The translations under genes were made by a program, and so were the position numbers. A DNA stretch of 58,694 bases, from NCBI GenBank assembly GCA_964530905.1, contig CAZHCI010000001.1, positions 14,995 through 73,688 of the forward strand, read 5' to 3'. This document shows, one piece after another, positions 1-58,694 of the stretch. The notes under the pieces are model-generated. The model ran no database searches. It had not been told where the DNA came from and worked only from the letters and a program-made list of their open reading frames with translations. The DNA comes from an uncultured bacterium (lineage in GTDB: Bacteria; Deinococcota; Deinococci; Deinococcales; Trueperaceae). The number at the start of each line of letters is the position of its first letter. Within the stretch, counting starts at the first letter, position 1.

Positions 1-577
1 CGGCCGCCCCCGAGCGCGGGTACATCGGGTCGAGGTAGACGACGTCCGGTCTGGGTCTCAGCGCAGCGAGGACGGCGCGAGCGTCGCCGCGTACGAGCGT
101 CAGACGATCGGCGAGCTCCGTCCCGTCCGGATCCGACGAGCCGGCCAGTCGGGCGAGGGCGTCCTCGAGCAGCGCGGCCAGCAGCGGGTCGCGCTCGATC
201 ATCGTGACGCGCATGCCGGCACGCGCCAGCGCGGCCGCGTCGACGCCGAATCCTGCCGTCGCGTCGACGACGCGCAGGTCGCGAGCGCCGCGCTTGCCGC
301 GGACCGCACGGACGACCGGCTCGCCGCCGGGCCGGGCCCAGTCCAGGTCGACGGTCCACGGCTCGGCGCCCGCTCGTGGCCCCTGACCGGGGCGGACCCC
401 CAGTCCGCGCGGCCCCACGTGCGCATGCACCGTAGCGGGGCCCGGACCGAGCGGAGCGTCCAGACGGGCGGCCCACGCGGCGGCGGCGTCCTCGAAGCCG
501 GGCGAGGCGGTGACGCGGAGTCGCGGCACGGTCGACGCCTGGGTCGTGGCCGGCACGACGGGGCGGGAAGCGCTCAC
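1..577 (-). CDS. rsmJ: RsmJ-like 16S rRNA (guanine-N2)-methyltransferase; C-terminal end cut by the window edge
   Basis: Absent from the ORF track because it runs off the window. My minus-strand translation reads (V)SASRPVVPATT...RVVDATAGFGVDAAALARAGMRVTMIERDPLLAALLEDALARL...PDVVYLDPMYPRSGAA. This matches the RsmJ/YhiQ core (VVDATAGLGRDAF..RMLERNP..AALL..VVYLDPMFP). GTG at 575-577 lies 6 nt after a TAGCGT box. Confidence 0.75.
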   Translation of the reverse strand, partial: MSASRPVVPATTQASTVPRLRVTASPGFEDAAAAWAARLDAPLGPGPATVHAHVGPRGLGVRPGQGPRAGAEPWTVDLDWARPGGEPVVRAVRGKRGARDLRVVDATAGFGVDAAALARAGMRVTMIERDPLLAALLEDALARLAGSSDPDGTELADRLTLVRGDARAVLAALRPRPDVVYLDPMYPRSGAA

Positions 578-583
578 GGCCAC

Positions 584-589
584 ACGCTA
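584..589 (-). promoter_or_regulatory. -10 box TAGCGT, 6 nt before the rsmJ GTG (leaderless-type)
   Basis: Read directly from the sequence. Follows the recurring TANNNT-N5-8-start pattern. Confidence 0.4.
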
Positions 590-641
590 CCGTCCCACCT
601 TCGGCCGCACGGTGGCGGGGGTGTACGGCCGGCGTGCCCGA

Positions 642-650
642 TGCTACGCT
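642..650 (+). promoter_or_regulatory. Extended -10 TGcTACGCT; gabT promoter with a leader of about 115 nt
   Basis: Read directly. Unlike the leaderless-type genes, gabT has its own SD. Confidence 0.35.
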
Positions 651-770
651 CGAAGGCACGAAGGTACGCACGCTTAGGAATCGAACGTGGACGCGGCGTT
701 GTCGCCACACATCCATCGTCGCATCCGGTCGGCCGCCTTCGAACCGTCGAACGAACCTCGGGAGGTGTCC

Positions 771-2090
771 ATGAGCAACGCCGATCTCGCCCGCCGCCGT
801 CGGGCAGCGGTCACCCCAGCCGCCGCGTCGGTCCACCCCTTCTACCCGGCCCGCGCCAAGGGGAGCTACGTCTGGGACGCCGACGGAACGCGCTACCTGG
901 ACTTCTCCGTCGGCATCGCCGTGATGAACGTCGGCCACTCGCATCCGCGCGTCCTCGAGGCGGTCCAGCGCCAGGCGAGCGAGTTCCAGCACCTCTGCTT
1001 CGCCGTCGGAATGCACGAGAGCTACCTGAACCTCGCCGAGCGGCTCAACGCCATCGCCCCCGGCGACAGCGCGAAGAAGACGTTCCTGGCGAACACCGGC
1101 GCCGAGGCGGTCGAGAACGCCGTCAAGATCGCGCGGGTCGCCACCGGCCGGCAGGGCATCGTCGCGTTCACGCACGCGTTCCACGGGCGAACCCACATGG
1201 CGCTGTCGCTCACCGGCAAGGCCAACCCGTACAAGGCCGGCTTCGCGCCGCGCGCGGCCGAGATCTACCGCGCCGACTACCCGTACTGCTACCGCTGCCC
1301 GTTCGGCGGACCGCGCGCCGACGGCGCCTGCTGCCAACACGACGTCGGCAGACTGCGCGATCAGATCAAGACGACGGTCGGCGAGTCCGAGGTCGCCGCG
1401 TTCGTGATCGAGCCGATCGCCGGCGAAGGCGGCTTCATCCCCGCCCCCGCGTCGTTCCTGGAGGGCTTGCGGACGTACGCGACCGAGATCGGAGCGCTCT
1501 GGATCGACGACGAGGTCCAGGCCGGCATGGGCCGCACCGGCGCGTGGTGGGCGGTGGATCATCACGGCTTGGAGCCGGATCTGGTCACGAGCGCCAAGGC
1601 GCTCTCGTCCGGGTTCCCCCTGTCCGCGGTGATCGGCAAGGCCGAGATCATGGACCGGATGAAGCCGGGCATGCTGGGAACCACGTTCGGCGGCAATCCC
1701 GTCTCGATCGCAGCGGCGCTCGCGACGCTCGACGTGATCGAGGAGGAGGGCCTGCTGGCGCGTGCCCGCGTGATCGGCGAGCGGATCGGAGACCGACTTC
1801 GGGCCTTGCAGTCCGAGTTCGTCCAGATCGGCGACGTCCGCGGCAAGGGCGCCATGATCGGCATCGAGTTCGTGAAGGACGAGGCGCGCACGCCCGACGC
1901 CGCGGTCGTCGCAGCGATCGTCGATCACGCCCGCGACGCCGGACTGATCCTGCTGCCGACCGGTAGCTACGGAAACGTGATCCGGCTGCTGCCCCCGTTG
2001 AACCTCTCCGACGACGAGCTCGCCGAAGGCGTCGACAAGCTCGAGGCCGCGATCCGCTACGCGCTGACCACCGTCGCCGCAGCGGTCTAG
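771..2090 (+). CDS. gabT: 4-aminobutyrate--2-oxoglutarate transaminase (class III PLP aminotransferase)
   Basis: ORF 687..2090. A GGGAGG Shine-Dalgarno lies just upstream of ATG 771. Motifs: PFYPARAKGSYVWDADGTRYLDF, EPIAGEGGF, DEVQAGMGRTG and a PLP-lysine context TSAKALSSG. Confidence 0.9.
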   Translation: MSNADLARRRRAAVTPAAASVHPFYPARAKGSYVWDADGTRYLDFSVGIAVMNVGHSHPRVLEAVQRQASEFQHLCFAVGMHESYLNLAERLNAIAPGDSAKKTFLANTGAEAVENAVKIARVATGRQGIVAFTHAFHGRTHMALSLTGKANPYKAGFAPRAAEIYRADYPYCYRCPFGGPRADGACCQHDVGRLRDQIKTTVGESEVAAFVIEPIAGEGGFIPAPASFLEGLRTYATEIGALWIDDEVQAGMGRTGAWWAVDHHGLEPDLVTSAKALSSGFPLSAVIGKAEIMDRMKPGMLGTTFGGNPVSIAAALATLDVIEEEGLLARARVIGERIGDRLRALQSEFVQIGDVRGKGAMIGIEFVKDEARTPDAAVVAAIVDHARDAGLILLPTGSYGNVIRLLPPLNLSDDELAEGVDKLEAAIRYALTTVAAAV

Positions 2091-2126
2091 CGTCCGAAGC
2101 GACCGGCCATCGGGCCGCCGCGCGAC

Positions 2127-2164
2127 GTGACGAGGGCCGGGGGTCGACCCCCGGCCCTCGTCAC
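2127..2164. terminator. Bidirectional hairpin terminator between convergent gabT and sseA
   Basis: Perfect 17-bp arms GTGACGAGGGCCGGGGG / CCCCCGGCCCTCGTCAC around TCGA. Confidence 0.65.
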
Positions 2165-2220
2165 GCTCCCGTCCTGCCGCGGCGTCACGGCAGCCGACGG
2201 CTGGGATCGCGACGCGCCGC

Positions 2221-3087
2221 TCAGCCGCCCTCGCCCTGCTCGATCGGCATGCCCACCATGTTGCCCCACTCCGTCCAGCTTCCGTCGTAGTTGCGGACGT
2301 TCGGGAAGCCGAGCAGGTACTTCAGGACGAACCAGCTGTGGCTGCTCCGCTCGGCGATCCGGCAGTAGGCGATCACCGGCTTGTCGGCGGTCACGCCGTG
2401 CGAGCCGTACAGCTCGGCGAGCTCCGAAGCGGGCAGGAAGGTGCCGTCCGCCGCGACCGCCTTCGCCCACGGGATGTTGGCCGCGCCGGGGACGTGGCCG
2501 CCGCGCAGCGCGCCCTCTTGGGGATACTCGGGCATGTGCAGCTTCTCGCCGCTGAACTCGGCGGGACTGCGAACGTCGACCAGGGCGCCCCGTCCGTCCT
2601 TGACCGCGAGCAGGTGCTGCAGCACCTCGGAGGCGAACGCCCGGATGGAGGCGTCGCGATAGGGAACCTCGTAGCGGCCCGGCGCGGGCGCCGGTCGCTC
2701 GGCGCTCATCGGCCGCTCCTCGGCGACCCACTTCTGCCGGCCGCCGTCCATCAGGCGGACGTCCGCATGGCCGTTGTACTTGAAGAACCAGAACGCGTAG
2801 GCGGCCCACCAGTTCGACTTGTCGCCGTACAGGACCACCGTGTCGTCGTTCGAGACGCCCTTTCGCCTCATCAGCTCGGCGAAGCCGGCTTCGTCGACGA
2901 AATCGCGGACGTCCGGGCGCTGCAGCTCCGTGTGCCAATCGAGCTTCACCGCTCCGGGCACGTGGCCTTGCTCGTAGAGCAGCACGTCCTCGTCGACCTC
3001 GACGACGCGGACGCCGTCGTCGGCGTGGTGGGCCTCGACCCAGTCGGTATCGACCAGGACCTCCGGATGCGCGTATTCGCGTGCCAT
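2221..3087 (-). CDS. sseA: Thiosulfate / 3-mercaptopyruvate sulfurtransferase (tandem rhodanese domains)
   Basis: Internal ATG 3087 of ORF 2221..3699, preceded by [24 protein letters not shown]... with the active-site loop [17 protein letters not shown] typical of SseA/CysA rhodaneses. Confidence 0.88.
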
Positions 3088-3252
3088 TCGCGACCTCCTT
3101 CGAAGTACGCCCTTGCGACCGGCGCGGCCGGACTCGCTCGGGCGGCGGCCGGGGCGACGAGTCATGCGCCCAGCGTGAACAAGGTGTACCTCGCGGGTCA
3201 ACTTGCCGTGGGTAGGCCGGCCGACGCACGCCGAGGCGCGCACGCCGCCTGC

Positions 3253-3258
3253 TACCAT
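3253..3258 (+). promoter_or_regulatory. -10 box TACCAT, 6 nt before the rpe ATG
   Basis: Read directly. Confidence 0.45.
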
Positions 3259-3264
3259 GCGTCG

Positions 3265-3942
3265 ATGATCCGTATCGCTCCGTCCCTTCTCGCAGCCGAC
3301 GCCGCGCGCCTCGGCGATCAGATCCACGAGGCCGAAGCCGCCGGCGCGGACTGGTTCCATCTGGACGTGATGGACGGAGCCTTCGTTCCGAACCTGACGT
3401 TCGGTCCGTCGGTGGTGGCCGCCTGCCGTCGCGTCACCTCGGCGACGCTCGACGTTCATCTGATGGTCAGCCGCAGCGCGGATTGGGTCGACCCGTTCGC
3501 CGACGCCGGCGCGGACCTCATCACCGTGCATCCCGAGGTCGATCCGCACCTCCACCGAACGCTGGAGAGGATCCGGGCACGGGGCGTCCGCAGCGGCTTG
3601 GCCCTGAACCCGCTCACGCCCCTGGCGATCGTCCGTGACGCGCTTCCGCTGCTGGACCTGATCCTGATCATGAGCGTGAACCCCGGCTTCGGCGGCCAAG
3701 CGTGGATCGAGGGCAGCGACGCCCGGCTGCGGACGGTGCGCGGCTGGCGCGACGCGACGAAGCCGCAGACGCTGGTGCAGGTGGACGGCGGGGTGAACCG
3801 GACGACCGCGGGCTTGGCGGCGGCGTCGGGCGCGGACGTGCTGGTGGCCGGCAGCGCGCTGTTCGGAGGCGACGGCGACATCGCCGAGCGGTTCGAGGCG
3901 CTCCGTACCGCCGCGACCCTCGGCCGGCGCGGCGACGACTGA
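3265..3942 (+). CDS. rpe: Ribulose-phosphate 3-epimerase
   Basis: In-frame ATG 3265 within ORF 2338..3942. Motifs: [49 protein letters not shown] box 6 nt upstream of the ATG. Confidence 0.92.
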
Positions 3943-3949
3943 ACGCGCG

Positions 3950-3965
3950 GAACGGCCGGCCGTTC
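3950..3965. terminator. Short palindrome GAACGGCCGGCCGTTC between convergent rpe and accA
   Basis: Read directly. Overlaps the accA stop codon. Weak stem. Confidence 0.3.
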
Positions 3966-4926
3966 AGGCCGCGGCGTCGATCTCCACGAACCTGCCGAGC
4001 CGGCGGAACCGCGCCCTGCGTCCCCGCAGCAGCTCGTCGGGCGTCGCGTCGCGAAGCGCCTCGAGCTCGGCACGGAGAGCGTCTCCGACGGCGTCCATGG
4101 CGCGCTCCGGATCGCGGTGCGCACCGCCGATCGGCTCGTCGATGACGCGATCGACGATCTCGAGCTCGCGGAGGTCGCGGGCGGTCAGCTTCAGGGCTTC
4201 GGCCGCCTTGGGCGCTTCCGCCGCGTCGCGCCACAGGATCGCGGCGCACGACTCGGGGCTGATCACCGAGTAGGTCGCGTTCTCGAGGATCAGGACCCGA
4301 TTCGCGACGCCGATCGCGAGCGCCCCGCCCGATCCCCCCTCGCCGATGACGACGCTGATCGCCGGCACCCGCAGCCGGCTCATGCGCTGGATCGAGGCGG
4401 CGATGACCCACGCCTGTCCCTGCTCCTCGGCGGCGATGCCGGGGTACGCGCCCGGCGTGTCGATCAGGGTGACGACCGGCAAGCCGAACTTGTCCGCGAG
4501 GTCGAACATCCGCATCGCCTTGCGGTAGCCGCTCGGATGGCTCATGCCGAAGTTGCGGTGGATGTTCTCCTTCGTGTCGCGGCCCTTCTGCTGCGCGATC
4601 ACCACCAGGCTTCGGCCACCCAGCTCCGCGAGGCCGGTCACGACGGCCGGATCGTCGCCCAAGGTCCGATCCCCGTGCAGCTCACGGAACCCGTCGAACA
4701 CGTGTCCGACGTAGTCCAGCCCCGTCGGTCGCCCCGCCGCCCGCGCGACCTGGACGCGCTGCCAGCGGGTGAGCTTCTCGAACGTCTCCGCCTTCAGTCG
4801 CTCGAGGCGGGACTCGAGCAGCGCGATCTCCTCGCCGAGGTCCATCTCCTGGTCCTCGGCGTACGTCCGCATGTCGCGGATCTTCGCCTCGAGATCGAGG
4901 ATCGGCTTCTCAAACGGTAGCGACAT
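3964..4926 (-). CDS. accA: Acetyl-CoA carboxylase carboxyltransferase subunit alpha
   Basis: ORF 3964..4941. Second ATG (4926) follows GAGGAG; ATG 4941 is the alternative. Motifs: [46 protein letters not shown]. Confidence 0.93.
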
Positions 4927-5797
4927 GGGACTCCTCGGCATCGGGCACGACGGCGCCGCCGCGTAGCAGGCGCACCATCGTGGCCAGCGTCCCCTTGAGT
5001 CGGTCGCGCGGCACGACGTCGTCCAGCATGCCCTTCTTGAGCAGGAACTCGGCGCGCTGGAACCCTTCGGGGAGGTCCTGCTTGATCGTCTGCTGGATCA
5101 CTCGAGGACCGGCGAAGCAGATCAGCGCCTTCGGCTCGGCCAGGATGACGTCGCCCAGCGTGGCGAACGACGCCGTCACGCCGCCCGTGGTGGGGTCGGT
5201 GAGCACGGACACGAACGGGAGTCGGCGCTCGGCCAGCTCCTCGAGCGCCACCGTCGTCTTCGCCATCTGCATCAGGCTCAGCGCGCCCTCCTGCATCCGC
5301 GCGCCGCCCGAGGCGGTGATCACCACCAGCGACCGGCCCTCCGCCGCGGCACGTTCCGCGGCGCGGGCGATCTCTTCGCCGACGACCGATCCCATCGACC
5401 CGCCGGCGAAGAAGAAGTCCATCACCACCAGCGCGACAGGCTCGCCGTGCAACGACGCGCCGCCCGAGACGACGGCGTCCGGCCGGCCCTGCTTCTGCTG
5501 GACGCGCTCCATCCGGCCCAGGTACGGCTCGGTGTCCACGAAGTCCAGCGGGTCGCTGGGCGCCAGGCTTCCCGACCAGCGCTCGAACGTCCCTTCGTCC
5601 GCCAACGACTCGATCCGGGCGTCGACCGGCATGCGGTAGTGGTGGCCGCACTCGGGACAGAGGTACAGGTTCGCGACGAGGTCCTTGCGGTAGATCTGCG
5701 CCGCGCAGCTCTCGCACTTGAGCCACAGACCGGCGGGGCTCGTGTCGTCGTCGCTGCGGGTCGGCCGACTCCTGCGGAACCAACGCTCAAGCGCCAC
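4910..5797 (-). CDS. accD: Acetyl-CoA carboxylase carboxyltransferase subunit beta
   Basis: ORF 4910..5797 with a GTG start after GGAAGGAG. N-terminal zinc ribbon [26 protein letters not shown], followed by SGGARMQEG. Overlaps the accA start. Confidence 0.93.
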
Positions 5798-5869
5798 GGA
5801 ATCTCCTTCCGGTCCAGGGACGCCACCAGCGCCTCGCGCGCTCGGGCGCGACGTCCGACGTCCGGCGGC

Positions 5870-5878
5870 ATTCTAGCA
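5870..5878 (-). promoter_or_regulatory. Extended -10 TGcTAGAAT upstream of accD-accA (leader of about 70 nt, with SD)
   Basis: The reverse complement of attctagca is the best -10 match in the window. Confidence 0.5.
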
Positions 5879-5917
5879 GGAGCGCCGCGCGCGCCCCGGA
5901 GCCGCTCCGGCCCGCAC

Positions 5918-6331
5918 TCACCGGTCGGGCTCCGACGCGGACGCGGCGTCCACCGGCGGGGCCGAGATCGCGCTGGTCGCAAGCTCCTCGTCCTCGGACG
6001 AGAGGCTTCGCCCCAAGAACGTGGCGCCCTCCTCGATGTCCAGCGAGGCCGCGCGCACGTCGCCCTCGAGCCGGCCGCCGTTCCAGAGCTCGACCGTGCC
6101 GGACGCACGCACGTCGGCCACGACCTCGCCCGCGATCCTGACGTCGGCCGCGTGGACCGGTCCGGCCTCGATCCGGCCGCCGGGAGCGACCTCGAGGACG
6201 CCCTCGACGCGCACCTCGCCACGAACGCGTCCGTCGACACGTAGGCGGCCGCTCGCCGTCACGGTCCCCTCGACGGTCGTCTCGGCATCGACGTAGCTGT
6301 ACGGCTCGCGCGCATCGTCGCGACGGGGCAT
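5918..6331 (-). CDS. Bactofilin (DUF583 polymer-forming cytoskeletal protein)
   Basis: 137 aa. Repetitive beta-helix pattern (TVEGTVTASGRLRVDGRVRGEVRVEGVLEVAPGGRIEAGPVHAADVRIAGEVVADVRASGTVELWNGGRLEGDVRAASLDIEEGATFLG) with a disordered acidic tail. GGAAGGAG RBS. Confidence 0.8.
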   Translation of the reverse strand: MPRRDDAREPYSYVDAETTVEGTVTASGRLRVDGRVRGEVRVEGVLEVAPGGRIEAGPVHAADVRIAGEVVADVRASGTVELWNGGRLEGDVRAASLDIEEGATFLGRSLSSEDEELATSAISAPPVDAASASEPDR

Positions 6332-6439
6332 GGCGGGCTCCTTCCGGCGCCGAGCCTACCAGAGCCGCCGCTGCGCCGCGCACGCGTTCGGTCGTCCGCT
6401 CGTCCCCGCCGCGGACGCGGCGACGCTCGGGGCGCGGTG

Positions 6440-6445
6440 TATCGT
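6440..6445 (+). promoter_or_regulatory. -10 box TATCGT, 6 nt before ATG 6452
   Basis: Read directly. Confidence 0.4.
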
Positions 6446-6451
6446 GGGCGC

Positions 6452-7318
6452 ATGCCGCGAGGTGGGGTCGTGCTGGTCACGGGTGTCGGACAGGGCTTCG
6501 GACGGGCGATCGCGCTCGGCTGGGGTCGGGCCGGCTACGACGTGGTCTGCGCCGATCGCGACGTGGAGCTCGCGTCGAAGACCGCGGCCGAGGTCGAGGA
6601 GAGCGGCGGACAGGCGATCCCGATCCAGATCGACGTCACCGTCACGATGGACGTGCGGCACGCCTTCACGAAGATCGACGAGCTGTTCGGGCGACTCGAA
6701 GGCGTCGTGCACGTCGCGTCGAGGTCCAGCTCCGCGAGTCCGTTGGCGCTGACCGACAACGAGTTCAGCGAGCTCGTCGACGACACGCTCCGGAGCAGTC
6801 AGCTGATCCTGCGCACGGCGGCGCGATCGCTGGAGCGGAGCTGGGTCGTGATCATCGCGCCGCCCGCCTCGGCCGACGCTCCCCAGAACGAGATGGTCCG
6901 AGGCGGCCTCGCTCGGCTCGCCGCGGCGTTCGGCGCGCGCTCCGACGCGTTGCGGGTGAACGTCGCCGTTCCGTCCCGCGGCGCATCCGACCCGGTCCAC
7001 GACGCACGGCTGGTCGACGCCGTGATGTTCCTGGGAGGCGAGGACGCCGAGGGGCTGCGCGGTCTCGAGCTGGCGGTGGACCTGCCTCCGCCGCCGCGCG
7101 TGGTCGAGCGCCTTCTCCCCGAGATCCAAGCGGCGCTGGACGACCGGGTCAGGCAGGACGATCTCGAGGCCGACCTGTGGTCCGAGCCGGACGACGAGGA
7201 CGAGGACGCCCGAGACGACGAGGCGCCGGCGCAAGACGCGCGGGACGCTTTGGACGACCTCGACGACGCGCCCGACCTGCTCGACCTTCCGCCGTTCCGG
7301 GCGCGCGACGCCTGGTGA
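6452..7318 (+). CDS. Short-chain dehydrogenase/reductase-fold protein lacking the catalytic Tyr/Lys, with an acidic C-terminal tail
   Basis: ORF 6437..7318. ATG 6452 lies 6 nt after TATCGT. Rossmann motif VLVTGVGQGFGRAIA is present, but no YxxxK is recognisable (region reads QNEMVRGGLARL). The last roughly 70 aa are Asp/Glu-rich. Confidence 0.7.
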   Translation: MPRGGVVLVTGVGQGFGRAIALGWGRAGYDVVCADRDVELASKTAAEVEESGGQAIPIQIDVTVTMDVRHAFTKIDELFGRLEGVVHVASRSSSASPLALTDNEFSELVDDTLRSSQLILRTAARSLERSWVVIIAPPASADAPQNEMVRGGLARLAAAFGARSDALRVNVAVPSRGASDPVHDARLVDAVMFLGGEDAEGLRGLELAVDLPPPPRVVERLLPEIQAALDDRVRQDDLEADLWSEPDDEDEDARDDEAPAQDARDALDDLDDAPDLLDLPPFRARDAW

Positions 7319-7337
7319 GCCGACCGGAGGGCGTGCC

Positions 7338-7949
7338 GTGAAGTGCCCGTACTGTTCGTCCACCGAGACGCGCGTGGTGAACTCGCGGCCCTCCGACGAG
7401 GGACACGCGATCCGACGTCGGCGCGAGTGCGACGCCTGTCACCGGCGGTTCACCACCTACGAGCGGACGCAGCTCGAGGCGCTGATGGTCCGCAAGCGCT
7501 CGGGACGGCTCGAGGCGTTCCAGCCCGACAAGCTCCTGGGCAAGCTCCGCGTCGCGACGAACAAGCGGCCGGTCACCGAGAAGCAGCTGCGCGAGTTCGC
7601 CTACGGCTTCGAGGACGAGGTCCAGACGGCCCGCATCGACACGGACGAGATCGGCCGTCGCACGCTGGCGTTCCTGAAGTCGCTCGACGACGTCGCCTAC
7701 ATCCGCTTCCTCAGCGTGTACCGGGACTTCGACTCGGTCGACCGGTTCATCGAGGAGATCCGCCAGCTCGGCGGGCGCGTCGCGGCCGAGGCGTCCGACG
7801 CCGAGCGAGGGACCGCCCCGCTGTCCCGGGGAGCGGCGCCCAGCGGAGCGCACGCGGGCGACGAGGCGAACGACGACGCGAACGACCGCTCCGAGCCCGC
7901 CGCTGGCGGCGCCTCGGACGAGCCGGAGGAGCGTTCCTCCGGCTCGTGA
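7338..7949 (+). CDS. nrdR: Transcriptional repressor NrdR (zinc ribbon + ATP-cone) with an extended C-terminal tail
   Basis: GTG 7338 after GGAGGG. (M)KCPYCSSTETRVVNSRPSDEGHAIRRRRECDACHRRFTTYE, then an ATP-cone. About 50 extra low-complexity residues at the C-terminus. Confidence 0.93.
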   Translation: MKCPYCSSTETRVVNSRPSDEGHAIRRRRECDACHRRFTTYERTQLEALMVRKRSGRLEAFQPDKLLGKLRVATNKRPVTEKQLREFAYGFEDEVQTARIDTDEIGRRTLAFLKSLDDVAYIRFLSVYRDFDSVDRFIEEIRQLGGRVAAEASDAERGTAPLSRGAAPSGAHAGDEANDDANDRSEPAAGGASDEPEERSSGS

Positions 7950-7971
7950 GCCGAGCGAGCGTCCGCTCGGC
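7950..7971 (+). terminator. Hairpin after nrdR
   Basis: GCCGAGCG-agcgtc-CGCTCGGC begins at the last base of the stop codon. Confidence 0.45.
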
Positions 7972-8000
7972 GGCGTCCGCGCGCCGCTCGCGTGGTGGCC

Positions 8001-8029
8001 TTGCCCCAGCGAAGCCGGCGTGCTAGACT
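8001..8029 (+). promoter_or_regulatory. Sigma-70-type promoter TTGCCC-N17-TAGACT for rplM-rpsI
   Basis: Read directly. Leaves a leader of about 160 nt before GTG 8194. Confidence 0.5.
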
Positions 8030-8193
8030 CCCCTTTGGCTTTTCGCGTGGCGATCCCCCGATCATCGACGTGATCTCGAAGCGCACGACCAGGCGACGTG
8101 AACGACCCGACGACCTGAACGACCCGAATGCGAACCAACGTGCGCCGTGCACGCCGCGTGCACGCCCCGCGCACCCTGAAGGACGTGACGACC

Positions 8194-8615
8194 GTGAAGA
8201 CCTACTTCCCCAAGGAGACCGAGAACGACTGGGTCGTGATCGACGCCGACGGCCAGACCGTCGGGCGGCTCGCGACGCGCTTGGCTCAGGTCCTCCGCGG
8301 CAAGCACAAGCCGACCTACACGCCGAACCAGTCGGGAGGCGACTTCGTCGTCGTGATCAACGCCGAGAAGGTCGTGTTCACCGGCGGGAAGCTCGACCAG
8401 AAGATCTACACCCGCTACACCGGCTACCAGGGCGGCCTGAAGGAAGTCCCGGCCCGCGAGATGCTGGCCAAGCATCCCGAGCGCGTGCTCGAGCGCGCGG
8501 TCTGGGGCATGCTCCCGAAGAACCGGCTGGGCCGGAAGCTGATCCGTCGCCTGAAGGTCTACGCCGGCGACGCGCATCCGCATCAAGCTCAGCAGCCCAA
8601 GGCCTTGGAGGTCCG

Positions 8616-8619
<4 letters not shown>
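8194..8619 (+). CDS. rplM: 50S ribosomal protein L13
   Basis: In-frame GTG 8194 of ORF 8128..8619 gives a 141 aa L13 ([43 protein letters not shown]). The upstream Arg-rich extension is unlikely to be coding. Confidence 0.93.
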
Positions 8620-9005
<386 letters not shown>

Positions 9006-9027
9006 GCACGACGCCACGTCCGTGAGG

Positions 9028-9059
9028 GGACAGGCCGGTGGCCCGCCACCGGCCTGTCC
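9028..9059 (+). terminator. Hairpin terminator after rpsI
   Basis: Perfect 14-bp stem GGACAGGCCGGTGG / CCACCGGCCTGTCC with loop CCCG, followed by TCGT. Confidence 0.65.
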
Positions 9060-9095
9060 TCGTACGGCCGAGACCGTTCAGGGAAGGACGCGAGC

Positions 9096-9905
9096 GTGGC
9101 CGACCTTCAGGCCCTCATCCTCGGCATCGTGCAGGGGCTCACCGAGTTCCTACCGATCTCCAGCTCCGGGCACCTGGTGCTGGCGGCTACCTGGTTCGGC
9201 TTCCAGGCCGAGGGCGAGTCGCTGGAGCTGGCGGTCGACATCGCCACGAACACCGGCACGTTCCTGGCCGTGCTGATCGCGCTGCGTGCGGACGTCTGGA
9301 TGGCCGCGAGCGGCTTCGCGCGCGGCTTGGTCTCGGCCGAAGCGAGGCGCCAGGACGGCTGGCGGCTGGCCGTGCTCGTGATCATCGGATCGGTCCCCAC
9401 GGCGGCGATCGGTCTGGGGCTTCGGGGCGTGTTCGAGCACCTGAACGCGCCCCTTCCCGTGTCGCTGGCGCTGGCGGTCACCGGACTGATCCTGTGGACG
9501 GCGCCCACCAGGGGCGCTCGTCGCGAGAGTCGCGAGCTGGGCTGGCGCGACGCGCTGGTCGCCGGAACGGCCCAGGGTCTGGCGGTCGTCCCCGGCATCA
9601 GTCGATCGGGAAGCACGATCTCGGCCCTGCTCTGGCGCGACGTCGACGCGGCGCTGGCGGCCCGCCTGTCGTTCCTGCTCTACCTCGTCGCCTCGGCCGG
9701 CGTCGCGGTGCTGGGCTTCGCGGAGGTCCGCGACGCCGGGCTGGGCTGGCGCGCGGTGGCGTGGATGACGCTCGCGTCGTTCGTGACCGGCTGGCTGGCG
9801 CTGATCTGGCTGTTCCGACTGCTGAAGAAGGGGCGCTTCCGCTGGTTCGCGCCCTACCTGTGGACCGTGTCCGCCCTGACGATGCTTCGCCTGGTCGCGA
9901 GCTGA
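9096..9905 (+). CDS. uppP: Undecaprenyl-diphosphate phosphatase
   Basis: ORF 9096..9905 with a GTG start after GGAAGGA. Signature GIVQGLTEFLPISSSGHL and PGISRSGSTI. Polytopic membrane protein. Confidence 0.92.
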   Translation: MADLQALILGIVQGLTEFLPISSSGHLVLAATWFGFQAEGESLELAVDIATNTGTFLAVLIALRADVWMAASGFARGLVSAEARRQDGWRLAVLVIIGSVPTAAIGLGLRGVFEHLNAPLPVSLALAVTGLILWTAPTRGARRESRELGWRDALVAGTAQGLAVVPGISRSGSTISALLWRDVDAALAARLSFLLYLVASAGVAVLGFAEVRDAGLGWRAVAWMTLASFVTGWLALIWLFRLLKKGRFRWFAPYLWTVSALTMLRLVAS

Positions 9906-9950
9906 TTCCCCGCCGCAGGCCCGACGACCGGAGACGGTTCGGCGCCGGGC

Positions 9951-9956
9951 TATCAT
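9951..9956 (+). promoter_or_regulatory. -10 box TATCAT upstream of gltX (short leader with AAGGAG)
   Basis: Read directly. Confidence 0.4.
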
Positions 9957-9981
9957 CGAACGCCGAGAAGGAGACCGCGCC

Positions 9982-11523
9982 ATGAACGTCGTGACCCGAA
10001 TCGCGCCATCCCCCACCGGAGATCCCCACGTCGGCACGGCCTACGTGGGCTTGTTCAACTACGCCCTGGCCAAGCGCCACGGCGGGCGGTTCGTGTTCCG
10101 GCTCGAGGACACCGACCGCGAGCGCTACGACGCGGCCTCCGAGCTCCGCGTCCTGGAGATGTTCGAGTGGCTCGGCATCGCGCCCGACGAGGGTCCCGGC
10201 GTCGGCGGCCCGCACGGCCCCTACCGTCAGAGCGAGCGGATCGACCTGTACAGGGAGCACGCCGATCGCCTGCTGGCCTCGGGCGGCGCGTACCGCGCGT
10301 TCGAGAGCGAGGAGGAGCTCACGGCCATGCGGGCCGACCAGCAGCGTCGCGGCGCTCCTCTCGGCTACGACGGGCGCGGCCGAGCCGTCCCCCGCGACGA
10401 GCAGGAGCGGCGCGCAGCCGCAGGCGAGCCGCACGTGATCCGCCTGCGCACGCCCGACGACGGCGACACGGCGTTCGTCGACCTGCTCCGCGGCCAGATC
10501 GCGATCCCCAACGCGGAGATCAAGGACCCCGTCCTGGTCAAGAGCGACGGGTATCCCACCTACCACTTCGCGAACGTCGTGGACGATCGCGCGATGGAGG
10601 TGACGCACGTCATGCGGGCCGAGGAGTGGGTGACCAGCACGCCGATCCACGTGCTGCTCTACCGGGCGCTGGGGTGGGAGCTGCCGGTGTTCATCCACCT
10701 GCCGTTGCTGCGCAACCCCGACGCGAACAAGACGAAGATCAGCAAGCGCAAGCTCGACACCAGCGTGGACTCCTATCGACGGCAGGGCATCGTTCCCGAG
10801 GCGCTGCTGAACTTCCTGGCGACGATGGGCTGGAGCATGCCGGACGGCCGCGAGATCTTCGCGCTCGACGCCATGGTCGCGGTGTTCGATCCCGAGCGGA
10901 TCTCGCTGGGCGGGCCGGTGTTCGACCTCCGCAAGCTGCGGCACGTGAACGCGCGCTACCTGCGCGAGGTCCTGCCGCTCGAGGAGGTCGCGCGCCGGGC
11001 GGAGCCCGCGCTGAAGCAGGCCGGCTACGACGGCGACGACGAGGACTACCTGCTGGACGTCGTGGACGTGCTTCGGCCCCGGGCCGAGACGCTGAACGAC
11101 ATCGCCGAGCAGAGCGGCTACTTCTGGACCGACGCGTTCCCGATCTCCGACGAGGCGCGCAAGCGCATCGCGGCGGGCCAGCAGGCGCTCGAGGATCTCG
11201 AGCGCGAGTTCTCGATGCTGGACTTCTTCGACGAGGACGCGGTGGACGACCTGCTCGACGACTACGTGCGCTCCCGCGAGATCAAGAAGCCTCAGGTCCT
11301 GATGCCGATGCGGGCCGCGCTGACCGGCACGACGCAAGCGCCGTCGGTCACCGACCTCGTGGTGATCCTCGGGCGCGAGCGCGTGCTTCGCCGCATCGGC
11401 CGCGCGCTCTCGGAGATGACCGCGGCCCTGCCGGACGATCGGCCCACGCCCGAGGAGAACGCCGGCGACACCACGCCGGAGGGCGCCGGGAGCGACACCG
11501 GCCGGAGCGGAGCCGGCACCTGA
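9982..11523 (+). CDS. gltX: Glutamate--tRNA ligase
   Basis: ORF 9982..11523 with an AAGGAG RBS. RIAPSPTGDPHVGTAY (HIGH-type motif) and KISKRK (KMSKS-type motif). About 35 aa low-complexity C-terminal extension. Confidence 0.94.
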   Translation: MNVVTRIAPSPTGDPHVGTAYVGLFNYALAKRHGGRFVFRLEDTDRERYDAASELRVLEMFEWLGIAPDEGPGVGGPHGPYRQSERIDLYREHADRLLASGGAYRAFESEEELTAMRADQQRRGAPLGYDGRGRAVPRDEQERRAAAGEPHVIRLRTPDDGDTAFVDLLRGQIAIPNAEIKDPVLVKSDGYPTYHFANVVDDRAMEVTHVMRAEEWVTSTPIHVLLYRALGWELPVFIHLPLLRNPDANKTKISKRKLDTSVDSYRRQGIVPEALLNFLATMGWSMPDGREIFALDAMVAVFDPERISLGGPVFDLRKLRHVNARYLREVLPLEEVARRAEPALKQAGYDGDDEDYLLDVVDVLRPRAETLNDIAEQSGYFWTDAFPISDEARKRIAAGQQALEDLEREFSMLDFFDEDAVDDLLDDYVRSREIKKPQVLMPMRAALTGTTQAPSVTDLVVILGRERVLRRIGRALSEMTAALPDDRPTPEENAGDTTPEGAGSDTGRSGAGT

Positions 11524-12467
11524 TGGGTTGGTTCGACCGCCTTCGCCAGGGCCTGGGCAAGACCCGGGACGTGCTCACCACCGACGTCCGCGACCTGGGC
11601 AAGAGCTGGGAGATGGACTGGGACGATCTCGAGTTCGCGCTCATCGGCGCGGACGTGGGCGCCCGCATCGCCGCCGACGTCGTCGCCGAGGCCAAGCGTC
11701 AGCGCGAGGGCGGGGCCGCGTTCCGTGACGCGCTCGAGCAGGCGCTGCTCGACCAGCTCGAGCCGAACCGGATGCGCCAGAAGCTTCGCCGCGTCGGGTT
11801 CGAGCTCGACGTCAGCCGGAACGTCGTCGAGCCCGCCGGCCACGTCGTCATGGTCGTCGGCGTGAACGGCGTCGGCAAGACGACGACGATCGCGAAGCTC
11901 GGTCAGTACTACCAGCGGCTCGGGCGAAGCGTGATGTTCGCGGCCGGCGATACGTTCCGCGCCGCCGGCTCCGCGCAGCTCGGCGTGTGGGGCGAGCGGC
12001 TCGGCATCCCGACCCGGACCGGTCCCGACGGGGGCGACCCCGGCGCGGTCGCGTTCGACGCGGCCGCGGCCCGCAAGGCGAAGGGCACCGACCTGTTGTT
12101 CGTCGATACCGCCGGACGCCTCCACACGCAGCACAACCTGATGGAGGAGCTGAAGAAGGTCAGGCGCGTCATCGGCAAGGCCGATCCCGGCGAGCCGAAG
12201 GAGGTCTGGCTGGTGCTCGACGCCGTCACCGGCCAGAACGGCCTGCAGCAGGCCAAGCGGTTCCACGAGGCCGTCGACCTCACCGGCGTGATCGTCACGA
12301 AGCTCGACGGCACCGGCAAGGGCGGCATCCTGCTTCCCATCGTGCGCGAGCTGCAGCTGCCCATCAAGTTCATCGGCGTCGGCGAATCGGCCGAGGACCT
12401 CCAGCCGTACGACGCGGCCGCGTACGTGCACGCCCTGCTGGACATGCCGGCGCGCGAGGCCGCCTGA
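11523..12467 (+). CDS. ftsY: Signal recognition particle receptor FtsY (short N-terminus + NG domain)
   Basis: ATG 11523 shares one base with the gltX stop (TGATG). MGWFDRLRQGLGKTR..., GVNGVGKTTTIAKL, DTAGRLH, TKLDGTGKGG. Confidence 0.93.
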   Translation: MGWFDRLRQGLGKTRDVLTTDVRDLGKSWEMDWDDLEFALIGADVGARIAADVVAEAKRQREGGAAFRDALEQALLDQLEPNRMRQKLRRVGFELDVSRNVVEPAGHVVMVVGVNGVGKTTTIAKLGQYYQRLGRSVMFAAGDTFRAAGSAQLGVWGERLGIPTRTGPDGGDPGAVAFDAAAARKAKGTDLLFVDTAGRLHTQHNLMEELKKVRRVIGKADPGEPKEVWLVLDAVTGQNGLQQAKRFHEAVDLTGVIVTKLDGTGKGGILLPIVRELQLPIKFIGVGESAEDLQPYDAAAYVHALLDMPAREAA

Positions 12468-12490
12468 GCGTCGTGGCCGCCACGAACCGT

Positions 12491-12535
12491 CGCGGGGAGG
12501 GCCGCCGCGGGGAGGGCCGCCGCTCGGAGGGCCGC
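12491..12535 (+). repeat. Three tandem 15-bp repeats (CGCGGGGAGGGCCGC x2, CGCTCGGAGGGCCGC) in the ftsY-mqnB spacer
   Basis: Read directly. G-tracts fit G3+N1-7 x4. Confidence 0.85.
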
Positions 12536-12552
12536 GCTCGGGCCCGCGGGGC

Positions 12553-13320
12553 GTGAGCGCTCCTCGACGGACGCCCCCGTCGGCCGAGCCGCCGCTGCTG
12601 ATCGTCGCGGCGACCGAGGCGGAGCTCCGCCCCCTGCTGGCCGAGCTGCGCGACCCCCGTCCGATCGGCGACGACGCCTGGCCCGCCGCCTGGCTGGGAC
12701 GCCTGCGACAGCGACGCGTCGCGCTCGTGGCGTGCGGCGTCGGCAAGGCGTCGGCGGCCGCCGCGGTCGGCTGGTTCGCCGCCACCCTTCGTCCGTCCGC
12801 CTGCCTGATGACCGGCATCGCTGGCGCCTACGTCGGCGCGTTCGTTCCGGTGGGCGTGGCGGTCTGCGCCGCCTCGGAGACCGATCTCGACGCCGGCGTG
12901 GCGTACCGGACGCACACCGCGAGCCTCGCCGAGATCCCCCTCCCGCGCGTGCCCGCCGACGAACGCTCCGACCGTCCCGAGCTGTTCGAGGTCTTCCCCA
13001 CCGACCCGCGCTGGACCTCGGCGCTGTCCGGCGCGTGCGGCGCCGTGGCCGTTCCGTTCGCGACCTCCGACGCGATCGCGGGCGATCTGGACGTCGCCGC
13101 CGACCGCGCCGAGCGTTCGGGCGCGGCGGTCGAGTCGATGGAGGGCGCCGGCGCCGCCCTGACGTGCGCCCGGCTGGGGCTGCCGTTCGCGCAGGTGCGC
13201 GGCGTGAGCAACGTCGCCGGCGTCCGCGACAAGGCGGCGTGGAACGTCGGGGCGGCGGTTCGCGCCGCCTCGGACGCGGTCCTCGCCGCCCTGGGGACGG
13301 GGGCGGCGCCGAGGACGTGA
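12553..13320 (+). CDS. mqnB: Futalosine hydrolase (PNP/UDP phosphorylase family; menaquinone via futalosine)
   Basis: ORF 12553..13320 (GTG). LLIVAATEAELRPL, CGVGKASAAAAV, ESMEGAGAALTCARLGLPFAQVRGVSNVAGVRD fit the MqnB/MTA-nucleosidase fold. The start codon is uncertain. Confidence 0.7.
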   Translation: MSAPRRTPPSAEPPLLIVAATEAELRPLLAELRDPRPIGDDAWPAAWLGRLRQRRVALVACGVGKASAAAAVGWFAATLRPSACLMTGIAGAYVGAFVPVGVAVCAASETDLDAGVAYRTHTASLAEIPLPRVPADERSDRPELFEVFPTDPRWTSALSGACGAVAVPFATSDAIAGDLDVAADRAERSGAAVESMEGAGAALTCARLGLPFAQVRGVSNVAGVRDKAAWNVGAAVRAASDAVLAALGTGAAPRT

Positions 13321-13342
13321 GCGGGGAGCGGGAACGCTGCTG

Positions 13343-13348
13343 TATGCT
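13343..13348 (+). promoter_or_regulatory. -10 box TATGCT, 6 nt before the fba ATG
   Basis: Read directly. Confidence 0.45.
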
Positions 13349-13354
13349 GCGGAC

Positions 13355-14278
13355 ATGCCCCTCATGACCGGACTCGACATCCTGAAGGCGGCCCGCGACG
13401 GCCAGTACGGCGTCGGGGCCTTCAACACGAACGACATGGAGATCACCCAGGCGATCCTCGAGGCCGCCGAGGAGACGCGCAGCCCGGTGCTCGTCGCGCT
13501 GTCGGAAGGCGCGCTGAAGTACGGCGGCACGATCCTGCCCAAGATGGTCGTCGAGATGGCCCGCGACGCCACCGTGCCGGTCGCGATCCACCTCGATCAC
13601 GGCTCGTCGTACGAGTCGTGCCTACGGGCGATCCGGCTGGGCTTCACCTCGGTGATGATCGACAAGTCGCACGCCGACGAAGAGGTCAACGTGCGCGAGA
13701 CCGCTCGCGTGGTCCAGGCGGCTCACGCCGTCGGCGTCACGGTCGAGGCCGAGATCGGCCGGCTCGGCGGGGTCGAAGAGCACGTGGTCGTCAGCGAAGA
13801 GGACGCGATCCTCACCAAGCCGGACGAGGCCGAGCGGTTCATGCACGAGAGCGGCGCGGACTACCTCGCCGTCGCGATCGGCACCTCGCACGGAGCGAAC
13901 AAGGGTACGGGCCGGCCGTACATCGACCACGACCGGATCGTCGAGATCGCCTCGCGCCTGCCCCACCCGCTCGTGATGCACGGAGCCAGCGGCGTGCCCA
14001 GCGACATCGTCCGGCGCCTGAACGACGCCGGCGGATCGCTGGCCGACGCCAGCGGCATTCACGAGGACGACGTCCGCAAGGCCGTCACCGAGGGCATCGC
14101 CAAGATCAACACCGATACCGATCTGCGTCTCGCCTTCACCACCCGCGTGCGCGAGGTGCTGAAGGACGACCCGTCGCAGTTCGACCCCCGCAAGATCCTC
14201 GGGCCCGCCAGGGACGAGATGCGCCGCATCGTCGCAGAACGGATGCAGGTGTTCGGCTCGGCCGGCAAGGCCGACTGA
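13355..14278 (+). CDS. fba: Class II fructose-bisphosphate aldolase
   Basis: ORF 13355..14278. GVGAFNTNDMEITQAILEAAEETRSPVLV, HLDHGSS, GTSHGA, MHGASG. TATGCT box 6 nt before the ATG. Confidence 0.93.
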   Translation: MPLMTGLDILKAARDGQYGVGAFNTNDMEITQAILEAAEETRSPVLVALSEGALKYGGTILPKMVVEMARDATVPVAIHLDHGSSYESCLRAIRLGFTSVMIDKSHADEEVNVRETARVVQAAHAVGVTVEAEIGRLGGVEEHVVVSEEDAILTKPDEAERFMHESGADYLAVAIGTSHGANKGTGRPYIDHDRIVEIASRLPHPLVMHGASGVPSDIVRRLNDAGGSLADASGIHEDDVRKAVTEGIAKINTDTDLRLAFTTRVREVLKDDPSQFDPRKILGPARDEMRRIVAERMQVFGSAGKAD

Positions 14279-14294
14279 GCCGGGCACGACCCCC

Positions 14295-14324
14295 GCGCCG
14301 GGCTACGACGCGCCGGGCTACGAC
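14295..14324. repeat. Tandem 15-bp duplication GCGCCGGGCTACGAC x2 spanning the NFACT gene stop codon
   Basis: Read directly. Confidence 0.8.
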
Positions 14325-15898
14325 GCGTCTGGCGCGGCCTCCGCAGCCGGGTTTCGGCTGGGGGTGACGAACACGGTCTTCTGGTGCGCGAAGCGGACGG
14401 CGCCCGGCGGCCCCCCCTTCACCTTCCAGACGTGCTTCCGGAGCGTGTAGTCCACCGGCACGTTGTCGCCGCCCACCGCTTTCGAGTGCCCGGCGGCCAG
14501 CCGCGCGGCGAACAGCACGGTGTCGAACGGCACCTCGCGGCCCTGCGTCAGGATCACCACGTGGGAGCCGTGCCAGCCCTGCACGTGGAGCCAGACGTCG
14601 CGACTGCGCGCCACCTTGAACGTGACCTCGTCGTTCTCCCTGGCGTTGCGGCCCACCACCACCGTGAAGCCGTGGGGAGCGGGGTAGCGAAGCCCCACCT
14701 CGCGTCGCTTCGCGGCGCGCTTCGGTTCCAACGCATCCGCGCGTGCTCGCAGTGCGCCGTCGTCCAGCTCGCTCAGCGTTTCGAGCTGGGCCTCGAGATC
14801 GCGCAGCTCCTCGTCGAGCTCCGCAGCCCGCTTGAGCGCACGGTCCGCCCGCGCCTCGCGCCGGCGCGCCTGGGCGTAGCGCGCCTCGGCGTTCGCCGTC
14901 GCCGGCTGGGAGGGATCGAGCGCGATCTCGACGTCGCCGCCCTCGAACGCGGGCAGCGCCACGCGCGATGCGCCCGGCGGAACGCGTCCCGCGTAGGCGA
15001 GCAGGAGGTCGGCCTCTCCCCGGAGGCGAGCGGCGTCCTCCGCCGCGCTCAGCGTCCGATCGGCGTCGTGACGGCGCTTGCGAGCCAGCTCGGCCCGGTC
15101 GCTCAGATGCGCTCTGACGCGCCGAAGATCGGCGTCGCGACGCTCGCGCGCTCGCAACGTCGCGACGTCGGGTCGTCCCAGGGCCCGCTGCGCGGCGCCG
15201 GCGGGATCCTCGACCACCTCCGCCAGCGCCGAGAGGACGTCGTCGAGCGCCGGGCCTTCGAGGACGGCATCGGACGGCACGCCCGCCAGCGCCTGGATCG
15301 CCGCCGTGAGCTCCGGCCCGACCCCGTCCACCCGTCGCTTGATCTGGGCCGGGGTTCGCCCCTCGAGCGTGGCACGAAGCTCGTCCCGCGTGGCGTGACG
15401 CGGGTCGAGCTTGTCGTACGGCGGAGGCGGACGGTACGTCAGGCCGGCACGCACCTGGCGGTAGCGATTCATCTCGGAGCCGATCTCGCGGGCGGCCCCG
15501 ATGATCGTTCCCGCCTCGTCCACCAAGATCAGGTTCCCGTTCCGGCCGGTCAGCTCGGCGATCAGGTCGACCGGCGCCGCGCCGACGAAGCCGCCCGCCG
15601 CTCCGAAGCGGAGCCGCGCGATCCGGTCGAGGCCCGGCTGCACGGCGGCCACGAGCGGACCGACCGCCCGGGCACGGAGCAGCTCCTGGAACCCGGTGCG
15701 GGGCGCGCCGGCACCGGACGGCTGGTCGTGACGCAGCTCCAGGCGAGGCGTGGGAAGGCGATCGAAGCACCACAGCGCCACGTCGGGCACCAGCGGCAGG
15801 ACGGCGGTGTGCTCGTCGACGAAGCGCCAGTCCAGCCGCTCGGCCGGCGTGCGCGAGCGGACCTCGTCCAGAACCTGAGCGAGCAGGAGACCTTCCAT
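14318..15898 (-). CDS. rqcH: NFACT-family protein (FbpA / RqcH-like ribosome quality-control factor; NFACT-N plus DUF814/NFACT-R)
   Basis: 526 aa. N-terminal NFACT-N (LIAELTGRNGNLILVDEAGTIIGAAREI), a central coiled coil, and a C-terminal DUF814 (DVWLHVQGWHGSHVVILTQG...LAAGHSKA). TACACT box 7 nt before the ATG. Confidence 0.8.
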   Translation of the reverse strand: MEGLLLAQVLDEVRSRTPAERLDWRFVDEHTAVLPLVPDVALWCFDRLPTPRLELRHDQPSGAGAPRTGFQELLRARAVGPLVAAVQPGLDRIARLRFGAAGGFVGAAPVDLIAELTGRNGNLILVDEAGTIIGAAREIGSEMNRYRQVRAGLTYRPPPPYDKLDPRHATRDELRATLEGRTPAQIKRRVDGVGPELTAAIQALAGVPSDAVLEGPALDDVLSALAEVVEDPAGAAQRALGRPDVATLRARERRDADLRRVRAHLSDRAELARKRRHDADRTLSAAEDAARLRGEADLLLAYAGRVPPGASRVALPAFEGGDVEIALDPSQPATANAEARYAQARRREARADRALKRAAELDEELRDLEAQLETLSELDDGALRARADALEPKRAAKRREVGLRYPAPHGFTVVVGRNARENDEVTFKVARSRDVWLHVQGWHGSHVVILTQGREVPFDTVLFAARLAAGHSKAVGGDNVPVDYTLRKHVWKVKGGPPGAVRFAHQKTVFVTPSRNPAAEAAPDAS

Positions 15899-15905
15899 CT
15901 CGGGG

Positions 15906-15911
15906 AGTGTA
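15906..15911 (-). promoter_or_regulatory. -10 box TACACT, 7 nt before the NFACT gene ATG
   Basis: Read directly. Confidence 0.45.
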
Positions 15912-15962
15912 CCGTCGGATCGCGCGCCGCCCGTCCCCTGGGGACCGACCGCTCGCGAACGC

Positions 15963-17363
15963 TCAGTTCAGCCAGCGCTCGTGTCCGCCCAGCCAGCGGC
16001 GGGCCAGCTCGACCTGGGCTTCGAGCGGTCCGGCCCACTCGCTGCCCCCCTCGGCCCAGCTCAGCGCCTTGCGCGCGTGGATCAGGAGGTTCTCCGCCGA
16101 CGGCGGACCGCGCTGCGCGTACACGTCGGCGAGGAGCTGGTGCGCGGCGATCCAGGTCGGATCGCCCTGCGTGGTGGCGCTGACGGCGCGCTCCAGCCAC
16201 ACGACCGCCTCGTCGAGGTCGAAGTACTCGAACGCCACCGTGCCCAGCGTGAGGCACGCCGGGCCCGTCGCCCCCAGGTCCAGCGCGCGTACCGCCGTCT
16301 CGCGCGCCTCGGACAGGTCGCCGCGGCGAAGCTCGATCTCGGCGATGTCGGCGGTGGCCTCGCCGCGGTAGGGGTAGTCCGGATCGAGCAGGATCTCCTC
16401 GAGCGTCTCCTGGGCATCGTCGATCCGGTCGGCCTCGAGCAACGCGATGGCGCGCTCGTGCAGGGCGTACGCCCGCTCGGCCTCGGGCGCGTCGGCCAGC
16501 GCGTCGGCGATCCGGTCGGCGGCTTCCGCGTGCCGGCCCAGCCGCGCCAGCGCCTGCGCCCGCGCCTGCGCCACGGCGAACCGCCGGATCCCGTCCTCCG
16601 CCAAGCGGTCCGCCTCGTCCAGATCGTCCAGGGCGCGCCCAGGGTTACCGAGCTCCAGCTCCGCGCGGCCTCGGAGCTCGTGGCCCCAGCCCAGATCGGC
16701 CGGCGCCAACACGCCGGGGTCGAGCGTGGCGAGGAGCTGCCGCACCTCGGCGAACCGGCCGAGCTCGACGAGCGCGCTCGCGAGGTGAACGCGGACCGTC
16801 TCGCGCTCGGCCTCCGCCGCCGTCTCGAGCGCGTCGGCGAAGGCGGCGGCGGCGCCCTCCCAGTCGTCGGCGTCGGCGTGGGCATGCCCCAGCAGCGAGG
16901 CGCGACGCCAGCGGAGGTACTCGGGAAGCTCCGCAGCGGCGATGCCGCTCAGCGCGCGCCGCGCGGCTCGCGACGCCCCGGCGCACCAGAGCGCGCTGGC
17001 CGCGTGGTACGCGGCGACCGGATCGTCGTCGCCCAGACGGTCGACCCCGCGCCGGACCTCGTGGGCCGACGCGCCCTGGAGCGCCCGGAACTCCCAGTGC
17101 AACGCGCGATAGAGCGGCCAGCGAACCGCTTCCGGATCGGCCGACGCCACGGCCCGTAGCGCCCGCAGGCCGTGGTCGAGACCTTCGCGACCGTACAGCG
17201 CGTCGGCGGCTGCGAGATGCAGCTGGTACAGCGCCCGCACGAGCTGCGGACGGGTGCGCGCCGCCGCGTCCTCGAGCAACGCGAACGCCGCCTCGTAGCG
17301 CCCTTCGGCGAGGGCGCGCCGGGCGGGCTCGAGGTGCGGAAGCCGGGCACGACGGGGGACCAC
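15963..17363 (-). CDS. Tetratricopeptide-repeat protein
   Basis: 466 aa, Ala/Leu/Arg-rich, with repeated TPR-like helix pairs (GRYEAAFALLEDA..., GRHAEAADRIADAL..., GDLSEARETAVRAL...). No enzymatic motif seen. Confidence 0.7.
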   Translation of the reverse strand: MVPRRARLPHLEPARRALAEGRYEAAFALLEDAAARTRPQLVRALYQLHLAAADALYGREGLDHGLRALRAVASADPEAVRWPLYRALHWEFRALQGASAHEVRRGVDRLGDDDPVAAYHAASALWCAGASRAARRALSGIAAAELPEYLRWRRASLLGHAHADADDWEGAAAAFADALETAAEAERETVRVHLASALVELGRFAEVRQLLATLDPGVLAPADLGWGHELRGRAELELGNPGRALDDLDEADRLAEDGIRRFAVAQARAQALARLGRHAEAADRIADALADAPEAERAYALHERAIALLEADRIDDAQETLEEILLDPDYPYRGEATADIAEIELRRGDLSEARETAVRALDLGATGPACLTLGTVAFEYFDLDEAVVWLERAVSATTQGDPTWIAAHQLLADVYAQRGPPSAENLLIHARKALSWAEGGSEWAGPLEAQVELARRWLGGHERWLN

Positions 17364-17366
17364 GTC

Positions 17367-17438
17367 CGGACGCTATCACGGCGACGTCGGGCATCGCTCC
17401 CCGCACGCGGCACGAGCCCAGCGGCGTGATAGCGTCCG
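17367..17438. promoter_or_regulatory. Mirrored divergent promoter region: perfect 14-bp inverted repeat CGGACGCTATCACG / CGTGATAGCGTCCG, each arm carrying TGaTAGCGT
   Basis: Arms at 17367-17380 and 17425-17438, with a 44-nt spacer. They sit 3-4 nt from the TPR GTG (17363) and the M16 ATG (17443). Confidence 0.5.
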
Positions 17439-17442
17439 CGCC

Positions 17443-20334
17443 ATGGACATGCACGGATTCACGAGCGTCGACGAACGCGAGCTCGCCATCGCCGGGGTGA
17501 CCGGACGGCGGCTCCGTCACGAAGCCAGCGGCGCGGAGCTGCTGGCGCTGCAGGGCGACGAGCCGAACCTGTCGTTCGCCGTCGGCTTCCAGACCCTGCC
17601 CGACGACGACACCGGCGTCGCCCACATCCTCGAGCACATGGTCCTCGCCGGCTCCGAGCGCTTCCCGCTCAAGGATCCGTTCTTCGAGATGATCAAGGGC
17701 TCGCTGGCCGGGTTCCTGAACGCGATGACGTACCCCGACCGGACGATCTACCCGTTCGCGACGGAGCATCCCCGCGACTTCCTGAACCTGCTCGACGTGT
17801 ACCTCGACGCCGTGTTCCGGCCGCGCCTGTCGCGCGAGACGTTCGACCAGGAGGCGTGGCACCTCGAGCTGAACGGCAGCGAGCGCCGCCTGCTCCTTCG
17901 CGGCGTCGTCTACAACGAGATGAAGGGCGCGATCGCCGATCCGAATCGCGCGCTGGCCCACACCGAGACCGAGGCGCTCTTCCCAGGCACCGCCTACCGG
18001 CACGAGTCGGGCGGCGACCCGGCCGCGATTCCCGAGCTGAGCTACGAGGACCTGGTCGCCTACCACGCCGCGCACTACCACCCCAGTCGGGCGCGGTTCG
18101 TGGTGCACGGGGACGTGCCGCTCGAAGCGACCCTGGCGGCGATCGCCCGCTACGTACGGGGCGCGCCGCGCCTCGACCCGCTGCCGCCGCCGTCGGTCCA
18201 GCCCCCGTTCGACGCGCCGAGGACGGCCAGCGGCGCGTACGCCTCGGACGCTCGCGGCAAGGCGTTCGCCACGCTGGCCTGGGCGCTGCCCGTCCCGTCC
18301 GGTCCCGGCGAGGAGCTGGAGCTCGAGGTGCTCGATCACGTGCTGGTCGGCTCGCCGGCGGCCCCGCTCCGTCGGGCGCTGTTGGACTCGGGCCTGGGCG
18401 AGGCGTTCGTGGGCGGGCTCGGCACCGCGCTACGGCAGCCGGTGTTCCGAGCCGGCCTCCGGGGCGTCGATCCGGAGCGCACCGGAGAGGTGCACCAGGT
18501 GGTCCAGGCGACGCTGCACGACCTCGCCGAGCGCGGCTTGGACGCGGCGGACGTCCAGGCCGCGCGGAACCGGCTGGAGTTCGACCTCCGCGAGCTCGAC
18601 GTGTACGGCGGCCAGCGCGGCTTGGCGCTGGCGCTCGACGCGCTGGGGGCGTGGCTGCACGGACGCGATCCGCTTCGGCAGGTGGACCTCGACGCCGCCC
18701 TCGTGCAGCTCGACGCCCGGCTCGGCGAGGGCGCAGGCGCCCTCACCCGCCTGCTGCGCGCTCGCTTGCTCGACAATCCGCACCGGGTGGCGTCGACGGT
18801 GGTGCCGGACCTCGAGCTGAGCGAGCGCCGCGCGGCCCAGGAAACGGCGCGCCTCGAGACGCGCGCCGCCACCATGAGCGACGCCGACCTGGCCGCGGTG
18901 GCCGCGTCGGCCGCTGCGCTCGCCGAGGCGCAGCGCCAGCCCGACCCGCCCGAGGTCCGTGCCACGTTGCCTCGCCTGCATCGCGACGACCTTCGCGAGC
19001 AGCGGCCCGAGCCCGAGATCCGTAGCGAGGAGCGGGACGGCGTCCAGATCCTGCGGATCGATCTGCCGACGCGCGGCCTGGTCTACCTGGACCTGGGCTT
19101 CGATCTGCGCCGCGTCCCGGGTCGCCTGCTGCCGCACGTGGGCCTGCTCGGGCGCCTGCTGCTCGAGACGGGGACGAAACGCCGATCGCTGGCCGAGCTG
19201 AGCCGGACGATCGACCGGGACACCGGCGGGATCGGCGCGGGCGCCGACCTGGCCGCGGGCGTGGGCGGCGCTCCGGGCATGGCGCGCTTCTTCGTGCGCG
19301 GCAAGGCGCTGGCCGACAAGGCCGGCGACCTCACGGCCCTGGTCCGGGAGATCGTCACCGAGGCGGATCTCGGTGACGTCGCGCAGGTCCGCCGCCTGGC
19401 GGTCGAGGACCTCGCGAGGCGGCGGTCGGCGTTGGAGCCGGCCGGGCATCGCTTCGCGCTGCGCCGCCTGGCCGCGCACGACAGCCTCGAGGACCGGGTC
19501 GAGGAGCGGATCGGCGGCCTGGCGTCCCTGGACGCGCTGGCCCGGTTCGTCGCGCGCTGCGACGACGATTGGACGGCCCTGTCCGCCGAGCTCGAGGAGC
19601 TGCGCGACACCCTGCTGGTGCGGGACGGCCTGGTCGTCGGCGTCACCGCCGACGACGTCGCCGCGGACGCCGCGAGCGACGCGCTGCCGACGCTTCTCGA
19701 CGGGCTTCCCCGCGGCACCGGCGGCACGGCGACGTGGAGCCTGGACGCCCCGGGCCCGCGCGAGGGCTGGACGCTCCCGGGCCAGGTGCACTACGTGGCG
19801 ACCGGACGGACGCTGCGGGAGGGTGCGCCGCTGCCGGGCGGCTGGCTGGCGGCGTCGCGCTGGCTGACCTCCGACGTGCTGATCCCCCGTCTGCGCTTTC
19901 AGGGCGGCGCGTACGGCGCCGGCGCCCAGCTCGACCCGCTGCACGGGGCGATCCGGACGTTCTCCTACCGCGATCCGAACCTCCAGGAGACGCTGGACGT
20001 CGTCGCCGAGGCCCCCGAGCTGTTGCGCGAGGCGGCGGAGACGGTCGAGCCTCTGGACGTCGAGACCCTCGTGATCGGCGCGGTCGGATCGCTGGATCCG
20101 TACGCGCTTCCGGGCGCCCGCGGGTTCCGGGCGCTGGTGCGTCGGCTGCGCGGGACGGAGGGACAGACGGAGCGGCTCCGTCGCGAGCTGCTGGACGCCG
20201 ACCGGTCGGTGTTCACCGAGCTCGCCGACGCCATCGAGGCCGCCGGCGAGCCGCGGATCGTCGTGTTGGGTCCCACGGCCCGGTTGGACGAGGCGCGAGG
20301 CGAGCTGGCGCTCGAGGTGCGCGAGCCCGGCTGA
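17443..20334 (+). CDS. M16C (presequence protease / PreP-like) zinc metallopeptidase
   Basis: 963 aa. Inverted zinc motif HILEH in TGVAHILEHMVLAGSERFPLKDPFFEMIKGSLAGFLNAMTYPDRTIYPFA, a typical PreP N-terminus. Confidence 0.88.
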   Translation: MDMHGFTSVDERELAIAGVTGRRLRHEASGAELLALQGDEPNLSFAVGFQTLPDDDTGVAHILEHMVLAGSERFPLKDPFFEMIKGSLAGFLNAMTYPDRTIYPFATEHPRDFLNLLDVYLDAVFRPRLSRETFDQEAWHLELNGSERRLLLRGVVYNEMKGAIADPNRALAHTETEALFPGTAYRHESGGDPAAIPELSYEDLVAYHAAHYHPSRARFVVHGDVPLEATLAAIARYVRGAPRLDPLPPPSVQPPFDAPRTASGAYASDARGKAFATLAWALPVPSGPGEELELEVLDHVLVGSPAAPLRRALLDSGLGEAFVGGLGTALRQPVFRAGLRGVDPERTGEVHQVVQATLHDLAERGLDAADVQAARNRLEFDLRELDVYGGQRGLALALDALGAWLHGRDPLRQVDLDAALVQLDARLGEGAGALTRLLRARLLDNPHRVASTVVPDLELSERRAAQETARLETRAATMSDADLAAVAASAAALAEAQRQPDPPEVRATLPRLHRDDLREQRPEPEIRSEERDGVQILRIDLPTRGLVYLDLGFDLRRVPGRLLPHVGLLGRLLLETGTKRRSLAELSRTIDRDTGGIGAGADLAAGVGGAPGMARFFVRGKALADKAGDLTALVREIVTEADLGDVAQVRRLAVEDLARRRSALEPAGHRFALRRLAAHDSLEDRVEERIGGLASLDALARFVARCDDDWTALSAELEELRDTLLVRDGLVVGVTADDVAADAASDALPTLLDGLPRGTGGTATWSLDAPGPREGWTLPGQVHYVATGRTLREGAPLPGGWLAASRWLTSDVLIPRLRFQGGAYGAGAQLDPLHGAIRTFSYRDPNLQETLDVVAEAPELLREAAETVEPLDVETLVIGAVGSLDPYALPGARGFRALVRRLRGTEGQTERLRRELLDADRSVFTELADAIEAAGEPRIVVLGPTARLDEARGELALEVREPG

Positions 20335-20337
20335 GGT

Positions 20338-20373
20338 GCCCGGACGGCGCGGCCCGGCCGGCGCCGTCCGGGC
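20338..20373. terminator. Bidirectional hairpin between convergent M16 peptidase and asnB
   Basis: Perfect 13-bp stem GCCCGGACGGCGC / GCGCCGTCCGGGC with a 10-nt loop. Confidence 0.6.
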
Positions 20374-20387
20374 CGCGCCGCCGGCCC

Positions 20388-21878
20388 TCAGTCGGCGGCG
20401 TTCGGCGTGCGGTCGGCGTGCCAGCGTCCGACCGCCGCGGCGGCCGCCTGCGGATCGGGGAACGCCCCGGCGAACATCCGGTAGTACGCCGCCTCCTCGG
20501 CGGAGCGGAGCGGGAACGGCGCGGCGGGGCCGGGCTCGTTCGGGAGGTCGCGCACGAGCTCGGCGAGGAGGTCCACCGATCCGGACCCCTCGTCGAACTG
20601 CGCCTTGCCGCGCCAGACGATCGCCTCGGGCAGCAGGTCGGCGACCGCCTCGCGAAGGATCCACTTCTCGGTGCCGCCCCGCCGCTTGAGACGGGGATCG
20701 ATCCGTTGCGCCACGTCGATCAGGTCGACGTCCAGGAACGGCACGCGGCCTTCGAGCCCGTGCGCCATCGTCATCCGGTCGACGCGCTGCAGGTTCACGT
20801 CGTGCATGGTGCCCAGCGACCGGGTCAGCTCCGTGGCCAGGGCGTCCGGATCGCCGTCGTACGACGCATGGTAGGCGTAGCCGCCGAACAGCTCGTCCGC
20901 CCCCTCGCCCGTCAGGATCACCTTGACGTGCTGCGCCGCGAGGCGCGCGGTGAACCAGGTCGGCACGACGCTCCGGACCAGGTCGGCGTCGAACGACTCT
21001 AGGCCGGCGACGATGCTGGGCAGCACGGCACGGACCTCGTCAGGATCGATGACGTGCTCGTAGTGATCGGTGCCGAGATGCTCCGCGACGACGCGCGCCG
21101 CGATCAGGTCGGGCGACCCCTCGGTCCCGACCGAGAACGTCTTGAGCGAGCCGGTGCGGCGGACCGCCAGCGCCGCGATCGCGCTGGAGTCCAGGCCGCC
21201 GGAGAGGAACGCGCCGAGCGGCACGTCGGCCATCAGGCGCTTGTCGACGGCCGCCTCGAGCGCAGCGCGGACGGCGCGGCGGGCCTCGCCGACGTCGCCG
21301 ATCTCGCTGCGCGCCTCGGGCAGCGACCAGCTCCGGCGCACCCCGTGACGCGAGTGCCAGACGGTGCCCGGACGCACGGCGCGGAGCGGCGCGCCGACGT
21401 GCGCCAGCGCCTTGAGCTCGGACGCGAACCAGGTCGTGCCGTCCTTCTCGGCGAGGTAGAGCGGCTTGATGCCCAGCGGGTCGCGTGCCAGCGCCAGGTC
21501 GCGTCCGTCCGCCACCGCCAGCGCGTACATGCCGTCCAGCGCCCGCGCGAACGCCGCGCCGTCGCGCTCGAACAGGTGGAGCGCCGCCTCGGTGTCGGCA
21601 TCGGAGGCGAACTCGTGGTCGCCCAGCCGTGCGCGCAGCCCGGCGTGGTTGTAGATCTCGCCGTTGCCGGCGAGCGCGACGGTGCCGTCCTCGCTGCGGT
21701 GCGGCTGGTCGCCGCCCTCGGGATCGACGATGGACAGCCTGACGTGGCCCAGGGTGGTCGGGCCGCAGCGCACGACGCCCTCGGCGTCCGGTCCTCGGTG
21801 ACGGAGCGCCGCCATCATCTTGCGTGTCTCGCCGACCGGGTCGGGGTGGCGTCCGTGGACGCCGCAGATGCCGCACAT
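20388..21878 (-). CDS. asnB: Asparagine synthase (glutamine-hydrolysing)
   Basis: ATG 21878 gives the obligatory Met-Cys N-terminus (MCGICGV...) of Ntn amidotransferases, with a GGAGGG RBS. SGGLDSS pyrophosphatase loop. The ORF-track start 21914 adds 12 implausible residues. Confidence 0.9.
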   Translation of the reverse strand: MCGICGVHGRHPDPVGETRKMMAALRHRGPDAEGVVRCGPTTLGHVRLSIVDPEGGDQPHRSEDGTVALAGNGEIYNHAGLRARLGDHEFASDADTEAALHLFERDGAAFARALDGMYALAVADGRDLALARDPLGIKPLYLAEKDGTTWFASELKALAHVGAPLRAVRPGTVWHSRHGVRRSWSLPEARSEIGDVGEARRAVRAALEAAVDKRLMADVPLGAFLSGGLDSSAIAALAVRRTGSLKTFSVGTEGSPDLIAARVVAEHLGTDHYEHVIDPDEVRAVLPSIVAGLESFDADLVRSVVPTWFTARLAAQHVKVILTGEGADELFGGYAYHASYDGDPDALATELTRSLGTMHDVNLQRVDRMTMAHGLEGRVPFLDVDLIDVAQRIDPRLKRRGGTEKWILREAVADLLPEAIVWRGKAQFDEGSGSVDLLAELVRDLPNEPGPAAPFPLRSAEEAAYYRMFAGAFPDPQAAAAAVGRWHADRTPNAAD

Positions 21879-21985
21879 GGTGAATCCCTCCAACGGGTGC
21901 GCACGGTCGGTCACCTCGTGTGACCGTCCCGAACCGTCCGAGGGTAGCCCGGCTGGCCCTCGGCGTCGTCGCCTGACCGACGAGA

Positions 21986-22011
21986 GGGCCGCGACGTCGT
22001 CGTCGCGGCCC
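21986..22011 (-). terminator. Hairpin terminator after clpB
   Basis: 11-bp stem GGGCCGCGACG / CGTCGCGGCCC with loop TCGT, 36 nt past the clpB stop. Confidence 0.55.
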
Positions 22012-22046
22012 CCGCCGGAATCGGCCGGTCCCCTAGCCGGAGCGCC

Positions 22047-24635
<2,589 letters not shown>

Positions 24636-24641
24636 GCGTCG

Positions 24642-24671
24642 ATGGTACGAATGTGAGTCTGCTGTTGTCAA
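24642..24671 (-). promoter_or_regulatory. clpB promoter TTGACA-N18-TACCAT (6 nt before the ATG), overlapping a HAIR-like HspR box TTGACA-N7-ACTCAC (24653-24671)
   Basis: Read directly on the minus strand. The HAIR consensus is CTTGAGT-N7-ACTCAAG. Confidence 0.5.
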
Positions 24672-24710
24672 CTTTCCTGCAACATCGCTCGCTGAACCGA
24701 TCTTGGACAC

Positions 24711-24739
24711 GGGCGCCGAGCCTCTCGGCCTCGGCGCCC
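24711..24739 (-). terminator. Hairpin terminator after pntB
   Basis: 10-bp stem GGGCGCCGAG / CTCGGCGCCC with a 9-nt loop, 29 nt past the pntB stop. Confidence 0.55.
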
Positions 24740-24768
24740 GCGACGCACGATCGACGCGAGGGCGACGC

Positions 24769-26151
24769 TCAGCCCTCGAGCGCCTCCTTGAACTCCGAGA
24801 CCAGCTGGCTCACCGTCGCCTTGCCGTCGCCGAACAGCATGCGCGTGCCCGGCTTGAAGAACAGCGGATTCTGCACGCCGGAGAAGCCCGGGTTCATCGA
24901 GCGCTTCAGGACGAAGGTGGTCCGCGCCCGGTCGACGTCGATGATCGGCATGCCGTAGAGCGGGCTGGTGGCGTCCTCGCGAGCGGCGGGGTTCACCACG
25001 TCGTTCGCGCCGATCACGATGGCCACGTCGACCATCTCCATCGTCGGGTTCACGTCGCCCGGCTCGACGAGCTGCTCGTAGGGGACGTTCGCCTCGGCGA
25101 GGAGCACGTTCATGTGCCCGGGCATGCGGCCGGCCACGGGGTGGATCACGTAGCGGACCTCGGCGCCGTTCTTCTCGAGCATCTCGGCGAGCTCGCGGAC
25201 CACGTGCTGCGCCTGCGCGACCGCCATGCCGTAGCCCGGCACGACGACGACGTTCGACGCCGCCTCCAGGATGTAGTACGCGTCGTCCGCGGAGATCGGC
25301 TTGACCTCGCCGGTGATCGCCGCTCCGCCCTCGACGGGCGCGCCGCCGAAGCCGCCGAACAGCACGTTCGTCAGGCTGCGGTTCATGCTCTTGCACATGA
25401 TGTTCGTCAGGATGAAGCCCGAGGCGCCGACCAGCGAGCCGGCCACCACGAGGGCGCTGTTGCCCAGCACGAACCCGGCCATCGAGGCGGCCAGCCCCGA
25501 GTAGGCGTTCAGGAGGCTGACCACGATCGGCATGTCGGCGCCGCCGATCGGCAGCACCAGCAAGACCCCCAGCACCAGGGCGGCGACGGCGGCCACCGCG
25601 AACGCCAGTCCGGCGGTCGACGCCGACGATCCCGACACGAACCAGACGGCCATGCCGAGCCCGAGCACCGCCAGGCCGACGGTCCACACCTGCTGGGCAG
25701 GCAGGCGGATCGACCGGCCGGGAAGCTTCTCGGCCAGCTTGCCCCAGGCGATCACGCTGCCCGACGCGGCGACGGCGCCGATGATCGCCGCCGCGGCGAT
25801 GGCGGCGGCCGTTCCCGCGCCACGCTCGGGCTGCTGGACCCACTCGGCCCAGGCGACGCCCATCGACGCCAGGCCGCCCGAGCCGTTGAACAGCGCGACC
25901 ATCTCGGGCATCGCGGTCATCTTCACGATCCGTGCGGCGATCCCGCCGACGGCCGCGCCGATCAGGAGGCCGACGACGATCCAGAGCCAGGAGATGCCGC
26001 CCGCGAACAGGGTCGCGACGACGGCCACCAGCATGCCGCCGGCGGAGATCAGGTTGCCGCGCCGAGCCGTGTCCGCGCGACCGAGGAGCTTCAGGCCGAG
26101 GATGAACAGAACCGCGGCCACGACGTAGGCGAGCTGAACGACGGCAGGCAT
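24769..26151 (-). CDS. pntB: NAD(P) transhydrogenase subunit beta
   Basis: 460 aa with a polytopic N-terminal half and a C-terminal NADP(H) domain ([15 protein letters not shown]...GANDVVNP). Confidence 0.93.
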
Positions 26152-26154
26152 CGC

Positions 26155-26430
26155 CTACTCCTTCTTCCCGGCGCGGAACATGCCGAGCATGCGGTCGGTG
26201 ACCAGGTAGCCGCCGACGACGTTGATCGTCGCGAAGATCAGGGCCCCCACGCCGATCGCCGTCCCCAGCGCGTTGTCGCTGGAGGCCGCGATCAGGGCGC
26301 CCACGATCGTGATGCCGCTGATCGCGTTCGAGCCGGACATCAGCGGCGTGTGCAGCTGACTGGGCACCTTGGTGATCAGCTCGACCCCGAGGAAGATGGC
26401 GAGCACGAAGACGAAGATGAGCAGGATCAT
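26155..26430 (-). CDS. pntAB: NAD(P) transhydrogenase subunit alpha part 2 (membrane)
   Basis: 91 aa. LHTPLMSGSNAISGITIVGAL is the signature of the small alpha-2 subunit. Confidence 0.9.
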   Translation of the reverse strand: MILLIFVFVLAIFLGVELITKVPSQLHTPLMSGSNAISGITIVGALIAASSDNALGTAIGVGALIFATINVVGGYLVTDRMLGMFRAGKKE

Positions 26431-27575
26431 GCGGAGCTTCCTTCCTCGAGCACGGCCGCCACGCGCTCGTCGCGGACCGTCCCCTGGTGCGTCAGCAGGC
26501 AGCCGTCCACGACGTCGTCGTTCTCGGGATCGAGCGCGAGCGCGGAGCCCTCCTCGTCCCAGGCGTGCTGGATCAGCGCGAACAGGTTCGAGGCGAACAT
26601 CTCGCTGGCGTCCCGCGCCACGAGACCCGGCAGGTTCGACAGCCCGACGATCCTGACGCCGCCGATGACGACCTCGTCGTCCGCCACGCTTCCTTCGACG
26701 TTGCCGCCGGTCGAGGCGGCCATGTCGACGATGACGCTGCCAGGCCGCATGCCGGCCACCATCGCCGCGTCGACGATACGGGGAGCGGGCCGACCGAACA
26801 GCTGCGCGGTCGTGATCACGACGTCGGCGCCGGCGACGACCTTCGCCATCTGGCGGCGCTGCTCGGCGAGCTGCTCGGCGCTGAGCTCCTTGGCGTAGCC
26901 CTGCTCGGTCTGGCCGGTCTCGCCGACGTCGAGCTCGACGAACTTGGCCCCCAGCGAGCGCACCTGCTCGGCCACGACCGGCCGGGTGTCGTACGCGTCG
27001 ACGCGAGCGCCGAGGCGCTTCGCGGTCGCGATCGCCTGGAGCCCGGCCACCCCGACCCCGACGACGAACACGCGCGCCGGCGGAATCGTGCCCGCCGGCG
27101 TGCTCATCATGGGAAACGACTTGCCGCTGCGGTCCGCGGCCGTGATCACCGCCGCGTAGCCCCCCAGGCTGGCCTGGCTCGAGAGCGCGTCCATCTTCTG
27201 CGCGTAGCTCGTCCGAGGCACCAGCTCCAGGCAGAGCGCGGAGAGTCCTTCGTCCCGGGCCAGCCGAACCAGCTCCTGCCTGCGGAACGGGTCGAAGAAC
27301 GAGATCACCACCGTCCCCTCGCGAAGACCCCGAAGCGTGGACGCTTCGGGCGGGTTGAGGGAGAGCAGCGCGTCAGCGGACGCGAGCAGCTCGTCCCGCG
27401 ACGCGAACGTCGCACCCGCCTTCTCGTAGAGGGCGTCCGACAGGTCGGCCTCGGCCCCGTAACCGGGCTCCAGACGCACGTTCGCGCCCAGGTCGACGAG
27501 CCGCTTGGTCACGGTCGGAGTCAACGCCACGCGGCGCTCTCCGGCCGTGCCGTCGCTCAAGCTGACGAAGTCCAT
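26427..27575 (-). CDS. pntAA: NAD(P) transhydrogenase subunit alpha part 1 (dI, NAD(H)-binding)
   Basis: 382 aa with an alanine-dehydrogenase-like fold (VFVVGVGVAGLQAIATAKRLGA). 4-nt overlap with pntAB. Confidence 0.92.
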   Translation of the reverse strand: MDFVSLSDGTAGERRVALTPTVTKRLVDLGANVRLEPGYGAEADLSDALYEKAGATFASRDELLASADALLSLNPPEASTLRGLREGTVVISFFDPFRRQELVRLARDEGLSALCLELVPRTSYAQKMDALSSQASLGGYAAVITAADRSGKSFPMMSTPAGTIPPARVFVVGVGVAGLQAIATAKRLGARVDAYDTRPVVAEQVRSLGAKFVELDVGETGQTEQGYAKELSAEQLAEQRRQMAKVVAGADVVITTAQLFGRPAPRIVDAAMVAGMRPGSVIVDMAASTGGNVEGSVADDEVVIGGVRIVGLSNLPGLVARDASEMFASNLFALIQHAWDEEGSALALDPENDDVVDGCLLTHQGTVRDERVAAVLEEGSSA

Positions 27576-27709
27576 GCGGCATCATGGCATTCCTGCTCAC
27601 GATTCGTGCGGGACGAAGGTCCTCGCGCCCCCGTGCCGCTCGCGACGGCGCGCCGCACGCCGCTCGGCGATCGCGGTCCAGGCGCCGCTCGGTGCTCGCG
27701 ACCGGTGGC

Positions 27710-27715
27710 TATACT
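27710..27715 (+). promoter_or_regulatory. -10 box TATACT, 6 nt before GTG 27722 (9 nt before the pfkA ATG)
   Basis: Read directly. Confidence 0.45.
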
Positions 27716-27724
27716 GCTGCGGTG

Positions 27725-28693
27725 ATGAAGCACCTCGCCGTACTCACCAGCGGTGGCGACGCCCCGGGCATGAACGCGGCCATCCGCGCCGTGGTCCGCA
27801 CCACGATCGCGCGGAAGGCTCGCATCTCGGCCGTCTACCGCGGGTTCCAAGGACTCCTCGACGACGACATCGAGGAGCTCGACGCTCGCAGCGTCGCGAA
27901 CATCATCCAGCGCGGCGGGACGATCCTGCGCACCGCCCGCTCGGCGGCGTTCCTGGAGCCCGAAGGACGGGCGATCGCGATGAAGACGCTCGAGCGCCAC
28001 GGGATCGAGGGGCTGGTCGTGATCGGAGGCGACGGCAGCTTCCGGGGCGCCTCGAAGCTCCACGACGAGCACGGCGTCCCGGTCATCGGCGTTCCGGCCA
28101 CGATCGACAACGACATCTTCGGCACCGACGTGTCGATCGGGTTCAACACCGCGCTCAACGTGGCGCTCGACGGCGTGGACCGGCTGCGCGACACCGCGGC
28201 GAGCCACGACCGGCTGTTCCTGGTCGAGGTGATGGGACGCAACTCCGGCCATATCGCGCTCAACGTCGGGGTCGCCGGCGGGGCCGAGGCGATCCTGATC
28301 CCCGAGCGGCACGCCGACGTGGGCGACATCGCCGACCTGCTCATCGCGGCCGAGCGGCGGGGCAAGACCAGCAGCATCGTCGTCGTCGCCGAGGGCGCCT
28401 TTCCCGGCGGCGCGATGGCGCTGCAGCACGCCATCGAGGAACGCAGCGGCTCGGAGGTGCGGACCTCGATCCTCGGCCACATCCAACGTGGGGGAAGCCC
28501 CTCCACCCGTGACCGCGTGCTCGCCTCGCGCTTGGGCTACATGGCCGTCGACGGCCTCTTGAACGGGCGCTCGGGCGAGATGGTCGGCATCGACAAGCGC
28601 GGCAACGTGTTCGTGAAGCTCTCCGACGTCTGGGAGAACCACAAGCCGATCGACGAGCAGCTCTTCGAGCTGGCCGCCATCCTGGCGATCTGA
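27725..28693 (+). CDS. pfkA: ATP-dependent 6-phosphofructokinase
   Basis: Within ORF 27584..28693. MKHLAVLTSGGDAPGMNAAIRAVVR, IGGDGSFRGA, PATIDNDI, MGRNSGHIAL. GTG 27722 (6 nt after TATACT) is an alternative start. Confidence 0.93.
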   Translation: MKHLAVLTSGGDAPGMNAAIRAVVRTTIARKARISAVYRGFQGLLDDDIEELDARSVANIIQRGGTILRTARSAAFLEPEGRAIAMKTLERHGIEGLVVIGGDGSFRGASKLHDEHGVPVIGVPATIDNDIFGTDVSIGFNTALNVALDGVDRLRDTAASHDRLFLVEVMGRNSGHIALNVGVAGGAEAILIPERHADVGDIADLLIAAERRGKTSSIVVVAEGAFPGGAMALQHAIEERSGSEVRTSILGHIQRGGSPSTRDRVLASRLGYMAVDGLLNGRSGEMVGIDKRGNVFVKLSDVWENHKPIDEQLFELAAILAI

Positions 28694-28747
28694 TCGCGGC
28701 GGGCCGCGCGAGCCGGGGAACGCCCGTGCGGCGACCCCGGCCGGCGC

Positions 28748-30013
<1,266 letters not shown>

Positions 30014-30056
30014 CGGCAGCCCCGCCCCGCCGGGAGCGACCGTGCCGAGAGGCGGC

Positions 30057-30065
30057 TGGTATCTT
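30057..30065 (+). promoter_or_regulatory. Extended -10 TGgTATCTT, 7 nt before the zwf ATG
   Basis: Read directly. Confidence 0.45.
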
Positions 30066-30072
30066 CGTGGCT

Positions 30073-31611
30073 ATGGCCGACCTCGCTTCCGCTGCCGACG
30101 ATCACGCCCCGCGCGACGCCGCGCCGACGTCCGACGCGGCCCCGGGTCCCGCGCCCTCCGCATCGCCGCGCCCGGAGGCGAGCGCGTTCGTGGTGTTCGG
30201 CGTGACCGGCGACCTGGCGCAGCGCAAGCTGATGCCGGCGCTGTGGACGCTCCACCGCGACGGCGCGCTGCACGCGGACACCCGGATCGTCGGCTACGCC
30301 CGGAGCGAGGGCGACGACGCCAGCCTGCGCGACGACTTCCGCTCCGCGGTCGAAGAGGAGGTCGGAGCGATCGACGACGACGCTTGGGACCGCCTGGCCT
30401 CGCGCGTGCACTACGTCCGCGGGGGGTACGACGATCCGGACGGGCACCGCGAGCTGGGCGCGCGGCTGGACGAGACCGGCCTGCGGAATCGGCTGTTCTA
30501 CACCGCCACGCCCCCCGGGACGTACGCCGGCATCGCGGACGCCATGGCCGAGGCCGGCCTGAACCGCGCCCCGGAGGGGGGCTGGACGCGCCTGGTCATC
30601 GAGAAGCCGTTCGGGCACGACCTGCGCAGCGCGCGCGAGCTGAACGAGCGGCTGCGGACGACGTTCGACGAGGACCAGATCTACCGCATCGACCACTACC
30701 TGGCGAAGGAGACCGCGCAGAACCTCGCCGTGCTCCGCTTCGCCAACACCCTGTTCGAGCCGATCTGGTCCAACCGCTTCGTCGATCACGTCCAGATCAC
30801 GATGACCGAGCCGATGGGCGTCGAGGGACGGGGCGGCTTCTACGAGGAGGCCGGCGTCGTCCGCGACGTGTTCCAGAACCACCTGCTGCAGCTGCTCGCC
30901 CTTGTGGCGATGGAGCCGCCTTCGCGCTGGGAGCCCGATCCGGTCCGCGACGAGAAGGTCAAGGTGTTCGACGCCATGGCCTGCCCGAACGCGGCGAAGG
31001 CGGTGTTCGGACAGTACGTCGCCGGTCACGGCCTGCCCGGCTACCGCGAGGAGGAGGGTGTCGATCCGTCGTCGACGCAGGCGACGTACGCCGCCGTTCC
31101 GTTCGAGGTCCGTACCTGGCGCTGGTCGGGCGTGCCGTTCTACGTCCGCAGCGGCAAGCGGCTCGAGAGCAAGGCCAGCGAGATCGTGCTGCGGTTCAAG
31201 ACGCCTCCCCACATCCCGTTCCAGCTTCCGACGGACGTCAAGGCGGATCGGCTCGTGCTCCGGGTGACGCCCAACGAGGGCATCCGCTTCGTGTTCAACG
31301 CCAAGCGTCCCGGCCAGGGCGTCCGGCTCGGACGCGTGAGCCTGGACTTCACGTACGAGGGCCGGTTCGATCGGCCGCCGCCCGACGCGTACGAGACGCT
31401 GATCCTGGACGCGATGCTGGGCGACGCGACGCTGTTCATGCGGTCGGACGAGGTCGAGGCCCAGTGGCGCGTGGTGCAGCCGCTGCTCGAGCACGCGGAC
31501 GGCGATGCGCCTCCGCACCCGTACACGGCCGGCGGCCGCGGTCCGGACGCCGCGTACGAGATGCTCGAGTCGGTGGGCCGCTACTGGCACGAGCCCGAGG
31601 ACGGCCACTGA
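30073..31611 (+). CDS. zwf: Glucose-6-phosphate 1-dehydrogenase
   Basis: In-frame ATG 30073 of ORF 29872..31611. FGVTGDLAQRKLMPAL and RIDHYLAKE motifs. About 38 aa Ala/Pro-rich N-terminal extension. TGgTATCTT box 7 nt upstream. Confidence 0.92.
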   Translation: MADLASAADDHAPRDAAPTSDAAPGPAPSASPRPEASAFVVFGVTGDLAQRKLMPALWTLHRDGALHADTRIVGYARSEGDDASLRDDFRSAVEEEVGAIDDDAWDRLASRVHYVRGGYDDPDGHRELGARLDETGLRNRLFYTATPPGTYAGIADAMAEAGLNRAPEGGWTRLVIEKPFGHDLRSARELNERLRTTFDEDQIYRIDHYLAKETAQNLAVLRFANTLFEPIWSNRFVDHVQITMTEPMGVEGRGGFYEEAGVVRDVFQNHLLQLLALVAMEPPSRWEPDPVRDEKVKVFDAMACPNAAKAVFGQYVAGHGLPGYREEEGVDPSSTQATYAAVPFEVRTWRWSGVPFYVRSGKRLESKASEIVLRFKTPPHIPFQLPTDVKADRLVLRVTPNEGIRFVFNAKRPGQGVRLGRVSLDFTYEGRFDRPPPDAYETLILDAMLGDATLFMRSDEVEAQWRVVQPLLEHADGDAPPHPYTAGGRGPDAAYEMLESVGRYWHEPEDGH

Positions 31612-31635
31612 ACGGAGCCGTGCGATCATGCGGTC

Positions 31636-32520
31636 ATGGCCGACATCCACCTGCTAGGCATCCCGATGGACCTCGGCGCCGGACGACGCGGCGTCGACAT
31701 GGGACCGAGCGCGCTGCGCCTCGCCCGACTCGCGCCCGCCCTCGCGGCGCTGGGGCACGTGCTGACCGACCACGGCAACGTCGAGGTCCCGGTGGCGGAG
31801 GCGACCGCCAGCCGCGACGCGCTGCCGTTCGCCGACGCGATCGCGGACGCCTGCGCGCGCACCTACCTGGCCGCCCGCGCCCTTCCGCCGGGCGCCCTGC
31901 CGATCTTCCTGGGCGGCGATCACTCGGTCTCGATGGGAACGGTGGCCGGCGTGGCCGACGACGGCACGACCGGCCTGCTGTGGATCGACGCGCACGCGGA
32001 CCTGAACACGCCGGGGAGCAGCCCGTCGGGCAACGTGCACGGCATGCCGGTCGCAACGCTGATGGGGCACGGCGACGCGCGGCTGACCGGCGTGTGGGGC
32101 GGGGGCGCGCTCGTGCGCCCGGAGGACGTCGTCTACATCGGTCTACGCTCGATCGATCCGTCCGAGCGGACCTGGATCCGCGAGGCCGGCATCACGGCGT
32201 TCACGATGACCGACGTGGACCGGCGCGGCATGGCCGAGGTGGCCGCCGACGCGGTCGCCACGCTGGCGCACCTGCCACGTCTGCACGTGTCGTTCGACGC
32301 GGACGTGCTCGACCCCGACATCGCTCCCGGCGTCGGAACGCCGGTCGCCGGGGGCCTCAGCTACCGCGAGGCGCACCTGCTCATGGAGATCCTGGCGTCC
32401 ACGGGACGCGTCACCAGCCTGGACCTGGTCGAGGTGAACCCGATCCTGGACGAGCGAAACCGGACGGCCGAGATCATGGTCGAGATGGCGGCCAGCCTGC
32501 TGGGCAAGACGATCCTGTGA
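31636..32520 (+). CDS. rocF: Arginase (ureohydrolase family)
   Basis: 294 aa. GGDHSVSMG, IDAHADLN, SGNVHGMP, SFDADVLDP and EVNP are the manganese-ligand motifs of arginases. Confidence 0.85.
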   Translation: MADIHLLGIPMDLGAGRRGVDMGPSALRLARLAPALAALGHVLTDHGNVEVPVAEATASRDALPFADAIADACARTYLAARALPPGALPIFLGGDHSVSMGTVAGVADDGTTGLLWIDAHADLNTPGSSPSGNVHGMPVATLMGHGDARLTGVWGGGALVRPEDVVYIGLRSIDPSERTWIREAGITAFTMTDVDRRGMAEVAADAVATLAHLPRLHVSFDADVLDPDIAPGVGTPVAGGLSYREAHLLMEILASTGRVTSLDLVEVNPILDERNRTAEIMVEMAASLLGKTIL

Positions 32521-32542
32521 ACGCGAGCGTGTGAGCGCGACG

Positions 32543-33469
32543 TCAGGGGATCGCGACCGCGTCGCGTCGTCCGGCGGCCTCCGCCAGGGCGGTGCGGAGC
32601 GCGGGCACGGCGCGCTCCAGCGCCCCCTCGCCGGCACGGATCGCGTCCTCGGCGCGGTCGAACCGCAGCCAGTGGATCGGCGGGCGGGTGTGGACCTGCA
32701 ACCCCGGCCCCTCCTGAAGCTCCACGGCCGTGCGGTACCCCTCGACCGTCCAGGCGAGGGCCCGCACCAGCGCTCCCGCCTGGCCGGGGCCCGCTCGGCC
32801 CATCGCCGCGTGCACCCGTCGCCCCCACGGATGCTCGAGCGCCCGCCTGACGGCCCGGATCGCGCCCGAGTCGTCGGCGTCGGCCCCCGCGCCGATCCCG
32901 ATCCGGAGGTCGAGCTCGAACGCGTTCAGGGTCGTGAGCGGAACCGGCGCGCCGATCCCCCCGTCGATGAGGCGCCGCCCGTCGATCACGGCCGGCGCGA
33001 ACACGCCGGGAAGCGACGCCGACGCACGCAGCGCAGGCGCCAGCGGACCTCGCTCCAGCACCACCCGCTCGCCGCTGTCCGCGTCCGTGGCGGTCACGAC
33101 CAGGGGGCGGTCGAGGTCGGCGAACGACCGTCCCTCCAGCAGCCGGTCGAAGTACTGTTCGAGCCGCCGGCCGCGGAACAGCGCGCCTCGGTGCAGGCCG
33201 AAGTCCATCACGCTGGGGAGCACGTCACGGCGCCGAAGCCGGGCCGCCTGCGCCTCGAGCGCCTCGGGGCTGCGGCGCGACGCGTAGAGCGCCCCGACGA
33301 CCGCGCCGAAGCTGGTGCCGGCCAGGACCGTGGGCGCCATGCCGTGGCGCTCCAGCGCCGCCAGCGCGCCGATGTGGGCGTAGCCGCGAGCGCTGCCGCC
33401 GCCCAGGGCGACGCCGATTCTCAAAGGGGAGCCGTGGTGGGGCGGATCGCGGTGGGGGGAGCTCGTCAC
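32543..33469 (-). CDS. Patatin-like phospholipase (RssA-like)
   Basis: ORF 32543..33697. GTG 33469 lies 7 nt after TAGCCT; ATG 33505 is the alternative. GGGSARG oxyanion loop, GTSFG nucleophile elbow, IDGG catalytic Asp. Confidence 0.85.
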   Translation of the reverse strand: MTSSPHRDPPHHGSPLRIGVALGGGSARGYAHIGALAALERHGMAPTVLAGTSFGAVVGALYASRRSPEALEAQAARLRRRDVLPSVMDFGLHRGALFRGRRLEQYFDRLLEGRSFADLDRPLVVTATDADSGERVVLERGPLAPALRASASLPGVFAPAVIDGRRLIDGGIGAPVPLTTLNAFELDLRIGIGAGADADDSGAIRAVRRALEHPWGRRVHAAMGRAGPGQAGALVRALAWTVEGYRTAVELQEGPGLQVHTRPPIHWLRFDRAEDAIRAGEGALERAVPALRTALAEAAGRRDAVAIP

Positions 33470-33475
33470 GCGTGC

Positions 33476-33526
33476 CAGGCTAGCCCGCGCGAGTGAGCCC
33501 TTCATGTCGCGCGCTGGGCTAGCCTG
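33476..33526. promoter_or_regulatory. Mirrored divergent promoter region: perfect 11-bp inverted repeat CAGGCTAGCCC / GGGCTAGCCTG supplying TAGCCT boxes for patatin (-) and GT2 (+)
   Basis: Arms at 33476-33486 and 33516-33526. TAGCCT-7-GTG 33469 on the minus strand and TAGCCT-6-GTG 33532 on the plus strand. Confidence 0.45.
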
Positions 33527-33531
33527 ACCCC

Positions 33532-34443
33532 GTGCGGATCTCCGAGGTCGTGGTCGTTCACCATCGCACGCCGGACGTGCTGCGCCGTTGCCTGGGCCGC
33601 CTGGCCCGGCACGCGCCCGGCGTTCCCGTGCGCGTTCTGGACACCGCTCCCATGCCCGGGACCGAGCGCCTGATCGGCGAGGTCCACCCTGCCGCACGTT
33701 TCGTGCCCACCGGCAACCGCTCCTACGCCGACGTCGTGAACGAGGCGTTCGCGCACGCGGCGGGCCCCCTGATCGCGGTCATGAACGCCGACGTGCTCGT
33801 CGAGGCGGACACCTTGCCCGCCATGGCCGCTCCGTTTCACGATCCCGACGTCGCGGCGGTCGGTCCCCTGGCCAGGACGCCCGAGGGCGGCCTGCAGGAC
33901 CAAGGGATTCCGTACCGCTGGGCGACCGCCTCGCTGCGCGGGCGCGGACCGCACGCCGTTCGCGACGTGCCGTGGCTGTCGGGCTGCCTGTTCGCCGCGC
34001 GCCGGGAGGCGGTCCGGGACGCCGGCGGCATGGACGGCACGCTGCGGTTCGGAAACGAGGATCTCGACTGGTGCCTGCGGCTGAGGCGCACGGGCTGGCG
34101 CTGCCGCCTGGTGGGCGCCGAGGTCGTGCACCTGGGCGGCAGCTCGACGCCGGACGCGGACCGCTTCCTGGTCGAGGGGCTCCGCGGCGGCATGATCGTC
34201 GCGCGGCGCCATCACGGTCCGCTCCGGGTCGCCGCTCAGCGCGCGGCCGTGTGGGCGTGGGCGGCGACGTGGTCGCGCCTCGGACCGCCGCGCCGCCGGG
34301 CGACCTGGTCGGCGGTCGAGCGGATGATGCGTCGCGGCGCGTTCGACGACTCGCCGTTCGGCGCGACCCTCGCCGACGACGCGCCGGGCTTTCCGGATCG
34401 CTGGCCGCCGCACGAGTCCCGGAACGGAGGCGTGGCTCGGTGA
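33532..34443 (+). CDS. Family 2 glycosyltransferase
   Basis: 303 aa. VVVVHHRTPDVLRRCL, an NADV... acidic motif, and GNEDLDWCLRLRRTGW, which is typical of GT2 (rhamnosyl/beta-glycosyltransferase-like). Confidence 0.8.
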   Translation: MRISEVVVVHHRTPDVLRRCLGRLARHAPGVPVRVLDTAPMPGTERLIGEVHPAARFVPTGNRSYADVVNEAFAHAAGPLIAVMNADVLVEADTLPAMAAPFHDPDVAAVGPLARTPEGGLQDQGIPYRWATASLRGRGPHAVRDVPWLSGCLFAARREAVRDAGGMDGTLRFGNEDLDWCLRLRRTGWRCRLVGAEVVHLGGSSTPDADRFLVEGLRGGMIVARRHHGPLRVAAQRAAVWAWAATWSRLGPPRRRATWSAVERMMRRGAFDDSPFGATLADDAPGFPDRWPPHESRNGGVAR

Positions 34444-35288
34444 CCCTGCTCGACCTGGTCGCACGGGCGGGGCCGGACCCGCTGGTGCGCTACGCGCTGC
34501 TGGGCGCGGCGGTGCTGGCGGCCGTGTCGTTGCTGGGCGGGTGGTCGCGCGGGGACGTCCGCGCGTTGACGCGTCCCGCCACCTGGATCGCGTTGGCGAC
34601 GGCGATCGTGGCCGGCGTCGCGCTCACCGCGGCGGGCGACCGGATCGGCGCCACGCTCGCGATCGGCTGGCCGCTCGAAGGGCTGCGCCGGCTGCCGCTC
34701 TACCTGCTGGCGTTGGGCTACGGTCCGACCGTGGGCGCGCTTTCGGGCCTGGCGTTCGCGGCGATCGAGGCGCGTCAGTGGCCTCTTCACGGCGCGGACG
34801 CGCTGCTGGCGCTCGAGCTCGCGGCGGTCGGATGGATCGCCATCGCGCCGTCGCCACGCCGTCACCGGCTCGCGGCGCCGCTGGCGGTGCTCGTCGGATG
34901 GTCGCTGGCGACGGCGACGCTGGGCCTGGCCGCCTGGGCCGCGGTCGGCGGTCCCGCGACGCTGTCCTCCCTGCTGGCCGCCGACGGCGCCGTCGCGATC
35001 GGCGTCCTGGCGAGCGCGCTGCTCACGGCGCTCTTGCCGCCTCGGTGGTGGCGCCGCGCCGCCCCCGGCGCGGCGGCGGGGATCGTGGGCCCCAGAACCG
35101 ACGACGGCGTCCGCTGGCTGCGACCGTTGCGCCGTCCGGCGCCGCGCCGGACACGCGACCGTTCGCTCACGCCCGCCCGCATGCCCGCTCCGCTTCGCCG
35201 TGCGCCGAGACGCGCCCGCGTCTCGACGCCGCCACGCCTGCCGGTCGGGCTGGAGCTGGCGGCGAGGCGCGGCGGACCCCGACCGTGA
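34440..35288 (+). CDS. Hypothetical polytopic membrane protein with an Arg/Pro-rich C-terminal tail
   Basis: GTG 34440 overlaps the GT2 stop (GTGA). About 6 hydrophobic segments, then about 75 aa rich in R/P. No family recognised. Confidence 0.55.
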   Translation: MTLLDLVARAGPDPLVRYALLGAAVLAAVSLLGGWSRGDVRALTRPATWIALATAIVAGVALTAAGDRIGATLAIGWPLEGLRRLPLYLLALGYGPTVGALSGLAFAAIEARQWPLHGADALLALELAAVGWIAIAPSPRRHRLAAPLAVLVGWSLATATLGLAAWAAVGGPATLSSLLAADGAVAIGVLASALLTALLPPRWWRRAAPGAAAGIVGPRTDDGVRWLRPLRRPAPRRTRDRSLTPARMPAPLRRAPRRARVSTPPRLPVGLELAARRGGPRP

Positions 35289-35322
35289 CTCCCCACGGGC
35301 GCCGCGTCCTCGCGGCTCGTCC

Positions 35323-36339
35323 TCATGGCTCGGCGTCACGGCTCGGCGTTCGTTCTGCGCCCGCGACCGTGGGCGGCGTGAGGCCGGGCCGCTCGGCCGG
35401 GACGACCACGCCGAACTCGTTCCCCCCGTCCTCGCCGTCGGCGTCTCGCCAGCTCGCGCCCCACGCCGACCCGCCCCAGCGGTCGGCGATCGACCGGACG
35501 ACGTACAGACCGAGCCCGGTTCCTCCGCCCCAGCCCGACGTGCCCTTGCCGTGAGGCTCGAACAGTCGGTCGAGGCGCCGGTCGTCGATCGGCTCGCCAC
35601 GGTCGCGCACGCGGATCGCGACCGTCCCGCGACGCTCCTCCGCCTCGACCGTCACCACGGCGTCGTCCGGCCCGTGCACGGCCGCGTTCTCGATCAGGTT
35701 CACGACCACCTGCATCACCTTGTCCGGATCGGCCCAGACGCGCACCTGCCCGACGCGTCGCTCGACACGGACGCCGTGCTCCGCGAGCCGGTCGGCGAGC
35801 ACGAAGCAGGCGCGCTCGACGACGTCGGCGAGCGCCACGCTCCGCTCCCGAGGGGGGCGCACGTCGACGGTGAGGTCGGCGAGGAGCCGGACGAGGCGAT
35901 CGGCCTCCTCGCCCGCCCGCCGCAGCAGCCGCTCGCGGGTCGCGGGCGGAAGGTCGTCGTAGTGAAGCGCCTCGAGCGTCGATCGGATCGTGGTCGCCGG
36001 CGTCCGAAGCTCGTGCGAGAGCACCGCCAGCAGCTCCCTCGCGCCCTCCACCGCCGTGCGCTCGGCGGTCACGTCGCGTAGCGCAAGCCCCTCGGCGATC
36101 CGGACCGCCGCGATGCGGCGACCGCGCAGCGTGAGCTCCAGCGGCCGCCCGTCGAGCCAGACCTGCTCCAGGCGATGGTCGCGCACGACGGCGATGAGCG
36201 CCAGCCCGACGGACCGCTCCGGATCGGCGCCCAGCATCGCGGCGGCCGCGGCGTTCACCCGCACGACGCGGCCGCGCCGGACCAGCACGACGCCTTCGGC
36301 CAGCTCGTCCAGCCAGGGGTCAGGCGTCGCGCTCGGCAA
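35323..36339 (-). CDS. Soluble sensor histidine kinase (PAS-like + HisKA + HATPase_c), PhoR-like
   Basis: 338 aa with no transmembrane segment. H-box LSHELRTPATTI, N-box VVNLIENAAVHG, G-box GTGLGLYVV. Confidence 0.85.
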   Translation of the reverse strand: MPSATPDPWLDELAEGVVLVRRGRVVRVNAAAAAMLGADPERSVGLALIAVVRDHRLEQVWLDGRPLELTLRGRRIAAVRIAEGLALRDVTAERTAVEGARELLAVLSHELRTPATTIRSTLEALHYDDLPPATRERLLRRAGEEADRLVRLLADLTVDVRPPRERSVALADVVERACFVLADRLAEHGVRVERRVGQVRVWADPDKVMQVVVNLIENAAVHGPDDAVVTVEAEERRGTVAIRVRDRGEPIDDRRLDRLFEPHGKGTSGWGGGTGLGLYVVRSIADRWGGSAWGASWRDADGEDGGNEFGVVVPAERPGLTPPTVAGAERTPSRDAEP

Positions 36340-37039
36340 GCCGGTACCCCCTGCCGCGGACGGTCTCGATCAGGCCGTCGCCCAACCGCTGGCGGAGCTG
36401 CGCGACGTGCTGATCGACGGTGCGCTCGGTGCCCAGGTAGTCCTCGCCCCAGACGCGGTCGAGAAGCTCGGGACGCGTGAACACGCGCCCTGGGTGGGCG
36501 GCGAGGTAGGCGATCAGCTCGAACTCGCGGCGCGTGAGCTCCACCTCCCTGCCGTCGCGCGTGACGCGCCCGCCCTCGACGTCCACGACCAGGCCGCGAA
36601 CCGCGGAACGACGCCTGGACGGCACGCGGCGCAGCAGCGCCCGGATTCGCGCGACCAGCTCGGGGGCGCTGAACGGCTTGACGAGGTAGTCGTCGGCGCC
36701 CGCCTCGAGTCCCCCGACGCGGTCCACCTCGCTGGCGCGCGCCGTGAGCATCAGCACCGGCAGGCGAGCGTGATCGGCGTCCGCCCGGAGCCGGCGCAGC
36801 CACGCTTCGCCAGGCTCGTCGGGCAGCATCCGGTCGAGCACCACGACGTCCGCGAGCGCCAGGCGTCGCCAGCCCTCGCGCGCGTCGGCCGCCTCGTGCA
36901 CGACGAAGCCTGCCCGCGAAAGGTGCAGCGCCACGAGCTCGCGCACCGCGGGGTCGTCCTCGACGACCAGCACCGCCGGCGCCGCCTTCGTCGTCCGGTC
37001 GCCCGGCGGCTGGCCGAGTTGCACACGGTCGTTCGCCAC
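36320..37039 (-). CDS. OmpR/PhoB-family response regulator
   Basis: 239 aa. Receiver domain (VLVVEDDP...VVLDRMLPD...DDYLVKPF) plus a winged helix (LTRREFELIAYL...TVDQHVAQLRQRL...RGRGYRL). 20-nt overlap with the kinase gene. GTG lies 6 nt after TATCGT. Confidence 0.9.
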   Translation of the reverse strand: MANDRVQLGQPPGDRTTKAAPAVLVVEDDPAVRELVALHLSRAGFVVHEAADAREGWRRLALADVVVLDRMLPDEPGEAWLRRLRADADHARLPVLMLTARASEVDRVGGLEAGADDYLVKPFSAPELVARIRALLRRVPSRRRSAVRGLVVDVEGGRVTRDGREVELTRREFELIAYLAAHPGRVFTRPELLDRVWGEDYLGTERTVDQHVAQLRQRLGDGLIETVRGRGYRLAERDA

Positions 37040-37045
37040 CCGTCC

Positions 37046-37051
37046 ACGATA
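37046..37051 (-). promoter_or_regulatory. -10 box TATCGT, 6 nt before the response-regulator GTG
   Basis: Read directly. Confidence 0.4.
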
Positions 37052-37143
37052 CCGCCGTCACGTCACGGCACCGTCATCGCGCGCCGGCCGCCCGCAGGAC
37101 GGGGCTGACGCGTCCCTGACACCGAAAGGGCAACATCGCGGCA

Positions 37144-37152
37144 TGCTACGAT
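37144..37152 (+). promoter_or_regulatory. Extended -10 TGcTACGAT, 8 nt before phoU ATG 37161
   Basis: Read directly. Confidence 0.4.
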
Positions 37153-37160
37153 CGGATGCG

Positions 37161-37799
37161 ATGAACGCGCTGGACCACGACCTGCAGGAGGTCACCGCCG
37201 AGACCGTCCGGATGCTCAGCCTGGTGCGGGCGTCGGTCGATCTGGCCCGTCGCGCGCTGATCGACGCCGACGTCGATGCGGCCGAGCTCTGCGTCCAGAA
37301 CGACCGTGCGGTCGACGAGCTCCAGGACCAGCTCGAGCACCGGATCCTGAGCGTGATCGCCCGGCGCCAGCCCGCGGCCCGGGACCTGCGCTTCCTCGGT
37401 GCGATGCACCGCGCGCTGACCGACATCGAGCGCGCCGGCGACTACGCCGTGCACGTCGCGACCGCGGGACGCGAGCTGGCGGCGCGACCGCCGCTGAAGA
37501 AGTACATCGACATGAACCGGATCCTCGAGATCGAGGAAGCGATGATCGACACGACGATCGCCGCCCTGGCCGAGAGCGACGCCGACGCGGCGCGGCGCGC
37601 GTTGGGGATGGACGAGGAGATCGACGAGCTGTACGAGCAGATCCAGCGCGAGCTGCTGACGTACATGCTCGAGGACCACCGCTCGATCACGCCGGCGACG
37701 AAGCTGTTGAGCGTCGGCCGCTACCTCGAGCGGCTGGGCGATCACATCGAGAACATCTGCGAGCACATCCTGTTCTGGATCACGGCCGAGCGCGTCTGA
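37161..37799 (+). CDS. phoU: Phosphate signalling complex protein PhoU
   Basis: ORF 37143..37799. ATG 37161 is preferred because TGcTACGAT (37144-37152) overlaps the first ATG. Two PhoU repeats with the conserved E/DxxxD-type motifs (IERAGDYAVHV, LERLGDHIENI). Confidence 0.9.
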   Translation: MNALDHDLQEVTAETVRMLSLVRASVDLARRALIDADVDAAELCVQNDRAVDELQDQLEHRILSVIARRQPAARDLRFLGAMHRALTDIERAGDYAVHVATAGRELAARPPLKKYIDMNRILEIEEAMIDTTIAALAESDADAARRALGMDEEIDELYEQIQRELLTYMLEDHRSITPATKLLSVGRYLERLGDHIENICEHILFWITAERV

Positions 37800-37824
37800 C
37801 CCGAACGACCTTCGTCGCACGAAC

Positions 37825-37866
37825 CGGGGCGCACGATCCGGGGCGTACGATCCGGGGCGTACGGTC
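37825..37866 (+). repeat. Three tandem 14-bp repeats (CGGGGCGCACGATC, CGGGGCGTACGATC, CGGGGCGTACGGTC) between phoU and the amidase gene
   Basis: Read directly. Confidence 0.85.
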
Positions 37867-37922
37867 GCAGGCGTCGGGCGACGTTGTCGGACCTTTCGCA
37901 GCGACCGGTCGGCGACGCAGCG

Positions 37923-37928
37923 TACGCT
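37923..37928 (+). promoter_or_regulatory. -10 box TACGCT, 6 nt before amidase GTG 37935
   Basis: Read directly. Confidence 0.4.
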
Positions 37929-37934
37929 CGCGTC

Positions 37935-38840
37935 GTGACCGTCCCCGTTCTTTCCGGCGCCGGCTCGATCGCGCAGCCCCGTTCGCTTCGCTCGACAGCT
38001 GGCCGGCGACGGCGCCGGGCCGTGCTGCTGGTCCTGCTCGTGCTGGCCGTCGCGGGCTGGGCGTCGCTGGAGCGCGCGTCCGGGACGGAGGCGCGCGTCG
38101 CTGCGGTCGCCCGGACCGGGATCCCGGCGTCGCCCGGCGCTTGGGCCCCGGCGACGGCGTGGGTCATAGGACCCCCGACGGTCGGCGTCCAGATCGGGCA
38201 TCTGCACGCCCAGGAGCACCCCGACGAGCTCGCCGCGCTGAGGACCAGCACCGGCGGACGGGCGAACGGCGTGAACGAGGTCGACGTGAACCGCGCGGTC
38301 GCGATGGCGCTGGCAGGGCGCCTGGCGGCTGCCGGCGTGCGCGTCGAGCTCCTCGCCGCGACCGTTCCCGCCGGGTACGGTGCCGACGTGCTGATCGCGC
38401 TCCACGCCGACGCCAGCGACGATCCGTCCCGACGGGGCTACAAGAGCGCCCATCGCGAGCCCGCCCGCAACCGTCGCGAGCCGTGGCTGCGCACCCTCGT
38501 GGACGGCGCCTACCTACGGGCCGCCCCCATGCCGGACGACGCCGGCAACGTCTCGGGCGCGATGCTGGACTACTACGCGTTCGCGCACGATCGCCTGCGT
38601 CACGCCGCACGGGCGGGCACGGCGGGGCTGATCGTCGAGATGGGCTACCTGAGCCATCCGGTCGACCGGGCCTGGCTCGGCGACCCGGGCGGTCCCGCCG
38701 CGGCGATCGCCGAAGGCGTGCTGGGCTACCTCGCGGCGATCGATCGCTGGCACCCCGACCTCGCACCGAGCGACGGCGCGGCCGAACCGGCCGTGGTAGG
38801 GTCCTGGCCATGCGCGCAGTCCTCCTCGTCCTGTCCCTGA
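37935..38840 (+). CDS. N-acetylmuramoyl-L-alanine amidase (Amidase_3 family), N-terminal membrane anchor
   Basis: ORF 37884..38840 (TTG). GTG 37935 lies 6 nt after TACGCT. RRRRRAVLLVLLVLAVAGWA anchor. VGVQIGHLH..., VNEVDVNRAVAMALAGRL, LIALHADAS, GLIVEMGYLSHP. Confidence 0.8.
   Translation: MTVPVLSGAGSIAQPRSLRSTAGRRRRRAVLLVLLVLAVAGWASLERASGTEARVAAVARTGIPASPGAWAPATAWVIGPPTVGVQIGHLHAQEHPDELAALRTSTGGRANGVNEVDVNRAVAMALAGRLAAAGVRVELLAATVPAGYGADVLIALHADASDDPSRRGYKSAHREPARNRREPWLRTLVDGAYLRAAPMPDDAGNVSGAMLDYYAFAHDRLRHAARAGTAGLIVEMGYLSHPVDRAWLGDPGGPAAAIAEGVLGYLAAIDRWHPDLAPSDGAAEPAVVGSWPCAQSSSSCP
38794..38802 (+). promoter_or_regulatory. Possible internal extended -10 TGgTAGGGT, 7 nt before ATG 38810 (inside the amidase 3' end)
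   Basis: Read directly. If real, it would give the YtkA-FixG-like genes their own leaderless transcript. Confidence 0.3.
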
Positions 38841-39208
38841 CGGCACTCGTCGCGTCCTGCAGGCCGCCGGACGCCGGGTCTTCGGCGCGCGGCGCGGCGA
38901 CCTCGGACGCGGTCGCCATCACGATCGAGCTGCCGGACGAACCCGCCGTCGGCGCCGCCACGGTCACCGTCCGGGTCGACCGGGACGGCGTCGCCGCCGA
39001 AGGCGCCGAGGTCGAGATCACCGGCGACATGACGCACGCCGGCATGGTGCCGGTGATTCGCGCCGCCGACGAAGCGGCTCCGGGCGTGTACCGGGCCGAC
39101 GACGTGGTGTTCGACATGGCAGGAGATTGGATCGTCACGGCCGACGTCACGTTGCCGGACGGGTCCACCGCCCGCCAGGAAGCCGCGACCACCGTCCGCC
39201 GACCGTGA
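38810..39208 (+). CDS. YtkA/FixH-like domain lipoprotein
   Basis: ATG 38810 in ORF 38141..39208. Lipobox LVASC. ATVTVRVDRDGVAAEGAEVEITGDMTHAGMVPV...APGVYRADDVVFDMAGDWIVTADVTLPDG fits the YtkA-like Ig fold with a Met/His motif. Confidence 0.7.
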   Translation: MRAVLLVLSLTALVASCRPPDAGSSARGAATSDAVAITIELPDEPAVGAATVTVRVDRDGVAAEGAEVEITGDMTHAGMVPVIRAADEAAPGVYRADDVVFDMAGDWIVTADVTLPDGSTARQEAATTVRRP

Positions 39209-40731
39209 GTCGTCGCGTTCCGCTCCCCACCACCGGCCCGATCGCCGACCAGCCCCGCGGGCCGGATCTGTTCCGGCTTCCGGGCCTCCGTCGCTTCGTA
39301 CGCTGGCGCTACGCCCGCCTGGCGCTGCAGCTTCCGCTGCTGGCGCTGGCAGCGTTCGTGATCATTGACGGGCTCACGGGACGCCAGCTCGCACCGCGGA
39401 ACGTCGCGACGACCGCGAGCTGGCTGCACTATCGCGGGCTGGTCGTCGTCGCGCTCGCCCTCGTCGGAAACGCGTTCTGCGCCGCCTGTCCGTTGATGCT
39501 GACCCGTGGCCCGGCGAACGCCGTGAAGCGCTGGCTGCCGACCGAGCTCCGTTGGCCCTCCTGGCTGCGCAACAAGTGGCTGGTCGTCGCGTTGCTCCTC
39601 GCGGTGTTCTACAGCTACGAGGCGTTCGACCTTTGGGCCAGTCCGTGGCTCACCGCCTGGCTTGCGATCGCCTACTTCGTGGGCGCGTTCGCCGTCGACG
39701 CGCTCTTCCCCGCCGGCACGTTCTGTCGCTACGTGTGCCCGCTGGGGAACTTCAACTTCGTGTTCTCGAGCGTGTCGCCCACGCAGATCGCGGCGGCCGA
39801 TCCGGACGTGTGCCGCGCCTGCGAGCACAAGCCGTGCCTGCACGGTCGCGAGACGCGGAGCGATCGTGACGACGCTACGGGGGCGTACGCGTTCGTGGCG
39901 CCGGACGAGGTGGTGCGCCCGAACGGCGAGGGCGTGTTCCCCGGCTGCGAGACGCGCCTGTTCGTCCCCGCGATGACCTCGAACATGGACTGCACCTCGT
40001 GCATGAACTGCGTCCGGGCCTGCCCGTACGACAACGTCTCGCTGGTGCTGCGGTCCCCCGCGCGCGAGCTGTCGCGCGATCCGTGGCGACGCCGGTGGGG
40101 CCTTCCGGTGCTGGTCCTGGCGGTGCTGCTGCTGTTCTGGGGCCTGCTCAACGCGGTGGCGATGGTTCCGCCGTTCTACGACGCCGCCCAGTGGCTCGCG
40201 ACCGTGACCGGCAGCCGAAACGAGGCGTTCTTGTTGGCGCTGGTGTTCGGCGCGTTCGGCCTGGCCGGACTGGCGCTGGCCGGGGCGGGCGCGGTCGCGG
40301 CCGACCTCGCGGGCGGGGCCGGCTTCGCGCCCCGCAGAGCGCTGCTGCGCTGGGGCTACGTGTTCGTGGCGCTTGGGTTCGGCTTCTGGGCGGCGCACTA
40401 CCTGTTCCACTTCCTCACCGGAGCGGCGTCGATCGTGCCGGTGATGCAGCATTTCTTCGAGTATCGGGGGGCCGCGGTCGATCCCGACTGGCGGCTCGCG
40501 CGCTGGATGCCGTCGGCTTGGCTGTTCCCCGTCACGGCCGCGGTGAGCGCCGGCTACGCGCTCCTGGCCGCGTTCATCGTGGTCCGGATCGCGCTGCGCG
40601 ACTTCGGTCGGCGAGGCGTGCTCGCGATGTGGCCGATGCTGATCCTGGTCATCGGCCTGGCGGTGGTCCAGCTTCTGATCCTGGCCCAGCCGATGGAGAT
40701 GCGCGGCACCGTGCTGGGGCCGTCGTTCTGA
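39205..40731 (+). CDS. FixG/CcoG/NapH-like polytopic 4Fe-4S-binding membrane protein
   Basis: GTG 39205 overlaps the upstream stop (GTGA). CAACP and CRYVCPLGNF membrane Cys motifs. CRACEHKPC and a canonical CTSCMNCVRACP ferredoxin motif. Extra C-terminal transmembrane block containing AAHYLFHFLTG and MQHFF. Confidence 0.75.
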   Translation: MSRRVPLPTTGPIADQPRGPDLFRLPGLRRFVRWRYARLALQLPLLALAAFVIIDGLTGRQLAPRNVATTASWLHYRGLVVVALALVGNAFCAACPLMLTRGPANAVKRWLPTELRWPSWLRNKWLVVALLLAVFYSYEAFDLWASPWLTAWLAIAYFVGAFAVDALFPAGTFCRYVCPLGNFNFVFSSVSPTQIAAADPDVCRACEHKPCLHGRETRSDRDDATGAYAFVAPDEVVRPNGEGVFPGCETRLFVPAMTSNMDCTSCMNCVRACPYDNVSLVLRSPARELSRDPWRRRWGLPVLVLAVLLLFWGLLNAVAMVPPFYDAAQWLATVTGSRNEAFLLALVFGAFGLAGLALAGAGAVAADLAGGAGFAPRRALLRWGYVFVALGFGFWAAHYLFHFLTGAASIVPVMQHFFEYRGAAVDPDWRLARWMPSAWLFPVTAAVSAGYALLAAFIVVRIALRDFGRRGVLAMWPMLILVIGLAVVQLLILAQPMEMRGTVLGPSF

Positions 40732-41489
40732 TGCCGTCGCGTCGGCGCCGGACGACAGCGCTGTGGGCAGCGGCTCGTGGGGCGGCGGCTCTCGGGGCGG
40801 CGGCGCTGGCGAGCGCCGCCTGGTCGCTGGGCCCGCTCGCGGCGGCGCAGGAGGCGCCGCACGCGGTCGGACCGCCCCCGTGCGCCTACCAGGACGCCCC
40901 CGCCCGGATCCATCCGGAGGGCGACGGACGCTGGACGGTGCTGGACACCGTGTTCGCGCTGCCCGAGACCTGGGCGCCGGACGACCTGGTGCCGGCCCGC
41001 GAGGCCGGGTTCGACGACGACCGCTCGGTTCGCGCCGTGATCGTGCCCGACCTTCGCGCGCTCCGCGAGGCGGCTGAGGCGGACGGGGTTTCGCTCGCGC
41101 TGTGGTCGGCCTTCCGCAGCCACGCCTACCAGGCGACGACGTTCGCGTACTGGGTCGATCGGAACGGCGAGGCCGCAGCGCTCGCGACCAGCGCCAGACC
41201 GGGGCACTCCGAGCATCAGCTGGGCACCGCCGTGGACCTCGGCAGCCTGGAAGGGCCGGCCCCGTGGGACGTCGAGGATTGGGCCGTCACGGCGGAGGGA
41301 GCGTGGATGCAGCGCAACGGCTGGCGGTTCGGCTTCGTGGCCAGCTACCCGCGCGGTGCCGAGGAGCTGAGCTGCTACGCCTACGAGCCGTGGCACTGGA
41401 GGTGGATCGGCCGCGAGCTCGCGGCCGTCGTGCACGCGCGCGGCGCCCTGCCTCGCGACGTGTTGTGGGAGGTGTCGCATGCGCCCTGA
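40731..41489 (+). CDS. M15B (VanY-like) D-alanyl-D-alanine carboxypeptidase, secreted
   Basis: ATG 40731 shares one base with the upstream stop. Signal peptide, then SAFRSHAYQ, ARPGHSEHQLGTAVDL and YEPWHWRW zinc-ligand motifs. Confidence 0.85.
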   Translation: MPSRRRRTTALWAAARGAAALGAAALASAAWSLGPLAAAQEAPHAVGPPPCAYQDAPARIHPEGDGRWTVLDTVFALPETWAPDDLVPAREAGFDDDRSVRAVIVPDLRALREAAEADGVSLALWSAFRSHAYQATTFAYWVDRNGEAAALATSARPGHSEHQLGTAVDLGSLEGPAPWDVEDWAVTAEGAWMQRNGWRFGFVASYPRGAEELSCYAYEPWHWRWIGRELAAVVHARGALPRDVLWEVSHAP

Positions 41490-42087
41490 TTCCGCCGAGC
41501 CTCGCCGCTCGGCTCCGTCCGTCCGCCGCCTGTGGCGCGTCGCCTCGACGCTGGTGGCGTGGAGCGGCGTGGCCGTCGCGCTGGCCCACGCCACGATCGT
41601 GTTCGGCACGGTCTCGAGCGAGCCGACCCCCGTACGCGCGGGCCAGCCCGCCGCCCTCCTGCTCGAGATGCGCGATCCCGTCGACGCGCCGGTGGAGGAC
41701 GCCATCGTGTTCGTCGAGGCTCGCCCGCGAAGCGGCGAGCCGGTGCTCGAGAGCGACCGATTCGCGGAGATCCGCCCGGGCGTGTACCGCACCGAGCTGG
41801 TCCTGCCCGAACGGGGCGAGTGGACGTTCCTGTTCCGCGACCAGACGTTCCGCCAGGAGGAGGCCCAGGCGACGATCACCCTGAACGTGGGCCCCGACGG
41901 CGACACGGAGACGCGCTCGTTCATCTTTCCCCCGACCGCGACGGGCCCCACCGGCCTGACCACCTGGCTGGTCTGGCTGATCGGGCTGCCGCTGGTCGCA
42001 GGCCTGGTCGTGACGGTGATGGTTCTCCGTGGCGGTCCCAGCGCGCCGGACGGCGGCAAAAGCGGCGCGGGAGGACCACCGGCGTGA
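41479..42087 (+). CDS. Secreted YtkA/FixH/CopC-like beta-sandwich protein with a C-terminal membrane anchor
   Basis: 202 aa with a GGGAGG RBS. Signal peptide ends ...GVAVALA/HATIV. Core RPGVYRTELVLPERGEWTFLFRD parallels the 38810 protein. C-terminal TM LTTWLVWLIGLPLVAGLVVTVMVL. Confidence 0.6.
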   Translation: MRPDSAEPRRSAPSVRRLWRVASTLVAWSGVAVALAHATIVFGTVSSEPTPVRAGQPAALLLEMRDPVDAPVEDAIVFVEARPRSGEPVLESDRFAEIRPGVYRTELVLPERGEWTFLFRDQTFRQEEAQATITLNVGPDGDTETRSFIFPPTATGPTGLTTWLVWLIGLPLVAGLVVTVMVLRGGPSAPDGGKSGAGGPPA

Positions 42088-42815
42088 GCCTTCTGACGCA
42101 GACCTCGGGCACGATCGTGAACGTCGTCGCGGTGCTGCTGGGCTCGTCGCTGGGGCTGCTGCTGCGGGGGCGGCTGCCTGCGCGGACGGTGACCGTCGTG
42201 ATGCAGGCCATCGGGTTGACCACGGTGTTCATCGGCATCGGCTCGGCGCTGGACCTGACCCGGGTCGACGCGCCCCCTGGCGTGATCGTGGCGTTGCTCG
42301 GCCTGGCCGCGGGCGGGGCGCTGGGCGAGGCGCTGCGCATCGAGGAGGGCCTCGAGCGGATCGGCGAGCGTCTGAAGCGACGGTTCCGCGGCACCGGCCG
42401 CTTCACCGAAGGGTTCGTCGCGGCCACCCTGCTCTTCTGCGTGGGACCCCTCACGCTCCTCGGCTCGATACAGAACGGGCTCGTCGGCGATCCCGGCTTC
42501 CTGCTGCTCAAGAGCGCCCTCGACGGGCTTTCGTCGCTCGCGCTCGCCACGACGTTCGGCGTGGGCGTGATGGCGTCGGCGATCGTGATCGCCGTGTACC
42601 AGGGCGGGCTGTCGCTGGGCGCCGGTCTGTTGACCCAGTGGCTGCCCGATCCCGCCAACGACCCCAGGGTCCTGCTCGTCAACGGGGTGGGCGGCCTGAT
42701 GATCATCGGTCTCGGCCTGGGCCTGCTCGAGATCGTGCGCGTGCGCGTGGCCAGCATGTTGCCGGCGCTCCTGCTGGTCGTGCCGCTCTGGGCACTGCTG
42801 GGCTTGGCGTTCTAG
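42084..42815 (+). CDS. DUF554-family membrane protein
   Basis: GTG 42084 overlaps the upstream stop (GTGA), with a GGGAGGA RBS. GTIVNVVAVLLGSSLGLLLRGRLP...GFVAATLLFCVGPLTLLGSIQNGL is typical of DUF554 (YdfK/YqgA-like). Confidence 0.75.
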   Translation: MSLLTQTSGTIVNVVAVLLGSSLGLLLRGRLPARTVTVVMQAIGLTTVFIGIGSALDLTRVDAPPGVIVALLGLAAGGALGEALRIEEGLERIGERLKRRFRGTGRFTEGFVAATLLFCVGPLTLLGSIQNGLVGDPGFLLLKSALDGLSSLALATTFGVGVMASAIVIAVYQGGLSLGAGLLTQWLPDPANDPRVLLVNGVGGLMIIGLGLGLLEIVRVRVASMLPALLLVVPLWALLGLAF

Positions 42816-42839
42816 CCGGCGTGGCGTCCTAGCCGGCGT
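42806..42839. repeat. Tandem 17-bp repeat GGCGT(T/C)CTAGCCGGCGT x2 between convergent DUF554 and TetR genes
   Basis: Read directly. The CTAG core of each copy provides one gene's stop codon. Confidence 0.8.
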
Positions 42840-43449
42840 CGCGCTCGTCGCTCGGGTCGTCCGCGCCGCCGCGGGTCCGTAGGCCGGTCCACCACACGTC
42901 GATCATCTCGCGGGCCATGTCACGGGCAGGCCGCGTCGCGCCCTCGACCGTGACGGCGTGGTCGATCGCCTCGATGGTCGCCAGGAACGTTCCCGCCAGC
43001 AGCATCGGATCGGCCGCGCGCGTCTCGCCGCGCTCCGCGGCCGACGCGAACGCGGCCCGCAGCGGCTCGAGCAGCGCGCGGTACGCCAACGCGCGGAGCC
43101 GGTCCGTGTGCTCGGGCGACGCGACCGCCATGTCGCTGCGGACCATCCGGAACAGGTCGACGAGGGGCTGACCGAGAAGCCAGTCGGCCACGGCGTGAAG
43201 CGCGTCGGGGAGCGACGCCGCATCGGAGACGGCGGCCTCCATCGCGCGTCGATGACGCTCCATGCTCCGTTCGACCACCTGGACGTAGAGGTCCTGCTTC
43301 CCGGCGGGAGCGTGGTAGTACAGCGACGCCTGGCGGATGCCGAGCTGCCGCGCGATGTCGCGCATCGTCACGCCGGCGAAGCCGTGCCGGGCGAACAGCT
43401 CCTCGGCGGCGTGCAACACCCGTTCGCGTGCGGGGCTCGCCTGGTCCAC
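42829..43449 (-). CDS. TetR-family transcriptional regulator
   Basis: 206 aa. HTH RERVLHAAEELFARHGFAGVTMRDIARQLGIRQASLYYHAP. GTG lies 6 nt after TATCAT. Confidence 0.88.
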   Translation of the reverse strand: MDQASPARERVLHAAEELFARHGFAGVTMRDIARQLGIRQASLYYHAPAGKQDLYVQVVERSMERHRRAMEAAVSDAASLPDALHAVADWLLGQPLVDLFRMVRSDMAVASPEHTDRLRALAYRALLEPLRAAFASAAERGETRAADPMLLAGTFLATIEAIDHAVTVEGATRPARDMAREMIDVWWTGLRTRGGADDPSDERDAG

Positions 43450-43455
43450 CGCCGC

Positions 43456-43461
43456 ATGATA
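43456..43461 (-). promoter_or_regulatory. -10 box TATCAT, 6 nt before the TetR GTG
   Basis: Read directly. Confidence 0.4.
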
Positions 43462-43519
43462 GCCGCCCGCACGCCCGGCGACCGCCGTCCCCGACCCGAT
43501 TCGGGCTGCCGCCGAGGCG

Positions 43520-43528
43520 TGCTAGCCT
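43520..43528 (+). promoter_or_regulatory. Extended -10 TGcTAGCCT, 6 nt before the gatC ATG
   Basis: Read directly. Confidence 0.45.
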
Positions 43529-43534
43529 TCCGGC

Positions 43535-43831
43535 ATGAACGTCGACGACCACGAGCTGGCGCACCTCGCCCGACTGGCCCGGCTGCGACTCGACGAGGCG
43601 GAGCGGGAGCGCCTCCGCGGCGATCTGGAGCGCGTGCTGGCCCACCTCGGCGAGCTCACGAGCATCGACGTCGACGGCCTCGAGCCGATGCTGCGTCCCG
43701 TCCACGTCGAGGACGGGACGCGCAGCGACGTCGTGCGCCCCGGGCTGGCCGCGGATCGCGCCAGGTCCCAGGCCCGTGCGCAGCTCGACGAGTTCGTCCG
43801 CGTCCCCCGCACCGGCGGTGACGACGGCTGA
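43535..43831 (+). CDS. gatC: Asp-tRNA(Asn)/Glu-tRNA(Gln) amidotransferase subunit C
   Basis: 98 aa. ELAHLARLARLRLDEAERERLRGDLERVLAHLGELTSIDVDGLEP. Confidence 0.88.
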   Translation: MNVDDHELAHLARLARLRLDEAERERLRGDLERVLAHLGELTSIDVDGLEPMLRPVHVEDGTRSDVVRPGLAADRARSQARAQLDEFVRVPRTGGDDG

Positions 43832-43873
43832 GCCCGGCGTGCCCCGCGGCGACCCCGACGGCGCCGCCCGGCC

Positions 43874-45151
43874 TCAGGCCAGCGGCTCCGACCCCAGGTA
43901 CGGCTCCAGCGCCTCGGGCACCATCACGCCGCCCGTCTCGAGCTGGTACGTCTCGACGACGGCGGCGACGGTCCGCGGCAACGCCAGCGCGCTTCCGTTC
44001 AGGGTGTGGACCAGCGTGGTCTTGCCGCTTCCGGACGGCCCGCCGGGACGCGCCCGCGTCTTCAGGCGTCGCGCCTGGAAATCGGTCATCGTGCTGATGC
44101 TGCTCACCTCGAGCCAGCGCTCCTGTCCGGGGCTCCACACCTCGAGGTCGTACTTCTTCGCCTGCGTGAAGCCCATGTCGGCCGTGCACATCAGCAGCCG
44201 GCGGTACGTGAGGCCCAGCGCGTCCAGCATCGCCTCCGCCAGCTCCGTCATCTCCTCGAGCATCGCGTAGCCCGCGTCCGGCTCCGTGAACGCCACCATC
44301 TCGACCTTGTCGAACTGGTGGACCCGGTTCAGGCCGCGGACCTCCTTGCCGTAGCTTCCCGCCTCGCGACGGAAGCAAGGGGTGGACGCGCAGTAGCGGA
44401 CGGGCAGCGAGCCGGTGTCGAGGATCTCGTCGCGGTGCAGGTTCGTGACCGCGACCTCGGACGTCGGGATCAGGTACAGGCCGTCCTCGACCCGGTACAT
44501 CTGCCCCTCCTTGTCGGGCAGCTGCCCGGTCGCCGTCGCGCTCGCCTCGTTCGCGAGCAGCGGCACGCGAACCTCGGCGAAGCCCGCCTGCGCGAGCCGA
44601 TCCAGGAAGAACCGCTCGAGCGCGCCGAACAGGCGCACCCCGTTCCGCCGCACGACGGGGAACCCGGCGCCGGCGATCTTCGTGCCGGCCTCGAGGTCCA
44701 GCCAGCCGAGCGACGCCATCGTGTCCCAGTGCGGTCGGACGCCTCCGACCGGGGCGGTTCCCGGGCGCTCGTGCACCACGACGTTGTCGTGCTCGCTCTC
44801 GCCCAGCGGAACGCTCTCGTGCGGAAGGTTCGGGATCTCGAGGTGGAGCCGCTCGATCCGTTCGCGCAGCGCGCGCTCGCGCTCCTCGAGGCGCTTCACC
44901 TCGCTCGACAGCCCGCCCATGGCCCGGATCAGCTCGGACGCGTCCTCGCCGGTCCGCTTGAGCTCGCCGATGCGCTTGCTGTCGGCGTTGCGGCGAGCCT
45001 GCTTCGCCTCGAGCTCCTGTCGCAGCAGGCGGTGCTCCTCGTCGGCCAGGAGCAGGTCGTCCAGCGCCGCCTCGGCGCCGTCGATTCGCTTGGCACGAAC
45101 GCCCCGTCGGACGTCCTCGGGATGGTCTCGCAGAAGCGTGGGATCGAGCAT
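43874..45151 (-). CDS. serS: Serine--tRNA ligase
   Basis: 425 aa with an N-terminal coiled-coil arm and class II motifs (FRREAGSYGKEVRGLNRVHQFDKVE, GSALALPR). Confidence 0.94.
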   Translation of the reverse strand: MLDPTLLRDHPEDVRRGVRAKRIDGAEAALDDLLLADEEHRLLRQELEAKQARRNADSKRIGELKRTGEDASELIRAMGGLSSEVKRLEERERALRERIERLHLEIPNLPHESVPLGESEHDNVVVHERPGTAPVGGVRPHWDTMASLGWLDLEAGTKIAGAGFPVVRRNGVRLFGALERFFLDRLAQAGFAEVRVPLLANEASATATGQLPDKEGQMYRVEDGLYLIPTSEVAVTNLHRDEILDTGSLPVRYCASTPCFRREAGSYGKEVRGLNRVHQFDKVEMVAFTEPDAGYAMLEEMTELAEAMLDALGLTYRRLLMCTADMGFTQAKKYDLEVWSPGQERWLEVSSISTMTDFQARRLKTRARPGGPSGSGKTTLVHTLNGSALALPRTVAAVVETYQLETGGVMVPEALEPYLGSEPLA

Positions 45152-45204
45152 GCGTCAGCGTACCCGACCGGCGCGAGGCACGGCCTCGCCGGGTACCCTG
45201 GGGC

Positions 45205-46050
45205 ATGCGCGACCTCCTGATCACCGTCCCGCACCACGCCGCGACCGTGCCGCTCGAGATCCTCGCCGAGATGCTCGCGGACGACGTCCACGACGACGTC
45301 ACGCGCCACGGGCGGCTCGAGCGGCTCCGTCGCGACGGCGACCCGAGCACCGACGACCTGTTTCGGCTGCCGGGCGCGCGCTTCGTGACCGCCACGGTGT
45401 CGCGGTTCGTCGTGGACCTGAATCGCCGTCGCGACGACGTCGGACCGAACGGCGTCGCGAAGAGCACCGACTTCGCGCGGCGGCCGCTCTACCCGCCCGG
45501 CGGCGAGCCGGACGCGGACCGGATCGAGGCGCGGCTGCGTCGCTACTACGACCCGTTCCACGCCCAGGTGCGACGCGAGGTCGAGCGCGAGCGGCCCCTC
45601 GCCATCGTGGACGGCCACAGCATGGCGGCCGACGGTCCGGCGCTCGGTCCCGACGCGGGCCGGCCCCGACCGGCCGCGTCGCTCATCACCGGCGGGGGTC
45701 CGGACGGCGAGCCGGTGGACGGGCCGGTCAGCCTGCCCGGAGCCGCGGCCCGCGCCCTCGCCGCGGCGCTCGAGGCGGCGCTCGCGGCGCGCCTGCCGCT
45801 GGGCCGCGACGGCGAGCCGCGCGGGGTACGGATCAACGATCCGTTCGCGCACGGCGAGATCCAGCGGCGCTACGGCGCGTCGGGCGACGGGAGCGACGTG
45901 CCGACCGTGTCGATCGAGATCCACCGCGGCCTGTTCGAGGATTCGGACGCCCGGCCGCGCCCCGAGCGGATCGAGCGGATCCGCGAGGCGATCGGCGAGG
46001 CGCTGCAGGTCGTGCGGCCGCACCTCGAAGGGGCGGCGTCGCAGCGGTAG
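45205..46050 (+). CDS. N-formylglutamate amidohydrolase-family protein
   Basis: 281 aa. ITVPHHA..., RFVVDLNR, IVDGHSM and SIEIHRGL fit the FGase (PF05013-type) fold. The physiological substrate is unknown. Confidence 0.7.
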   Translation: MRDLLITVPHHAATVPLEILAEMLADDVHDDVTRHGRLERLRRDGDPSTDDLFRLPGARFVTATVSRFVVDLNRRRDDVGPNGVAKSTDFARRPLYPPGGEPDADRIEARLRRYYDPFHAQVRREVERERPLAIVDGHSMAADGPALGPDAGRPRPAASLITGGGPDGEPVDGPVSLPGAAARALAAALEAALAARLPLGRDGEPRGVRINDPFAHGEIQRRYGASGDGSDVPTVSIEIHRGLFEDSDARPRPERIERIREAIGEALQVVRPHLEGAASQR

Positions 46051-46070
46051 CCGCGATCGGCGCCCGCTCG

Positions 46071-47567
46071 CTACGGCAGCAGCGTCACCCAGCGAGCCAG
46101 GAGCGGCACCAGCGGATTCTCGTCCGCGGTGAGCAGATCGACGTGCGTCAGGCCGGACAGGATGGTCACGGCCAGCGGCGCGCCGAGACGCTGCTCGGCG
46201 TAGCCGCCGAACGCATCGACGTCGCGCAGCAGCCCCCGGTCGCTGCCGACCGCGAGGGTCGGCGTCGTGACCTCGCGCATCGGGACGAAGTCGCCGACGT
46301 CGGCGAGGTCGGGCGACAGCGCCGCGAGGTCCAGCAGCAGCGCCGTCGGCACGTACCATTCCCCCGCGTCGGCGTGCGGGTCGGTCCAGGTCCCCATGTA
46401 CTCCGCGTAGTCGGAACGCTCGTAGCGCGGGTCGCCCGGCCCCCAGTCGACGCGCTCGGCGCCCTCGGCCACGCCGACGACGCTGGCGCTCCGGGCGGCC
46501 CACAGCCCGCCGACCAGGACGGCGAACACGCTGCCGTCCAGCTCGGCGTTCACCACCTCGCCCAGCGAGGCGGAGTGCACGCGGAACGCGCTGTACTGGT
46601 CGTCGTGGACGATGCCGGCGAACGCCCGATTCGTCATCGGCACCCGCGTAGCGACGTCCGGAGCCGGGGCGCCTGGCGCCATGTCGGCCAGCATCGCCGA
46701 GGCGAGTCGCCGGGCGAAGGTCGCTCCCCCGTCGCCCAGCGTCGTCCACGGCGGCGCCCTGCCCTCCTCGACCGCCTCCCGGGTCGGCAGCACCACCGGA
46801 ACGCCGAAGAGGCGGAACCCGCGCGAATAGCCGAACGCTCCCGTCCGTCCCGGAGCCCCGTCGATGAGCACCAGTCCGTCGATCGCCTCGCGCCCCGCGC
46901 CGTCGGGCCCGTTCCAGGCCGAGTACAGCGCGACCTGACTGGCGCCCAGCGAGTGCCCCATCAACACGACGCGGGGCGCGGCGGCGCGCGCCTCGCGCAC
47001 GACCACGTCGAGGTCGGAGAGGTGGGTCGCCAAGCCCCAGTCGGCGACGAAGGCGAACTGCTCGGGGTCGGGGACCCGATACGTCGGCGCGGCGTCCGCC
47101 GTCCCCAGGTACGCGCGCTGGAGGAGCTCGACGTCGCCGCTCGCCCACGCCTGGCGGGCAGGAGCGTGGTCCTCGAGCGCGTTGGCGCGCCGATCGACCG
47201 CCCATACCTGGAGCCCCGGCACCCCGGCGACCATGCGCCGCGCCAGCGGTCCGAACTGGGCGGCGCCTCCGAACAGGCCCGGCACGGCGATCACGATCGT
47301 CTCGACCGGCTCGTCGAGCCCCCAGCGGAGCGTGGTCTGCGCGTCGTAGCGCGCAGGCGTCGACGGCACGTCCGCGCCGGGGACGCGGACGGCCCACGAC
47401 GGCACCTCGGCCGGCGCCAGCCGCCACGGCACGTCCAGGGGCAGGGTCGTCGGACGCACGTCGGGCAGCGGCAGGCAGCCGGCGAGCAGCGTCAGCGCCA
47501 GGAGCATGCCGGCTCCGCGTAGCCGCGTGCCACGTCGTGCGCAGGCGGTCGGCTCGAGCGTCGCCAT
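46071..47567 (-). CDS. Alpha/beta-hydrolase lipoprotein
   Basis: Only the last 498 codons of ORF 46071..48506 are plausible. ATG 47567 lies 6 nt after TACGCT. Lipobox LLAGC and nucleophile elbow GHSLG. Confidence 0.7.
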   Translation of the reverse strand: MATLEPTACARRGTRLRGAGMLLALTLLAGCLPLPDVRPTTLPLDVPWRLAPAEVPSWAVRVPGADVPSTPARYDAQTTLRWGLDEPVETIVIAVPGLFGGAAQFGPLARRMVAGVPGLQVWAVDRRANALEDHAPARQAWASGDVELLQRAYLGTADAAPTYRVPDPEQFAFVADWGLATHLSDLDVVVREARAAAPRVVLMGHSLGASQVALYSAWNGPDGAGREAIDGLVLIDGAPGRTGAFGYSRGFRLFGVPVVLPTREAVEEGRAPPWTTLGDGGATFARRLASAMLADMAPGAPAPDVATRVPMTNRAFAGIVHDDQYSAFRVHSASLGEVVNAELDGSVFAVLVGGLWAARSASVVGVAEGAERVDWGPGDPRYERSDYAEYMGTWTDPHADAGEWYVPTALLLDLAALSPDLADVGDFVPMREVTTPTLAVGSDRGLLRDVDAFGGYAEQRLGAPLAVTILSGLTHVDLLTADENPLVPLLARWVTLLP

Positions 47568-47633
47568 GCGCCCAGCGTAGAGCACGGCGCCGCCGACCAC
47601 GGCGTCGGACGGAACGTCGCGAGAACGCCGTCG

Positions 47634-47642
47634 TGCTACGCT
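47634..47642 (+). promoter_or_regulatory. Extended -10 TGcTACGCT, 6 nt before GTG 47649
   Basis: Read directly. The divergent hydrolase gene has TACGCT (47574-47579) 6 nt before its ATG. Confidence 0.45.
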
Positions 47643-47648
47643 TCCCGC

Positions 47649-48386
47649 GTGTCCGTCGAGGTCCTCGACTACCGACTGGAAGTCCGCGGCGTGCCGGCGG
47701 GCCGGCACGTGCTGCGAAGCGAGGGCGAGGGTCGCGACGCCCGCTCCAAGGGCGGCCCCCCCGAGAGCGTCCGGCTCGAGGGCGAAGCGACGTTCGAGGG
47801 GCCGCTCGGTCCGGCGCGGGTGCTGCAGCTGAGCCGTTGCGACGCGGACCTCATGACGAGTCGCGAGTTCCGCGAGACGACCGTCGACCGCAGCGGCGAA
47901 CGCCGCATGCGGATCGAGTTCGACGAGGCGGACGGCCTGGTCCGCTTGCGACGTGGCGACGAGCTGGCGGAGACCCCCTACCTGGCGTCGTTCCGCGATC
48001 CGCTCTCGATGCTGCGCGAGCTCCGCCGCGCCGACGCGGGCGCGCAGCGCATCCGGATTCCGATGCTCGGCAAGGTGGTCGAGGCGCGTTCGCTGGGTCT
48101 GGTCGAGCTCGCGACGGAGCTGGGGCCGAAGCGGGCTCGGGCGTACCAGCTCCACCCGGGAGGGAGCTGGATCTGGATCGACGCCGAGCCGCCCCACGCG
48201 ATTCTGAAGCTCACGCAGCGAACGCCGGACGGGCTGGTCGACGCGGTGCTCGTCAAGATCGCCCAAGGCACCGAGCTGCCCGGCTGGGACGCCGAGGAGG
48301 GCCGGGGCGGCGCGAAGAAGCGAAGCAAGCGTCGCCGGCGGCGCCGGGGCCGCGGCGGTCGCTCCAGGTCCCGCAAGAACGAGTGA
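47649..48386 (+). CDS. DUF3108-like protein without a signal peptide, with a polybasic C-terminal tail
   Basis: 245 aa. GTG lies 6 nt after TGcTACGCT. FRDPLSMLRELRR...IPMLGKVVEARSLGLVELATELGPKRARAYQL...WIWIDAEPPHAILKL resembles DUF3108. The tail reads GGAKKRSKRRRRRRGRGGRSRSRKNE. Confidence 0.55.
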   Translation: MSVEVLDYRLEVRGVPAGRHVLRSEGEGRDARSKGGPPESVRLEGEATFEGPLGPARVLQLSRCDADLMTSREFRETTVDRSGERRMRIEFDEADGLVRLRRGDELAETPYLASFRDPLSMLRELRRADAGAQRIRIPMLGKVVEARSLGLVELATELGPKRARAYQLHPGGSWIWIDAEPPHAILKLTQRTPDGLVDAVLVKIAQGTELPGWDAEEGRGGAKKRSKRRRRRRGRGGRSRSRKNE

Positions 48387-49644
48387 GGACCGACCCTCGT
48401 CCCCGTGAACGGGCCGATCGTCCGCCTTCCGAGGAGGTCCAGGCGGCGCTCGCTCGGCTCTACGCCTGCAGCCGGGGAGGCGCCCCGCGCGATCCCGCTC
48501 GGACACGCACGCTCCTGGACCGCCTGGCGATTCCGGATCCCGACCACGTCGTGCACGTCGTCGGAACGAACGGCAAAGGCTCGGTGGCGGCTCGGATCGC
48601 CGCTGGGCTGCGTGCGGCCGGCCGGAGCCCCTTGCGCTTCCTCTCGCCGCACGTCGAGCGCTTCCACGAGCGGATCGACGTCGCGGGCGAGCCGCTGCGG
48701 GACGCGGAGCTGCTTACGTTCCTGGAGCGGGCGTGGCGGAACGAGCCGGCCCCTGCCGCAGCGTTCTTCGAGCTCGCGACGGCGATGGCGCTGGACGTGG
48801 CGCATCGGCGAGGGGCGGACTGGGCCGTGCTCGAGGCCGGCGTAGGCGCGGCACGCGACGCGACGCTGGCGATCTCGAACGTGCGTGCGACGGTGCTCAC
48901 GAACGTGGACGAGGATCACCTCGACCAGATCGGCCCCGACCTCGCCGCCGTGGCGCGCGACAAGGCGGCGGCGATCCGACCGGGCGTCCCGATCGTCACC
49001 GGCGCGACGGGCACCGCGCTGGACATCGTGCGTGCGACCGCGCGGCGGCTGCGCTCTCCCCTCCACGCCTCGGACGACGGCGGCTCGGTGTTCGACTGGC
49101 CGGCGAGCGCTTCGGCGCCGACGACGGCGACCGGCGAGGCCGCCGGGCGGCTGGCGCTCGCCACGCTCCGGTCGTTGGAGCTCGAGCCGGACGCCGAACG
49201 CCGCGCGCTGCTGGCCGCGGCCGACCCGCCGGCGCTTCCCGCGCGTCGCGAGCGGTTCGGCCTGGACCACGGCCGCAGCGTGCTCCTCGACGGAGCGCAC
49301 AACCCGGCGGCCGCGGCCGCGCTGGCGGCCGAGGCTCCCTCGGGAGCGCACGTGCTGTTGGGCGTCGCGAGCCGCAAGGACGTCGCGCGGATCCGGTCGG
49401 TGTTCGCGGGCGCGCCGCGCCTCACCCTCACCGCCGCGGCGCCCGACGAGCGTCCCTGGCACGACGATCCCGCCTTCGTGGCCGACGCCGTAGGCGCGCT
49501 CGAAACGGCCCTGGCCGCCCTGCCGCCGGGAGGCACGCTGATCGTGACCGGCTCGTTCCACCTCGCCGGACGCCTCAGGCCGACGCTCAGGCGCCTCGCC
49601 GAGGCGACCGGCCACGCGCGGGGGCCACGGTATGCTCCGAGCTC

Positions 49645-49648
<4 letters not shown>
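48383..49648 (+). CDS. folC: Bifunctional folylpolyglutamate synthase / dihydrofolate synthase
   Basis: GTG 48383 overlaps the upstream stop (GTGA). P-loop VVGTNGKGS, EAGVGAARDAT, DGAHNPAAA. Confidence 0.88.
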
Positions 49649-51000
<1,352 letters not shown>

Positions 51001-51058
51001 GGCGCGACGGCGGTCCGGTCGACGGCCGCGTCGCGCTCCGCGCTTCGCCGTGCCCGGC

Positions 51059-52216
51059 CTAGCCCAGCGGGCCTCGCTGGTTCAGCAGCCGTTCGAACTC
51101 GCGCTCGTCGGGCGCCTCGCGCGCCCCGACGCGCTGCGTGATCATCAGCCGCAGCTCGTGCGGGCTGGTCGCCATGTAGGTCGCGTCGGCCAACGTCACC
51201 CGGCCGTCGAGGTAGAGCTCGACGAGGTTCTGATCGAACGTCCGCATGCCGCGGAGGTTGCCTTCCATCAGCGCCTCCTTGATCAGCGACGTCTTGTCGG
51301 GATCGCGAATGTAGTCGCGGATCAGCGGCGTGTTGACCAGCACCTCCGACGACAGCACCCGCCCCGGCCCGTCGGCCCGCGCCAGCAGCCTCTGGCTCAG
51401 GATGCCCAGCAGCGACTCGGCCATCATCGCCCGGATCTGGTTCCGCTCGTGCGGCGGGAAGAAGTCGATGATGCGGTTGATCGTGCGGACGGCGTCGAGC
51501 GTGTGAAGGGTCGACAGCACCAGGTGCCCGGTCTGGGCGGCGGTGATGGCGGCCTCGACGGTGGCCTTGTCCCGCATCTCGCCGATCATGATCACGTCGG
51601 GATCCTGGCGCATCGCGTACTTCAGGGCGTCGATGAAGTCGGCGGTGTCGAGGCCCACCTCGCGTTGGACGACCAGGCTCTTCTGGTTGCTGTGGAGGAT
51701 CTCGATCGGATCCTCGATCGTGATCACGTGACGCGAGTAGCGCCGATTGATGTGGTCCACCATCGCGGCCAGGCTGGTGGTCTTGCCCGAGCCGGTCGGC
51801 CCGGTGACCAGCACCAGGCCGCGCGGCTGCTCGGCCCAACGGGTGACGACCTCGGAAGGAAGCCCGAGCGCCTCGAAGCCGGGAATCGCATCGCCGATCA
51901 CGCGCATCACCACGCCCACCGAGCCGCGTTGGCGGAACGCGTTGCAGCGGAAGCGGGCCACCTGGGGAATCGTGAACGCGAAGTCCAGCTCGTGCCGGTG
52001 CCGGAACGCCGTGCGCTGCTCGTCGGTCATCATCGCCAGGGCGATCTGCTCGGTCTGCGCGGGCGTCAGCGCGGGGCTGTCCTCCCACGGGTGGAGCTCG
52101 CCGTCCACGCGGACGTGGGGCGGCGCGCCCGCTTGCAGGTGGACGTCCGACGCGCCCCGCGCGACCATCCGCCCGAGCAGGTCGGCCATCCGTACGCCGC
52201 GTGTTTGGCTGTCCAT
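51059..52216 (-). CDS. pilT: Type IV pilus retraction ATPase PilT
   Basis: 385 aa with an AGGAGG RBS. Walker A GPTGSGKTT, Asp box, Walker B IMIGEMRD, His box LVLSTLHT. Confidence 0.9.
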   Translation of the reverse strand: MDSQTRGVRMADLLGRMVARGASDVHLQAGAPPHVRVDGELHPWEDSPALTPAQTEQIALAMMTDEQRTAFRHRHELDFAFTIPQVARFRCNAFRQRGSVGVVMRVIGDAIPGFEALGLPSEVVTRWAEQPRGLVLVTGPTGSGKTTSLAAMVDHINRRYSRHVITIEDPIEILHSNQKSLVVQREVGLDTADFIDALKYAMRQDPDVIMIGEMRDKATVEAAITAAQTGHLVLSTLHTLDAVRTINRIIDFFPPHERNQIRAMMAESLLGILSQRLLARADGPGRVLSSEVLVNTPLIRDYIRDPDKTSLIKEALMEGNLRGMRTFDQNLVELYLDGRVTLADATYMATSPHELRLMITQRVGAREAPDEREFERLLNQRGPLG

Positions 52217-52292
52217 GGTCGTCCTCCTAGGAAGCGTCGTTCCGCCCCAGCATAGGCCCGGGGCGGGCGCGAGGGCTGTGAGACATCGCGCC

Positions 52293-53075
<783 letters not shown>

Positions 53076-53114
53076 GGGTACCTACCTCCTCGGGCGGGAC
53101 CGCCCTGGTGCGGG

Positions 53115-54344
53115 TCAGCGTTCTCCGACCCCGAGATGCGTTTCGAGTTGCCTGCTCGCGACGGACATACGGTAGCAGAAGAACCAGTATACGACGGCCA
53201 TGAACAGCGAGATCTCGAGGAGTACGCCGCCGGCGTACTGCAGCGAGTCGGGCTGACTGGGGATGACGCGCCGGCCGATCTCGAAGAAGTCGAACAAGCC
53301 GACGATGAAGACGAGCGACGTGTCCTTGAACAACCCGATGGACTGCCCCACGATGGCGGGGATCACGGCGCGGAGCGCCTGGGGCAGCACGATCGTTCGC
53401 ATCGTCGCCCAGCCCGTCAAGCCCAGCGCGCGCGCGGCCTCCTCCTGCCCCTTCGGAACGGACTGCAGACCGCCGCGCACGTTCTCGGCCATGTAGGCGG
53501 ACGAGAACAGCGTGATCGCCACCAGCGCGCGGCCGATGGCCGGGATGCTGTCGGGGCTCACGTTCAAGAGCAGCGGCACCATGAGCGACGCGATGAACAG
53601 CCAGGTGATCAGCGGCGCCCCGCGGACGAGCTCGATCACGCCGATGCAGAACCACTTGATGGCGGGCAGGTCGCTCCGGCGCCCGAGGGCGAGCGCGATG
53701 CCCAGCGGGAACGACACCGCGATCCCCACGCCGGCGAGGATCAGGGTGAGGAGGAACCCGCCCCATTCGACGGTGCTCACGACCTCCATCGGCCCGTTCC
53801 CGCCGAGGCCGTAGAGAAGGATCACGACGACGGGCAGGCCGGTCGCCCACAGCCATGCTTGGGCCCGGACCAGGCCGGGCAGGCGCAGCCCCGCCAGGTA
53901 TCCGCCGACCGCGATGAGGCTGGTCAGCGACCACCACGCCCGGACCGAGGGCCAGAACGCCAACGACACGAGCGTGATCGCGAACCCGAGGCCCGCGAAC
54001 CACCAGAACACGCCGCCCGCGATCTGTCCCTTGCCGGCACGTCGTCCGAGCCCCGCCGACAGTCCGAAGAGTCCCAGGACCACGCCCGCCGCGAGGATCG
54101 GCCGCCACAGCAGGTCGCTCGGGTAGCGGTAGACGGCGAGGAGCTTGAGGTTCTCCCACACGGGCGTCCAGGCCGCGCCGCCCAGCACGATCCAACGAAC
54201 GAGGCCGAAGAGGGCGTACAGCAACAGCGCGCCCACGACGAGACTGACGATCGAGTTGACCGGGCCGTGGAACAGGTTGCGACGCAGCCAGGCGCTGGCG
54301 CCTCGCTCACGGGCCGGGGGCAGGCGGGCCGGAATCATCTCCAT
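53115..54344 (-). CDS. aapM: Amino-acid ABC transporter permease (AapM-like)
   Basis: 409 aa, polytopic. EAA-type loop VPKGQEEAARALGLTGWATMRTIVLPQAL. Confidence 0.88.
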   Translation of the reverse strand: MEMIPARLPPARERGASAWLRRNLFHGPVNSIVSLVVGALLLYALFGLVRWIVLGGAAWTPVWENLKLLAVYRYPSDLLWRPILAAGVVLGLFGLSAGLGRRAGKGQIAGGVFWWFAGLGFAITLVSLAFWPSVRAWWSLTSLIAVGGYLAGLRLPGLVRAQAWLWATGLPVVVILLYGLGGNGPMEVVSTVEWGGFLLTLILAGVGIAVSFPLGIALALGRRSDLPAIKWFCIGVIELVRGAPLITWLFIASLMVPLLLNVSPDSIPAIGRALVAITLFSSAYMAENVRGGLQSVPKGQEEAARALGLTGWATMRTIVLPQALRAVIPAIVGQSIGLFKDTSLVFIVGLFDFFEIGRRVIPSQPDSLQYAGGVLLEISLFMAVVYWFFCYRMSVASRQLETHLGVGER

Positions 54345-54345
54345 G

Positions 54346-56160
54346 TCAGCGCTCCACGATCGCGAGCCGCGCGTTCACGATGTTCAGAATGAAGGCGAAG
54401 ATGAAGCTGATCGTCAGGTACGAGCCGATGATCAGCAGCGTCACCGGCACGCTCGCTCCGGTCTGGTTCGCGACGATCGTGCTCACCGCGAACAGCTCCC
54501 CGTAGGCGGCGAGGGGCCCCAGCGAGGAGTTCTTCGTCAGGTTCAGGTACTGACTGATCATCGGGGGCAGGATGATCCGGACGGCCTGGGGGAACACGAC
54601 CAGGTTGAAGGTCTGCGCGCCCGACAGCCCGAGGGCCCCGGCGGCCTCGGTCTGGCCCTTCGGAACGGCTTGAATGCCCCCGCGCACGATCTCCGCGATG
54701 AAGCTCGAGGTGTAGACCACCAAGGCCAGGAGAAGCGCCAGATAGCTGGTGGTGAAGCGGAAGCCGCCCTCGTAGTTGGACACCGGGATCGTGGGCGTGC
54801 TCCAGATCAGGGCACCGGACTCGCGGACGGTCACCGTGGCGTCGAGCGTCGCGGCGTCCTCGTCGGCGTCGTCGCCGATCGGTGAGCCGAACAGACCGCC
54901 GACGCCGAAGCCTCCCCTCTCCTGCTCGCCTTCGTCGTCCAACGCCTCGGAAGCGCCGAGCGGATCGAAGCCGGGAACGCGGAACTCGCCGTCGCGGCCG
55001 GACACGAGGTTCCGCTCGAAGCCGCGCACGATGAGCTCCGTCTCGACGTTCGTGAAGCCGCTGCCGTCCTCGCCCAGCTCCTCGCCTCGTTGCCAGGCGC
55101 CGTCGCCGTTGCGGTCGACGTAGAGGATGGCGCTGTTGGGCTCGCGCAGCCAGTGCACGTCGAAGCGCTCCGCATCCTCCTCGTGCACGAACACCAGCTC
55201 GGCCTCCTCGAACTCGCCCGGCTCCATCACCGGGTAGCGCAGCGTGCTGGGCTTGACGCGTCGCTGCTCGACGAGGTTGCGGCTGCGGGCCTCGAGCAGG
55301 CCCTCCTCGATGCGGACGGTCAGCGGCACGTGGCCGACGTTGCGCTCGCCCCGTTCCTGCACCCCGTCGCCGTCCACGTCGCGGAAGGTGACGCCGCGAC
55401 CCCGGTCGAGGGTCACCTCGACCGCCAGGTTCTCGGGCGGCGCGGCGAACGACGACGCCACGAAGTAGCCGACGACGGCGACGACCAGCGCCGCGAGGAG
55501 CGCTGTCGGCCACGCCCGTCCGGGGGTCTCCGACCGCGCGATCTGTCGGCGACGCCAGTTCAGCAGCAGCACGAACAGGGCGAGCGCCACGACCAGCCAG
55601 GGCCACCAGAACTGGAACCCGAATCCTGGGTAGGGGAACGGGAACGCGAGTCCGCGGTTGGACAGGTACAGCCCGCCGGGCAGGCGGAGCGGCGCCGAGA
55701 TGGTGGGCGGCAGCGTGGCCAGCGCCGCCGTGAACCAGAAGATGATCTGAACGGCGAGCGGCGTGTTCCGAAGGACCTCCACGTACCAGGTCGAGATCTG
55801 CCTCAGAAGCCAGTTGCCGCTCAACCGGCCCACGCCGACCGCCACGCCCAGCACGCTCGCGAAGGCGACCCCGACGAGCGACACCTTGAGCGTGTTGAGC
55901 ACGCCGATGAGCAGCGCCCGCCAGTACGGATCCTGGGGCGTGTACGGGATCGGCCGCTCCGCGATCGGAATGCCCGCGCGCGCGTCGAGGAACCCGAAAT
56001 CGGCCGGAAGGTTCGAGCGCGAGAGCGCCGTCGTGACGTTGGTCCAGAGCACGACGAAGCCGGCGATCACGACGGCCGCGAACACGATCTGCGCGAGCAG
56101 GCCGATCGTCTTGACGTTCCGCCAGAAGGGGATTCGGGTGGGCGCCTCAGGCCGAGACAC
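54346..56160 (-). CDS. aapQ: Amino-acid ABC transporter permease (AapQ-like) with a large extracytoplasmic insertion
   Basis: 604 aa. EAA loop VPKGQTEAAGALGLSGAQTFNLVVFPQAV. Residues about 241-460 form an acidic soluble insert absent from the AapQ layout I know. Confidence 0.85.
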   Translation of the reverse strand: MSRPEAPTRIPFWRNVKTIGLLAQIVFAAVVIAGFVVLWTNVTTALSRSNLPADFGFLDARAGIPIAERPIPYTPQDPYWRALLIGVLNTLKVSLVGVAFASVLGVAVGVGRLSGNWLLRQISTWYVEVLRNTPLAVQIIFWFTAALATLPPTISAPLRLPGGLYLSNRGLAFPFPYPGFGFQFWWPWLVVALALFVLLLNWRRRQIARSETPGRAWPTALLAALVVAVVGYFVASSFAAPPENLAVEVTLDRGRGVTFRDVDGDGVQERGERNVGHVPLTVRIEEGLLEARSRNLVEQRRVKPSTLRYPVMEPGEFEEAELVFVHEEDAERFDVHWLREPNSAILYVDRNGDGAWQRGEELGEDGSGFTNVETELIVRGFERNLVSGRDGEFRVPGFDPLGASEALDDEGEQERGGFGVGGLFGSPIGDDADEDAATLDATVTVRESGALIWSTPTIPVSNYEGGFRFTTSYLALLLALVVYTSSFIAEIVRGGIQAVPKGQTEAAGALGLSGAQTFNLVVFPQAVRIILPPMISQYLNLTKNSSLGPLAAYGELFAVSTIVANQTGASVPVTLLIIGSYLTISFIFAFILNIVNARLAIVER

Positions 56161-56343
56161 GTACGACCTCTCGCGGCCTCGGCCGGCGTCCGGGCTCGGA
56201 CGCCGTCGGTCCGGATTCGGACCCGTGCGGGATGAGATAGGGGATGCTCACAAGATGAGGGGTGCTGCGCTCGACGCTCGCCGCGAACGCCGTTCGCCGG
56301 GGAGGGGCCCGGGGCGCCGCCCGACGGCGACGCCTCGCGACGG

Positions 56344-56374
56344 GGTGCCGGTCGCCGAAGCGACGACCGGCACC
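56344..56374 (-). terminator. Intercistronic hairpin just after aapJ (attenuator or mRNA-stabilising element)
   Basis: 11-bp stem GGTGCCGGTCG / CGACCGGCACC with a 9-nt loop, 7 nt past the aapJ stop. A second 8-bp hairpin lies at 56185-56204. Confidence 0.5.
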
Positions 56375-56381
56375 ATCGATC

Positions 56382-57398
56382 TCAGCGGAGGGGCATGCTG
56401 AACAGCAGACCGCCGTCCGTGTACTGCGAGTTCAGGCCGCGGGGGATGTCGAACTGGGTGTCGGGACCGAGGTTGCGGTTGTAGATCTCCTCGTAGTTGC
56501 CCACCTGTTCGATCATGCGGAGCATGGCGTCGGCGTCGAGGCCGATCTGCTCGACGGCTTCCGGCTCGACGCCCAGGAGCCGCTGCACGGCCGGGTTGTT
56601 CGTCGTCTCGGCGACCTCACGCACGTTCTCGGAGGTGATGCCGTACTCCTCGGCCGCGAAGGTGCTGAACACGATCCACTTGACGGCGTCGAACCAGACG
56701 TCGTCGCCGTGCAGGACCGAGGGACCGAGCGGCTCCTTGGAGATCGTCTGCGGCAGGATGACGCTGCCCTCGGGGTCCTGCGTCGTGGGGAGGCGGCTCA
56801 CCAGACCGGAGACGTCCGTGGTGTACGACTCGCACTGGCCGGCGTCGTAGGCGGCGATCGCCTGGTCGGCGGTCTCGAGCACGACGGGCGTGTAGTCGAT
56901 GTCGAGCGCGGCCATGACGTCCGTCAGGTTCAGCTCGGTCGTCGTTCCCGACTGGACGCAGATGCTGCGGCCCTCGAGGTCCTCGAGGTCCTCGATGCCG
57001 TCGGCGCGCTTGACCATGAAACCTTGACCGTCGTAGAAGGTCGTCGGCGCGAAGTTGAGGCCGACGGCGGTGTCGCGACTGGACGTCCAAGTGGTGTTGC
57101 GGATCAGGACGTCGACCTCGCCGGTCTGGACGGCCGTGAAGCGCTCCTGGGCCGAGAGGGCGCGGAAGTCGACCGCGTCGGCGTCCCCGAGGACGGCGGC
57201 GGCGATGGCGCGGCAGAAGTCGACGTCGAAGCCGCTGTACTCGCCCTCGGCGTCGACCGAGCCGAAGCCGGGAACCTGGTTGTTGACGCCGCACACGAGA
57301 TTGCCGCGGACCTGCACTTCGTCGAGCAGACTGGTCTGCGCCTGCGCCAGTCCGAAGAGGACCGACAGCGCGGCGGCGATGGTCAGGATTCTGTGCAT
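56382..57398 (-). CDS. aapJ: General L-amino-acid ABC transporter substrate-binding protein
   Basis: ATG 57398 follows AAAGGAG (7 nt). MHRILTIAAALSVLFGLAQA signal peptide, then VCGVNNQVPGFGSVDAEGEYSGFDVDFCRAIAAAV. The ORF-track start 57572 lies in an AT-richer promoter region. Confidence 0.9.
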   Translation of the reverse strand: MHRILTIAAALSVLFGLAQAQTSLLDEVQVRGNLVCGVNNQVPGFGSVDAEGEYSGFDVDFCRAIAAAVLGDADAVDFRALSAQERFTAVQTGEVDVLIRNTTWTSSRDTAVGLNFAPTTFYDGQGFMVKRADGIEDLEDLEGRSICVQSGTTTELNLTDVMAALDIDYTPVVLETADQAIAAYDAGQCESYTTDVSGLVSRLPTTQDPEGSVILPQTISKEPLGPSVLHGDDVWFDAVKWIVFSTFAAEEYGITSENVREVAETTNNPAVQRLLGVEPEAVEQIGLDADAMLRMIEQVGNYEEIYNRNLGPDTQFDIPRGLNSQYTDGGLLFSMPLR

Positions 57399-57474
57399 AT
57401 ACGAACTCCTTTGCATGATGAACGATGGGCGATCACCGAGGGACGCGTCATCGAAAACGTCCATGCCCCACGGC

Positions 57475-57504
57475 ATCGTACATAAACGTCCCTCCATCTG
57501 TAAA
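57475..57504 (-). promoter_or_regulatory. Sigma-70-type promoter TTTACA-N18-TACGAT for the aapJQMP operon (leader of about 75 nt)
   Basis: Read on the minus strand, in the most AT-rich stretch of the window. Confidence 0.45.
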
Positions 57505-57653
57505 CCCCCGCACATTTGCATGTTCATACCCAAATGAGCAAAGCGCTCAATAGAATGGGCACGCACGGACACCGATCGACGGTCGCCTCACCCCCGATCC
57601 GGACGGCTACGCCGCCGTCCGCCCGAGCCCCTCGCCAGGCGTCGCCCGCGGGC

Positions 57654-58535
57654 TCAAGGCGGAGGCGGCAGCGTTCGTGCCGCCTCGTCGATCGCGGCTC
57701 GGATCGCGTTGCGAACGGCGACGTCGACGATGGTGGTGCCCGACCGCCCCGCGCCCAGCCCTCGCACGATGTTCAACAGATCGATCCGCACGTCGGTCTG
57801 CGACGCGTCCGCGGTGCCGACCCCGATGGCGACGATCTCGGCGGTGACGGCGTCCACCATCCGCACGTCGACGGTGACGCGCGCGGTGACCGTCTCGGCG
57901 CGGCCCCCGAGAACCCCGAACAACGCGCCGCCCCCACCGCTCTGCTCGACGCCGAACTCGGTCACGCTGCCCAACGCCAGCACCTGCGCCCCGAGGATCC
58001 GACCCGCCTCCGCGGCGCTGGCGGGATCGACGCGTCCGGAGCGACCGAGATCCTGTTCACGAACGATGGTCGCGAGCTGCTCGCGCTCCGTCACGACGAA
58101 CCGACCGCTTCGGAACGCCTCGGTCGCGAACACGTCGCTCACCCCGCGACCGAGCTCCCTCTCGAAGCCCTCCGCCCCCTCGACGGCGCTGGGGTCCACG
58201 CCGCCGACGCGCACGCCACCGGCGCGGACCGTGAAGTCCGGCACGGCGATCACCCAGCGCTCGTCGCGCGGCAACGGCTCGACGTCGAACGGGCGCAGCG
58301 GGCCCGCGGCGCCGCCGGCGTCGCCGGCCGTGGGCGCGCAGGAGGCGGCCAGCAGCGCGAGCACGAGCACCAGCGCCGCACGTCCGGCCTTGCTCGCGAC
58401 GCGCCCGACGCCGAGTCGCACGCCCCGCACGACGCCCATCCGGACGCCCATCCGGACGCCGACCTCGACGACGCCGGCTTCGACACCGGCCCGGCCGGCG
58501 TGCGCGTCCCGCTGGAGCAGCCCAGGCGCTCTCAT
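57654..58535 (-). CDS. CsgG-family lipoprotein
   Basis: ORF 57654..58580. ATG 58535 lies 7 nt after TAGGCT. Lipobox LLAASC. VIAVPDFTV..., FVVTEREQLATIVREQDLGRSGRVD, AQVLALGSVTEFG and TVDVRMVDAVTAEIV fit the CsgG fold. The start is uncertain. Confidence 0.7.
   Translation of the reverse strand: MRAPGLLQRDAHAGRAGVEAGVVEVGVRMGVRMGVVRGVRLGVGRVASKAGRAALVLVLALLAASCAPTAGDAGGAAGPLRPFDVEPLPRDERWVIAVPDFTVRAGGVRVGGVDPSAVEGAEGFERELGRGVSDVFATEAFRSGRFVVTEREQLATIVREQDLGRSGRVDPASAAEAGRILGAQVLALGSVTEFGVEQSGGGGALFGVLGGRAETVTARVTVDVRMVDAVTAEIVAIGVGTADASQTDVRIDLLNIVRGLGAGRSGTTIVDVAVRNAIRAAIDEAARTLPPPP
58443..58472. repeat. 12-bp tandem repeat GACGCCCATCCG x2.5 in the 5' part of the CsgG-like ORF
   Basis: Read directly. 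Encodes VRMGVRMGV if translated. Confidence 0.8.
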
Positions 58536-58580
58536 GAGCCGTAGCCTACCGTGGGGCAGGCTGCCCACGCGGCACGACAC

Positions 58581-58613
58581 GACCTCGGCCCCGCAGGACG
58601 CGGGGCCGAGGTC
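58581..58613 (-). terminator. Hairpin terminator after the partial gene at the window end
   Basis: Perfect 14-bp stem GACCTCGGCCCCGC / GCGGGGCCGAGGTC with loop AGGAC. Confidence 0.6.
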
Positions 58614-58639
58614 TCGTCAGGAGCGGCGTCGCGGCGAGA

Positions 58640-58694
58640 TCAGGCCGGCGCGCTCTGCTTCTCCTTCGCCTCGAGCTTGGCCTTGATGCGCTTC
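58640..58694 (-). CDS. 3' end of an unidentified gene (only the last 18 codons are in the window)
   Basis: The minus-strand reading frame ...KRIKAKLEAKEKQSAPA-stop runs in from the window edge and is followed by a strong hairpin. Confidence 0.3.
   Translation of the reverse strand, partial: KRIKAKLEAKEKQSAPA

What the first reader, a model, noticed from the sequence alone, without database searches (positions are those of the whole stretch)
37825..42815. Overlapping six-gene envelope string: two peptidoglycan hydrolases joined to a FixG/CcoG-like Fe-S membrane protein, two YtkA/FixH-like periplasmic domains and DUF554
Seen in the sequence:
- Six same-strand genes have overlapping or abutting boundaries.
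- Amidase_3 (37935-38840) overlaps the YtkA-like lipoprotein start (38810) by 31 nt.
- YtkA-like to FixG-like is a GTGA overlap (39205).
- FixG-like to the M15 VanY-like carboxypeptidase is a TGATG overlap (40731).
- M15 overlaps the second YtkA/CopC-like protein by 11 nt (41479).
- That protein to DUF554 is a GTGA overlap (42084).

Established knowledge:
- FixG/CcoG is a polytopic 4Fe-4S protein that works with FixH in the fixGHIS/ccoGHIS copper-delivery module for cbb3 oxidase.
- YtkA-like domains are FixH-related Ig folds.
- Amidase_3 and M15B enzymes are zinc-dependent cell-wall hydrolases.

Here there is no FixI/CcoI P-type ATPase, no FixS and no oxidase gene. The redox/metal module is instead interleaved with cell-wall enzymes, a combination I do not recognise as a described system.

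Inference: this could be a transmembrane electron-transfer or copper-handling module coupled to peptidoglycan trimming, possibly under the adjacent PhoU / response regulator / kinase trio.

Caveat: a TGgTAGGGT box 7 nt before ATG 38810 could give genes 2-6 their own transcript, leaving the amidase separate.
Basis: partly seen in the sequence, partly recalled or inferred. Interest (0 to 1): 0.7.

Follow-up and report, generated by a model that had tools for sequence, protein, structure and literature searches.

The report
Copper-delivery operon with cell-wall passengers
The six overlapping genes are real, but three of them form a widespread, uncharacterised copper-handling module linked to cytochrome c oxidase assembly, and the cell-wall enzyme genes sit next to it only in this one bacterial family.

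Summary
Six + strand genes of a Trueperaceae (Deinococcota) genome lie at the stated coordinates, with the stated overlaps and domain assignments.

- **Conserved core.** g2 (YtkA/CtaK-type lipoprotein), g3 (9-TM polyferredoxin) and g5 (Ig domain with a C-terminal anchor) stay together across Deinococcota, Chloroflexota, Gemmatimonadota, Acidobacteriota and Bacteroidota.
  - Sco, CopC/CopD or MbnP/MbnH genes are often nearby.
  - 40 of 40 N-terminally extended g3 homologues are fused to Caa3_CtaG.
  - 3 of 3 fusions looked up end a caa3 oxidase/bc-complex operon.
  - g3 is a remote relative of YccM, a CcoG homologue (hhalign 96.9%), but fails the CcoG/FixG family tests.
  - I read the core as a candidate cupric reductase plus copper chaperones for A-type oxidase maturation.
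- **Cell-wall genes.** The LdcB-like M15B peptidase, the amidase, DUF554 and PhoU adjoin g3 only in Trueperaceae: 0 of 56 loci elsewhere. They are no better conserved there than the neighbouring gatC and serS.
- **Transcription.** A conserved leaderless-type −10 box (16 of 16 Deinococcota loci) gives g2–g6 their own transcript, which leaves the amidase separate.

The PG–copper coupling is therefore probably lineage-specific co-transcription, not a conserved machine.

The parts
37923..37928 (+). TACGCT, a leaderless-type -10 box 6 nt before the GTG start of g1
   Evidence: TAGGCT and TAGCCT occupy the same place in L004 and L005.
37935..38840 (+). g1: membrane-anchored Amidase_3 (N-acetylmuramoyl-L-alanine amidase). 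It is a separate transcription unit and is found at this locus only in Trueperaceae.
   Evidence: Pfam 34.9 bits against a cut-off of 27. The H/E/H/E catalytic positions are invariant in 13 orthologues. It is present in 13 loci, all Trueperaceae-type.
38794..38802 (+). TGGTAGGGT, an extended -10 box 7 nt before the g2 ATG. It is the promoter of a leaderless g2-g6 transcript and lies inside the 3' end of g1.
   Evidence: TAnnnT lies 6-9 nt before the YtkA start in 16 of 16 Deinococcota loci, 12 of them with TG. The chance rate is 0.28% per site.
38810..39208 (+). g2: YtkA/CtaK-type lipoprotein, a putative periplasmic Cu(I) chaperone
   Evidence: Pfam YtkA 55.8 bits. The lipobox Cys and the motifs GxMxHxGMxPV and MxGDW are conserved in 53 loci across phyla. 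It lies immediately upstream of g3 homologues in 54 of 83 loci.
39205..40731 (+). g3: 9-TM polyferredoxin, a candidate cupric reductase. It has two CxxCP-type motifs, a cytoplasmic 8-Cys dicluster domain and a C-terminal 5-TM bundle with periplasmic His/Met motifs.
40731..41489 (+). g4: LdcB/YodJ-like M15B (VanY) peptidoglycan carboxypeptidase, inserted between g3 and g5 in Trueperaceae only
   Evidence: Pfam 119.8 bits. PDB 4ox3 E=1.6e-28. It is present in 15 loci, all Trueperaceae-type.
41479..42087 (+). g5: FixH/YtkA-like Ig-fold protein with a signal peptide, His as the predicted first mature residue and a C-terminal TM anchor. It is a putative Cu(II)-capturing partner of g3.
   Evidence: Pfam YtkA 27.9 bits. 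H37 is invariant in 57 homologues. The same architecture recurs across phyla. The AF2 model is a beta-sandwich plus a TM helix, and its best fold match is the copper protein CrdA.
42084..42815 (+). g6: DUF554 membrane protein of unknown role. It is the last gene of the transcript and is found at this locus only in Trueperaceae.
   Evidence: Pfam 232 bits. It is present in 11 loci, all Trueperaceae-type.
35323..37799 (.). Syntenic flank: PAS histidine kinase (-), OmpR-type response regulator (-) and PhoU (+). They are probably the Pho regulators and not part of the module.
   Evidence: PhoU is next to g3 only in Trueperaceae-type loci.

Best explanation
**What it is.** The string combines a conserved three-gene copper-trafficking module (g2, g3, g5) with genes that only Trueperaceae keep beside it (g1, g4, g6).

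**Module parts.**
- g3 is a membrane polyferredoxin of the NapH/YccM/CcoG superfamily. Two [4Fe-4S]-type Cys motifs and two CxxCP-type motifs face the cytoplasm. A family-specific 5-TM bundle places invariant His and Met residues (H398, H402, P-M-E-M-R at 496-500) on the periplasmic face.
- g5 is an Ig-fold protein held by a C-terminal helix. Its predicted first mature residue is His, as in the Cu(II) binders CopC and YcnI.
- g2 is a CtaK-type lipoprotein with a Met/His site suited to Cu(I).

**Inferred mechanism.** g5 captures Cu(II). g3 uses cytoplasmic reducing power to make Cu(I). g2 passes Cu(I) on, with Sco/CtaG-type factors encoded elsewhere, to the CuA/CuB sites of an A-type (caa3) cytochrome c oxidase or to other envelope cuproenzymes.

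**Shown versus inferred.**
- Shown: the gene order, the motifs, the conservation, the fusions and the operon contexts.
- Inferred: the reductase activity, the direction of copper flow and the target enzyme.

**Cell-wall genes.** The LdcB-like peptidase and DUF554 are co-transcribed passengers on the leaderless g2-g6 mRNA. The amidase is a neighbouring gene with its own promoter.
For: **Core conserved across phyla.** In 83 g3 loci, a YtkA gene lies just upstream in 54. An Ig+TM gene lies beside g3 in about 45. SCO1/SenC (Pfam 146.5 bits) lies upstream in 10. CopC/CopD/MbnP/MbnH occur in several Trueperaceae.

**Fusions.** 40 of 40 N-terminally extended g3 homologues among the top 150 representatives carry Caa3_CtaG.

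**Oxidase context.** 3 of 3 fusions looked up are the last gene of a COX2-COX1-COX3-x-cyt c-Rieske-cyt b operon. Two are followed by a signal+Ig+TM protein.

**Homology.** hhalign of the g3 profile against E. coli YccM gives probability 96.9% and E 1.4e-10 over the CxxCP and dicluster region. YccM is described as a CcoG homologue in PMC7558416.

**Conserved residues.**
- All 12 Cys are invariant in 75 Trueperaceae orthologues. Eleven are invariant and C266 is at least 90% conserved across phyla, and H398, H402 and M497 are also invariant there.
- The positive-inside rule puts the Fe-S domain in the cytoplasm and the His/Met motifs outside.
- The g2 motif GxMxHxGM is conserved in 53 loci.

**Literature.** CtaK/YtkA acts with Sco in CuA assembly (PMC9145763, PMC13344008).

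**g5.** H37 is invariant. The best fold match is the copper protein CrdA, with TM-score 0.70 normalised by the target.

**Passenger status of the cell-wall genes.** VanY, Amidase_3, DUF554 and PhoU appear in 0 of 56 non-Trueperaceae loci even at E<=10. Two Trueperaceae loci (L006, L017) have g3 followed directly by g5.

**Promoters.** The -10 box before g2 is present in 16 of 16 Deinococcota loci. There is none before g3-g6.
Against: - No biochemical datum exists for this family.
- g3 fails the CcoG/FixG models: TIGR02745, Fer4_18 and FixG_C are all absent.
- Its first Cys motif is non-canonical (CxxCxxxxC...C).
- No membrane-embedded cofactor that could carry electrons to a periplasmic Cu(II) is evident, so the side on which reduction happens is open.
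- The AF2 model has no PDB relative (best E 0.08).
- The window and the +/-10 kb of a close relative hold no oxidase, Sco or CtaG gene, so in this genome the target is only inferred.
- g4 is translationally coupled to g3 and g5, and its orthologue stays in the rearranged copper cluster of T. radiovictrix. This could reflect selection rather than inheritance.
- Signal-peptide cleavage before H37 of g5 is predicted from the AxA rule only.
Confidence: 0.68

Rival explanations
1. There is real functional coupling in Trueperaceae. The copper module and the peptidoglycan enzymes, at least the LdcB-like peptidase, work together. For example, stem peptides might be trimmed when copper flux through the envelope changes, because copper poisons LD-transpeptidases. 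The operon would then be a copper-responsive cell-wall remodelling unit.
For: - g4 overlaps both g3 (TGATG) and g5 (11 nt) and has no promoter box of its own, so it is co-expressed with them.
- VanY lies within 6 kb of g3 in 15 Trueperaceae-type loci whose g3 identity falls to about 57-60%.
- In T. radiovictrix the VanY orthologue (58% identity) still closes the copper cluster, although g5 is replaced there by CopC/CopD/MbnP/MbnH genes.
- Copper inhibits LD-transpeptidases in many bacteria (PMC11390936). LdcB-type enzymes remove the tetrapeptide substrate of those enzymes (my own knowledge).
Against: - VanY and the amidase are absent from 56 of 56 g3 loci outside Trueperaceae.
- They are missing from several Trueperaceae loci: L006 and L017 lack VanY, and L013, L014, L016 and L019 lack all of these genes.
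- Conservation inside the family equals that of the unrelated neighbours gatC and serS, as plain synteny predicts.
- The amidase has its own promoter and is separated from g2 by a LigT gene in L003.
Confidence: 0.14
2. g3 is not a cupric reductase. It is a different redox or transport component of the same pathway. One option is an electron conduit that keeps the Cys residues of Sco or apo-CuA reduced, a TlpA/CcdA-like task. Another is a Cu(I) channel formed by the C-terminal 5-TM His/Met bundle, with the Fe-S domain acting as a sensor.
For: - Conserved CxxCP Cys pairs sit at the membrane face, and Sco genes lie upstream in 10 loci.
- Invariant periplasmic His/Met motifs resemble transporter entry or exit sites.
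- The fusion partner Caa3_CtaG is a polytopic protein related to CopD-type copper permeases (PMC9145763).
- NapH-type relatives are quinol dehydrogenases, not metal reductases (NCBIfam TIGR02163 hit).
Against: - CcoG, which PMC7558416 groups with the detected relative YccM, is a Cu(II)-specific reductase.
- The partners g2 and g5 are copper-binding-type domains rather than thioredoxin folds.
- Thiol-reducing systems normally pair with thioredoxin-like proteins, and none was found by the searches made here.
Confidence: 0.15
3. All six genes are unrelated neighbours packed tightly in a compact, high-GC genome, and the overlaps carry no functional meaning.
For: - Overlapping stops and starts are common in such genomes.
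- The wider block (patatin, GT2, HK, RR, PhoU ... gatC, serS) is syntenic across Trueperaceae.
Against: g2, g3 and g5 stay together in five phyla whose flanks are otherwise unrelated, and they occur as fusions or neighbours of oxidase assembly genes. This cannot be inherited synteny.
Confidence: 0.03

Closest known systems
CcoG/FixG cupric reductase of the ccoGHIS (fixGHIS) cbb3-oxidase assembly cluster, and its shorter homologue E. coli YccM
   Same: - It is a polytopic membrane protein with two CxxCP-type Cys motifs followed by a cytoplasmic two-cluster ferredoxin domain.
- It is detectably homologous to YccM (hhalign 96.9%).
- It is accompanied by an Ig-fold FixH/YtkA-type partner.
- Its relatives sit in operons for heme-copper oxidase biogenesis.
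   Different: - It does not match TIGR02745, Fer4_18 or FixG_C.
- The C-terminal periplasmic Ig domain of CcoG is replaced by a 5-TM bundle with His/Met motifs. The Ig domains are separate genes (g2, g5).
- Its first cluster motif is non-canonical.
- It has no CcoI/FixI ATPase, CcoH or CcoS partner.
- Its relatives associate with caa3 (A-type) oxidase, Caa3_CtaG, Sco and CopC/D rather than cbb3.
Bacillus subtilis CtaK (YtkA) / Sco / Caa3_CtaG / YcnJ-YcnI copper pathway for caa3 and aa3 oxidases
   Same: - g2 is a YtkA-family lipoprotein with conserved His/Met residues, like CtaK.
- g5 has the YcnI-like layout of signal peptide, His, beta-sandwich and C-terminal TM helix.
- Sco, CopC and CopD genes neighbour the module in other lineages.
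   Different: - B. subtilis has no CcoG-like reductase, and whether Cu(II) reduction is enzymatic there is stated to be unknown (PMC13344008). Here a dedicated polyferredoxin is the central, most conserved gene.
- g5 matches YtkA rather than DUF1775 or CopC.
NapH/MauN/NosR family of membrane ferredoxin-type quinol dehydrogenases
   Same: The N-terminal 4-TM region with CxxCP motifs gives the best NCBIfam hit (TIGR02163, 43.9 bits, residues 81-207).
   Different: - The score is far below the family cut-off of 213.
- No Nap, Mau or Nos genes are nearby.
- g3 has an extra 5-TM C-terminal domain.
LdcB (YodJ/DacB) LD-carboxypeptidases, MEROPS M15B
   Same: - g4 aligns with B. subtilis YodJ (PDB 4ox3) at E 1.6e-28.
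- g4 keeps the SxHxxGxAxD and ExxH zinc motifs.
   Different: g4 is embedded in a copper operon. That context is seen only in Trueperaceae and was not found described in the literature searched.

Membership tests
CcoG/FixG (NCBIfam TIGR02745; Pfam Fer4_18 + FixG_C) | Match to the family models | tested here: not met
   There is no hit to TIGR02745, PF13746 or PF11614 at E<=0.1. tblastn against plasmids does not reach rhizobial fixG.
CcoG/FixG | N-terminal membrane domain with two Cys motifs of the CxxCP type (Fer4_5) shared with YccM and NapH | tested here: met
   C92xxC95P and C174xxxC178P are invariant. hhalign against YccM gives 96.9%. Fer4_5 hits occur in fused homologues.
CcoG/FixG | Two tetranuclear Fe-S cluster motifs | tested here: inconclusive
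   Eight conserved Cys are present: C203xxC206xxxxC211, C248 and C263xxC266xxC269xxxC273P. Only the second motif is canonical. Cluster content needs spectroscopy.
CcoG/FixG | C-terminal TM helix plus periplasmic Ig-like domain | tested here: not met
   Residues 300-508 form five TM helices. The Ig domains are encoded separately by g2 and g5.
CcoG/FixG | Genomic association with ccoNOQP and ccoHIS (FixI P-type ATPase, FixS) | tested here: not met
   The window has no DKTGT motif and no COX genes. Relatives sit with caa3 genes.
CcoG/FixG | Cu(II)-specific reductase activity | not testable with these tools
   This needs purified protein or membranes.
YtkA/CtaK (Pfam PF13115) | Match above the gathering score | tested here: met
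   g2 scores 55.8 and g5 scores 27.9 against a cut-off of 25.9.
YtkA/CtaK | Lipoprotein signal with lipobox Cys | tested here: met
   g2 has LVASC, conserved in 53 loci. g5 does not meet this feature: it has an AxA|H site and a C-terminal anchor.
YtkA/CtaK | Conserved His and Met residues proposed to bind copper | tested here: met
   g2 has GxMxHxGMxPV and MxGDW at 80% or more conservation across phyla. The feature is described in PMC9145763.
YtkA/CtaK | Role in CuA assembly of cytochrome c oxidase | not testable with these tools
   Only context supports it: Sco neighbours, and caa3 operons of fused relatives.
LdcB / VanY (M15B) | Family model match plus zinc-ligand motifs | tested here: met
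   PF02557 scores 119.8 bits. NF041194 LdcB scores 73.4 bits, below its cut-off of 275. PDB 4ox3 gives E 1.6e-28, and HSEHQLGTAVD and EPWH are present.
Amidase_3 | Family model match plus Zn ligands and catalytic Glu | tested here: met
   PF01520 scores 34.9 bits against a cut-off of 27. The H, E, H and E positions are invariant in 13 orthologues; assigning them as ligands rests on my reading of the family motif. No PDB sequence hit was found.
DUF554 | Family model match | tested here: met
   PF04474 scores 232 bits over the full length.

The most novel reading that the evidence does not exclude
In Trueperaceae the copper module has truly been wired to cell-wall trimming. The LdcB-like carboxypeptidase, and perhaps DUF554 and the amidase, would be expressed with the copper reductase and chaperones because copper flux through the envelope inhibits LD-transpeptidation. 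The cell would compensate by editing stem peptides. That would make this a copper-responsive peptidoglycan remodelling operon with no described precedent.
Probability: 0.12. Interest if true: 0.75.

Novelty: new variant of a known kind. Interest (0 to 1): 0.5.

Why it matters
Recent work on B. subtilis states an open question: how is Cu(II) reduced for loading into A-type heme-copper oxidases in bacteria that lack CcoG (PMC13344008)?

The g3 family offers a concrete, testable candidate.
- It is widespread. 213 clusters (at 50% identity) score E<1e-30, and it was found here in Deinococcota, Chloroflexota, Gemmatimonadota, Acidobacteriota, Bacteroidota and, as CtaG fusions, Planctomycetota.
- It is annotated as 'hypothetical protein' or 'polyferredoxin' and is not covered by any Pfam or NCBIfam family.
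- It is repeatedly tied to CtaK, Sco, CopC/D, Caa3_CtaG and caa3 operons.

If confirmed, it would extend the CcoG paradigm from cbb3 to caa3/aa3 oxidases. It would also define a three-part relay of Cu(II) catcher, reductase and Cu(I) chaperone.

The peptidoglycan link that prompted the finding is of lesser weight. It looks like family-level synteny with co-transcription.

Tried and rejected
- **Exact look-up of the window's own proteins.** Neither g3 nor g5 is on record in the contig index. Close relatives were used instead.
- **Sigma-70 promoter and intrinsic terminator scan of 36900-43900.** Nothing was found. That consensus does not suit a 72% GC Deinococcota genome. A direct comparison of start-codon upstream regions worked instead.
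- **Sequence search of the PDB with the g3 profile.** Only generic ferredoxin motif hits came back.
- **Foldseek of the g3 model against the PDB.** No meaningful match (best E 0.08, TM about 0.1).
- **tblastn of g3 against plasmids, hoping to reach rhizobial fixG.** Only four weak '4Fe-4S binding protein'-type hits appeared.
- **phmmer of the amidase against the PDB.** No hit.
- **Literature searches.** Searches for Caa3_CtaG-ferredoxin fusions and for DUF554 returned nothing relevant. The original CcoG paper (PMC6800367) is not held.
- **Is g5 the orthologue of the CopC gene next to VanY in T. radiovictrix?** Rejected: BLASTP E 0.097.
- **Control by the PhoU/RR/HK trio.** Set aside. The kinase lacks a periplasmic sensor, and the trio is syntenic only within Trueperaceae.
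- **All-against-all BLASTP clustering.** It was too insensitive for the small Ig proteins, so it was replaced by iterated local HMMs.

Full report
**1.

The window is 72% G+C. Relatives of its proteins are named as Trueperaceae, Deinococcota.

- g1, 37935-38840
- g2, 38810-39208
- g3, 39205-40731
- g4, 40731-41489
- g5, 41479-42087
- g6, 42084-42815

The junctions are exactly as described:
- g1/g2 overlap by 31 nt.
- g2/g3 share GTGA.
- g3/g4 share TGATG.
- g4/g5 overlap by 11 nt.
- g5/g6 share GTGA.

Independent gene calls on a 91%-identical relative give the same six genes (L004).

Pfam assigns the following bit scores:

| Gene | Family | Bits |
|---|---|---|
| g1 | Amidase_3 | 34.9 (cut-off 27) |
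| g2 | YtkA | 55.8 |
| g4 | VanY | 119.8 |
| g5 | YtkA | 27.9 |
| g6 | DUF554 | 232 |

g3 gets only sub-threshold 4Fe-4S motif hits in Pfam. In NCBIfam it gets a weak NapH/MauN hit of 43.9 bits against a cut-off of 213.

- PhoU, an OmpR-type regulator and a PAS histidine kinase lie upstream.
- A TetR gene converges downstream, followed by gatC and serS.
- The whole window has no P-type ATPase motif and no COX1/2/3, Sco, CopC/D or MbnP/H.

**2. Neighbourhoods split the string in two**

*Within Trueperaceae.*
- In Truepera radiovictrix the g3 orthologue (65% identity) sits in this order: HK-RR-PhoU-YtkA-104aa-g3-DUF2946-211aa-CopC-CopD-MbnP-MbnH-CopC-VanY. There is no amidase and no DUF554.
- In another Trueperaceae genome the order is PhoU-Amidase_3-LigT-YtkA-CopD-g3-VanY-g5-gatC-serS.

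*Across phyla.* A scan of one genome per species found at least 547 relatives. The 80 kept loci span Trueperaceae, Thermaceae, other Deinococcales, Chloroflexota, Gemmatimonadota, Acidobacteriota and Balneolaceae/Rhodothermales.

I translated all ORFs within 6 kb of g3 and searched them with locally iterated HMMs. Of 83 loci:
- A YtkA-type lipoprotein gene lies just upstream of g3 in 54, including 38 of the 56 non-Trueperaceae loci.
- A g5-like gene (signal peptide, Ig domain, C-terminal TM helix) lies beside g3 in about 45, including 29 of the 56.
- SCO1/SenC lies upstream in 10 (Pfam 146.5 bits).

The other four families behave differently.

| Family | Loci with it near g3 | Of the 56 non-Trueperaceae loci |
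|---|---|---|
| VanY | 15 | 0 |
| Amidase_3 | 13 | 0 |
| DUF554 | 11 | 0 |
| PhoU | 17 | 0 |

The zeros hold even at E<=10. Further points:
- Within Trueperaceae, L006 and L017 have g3 followed directly by g5.
- L013, L014, L016 and L019 lack all four families.
- The obviously unrelated gatC (12 loci) and serS (11 loci) are conserved next to the block to the same degree.

So g2-g3-g5 is a conserved module. The adjacency of the cell-wall genes is at the level of family synteny.

**3. Transcription units**

A TAnnnT hexamer lies 6-9 nt before the YtkA start codon in 16 of 16 Deinococcota loci. Twelve of these have the TG extension. The chance rate is 0.28% per site in this window.

This is the leaderless-mRNA promoter layout known from Deinococcus-Thermus (my own knowledge). 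In the window it is TGGTAGGGT at 38794-38802, inside the 3' end of g1.

- g1 has its own box: TACGCT, 6 nt before the GTG at 37935. L004 and L005 have TAGGCT and TAGCCT there.
- g3, g4, g5 and g6 have no such box. g5 and g6 have GGAGG-type ribosome sites.
- The g1 C-terminal extension that creates the 31-nt overlap exists only in the window and L004.

The likely units are therefore [g1] and [g2-g6]. Read-through from g1 is not excluded, because no terminator was found.

**4. What g3 is**

*Conserved residues.*
- All twelve Cys are invariant in 75 Trueperaceae orthologues.
- Across phyla eleven are invariant and C266 is at least 90% conserved.
- The motifs are C92xxC95P, C174xxxC178P, C203xxC206xxxxC211, C248 and C263xxC266xxC269xxxC273P.
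- H398, H402, and Q495-P496-M497 and R500 of the C-terminal QPMEMR motif are also invariant across phyla.

*Topology.* Hydropathy and the positive-inside rule give nine TM helices. The Cys-rich domain is cytoplasmic. The His/Met motifs are on the outer face. K+R counts are 9/6/15/2/3 in inside loops against 3/0/1/3/1 in outside loops.

*Structure.* The AlphaFold model is confident (pLDDT 80, pTM 0.82). It has no structural relative in the PDB.

*Homology.* A profile of the family aligns with E. coli YccM at 96.9% probability (E 1.4e-10) over the CxxCP and dicluster region. A review describes YccM as a short homologue of the cupric reductase CcoG (PMC7558416).

*Family membership.* g3 does not match the CcoG/FixG models. 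It has a 5-TM bundle where CcoG has its Ig domain. It is a distinct family of the same superfamily, not a FixG.

**5. Link to cytochrome c oxidase**

An exhaustive search of 1.84 billion cluster representatives found 1590 relatives, 213 of them with E<1e-30.
- Forty of the top 150 have an N-terminal extension of about 200-460 residues (mostly about 290). All 40 carry PF09678 Caa3_CtaG, the Bacillus-type oxidase assembly factor.
- One is from a Phycisphaerales genome. JGI names another 'cytochrome c oxidase assembly factor CtaG/ferredoxin'.
- All three fusions I looked up are the last gene of a COX2(cyt c)-COX1-COX3-x-cyt c-Rieske-cyt b operon. Two are followed by a 171-173 aa protein. The one I translated (L085) has a signal peptide, a beta-rich domain and a C-terminal TM helix.

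**6. The partners**

*g2.*
- It has a lipobox and the motifs GxMxHxGMxPV and MxGDW, conserved in 53 loci across phyla.
- B. subtilis YtkA is CtaK, a lipoprotein with conserved His/Met residues that acts with Sco in CuA assembly (PMC9145763, PMC13344008).

*g5.*
- It has a signal-like helix, then an invariant His (H37) after an AxA site, an Ig sandwich and a C-terminal TM helix.
- The His is kept in Deinococcota, Acidobacteriota, Bacteroidota and many Chloroflexota. It is not kept in Gemmatimonadota.
- The best fold match is the H. pylori copper protein CrdA. PmoD is also listed. The Ig fold is generic, however, and E is only 2.6e-4.
- NCBI names a 78%-identical relative 'FixH family protein'.

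**7. The cell-wall genes are intact enzymes**

- g4 aligns with B. subtilis YodJ/LdcB (PDB 4ox3, E 1.6e-28) and keeps the zinc motifs.
- In g1, the residues at the Amidase_3 zinc and catalytic positions are invariant in 13 orthologues.

The VanY orthologue of T. radiovictrix (58% identity) still closes the copper cluster there, although g5 is absent. This is the best argument for a real link. It is equally explained by insertion of extra copper genes between g3 and VanY.

A biological rationale for coupling does exist, because copper inhibits LD-transpeptidases (PMC11390936). I leave about 0.12-0.14 probability for functional coupling.

**8. Mechanism proposed (inferred)**

1. g5 captures Cu(II) at the outer face.
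2. g3 draws electrons from a cytoplasmic donor through its Fe-S clusters and produces Cu(I).
3. g2 receives Cu(I) at its Met/His site.
4. g2 passes it to Sco/CtaG-type factors and on to the oxidase.

Three things are not known:
- whether reduction happens outside or after import;
- what the electron donor is;
- what the conserved His/Met bundle does.

**9. Novelty and score**

- The family is unnamed in Pfam and NCBIfam.
- I found no paper on it. The search was limited, and the original CcoG paper, which surveyed CcoG relatives, was not available.
- I rate it a new variant of a known kind: a CcoG-superfamily reductase system attached to A-type oxidase assembly.
- The headline claim of a redox module coupled to peptidoglycan trimming is probably not a system-level feature.
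- Interest is 0.5.

Noticed in passing
window 37816-37863: There is a 14-nt tandem repeat (CGCACGATCCGGGG, 3.4 copies) in the spacer between phoU and the amidase gene. It is not conserved in the close relatives L004 and L005.
   Followed up: partly
window 37884-37905 (and L004, L005): A conserved block, GTTGTCGGACnTTTCGCAGC, lies about 30-50 nt upstream of the amidase start in three relatives. It may be an operator or a promoter element.
   Followed up: no
window 42801-42843: There is a 17-nt tandem repeat (GGCGTGGCGTCCTAGCC, 2.5 copies) spanning the convergent 3' ends of DUF554 and the TetR gene.
   Followed up: no
window 43520-43534: The same leaderless-type box (TGCTAGCCT, 6-nt spacer) precedes the gatC start codon at 43535.
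   Followed up: partly
L065:2579-3163 and seven other loci (L066, L068, L071-L074, L078): A His-rich membrane protein of about 195 aa with no Pfam match lies just upstream of YtkA-g3 in Acidobacteriota and Bacteroidota. It may be a further component of the module.
   Followed up: partly
L001:7571-7885: A 104-aa protein with no Pfam match sits between YtkA and g3 in T. radiovictrix, and homologues lie upstream of g3 in six other Trueperaceae loci.
   Followed up: partly
L001:9606-15619: T. radiovictrix carries a larger copper island after g3: DUF2946, a His-rich 211-aa Ig-like protein, CopC, CopD, MbnP, MbnH (a di-heme peroxidase), a second CopC, then VanY.
   Followed up: partly
L085:1100-10807, L086, L087: Planctomycetota-type operons join the caa3 oxidase genes, a cytochrome c, Rieske and cytochrome b genes, and a CtaG-polyferredoxin fusion in one string.
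   Followed up: partly
window 40731-40860: The g4 signal peptide starts MPSRRRRTTAL. This may be a twin-arginine (Tat) export signal for the zinc peptidase.
   Followed up: no
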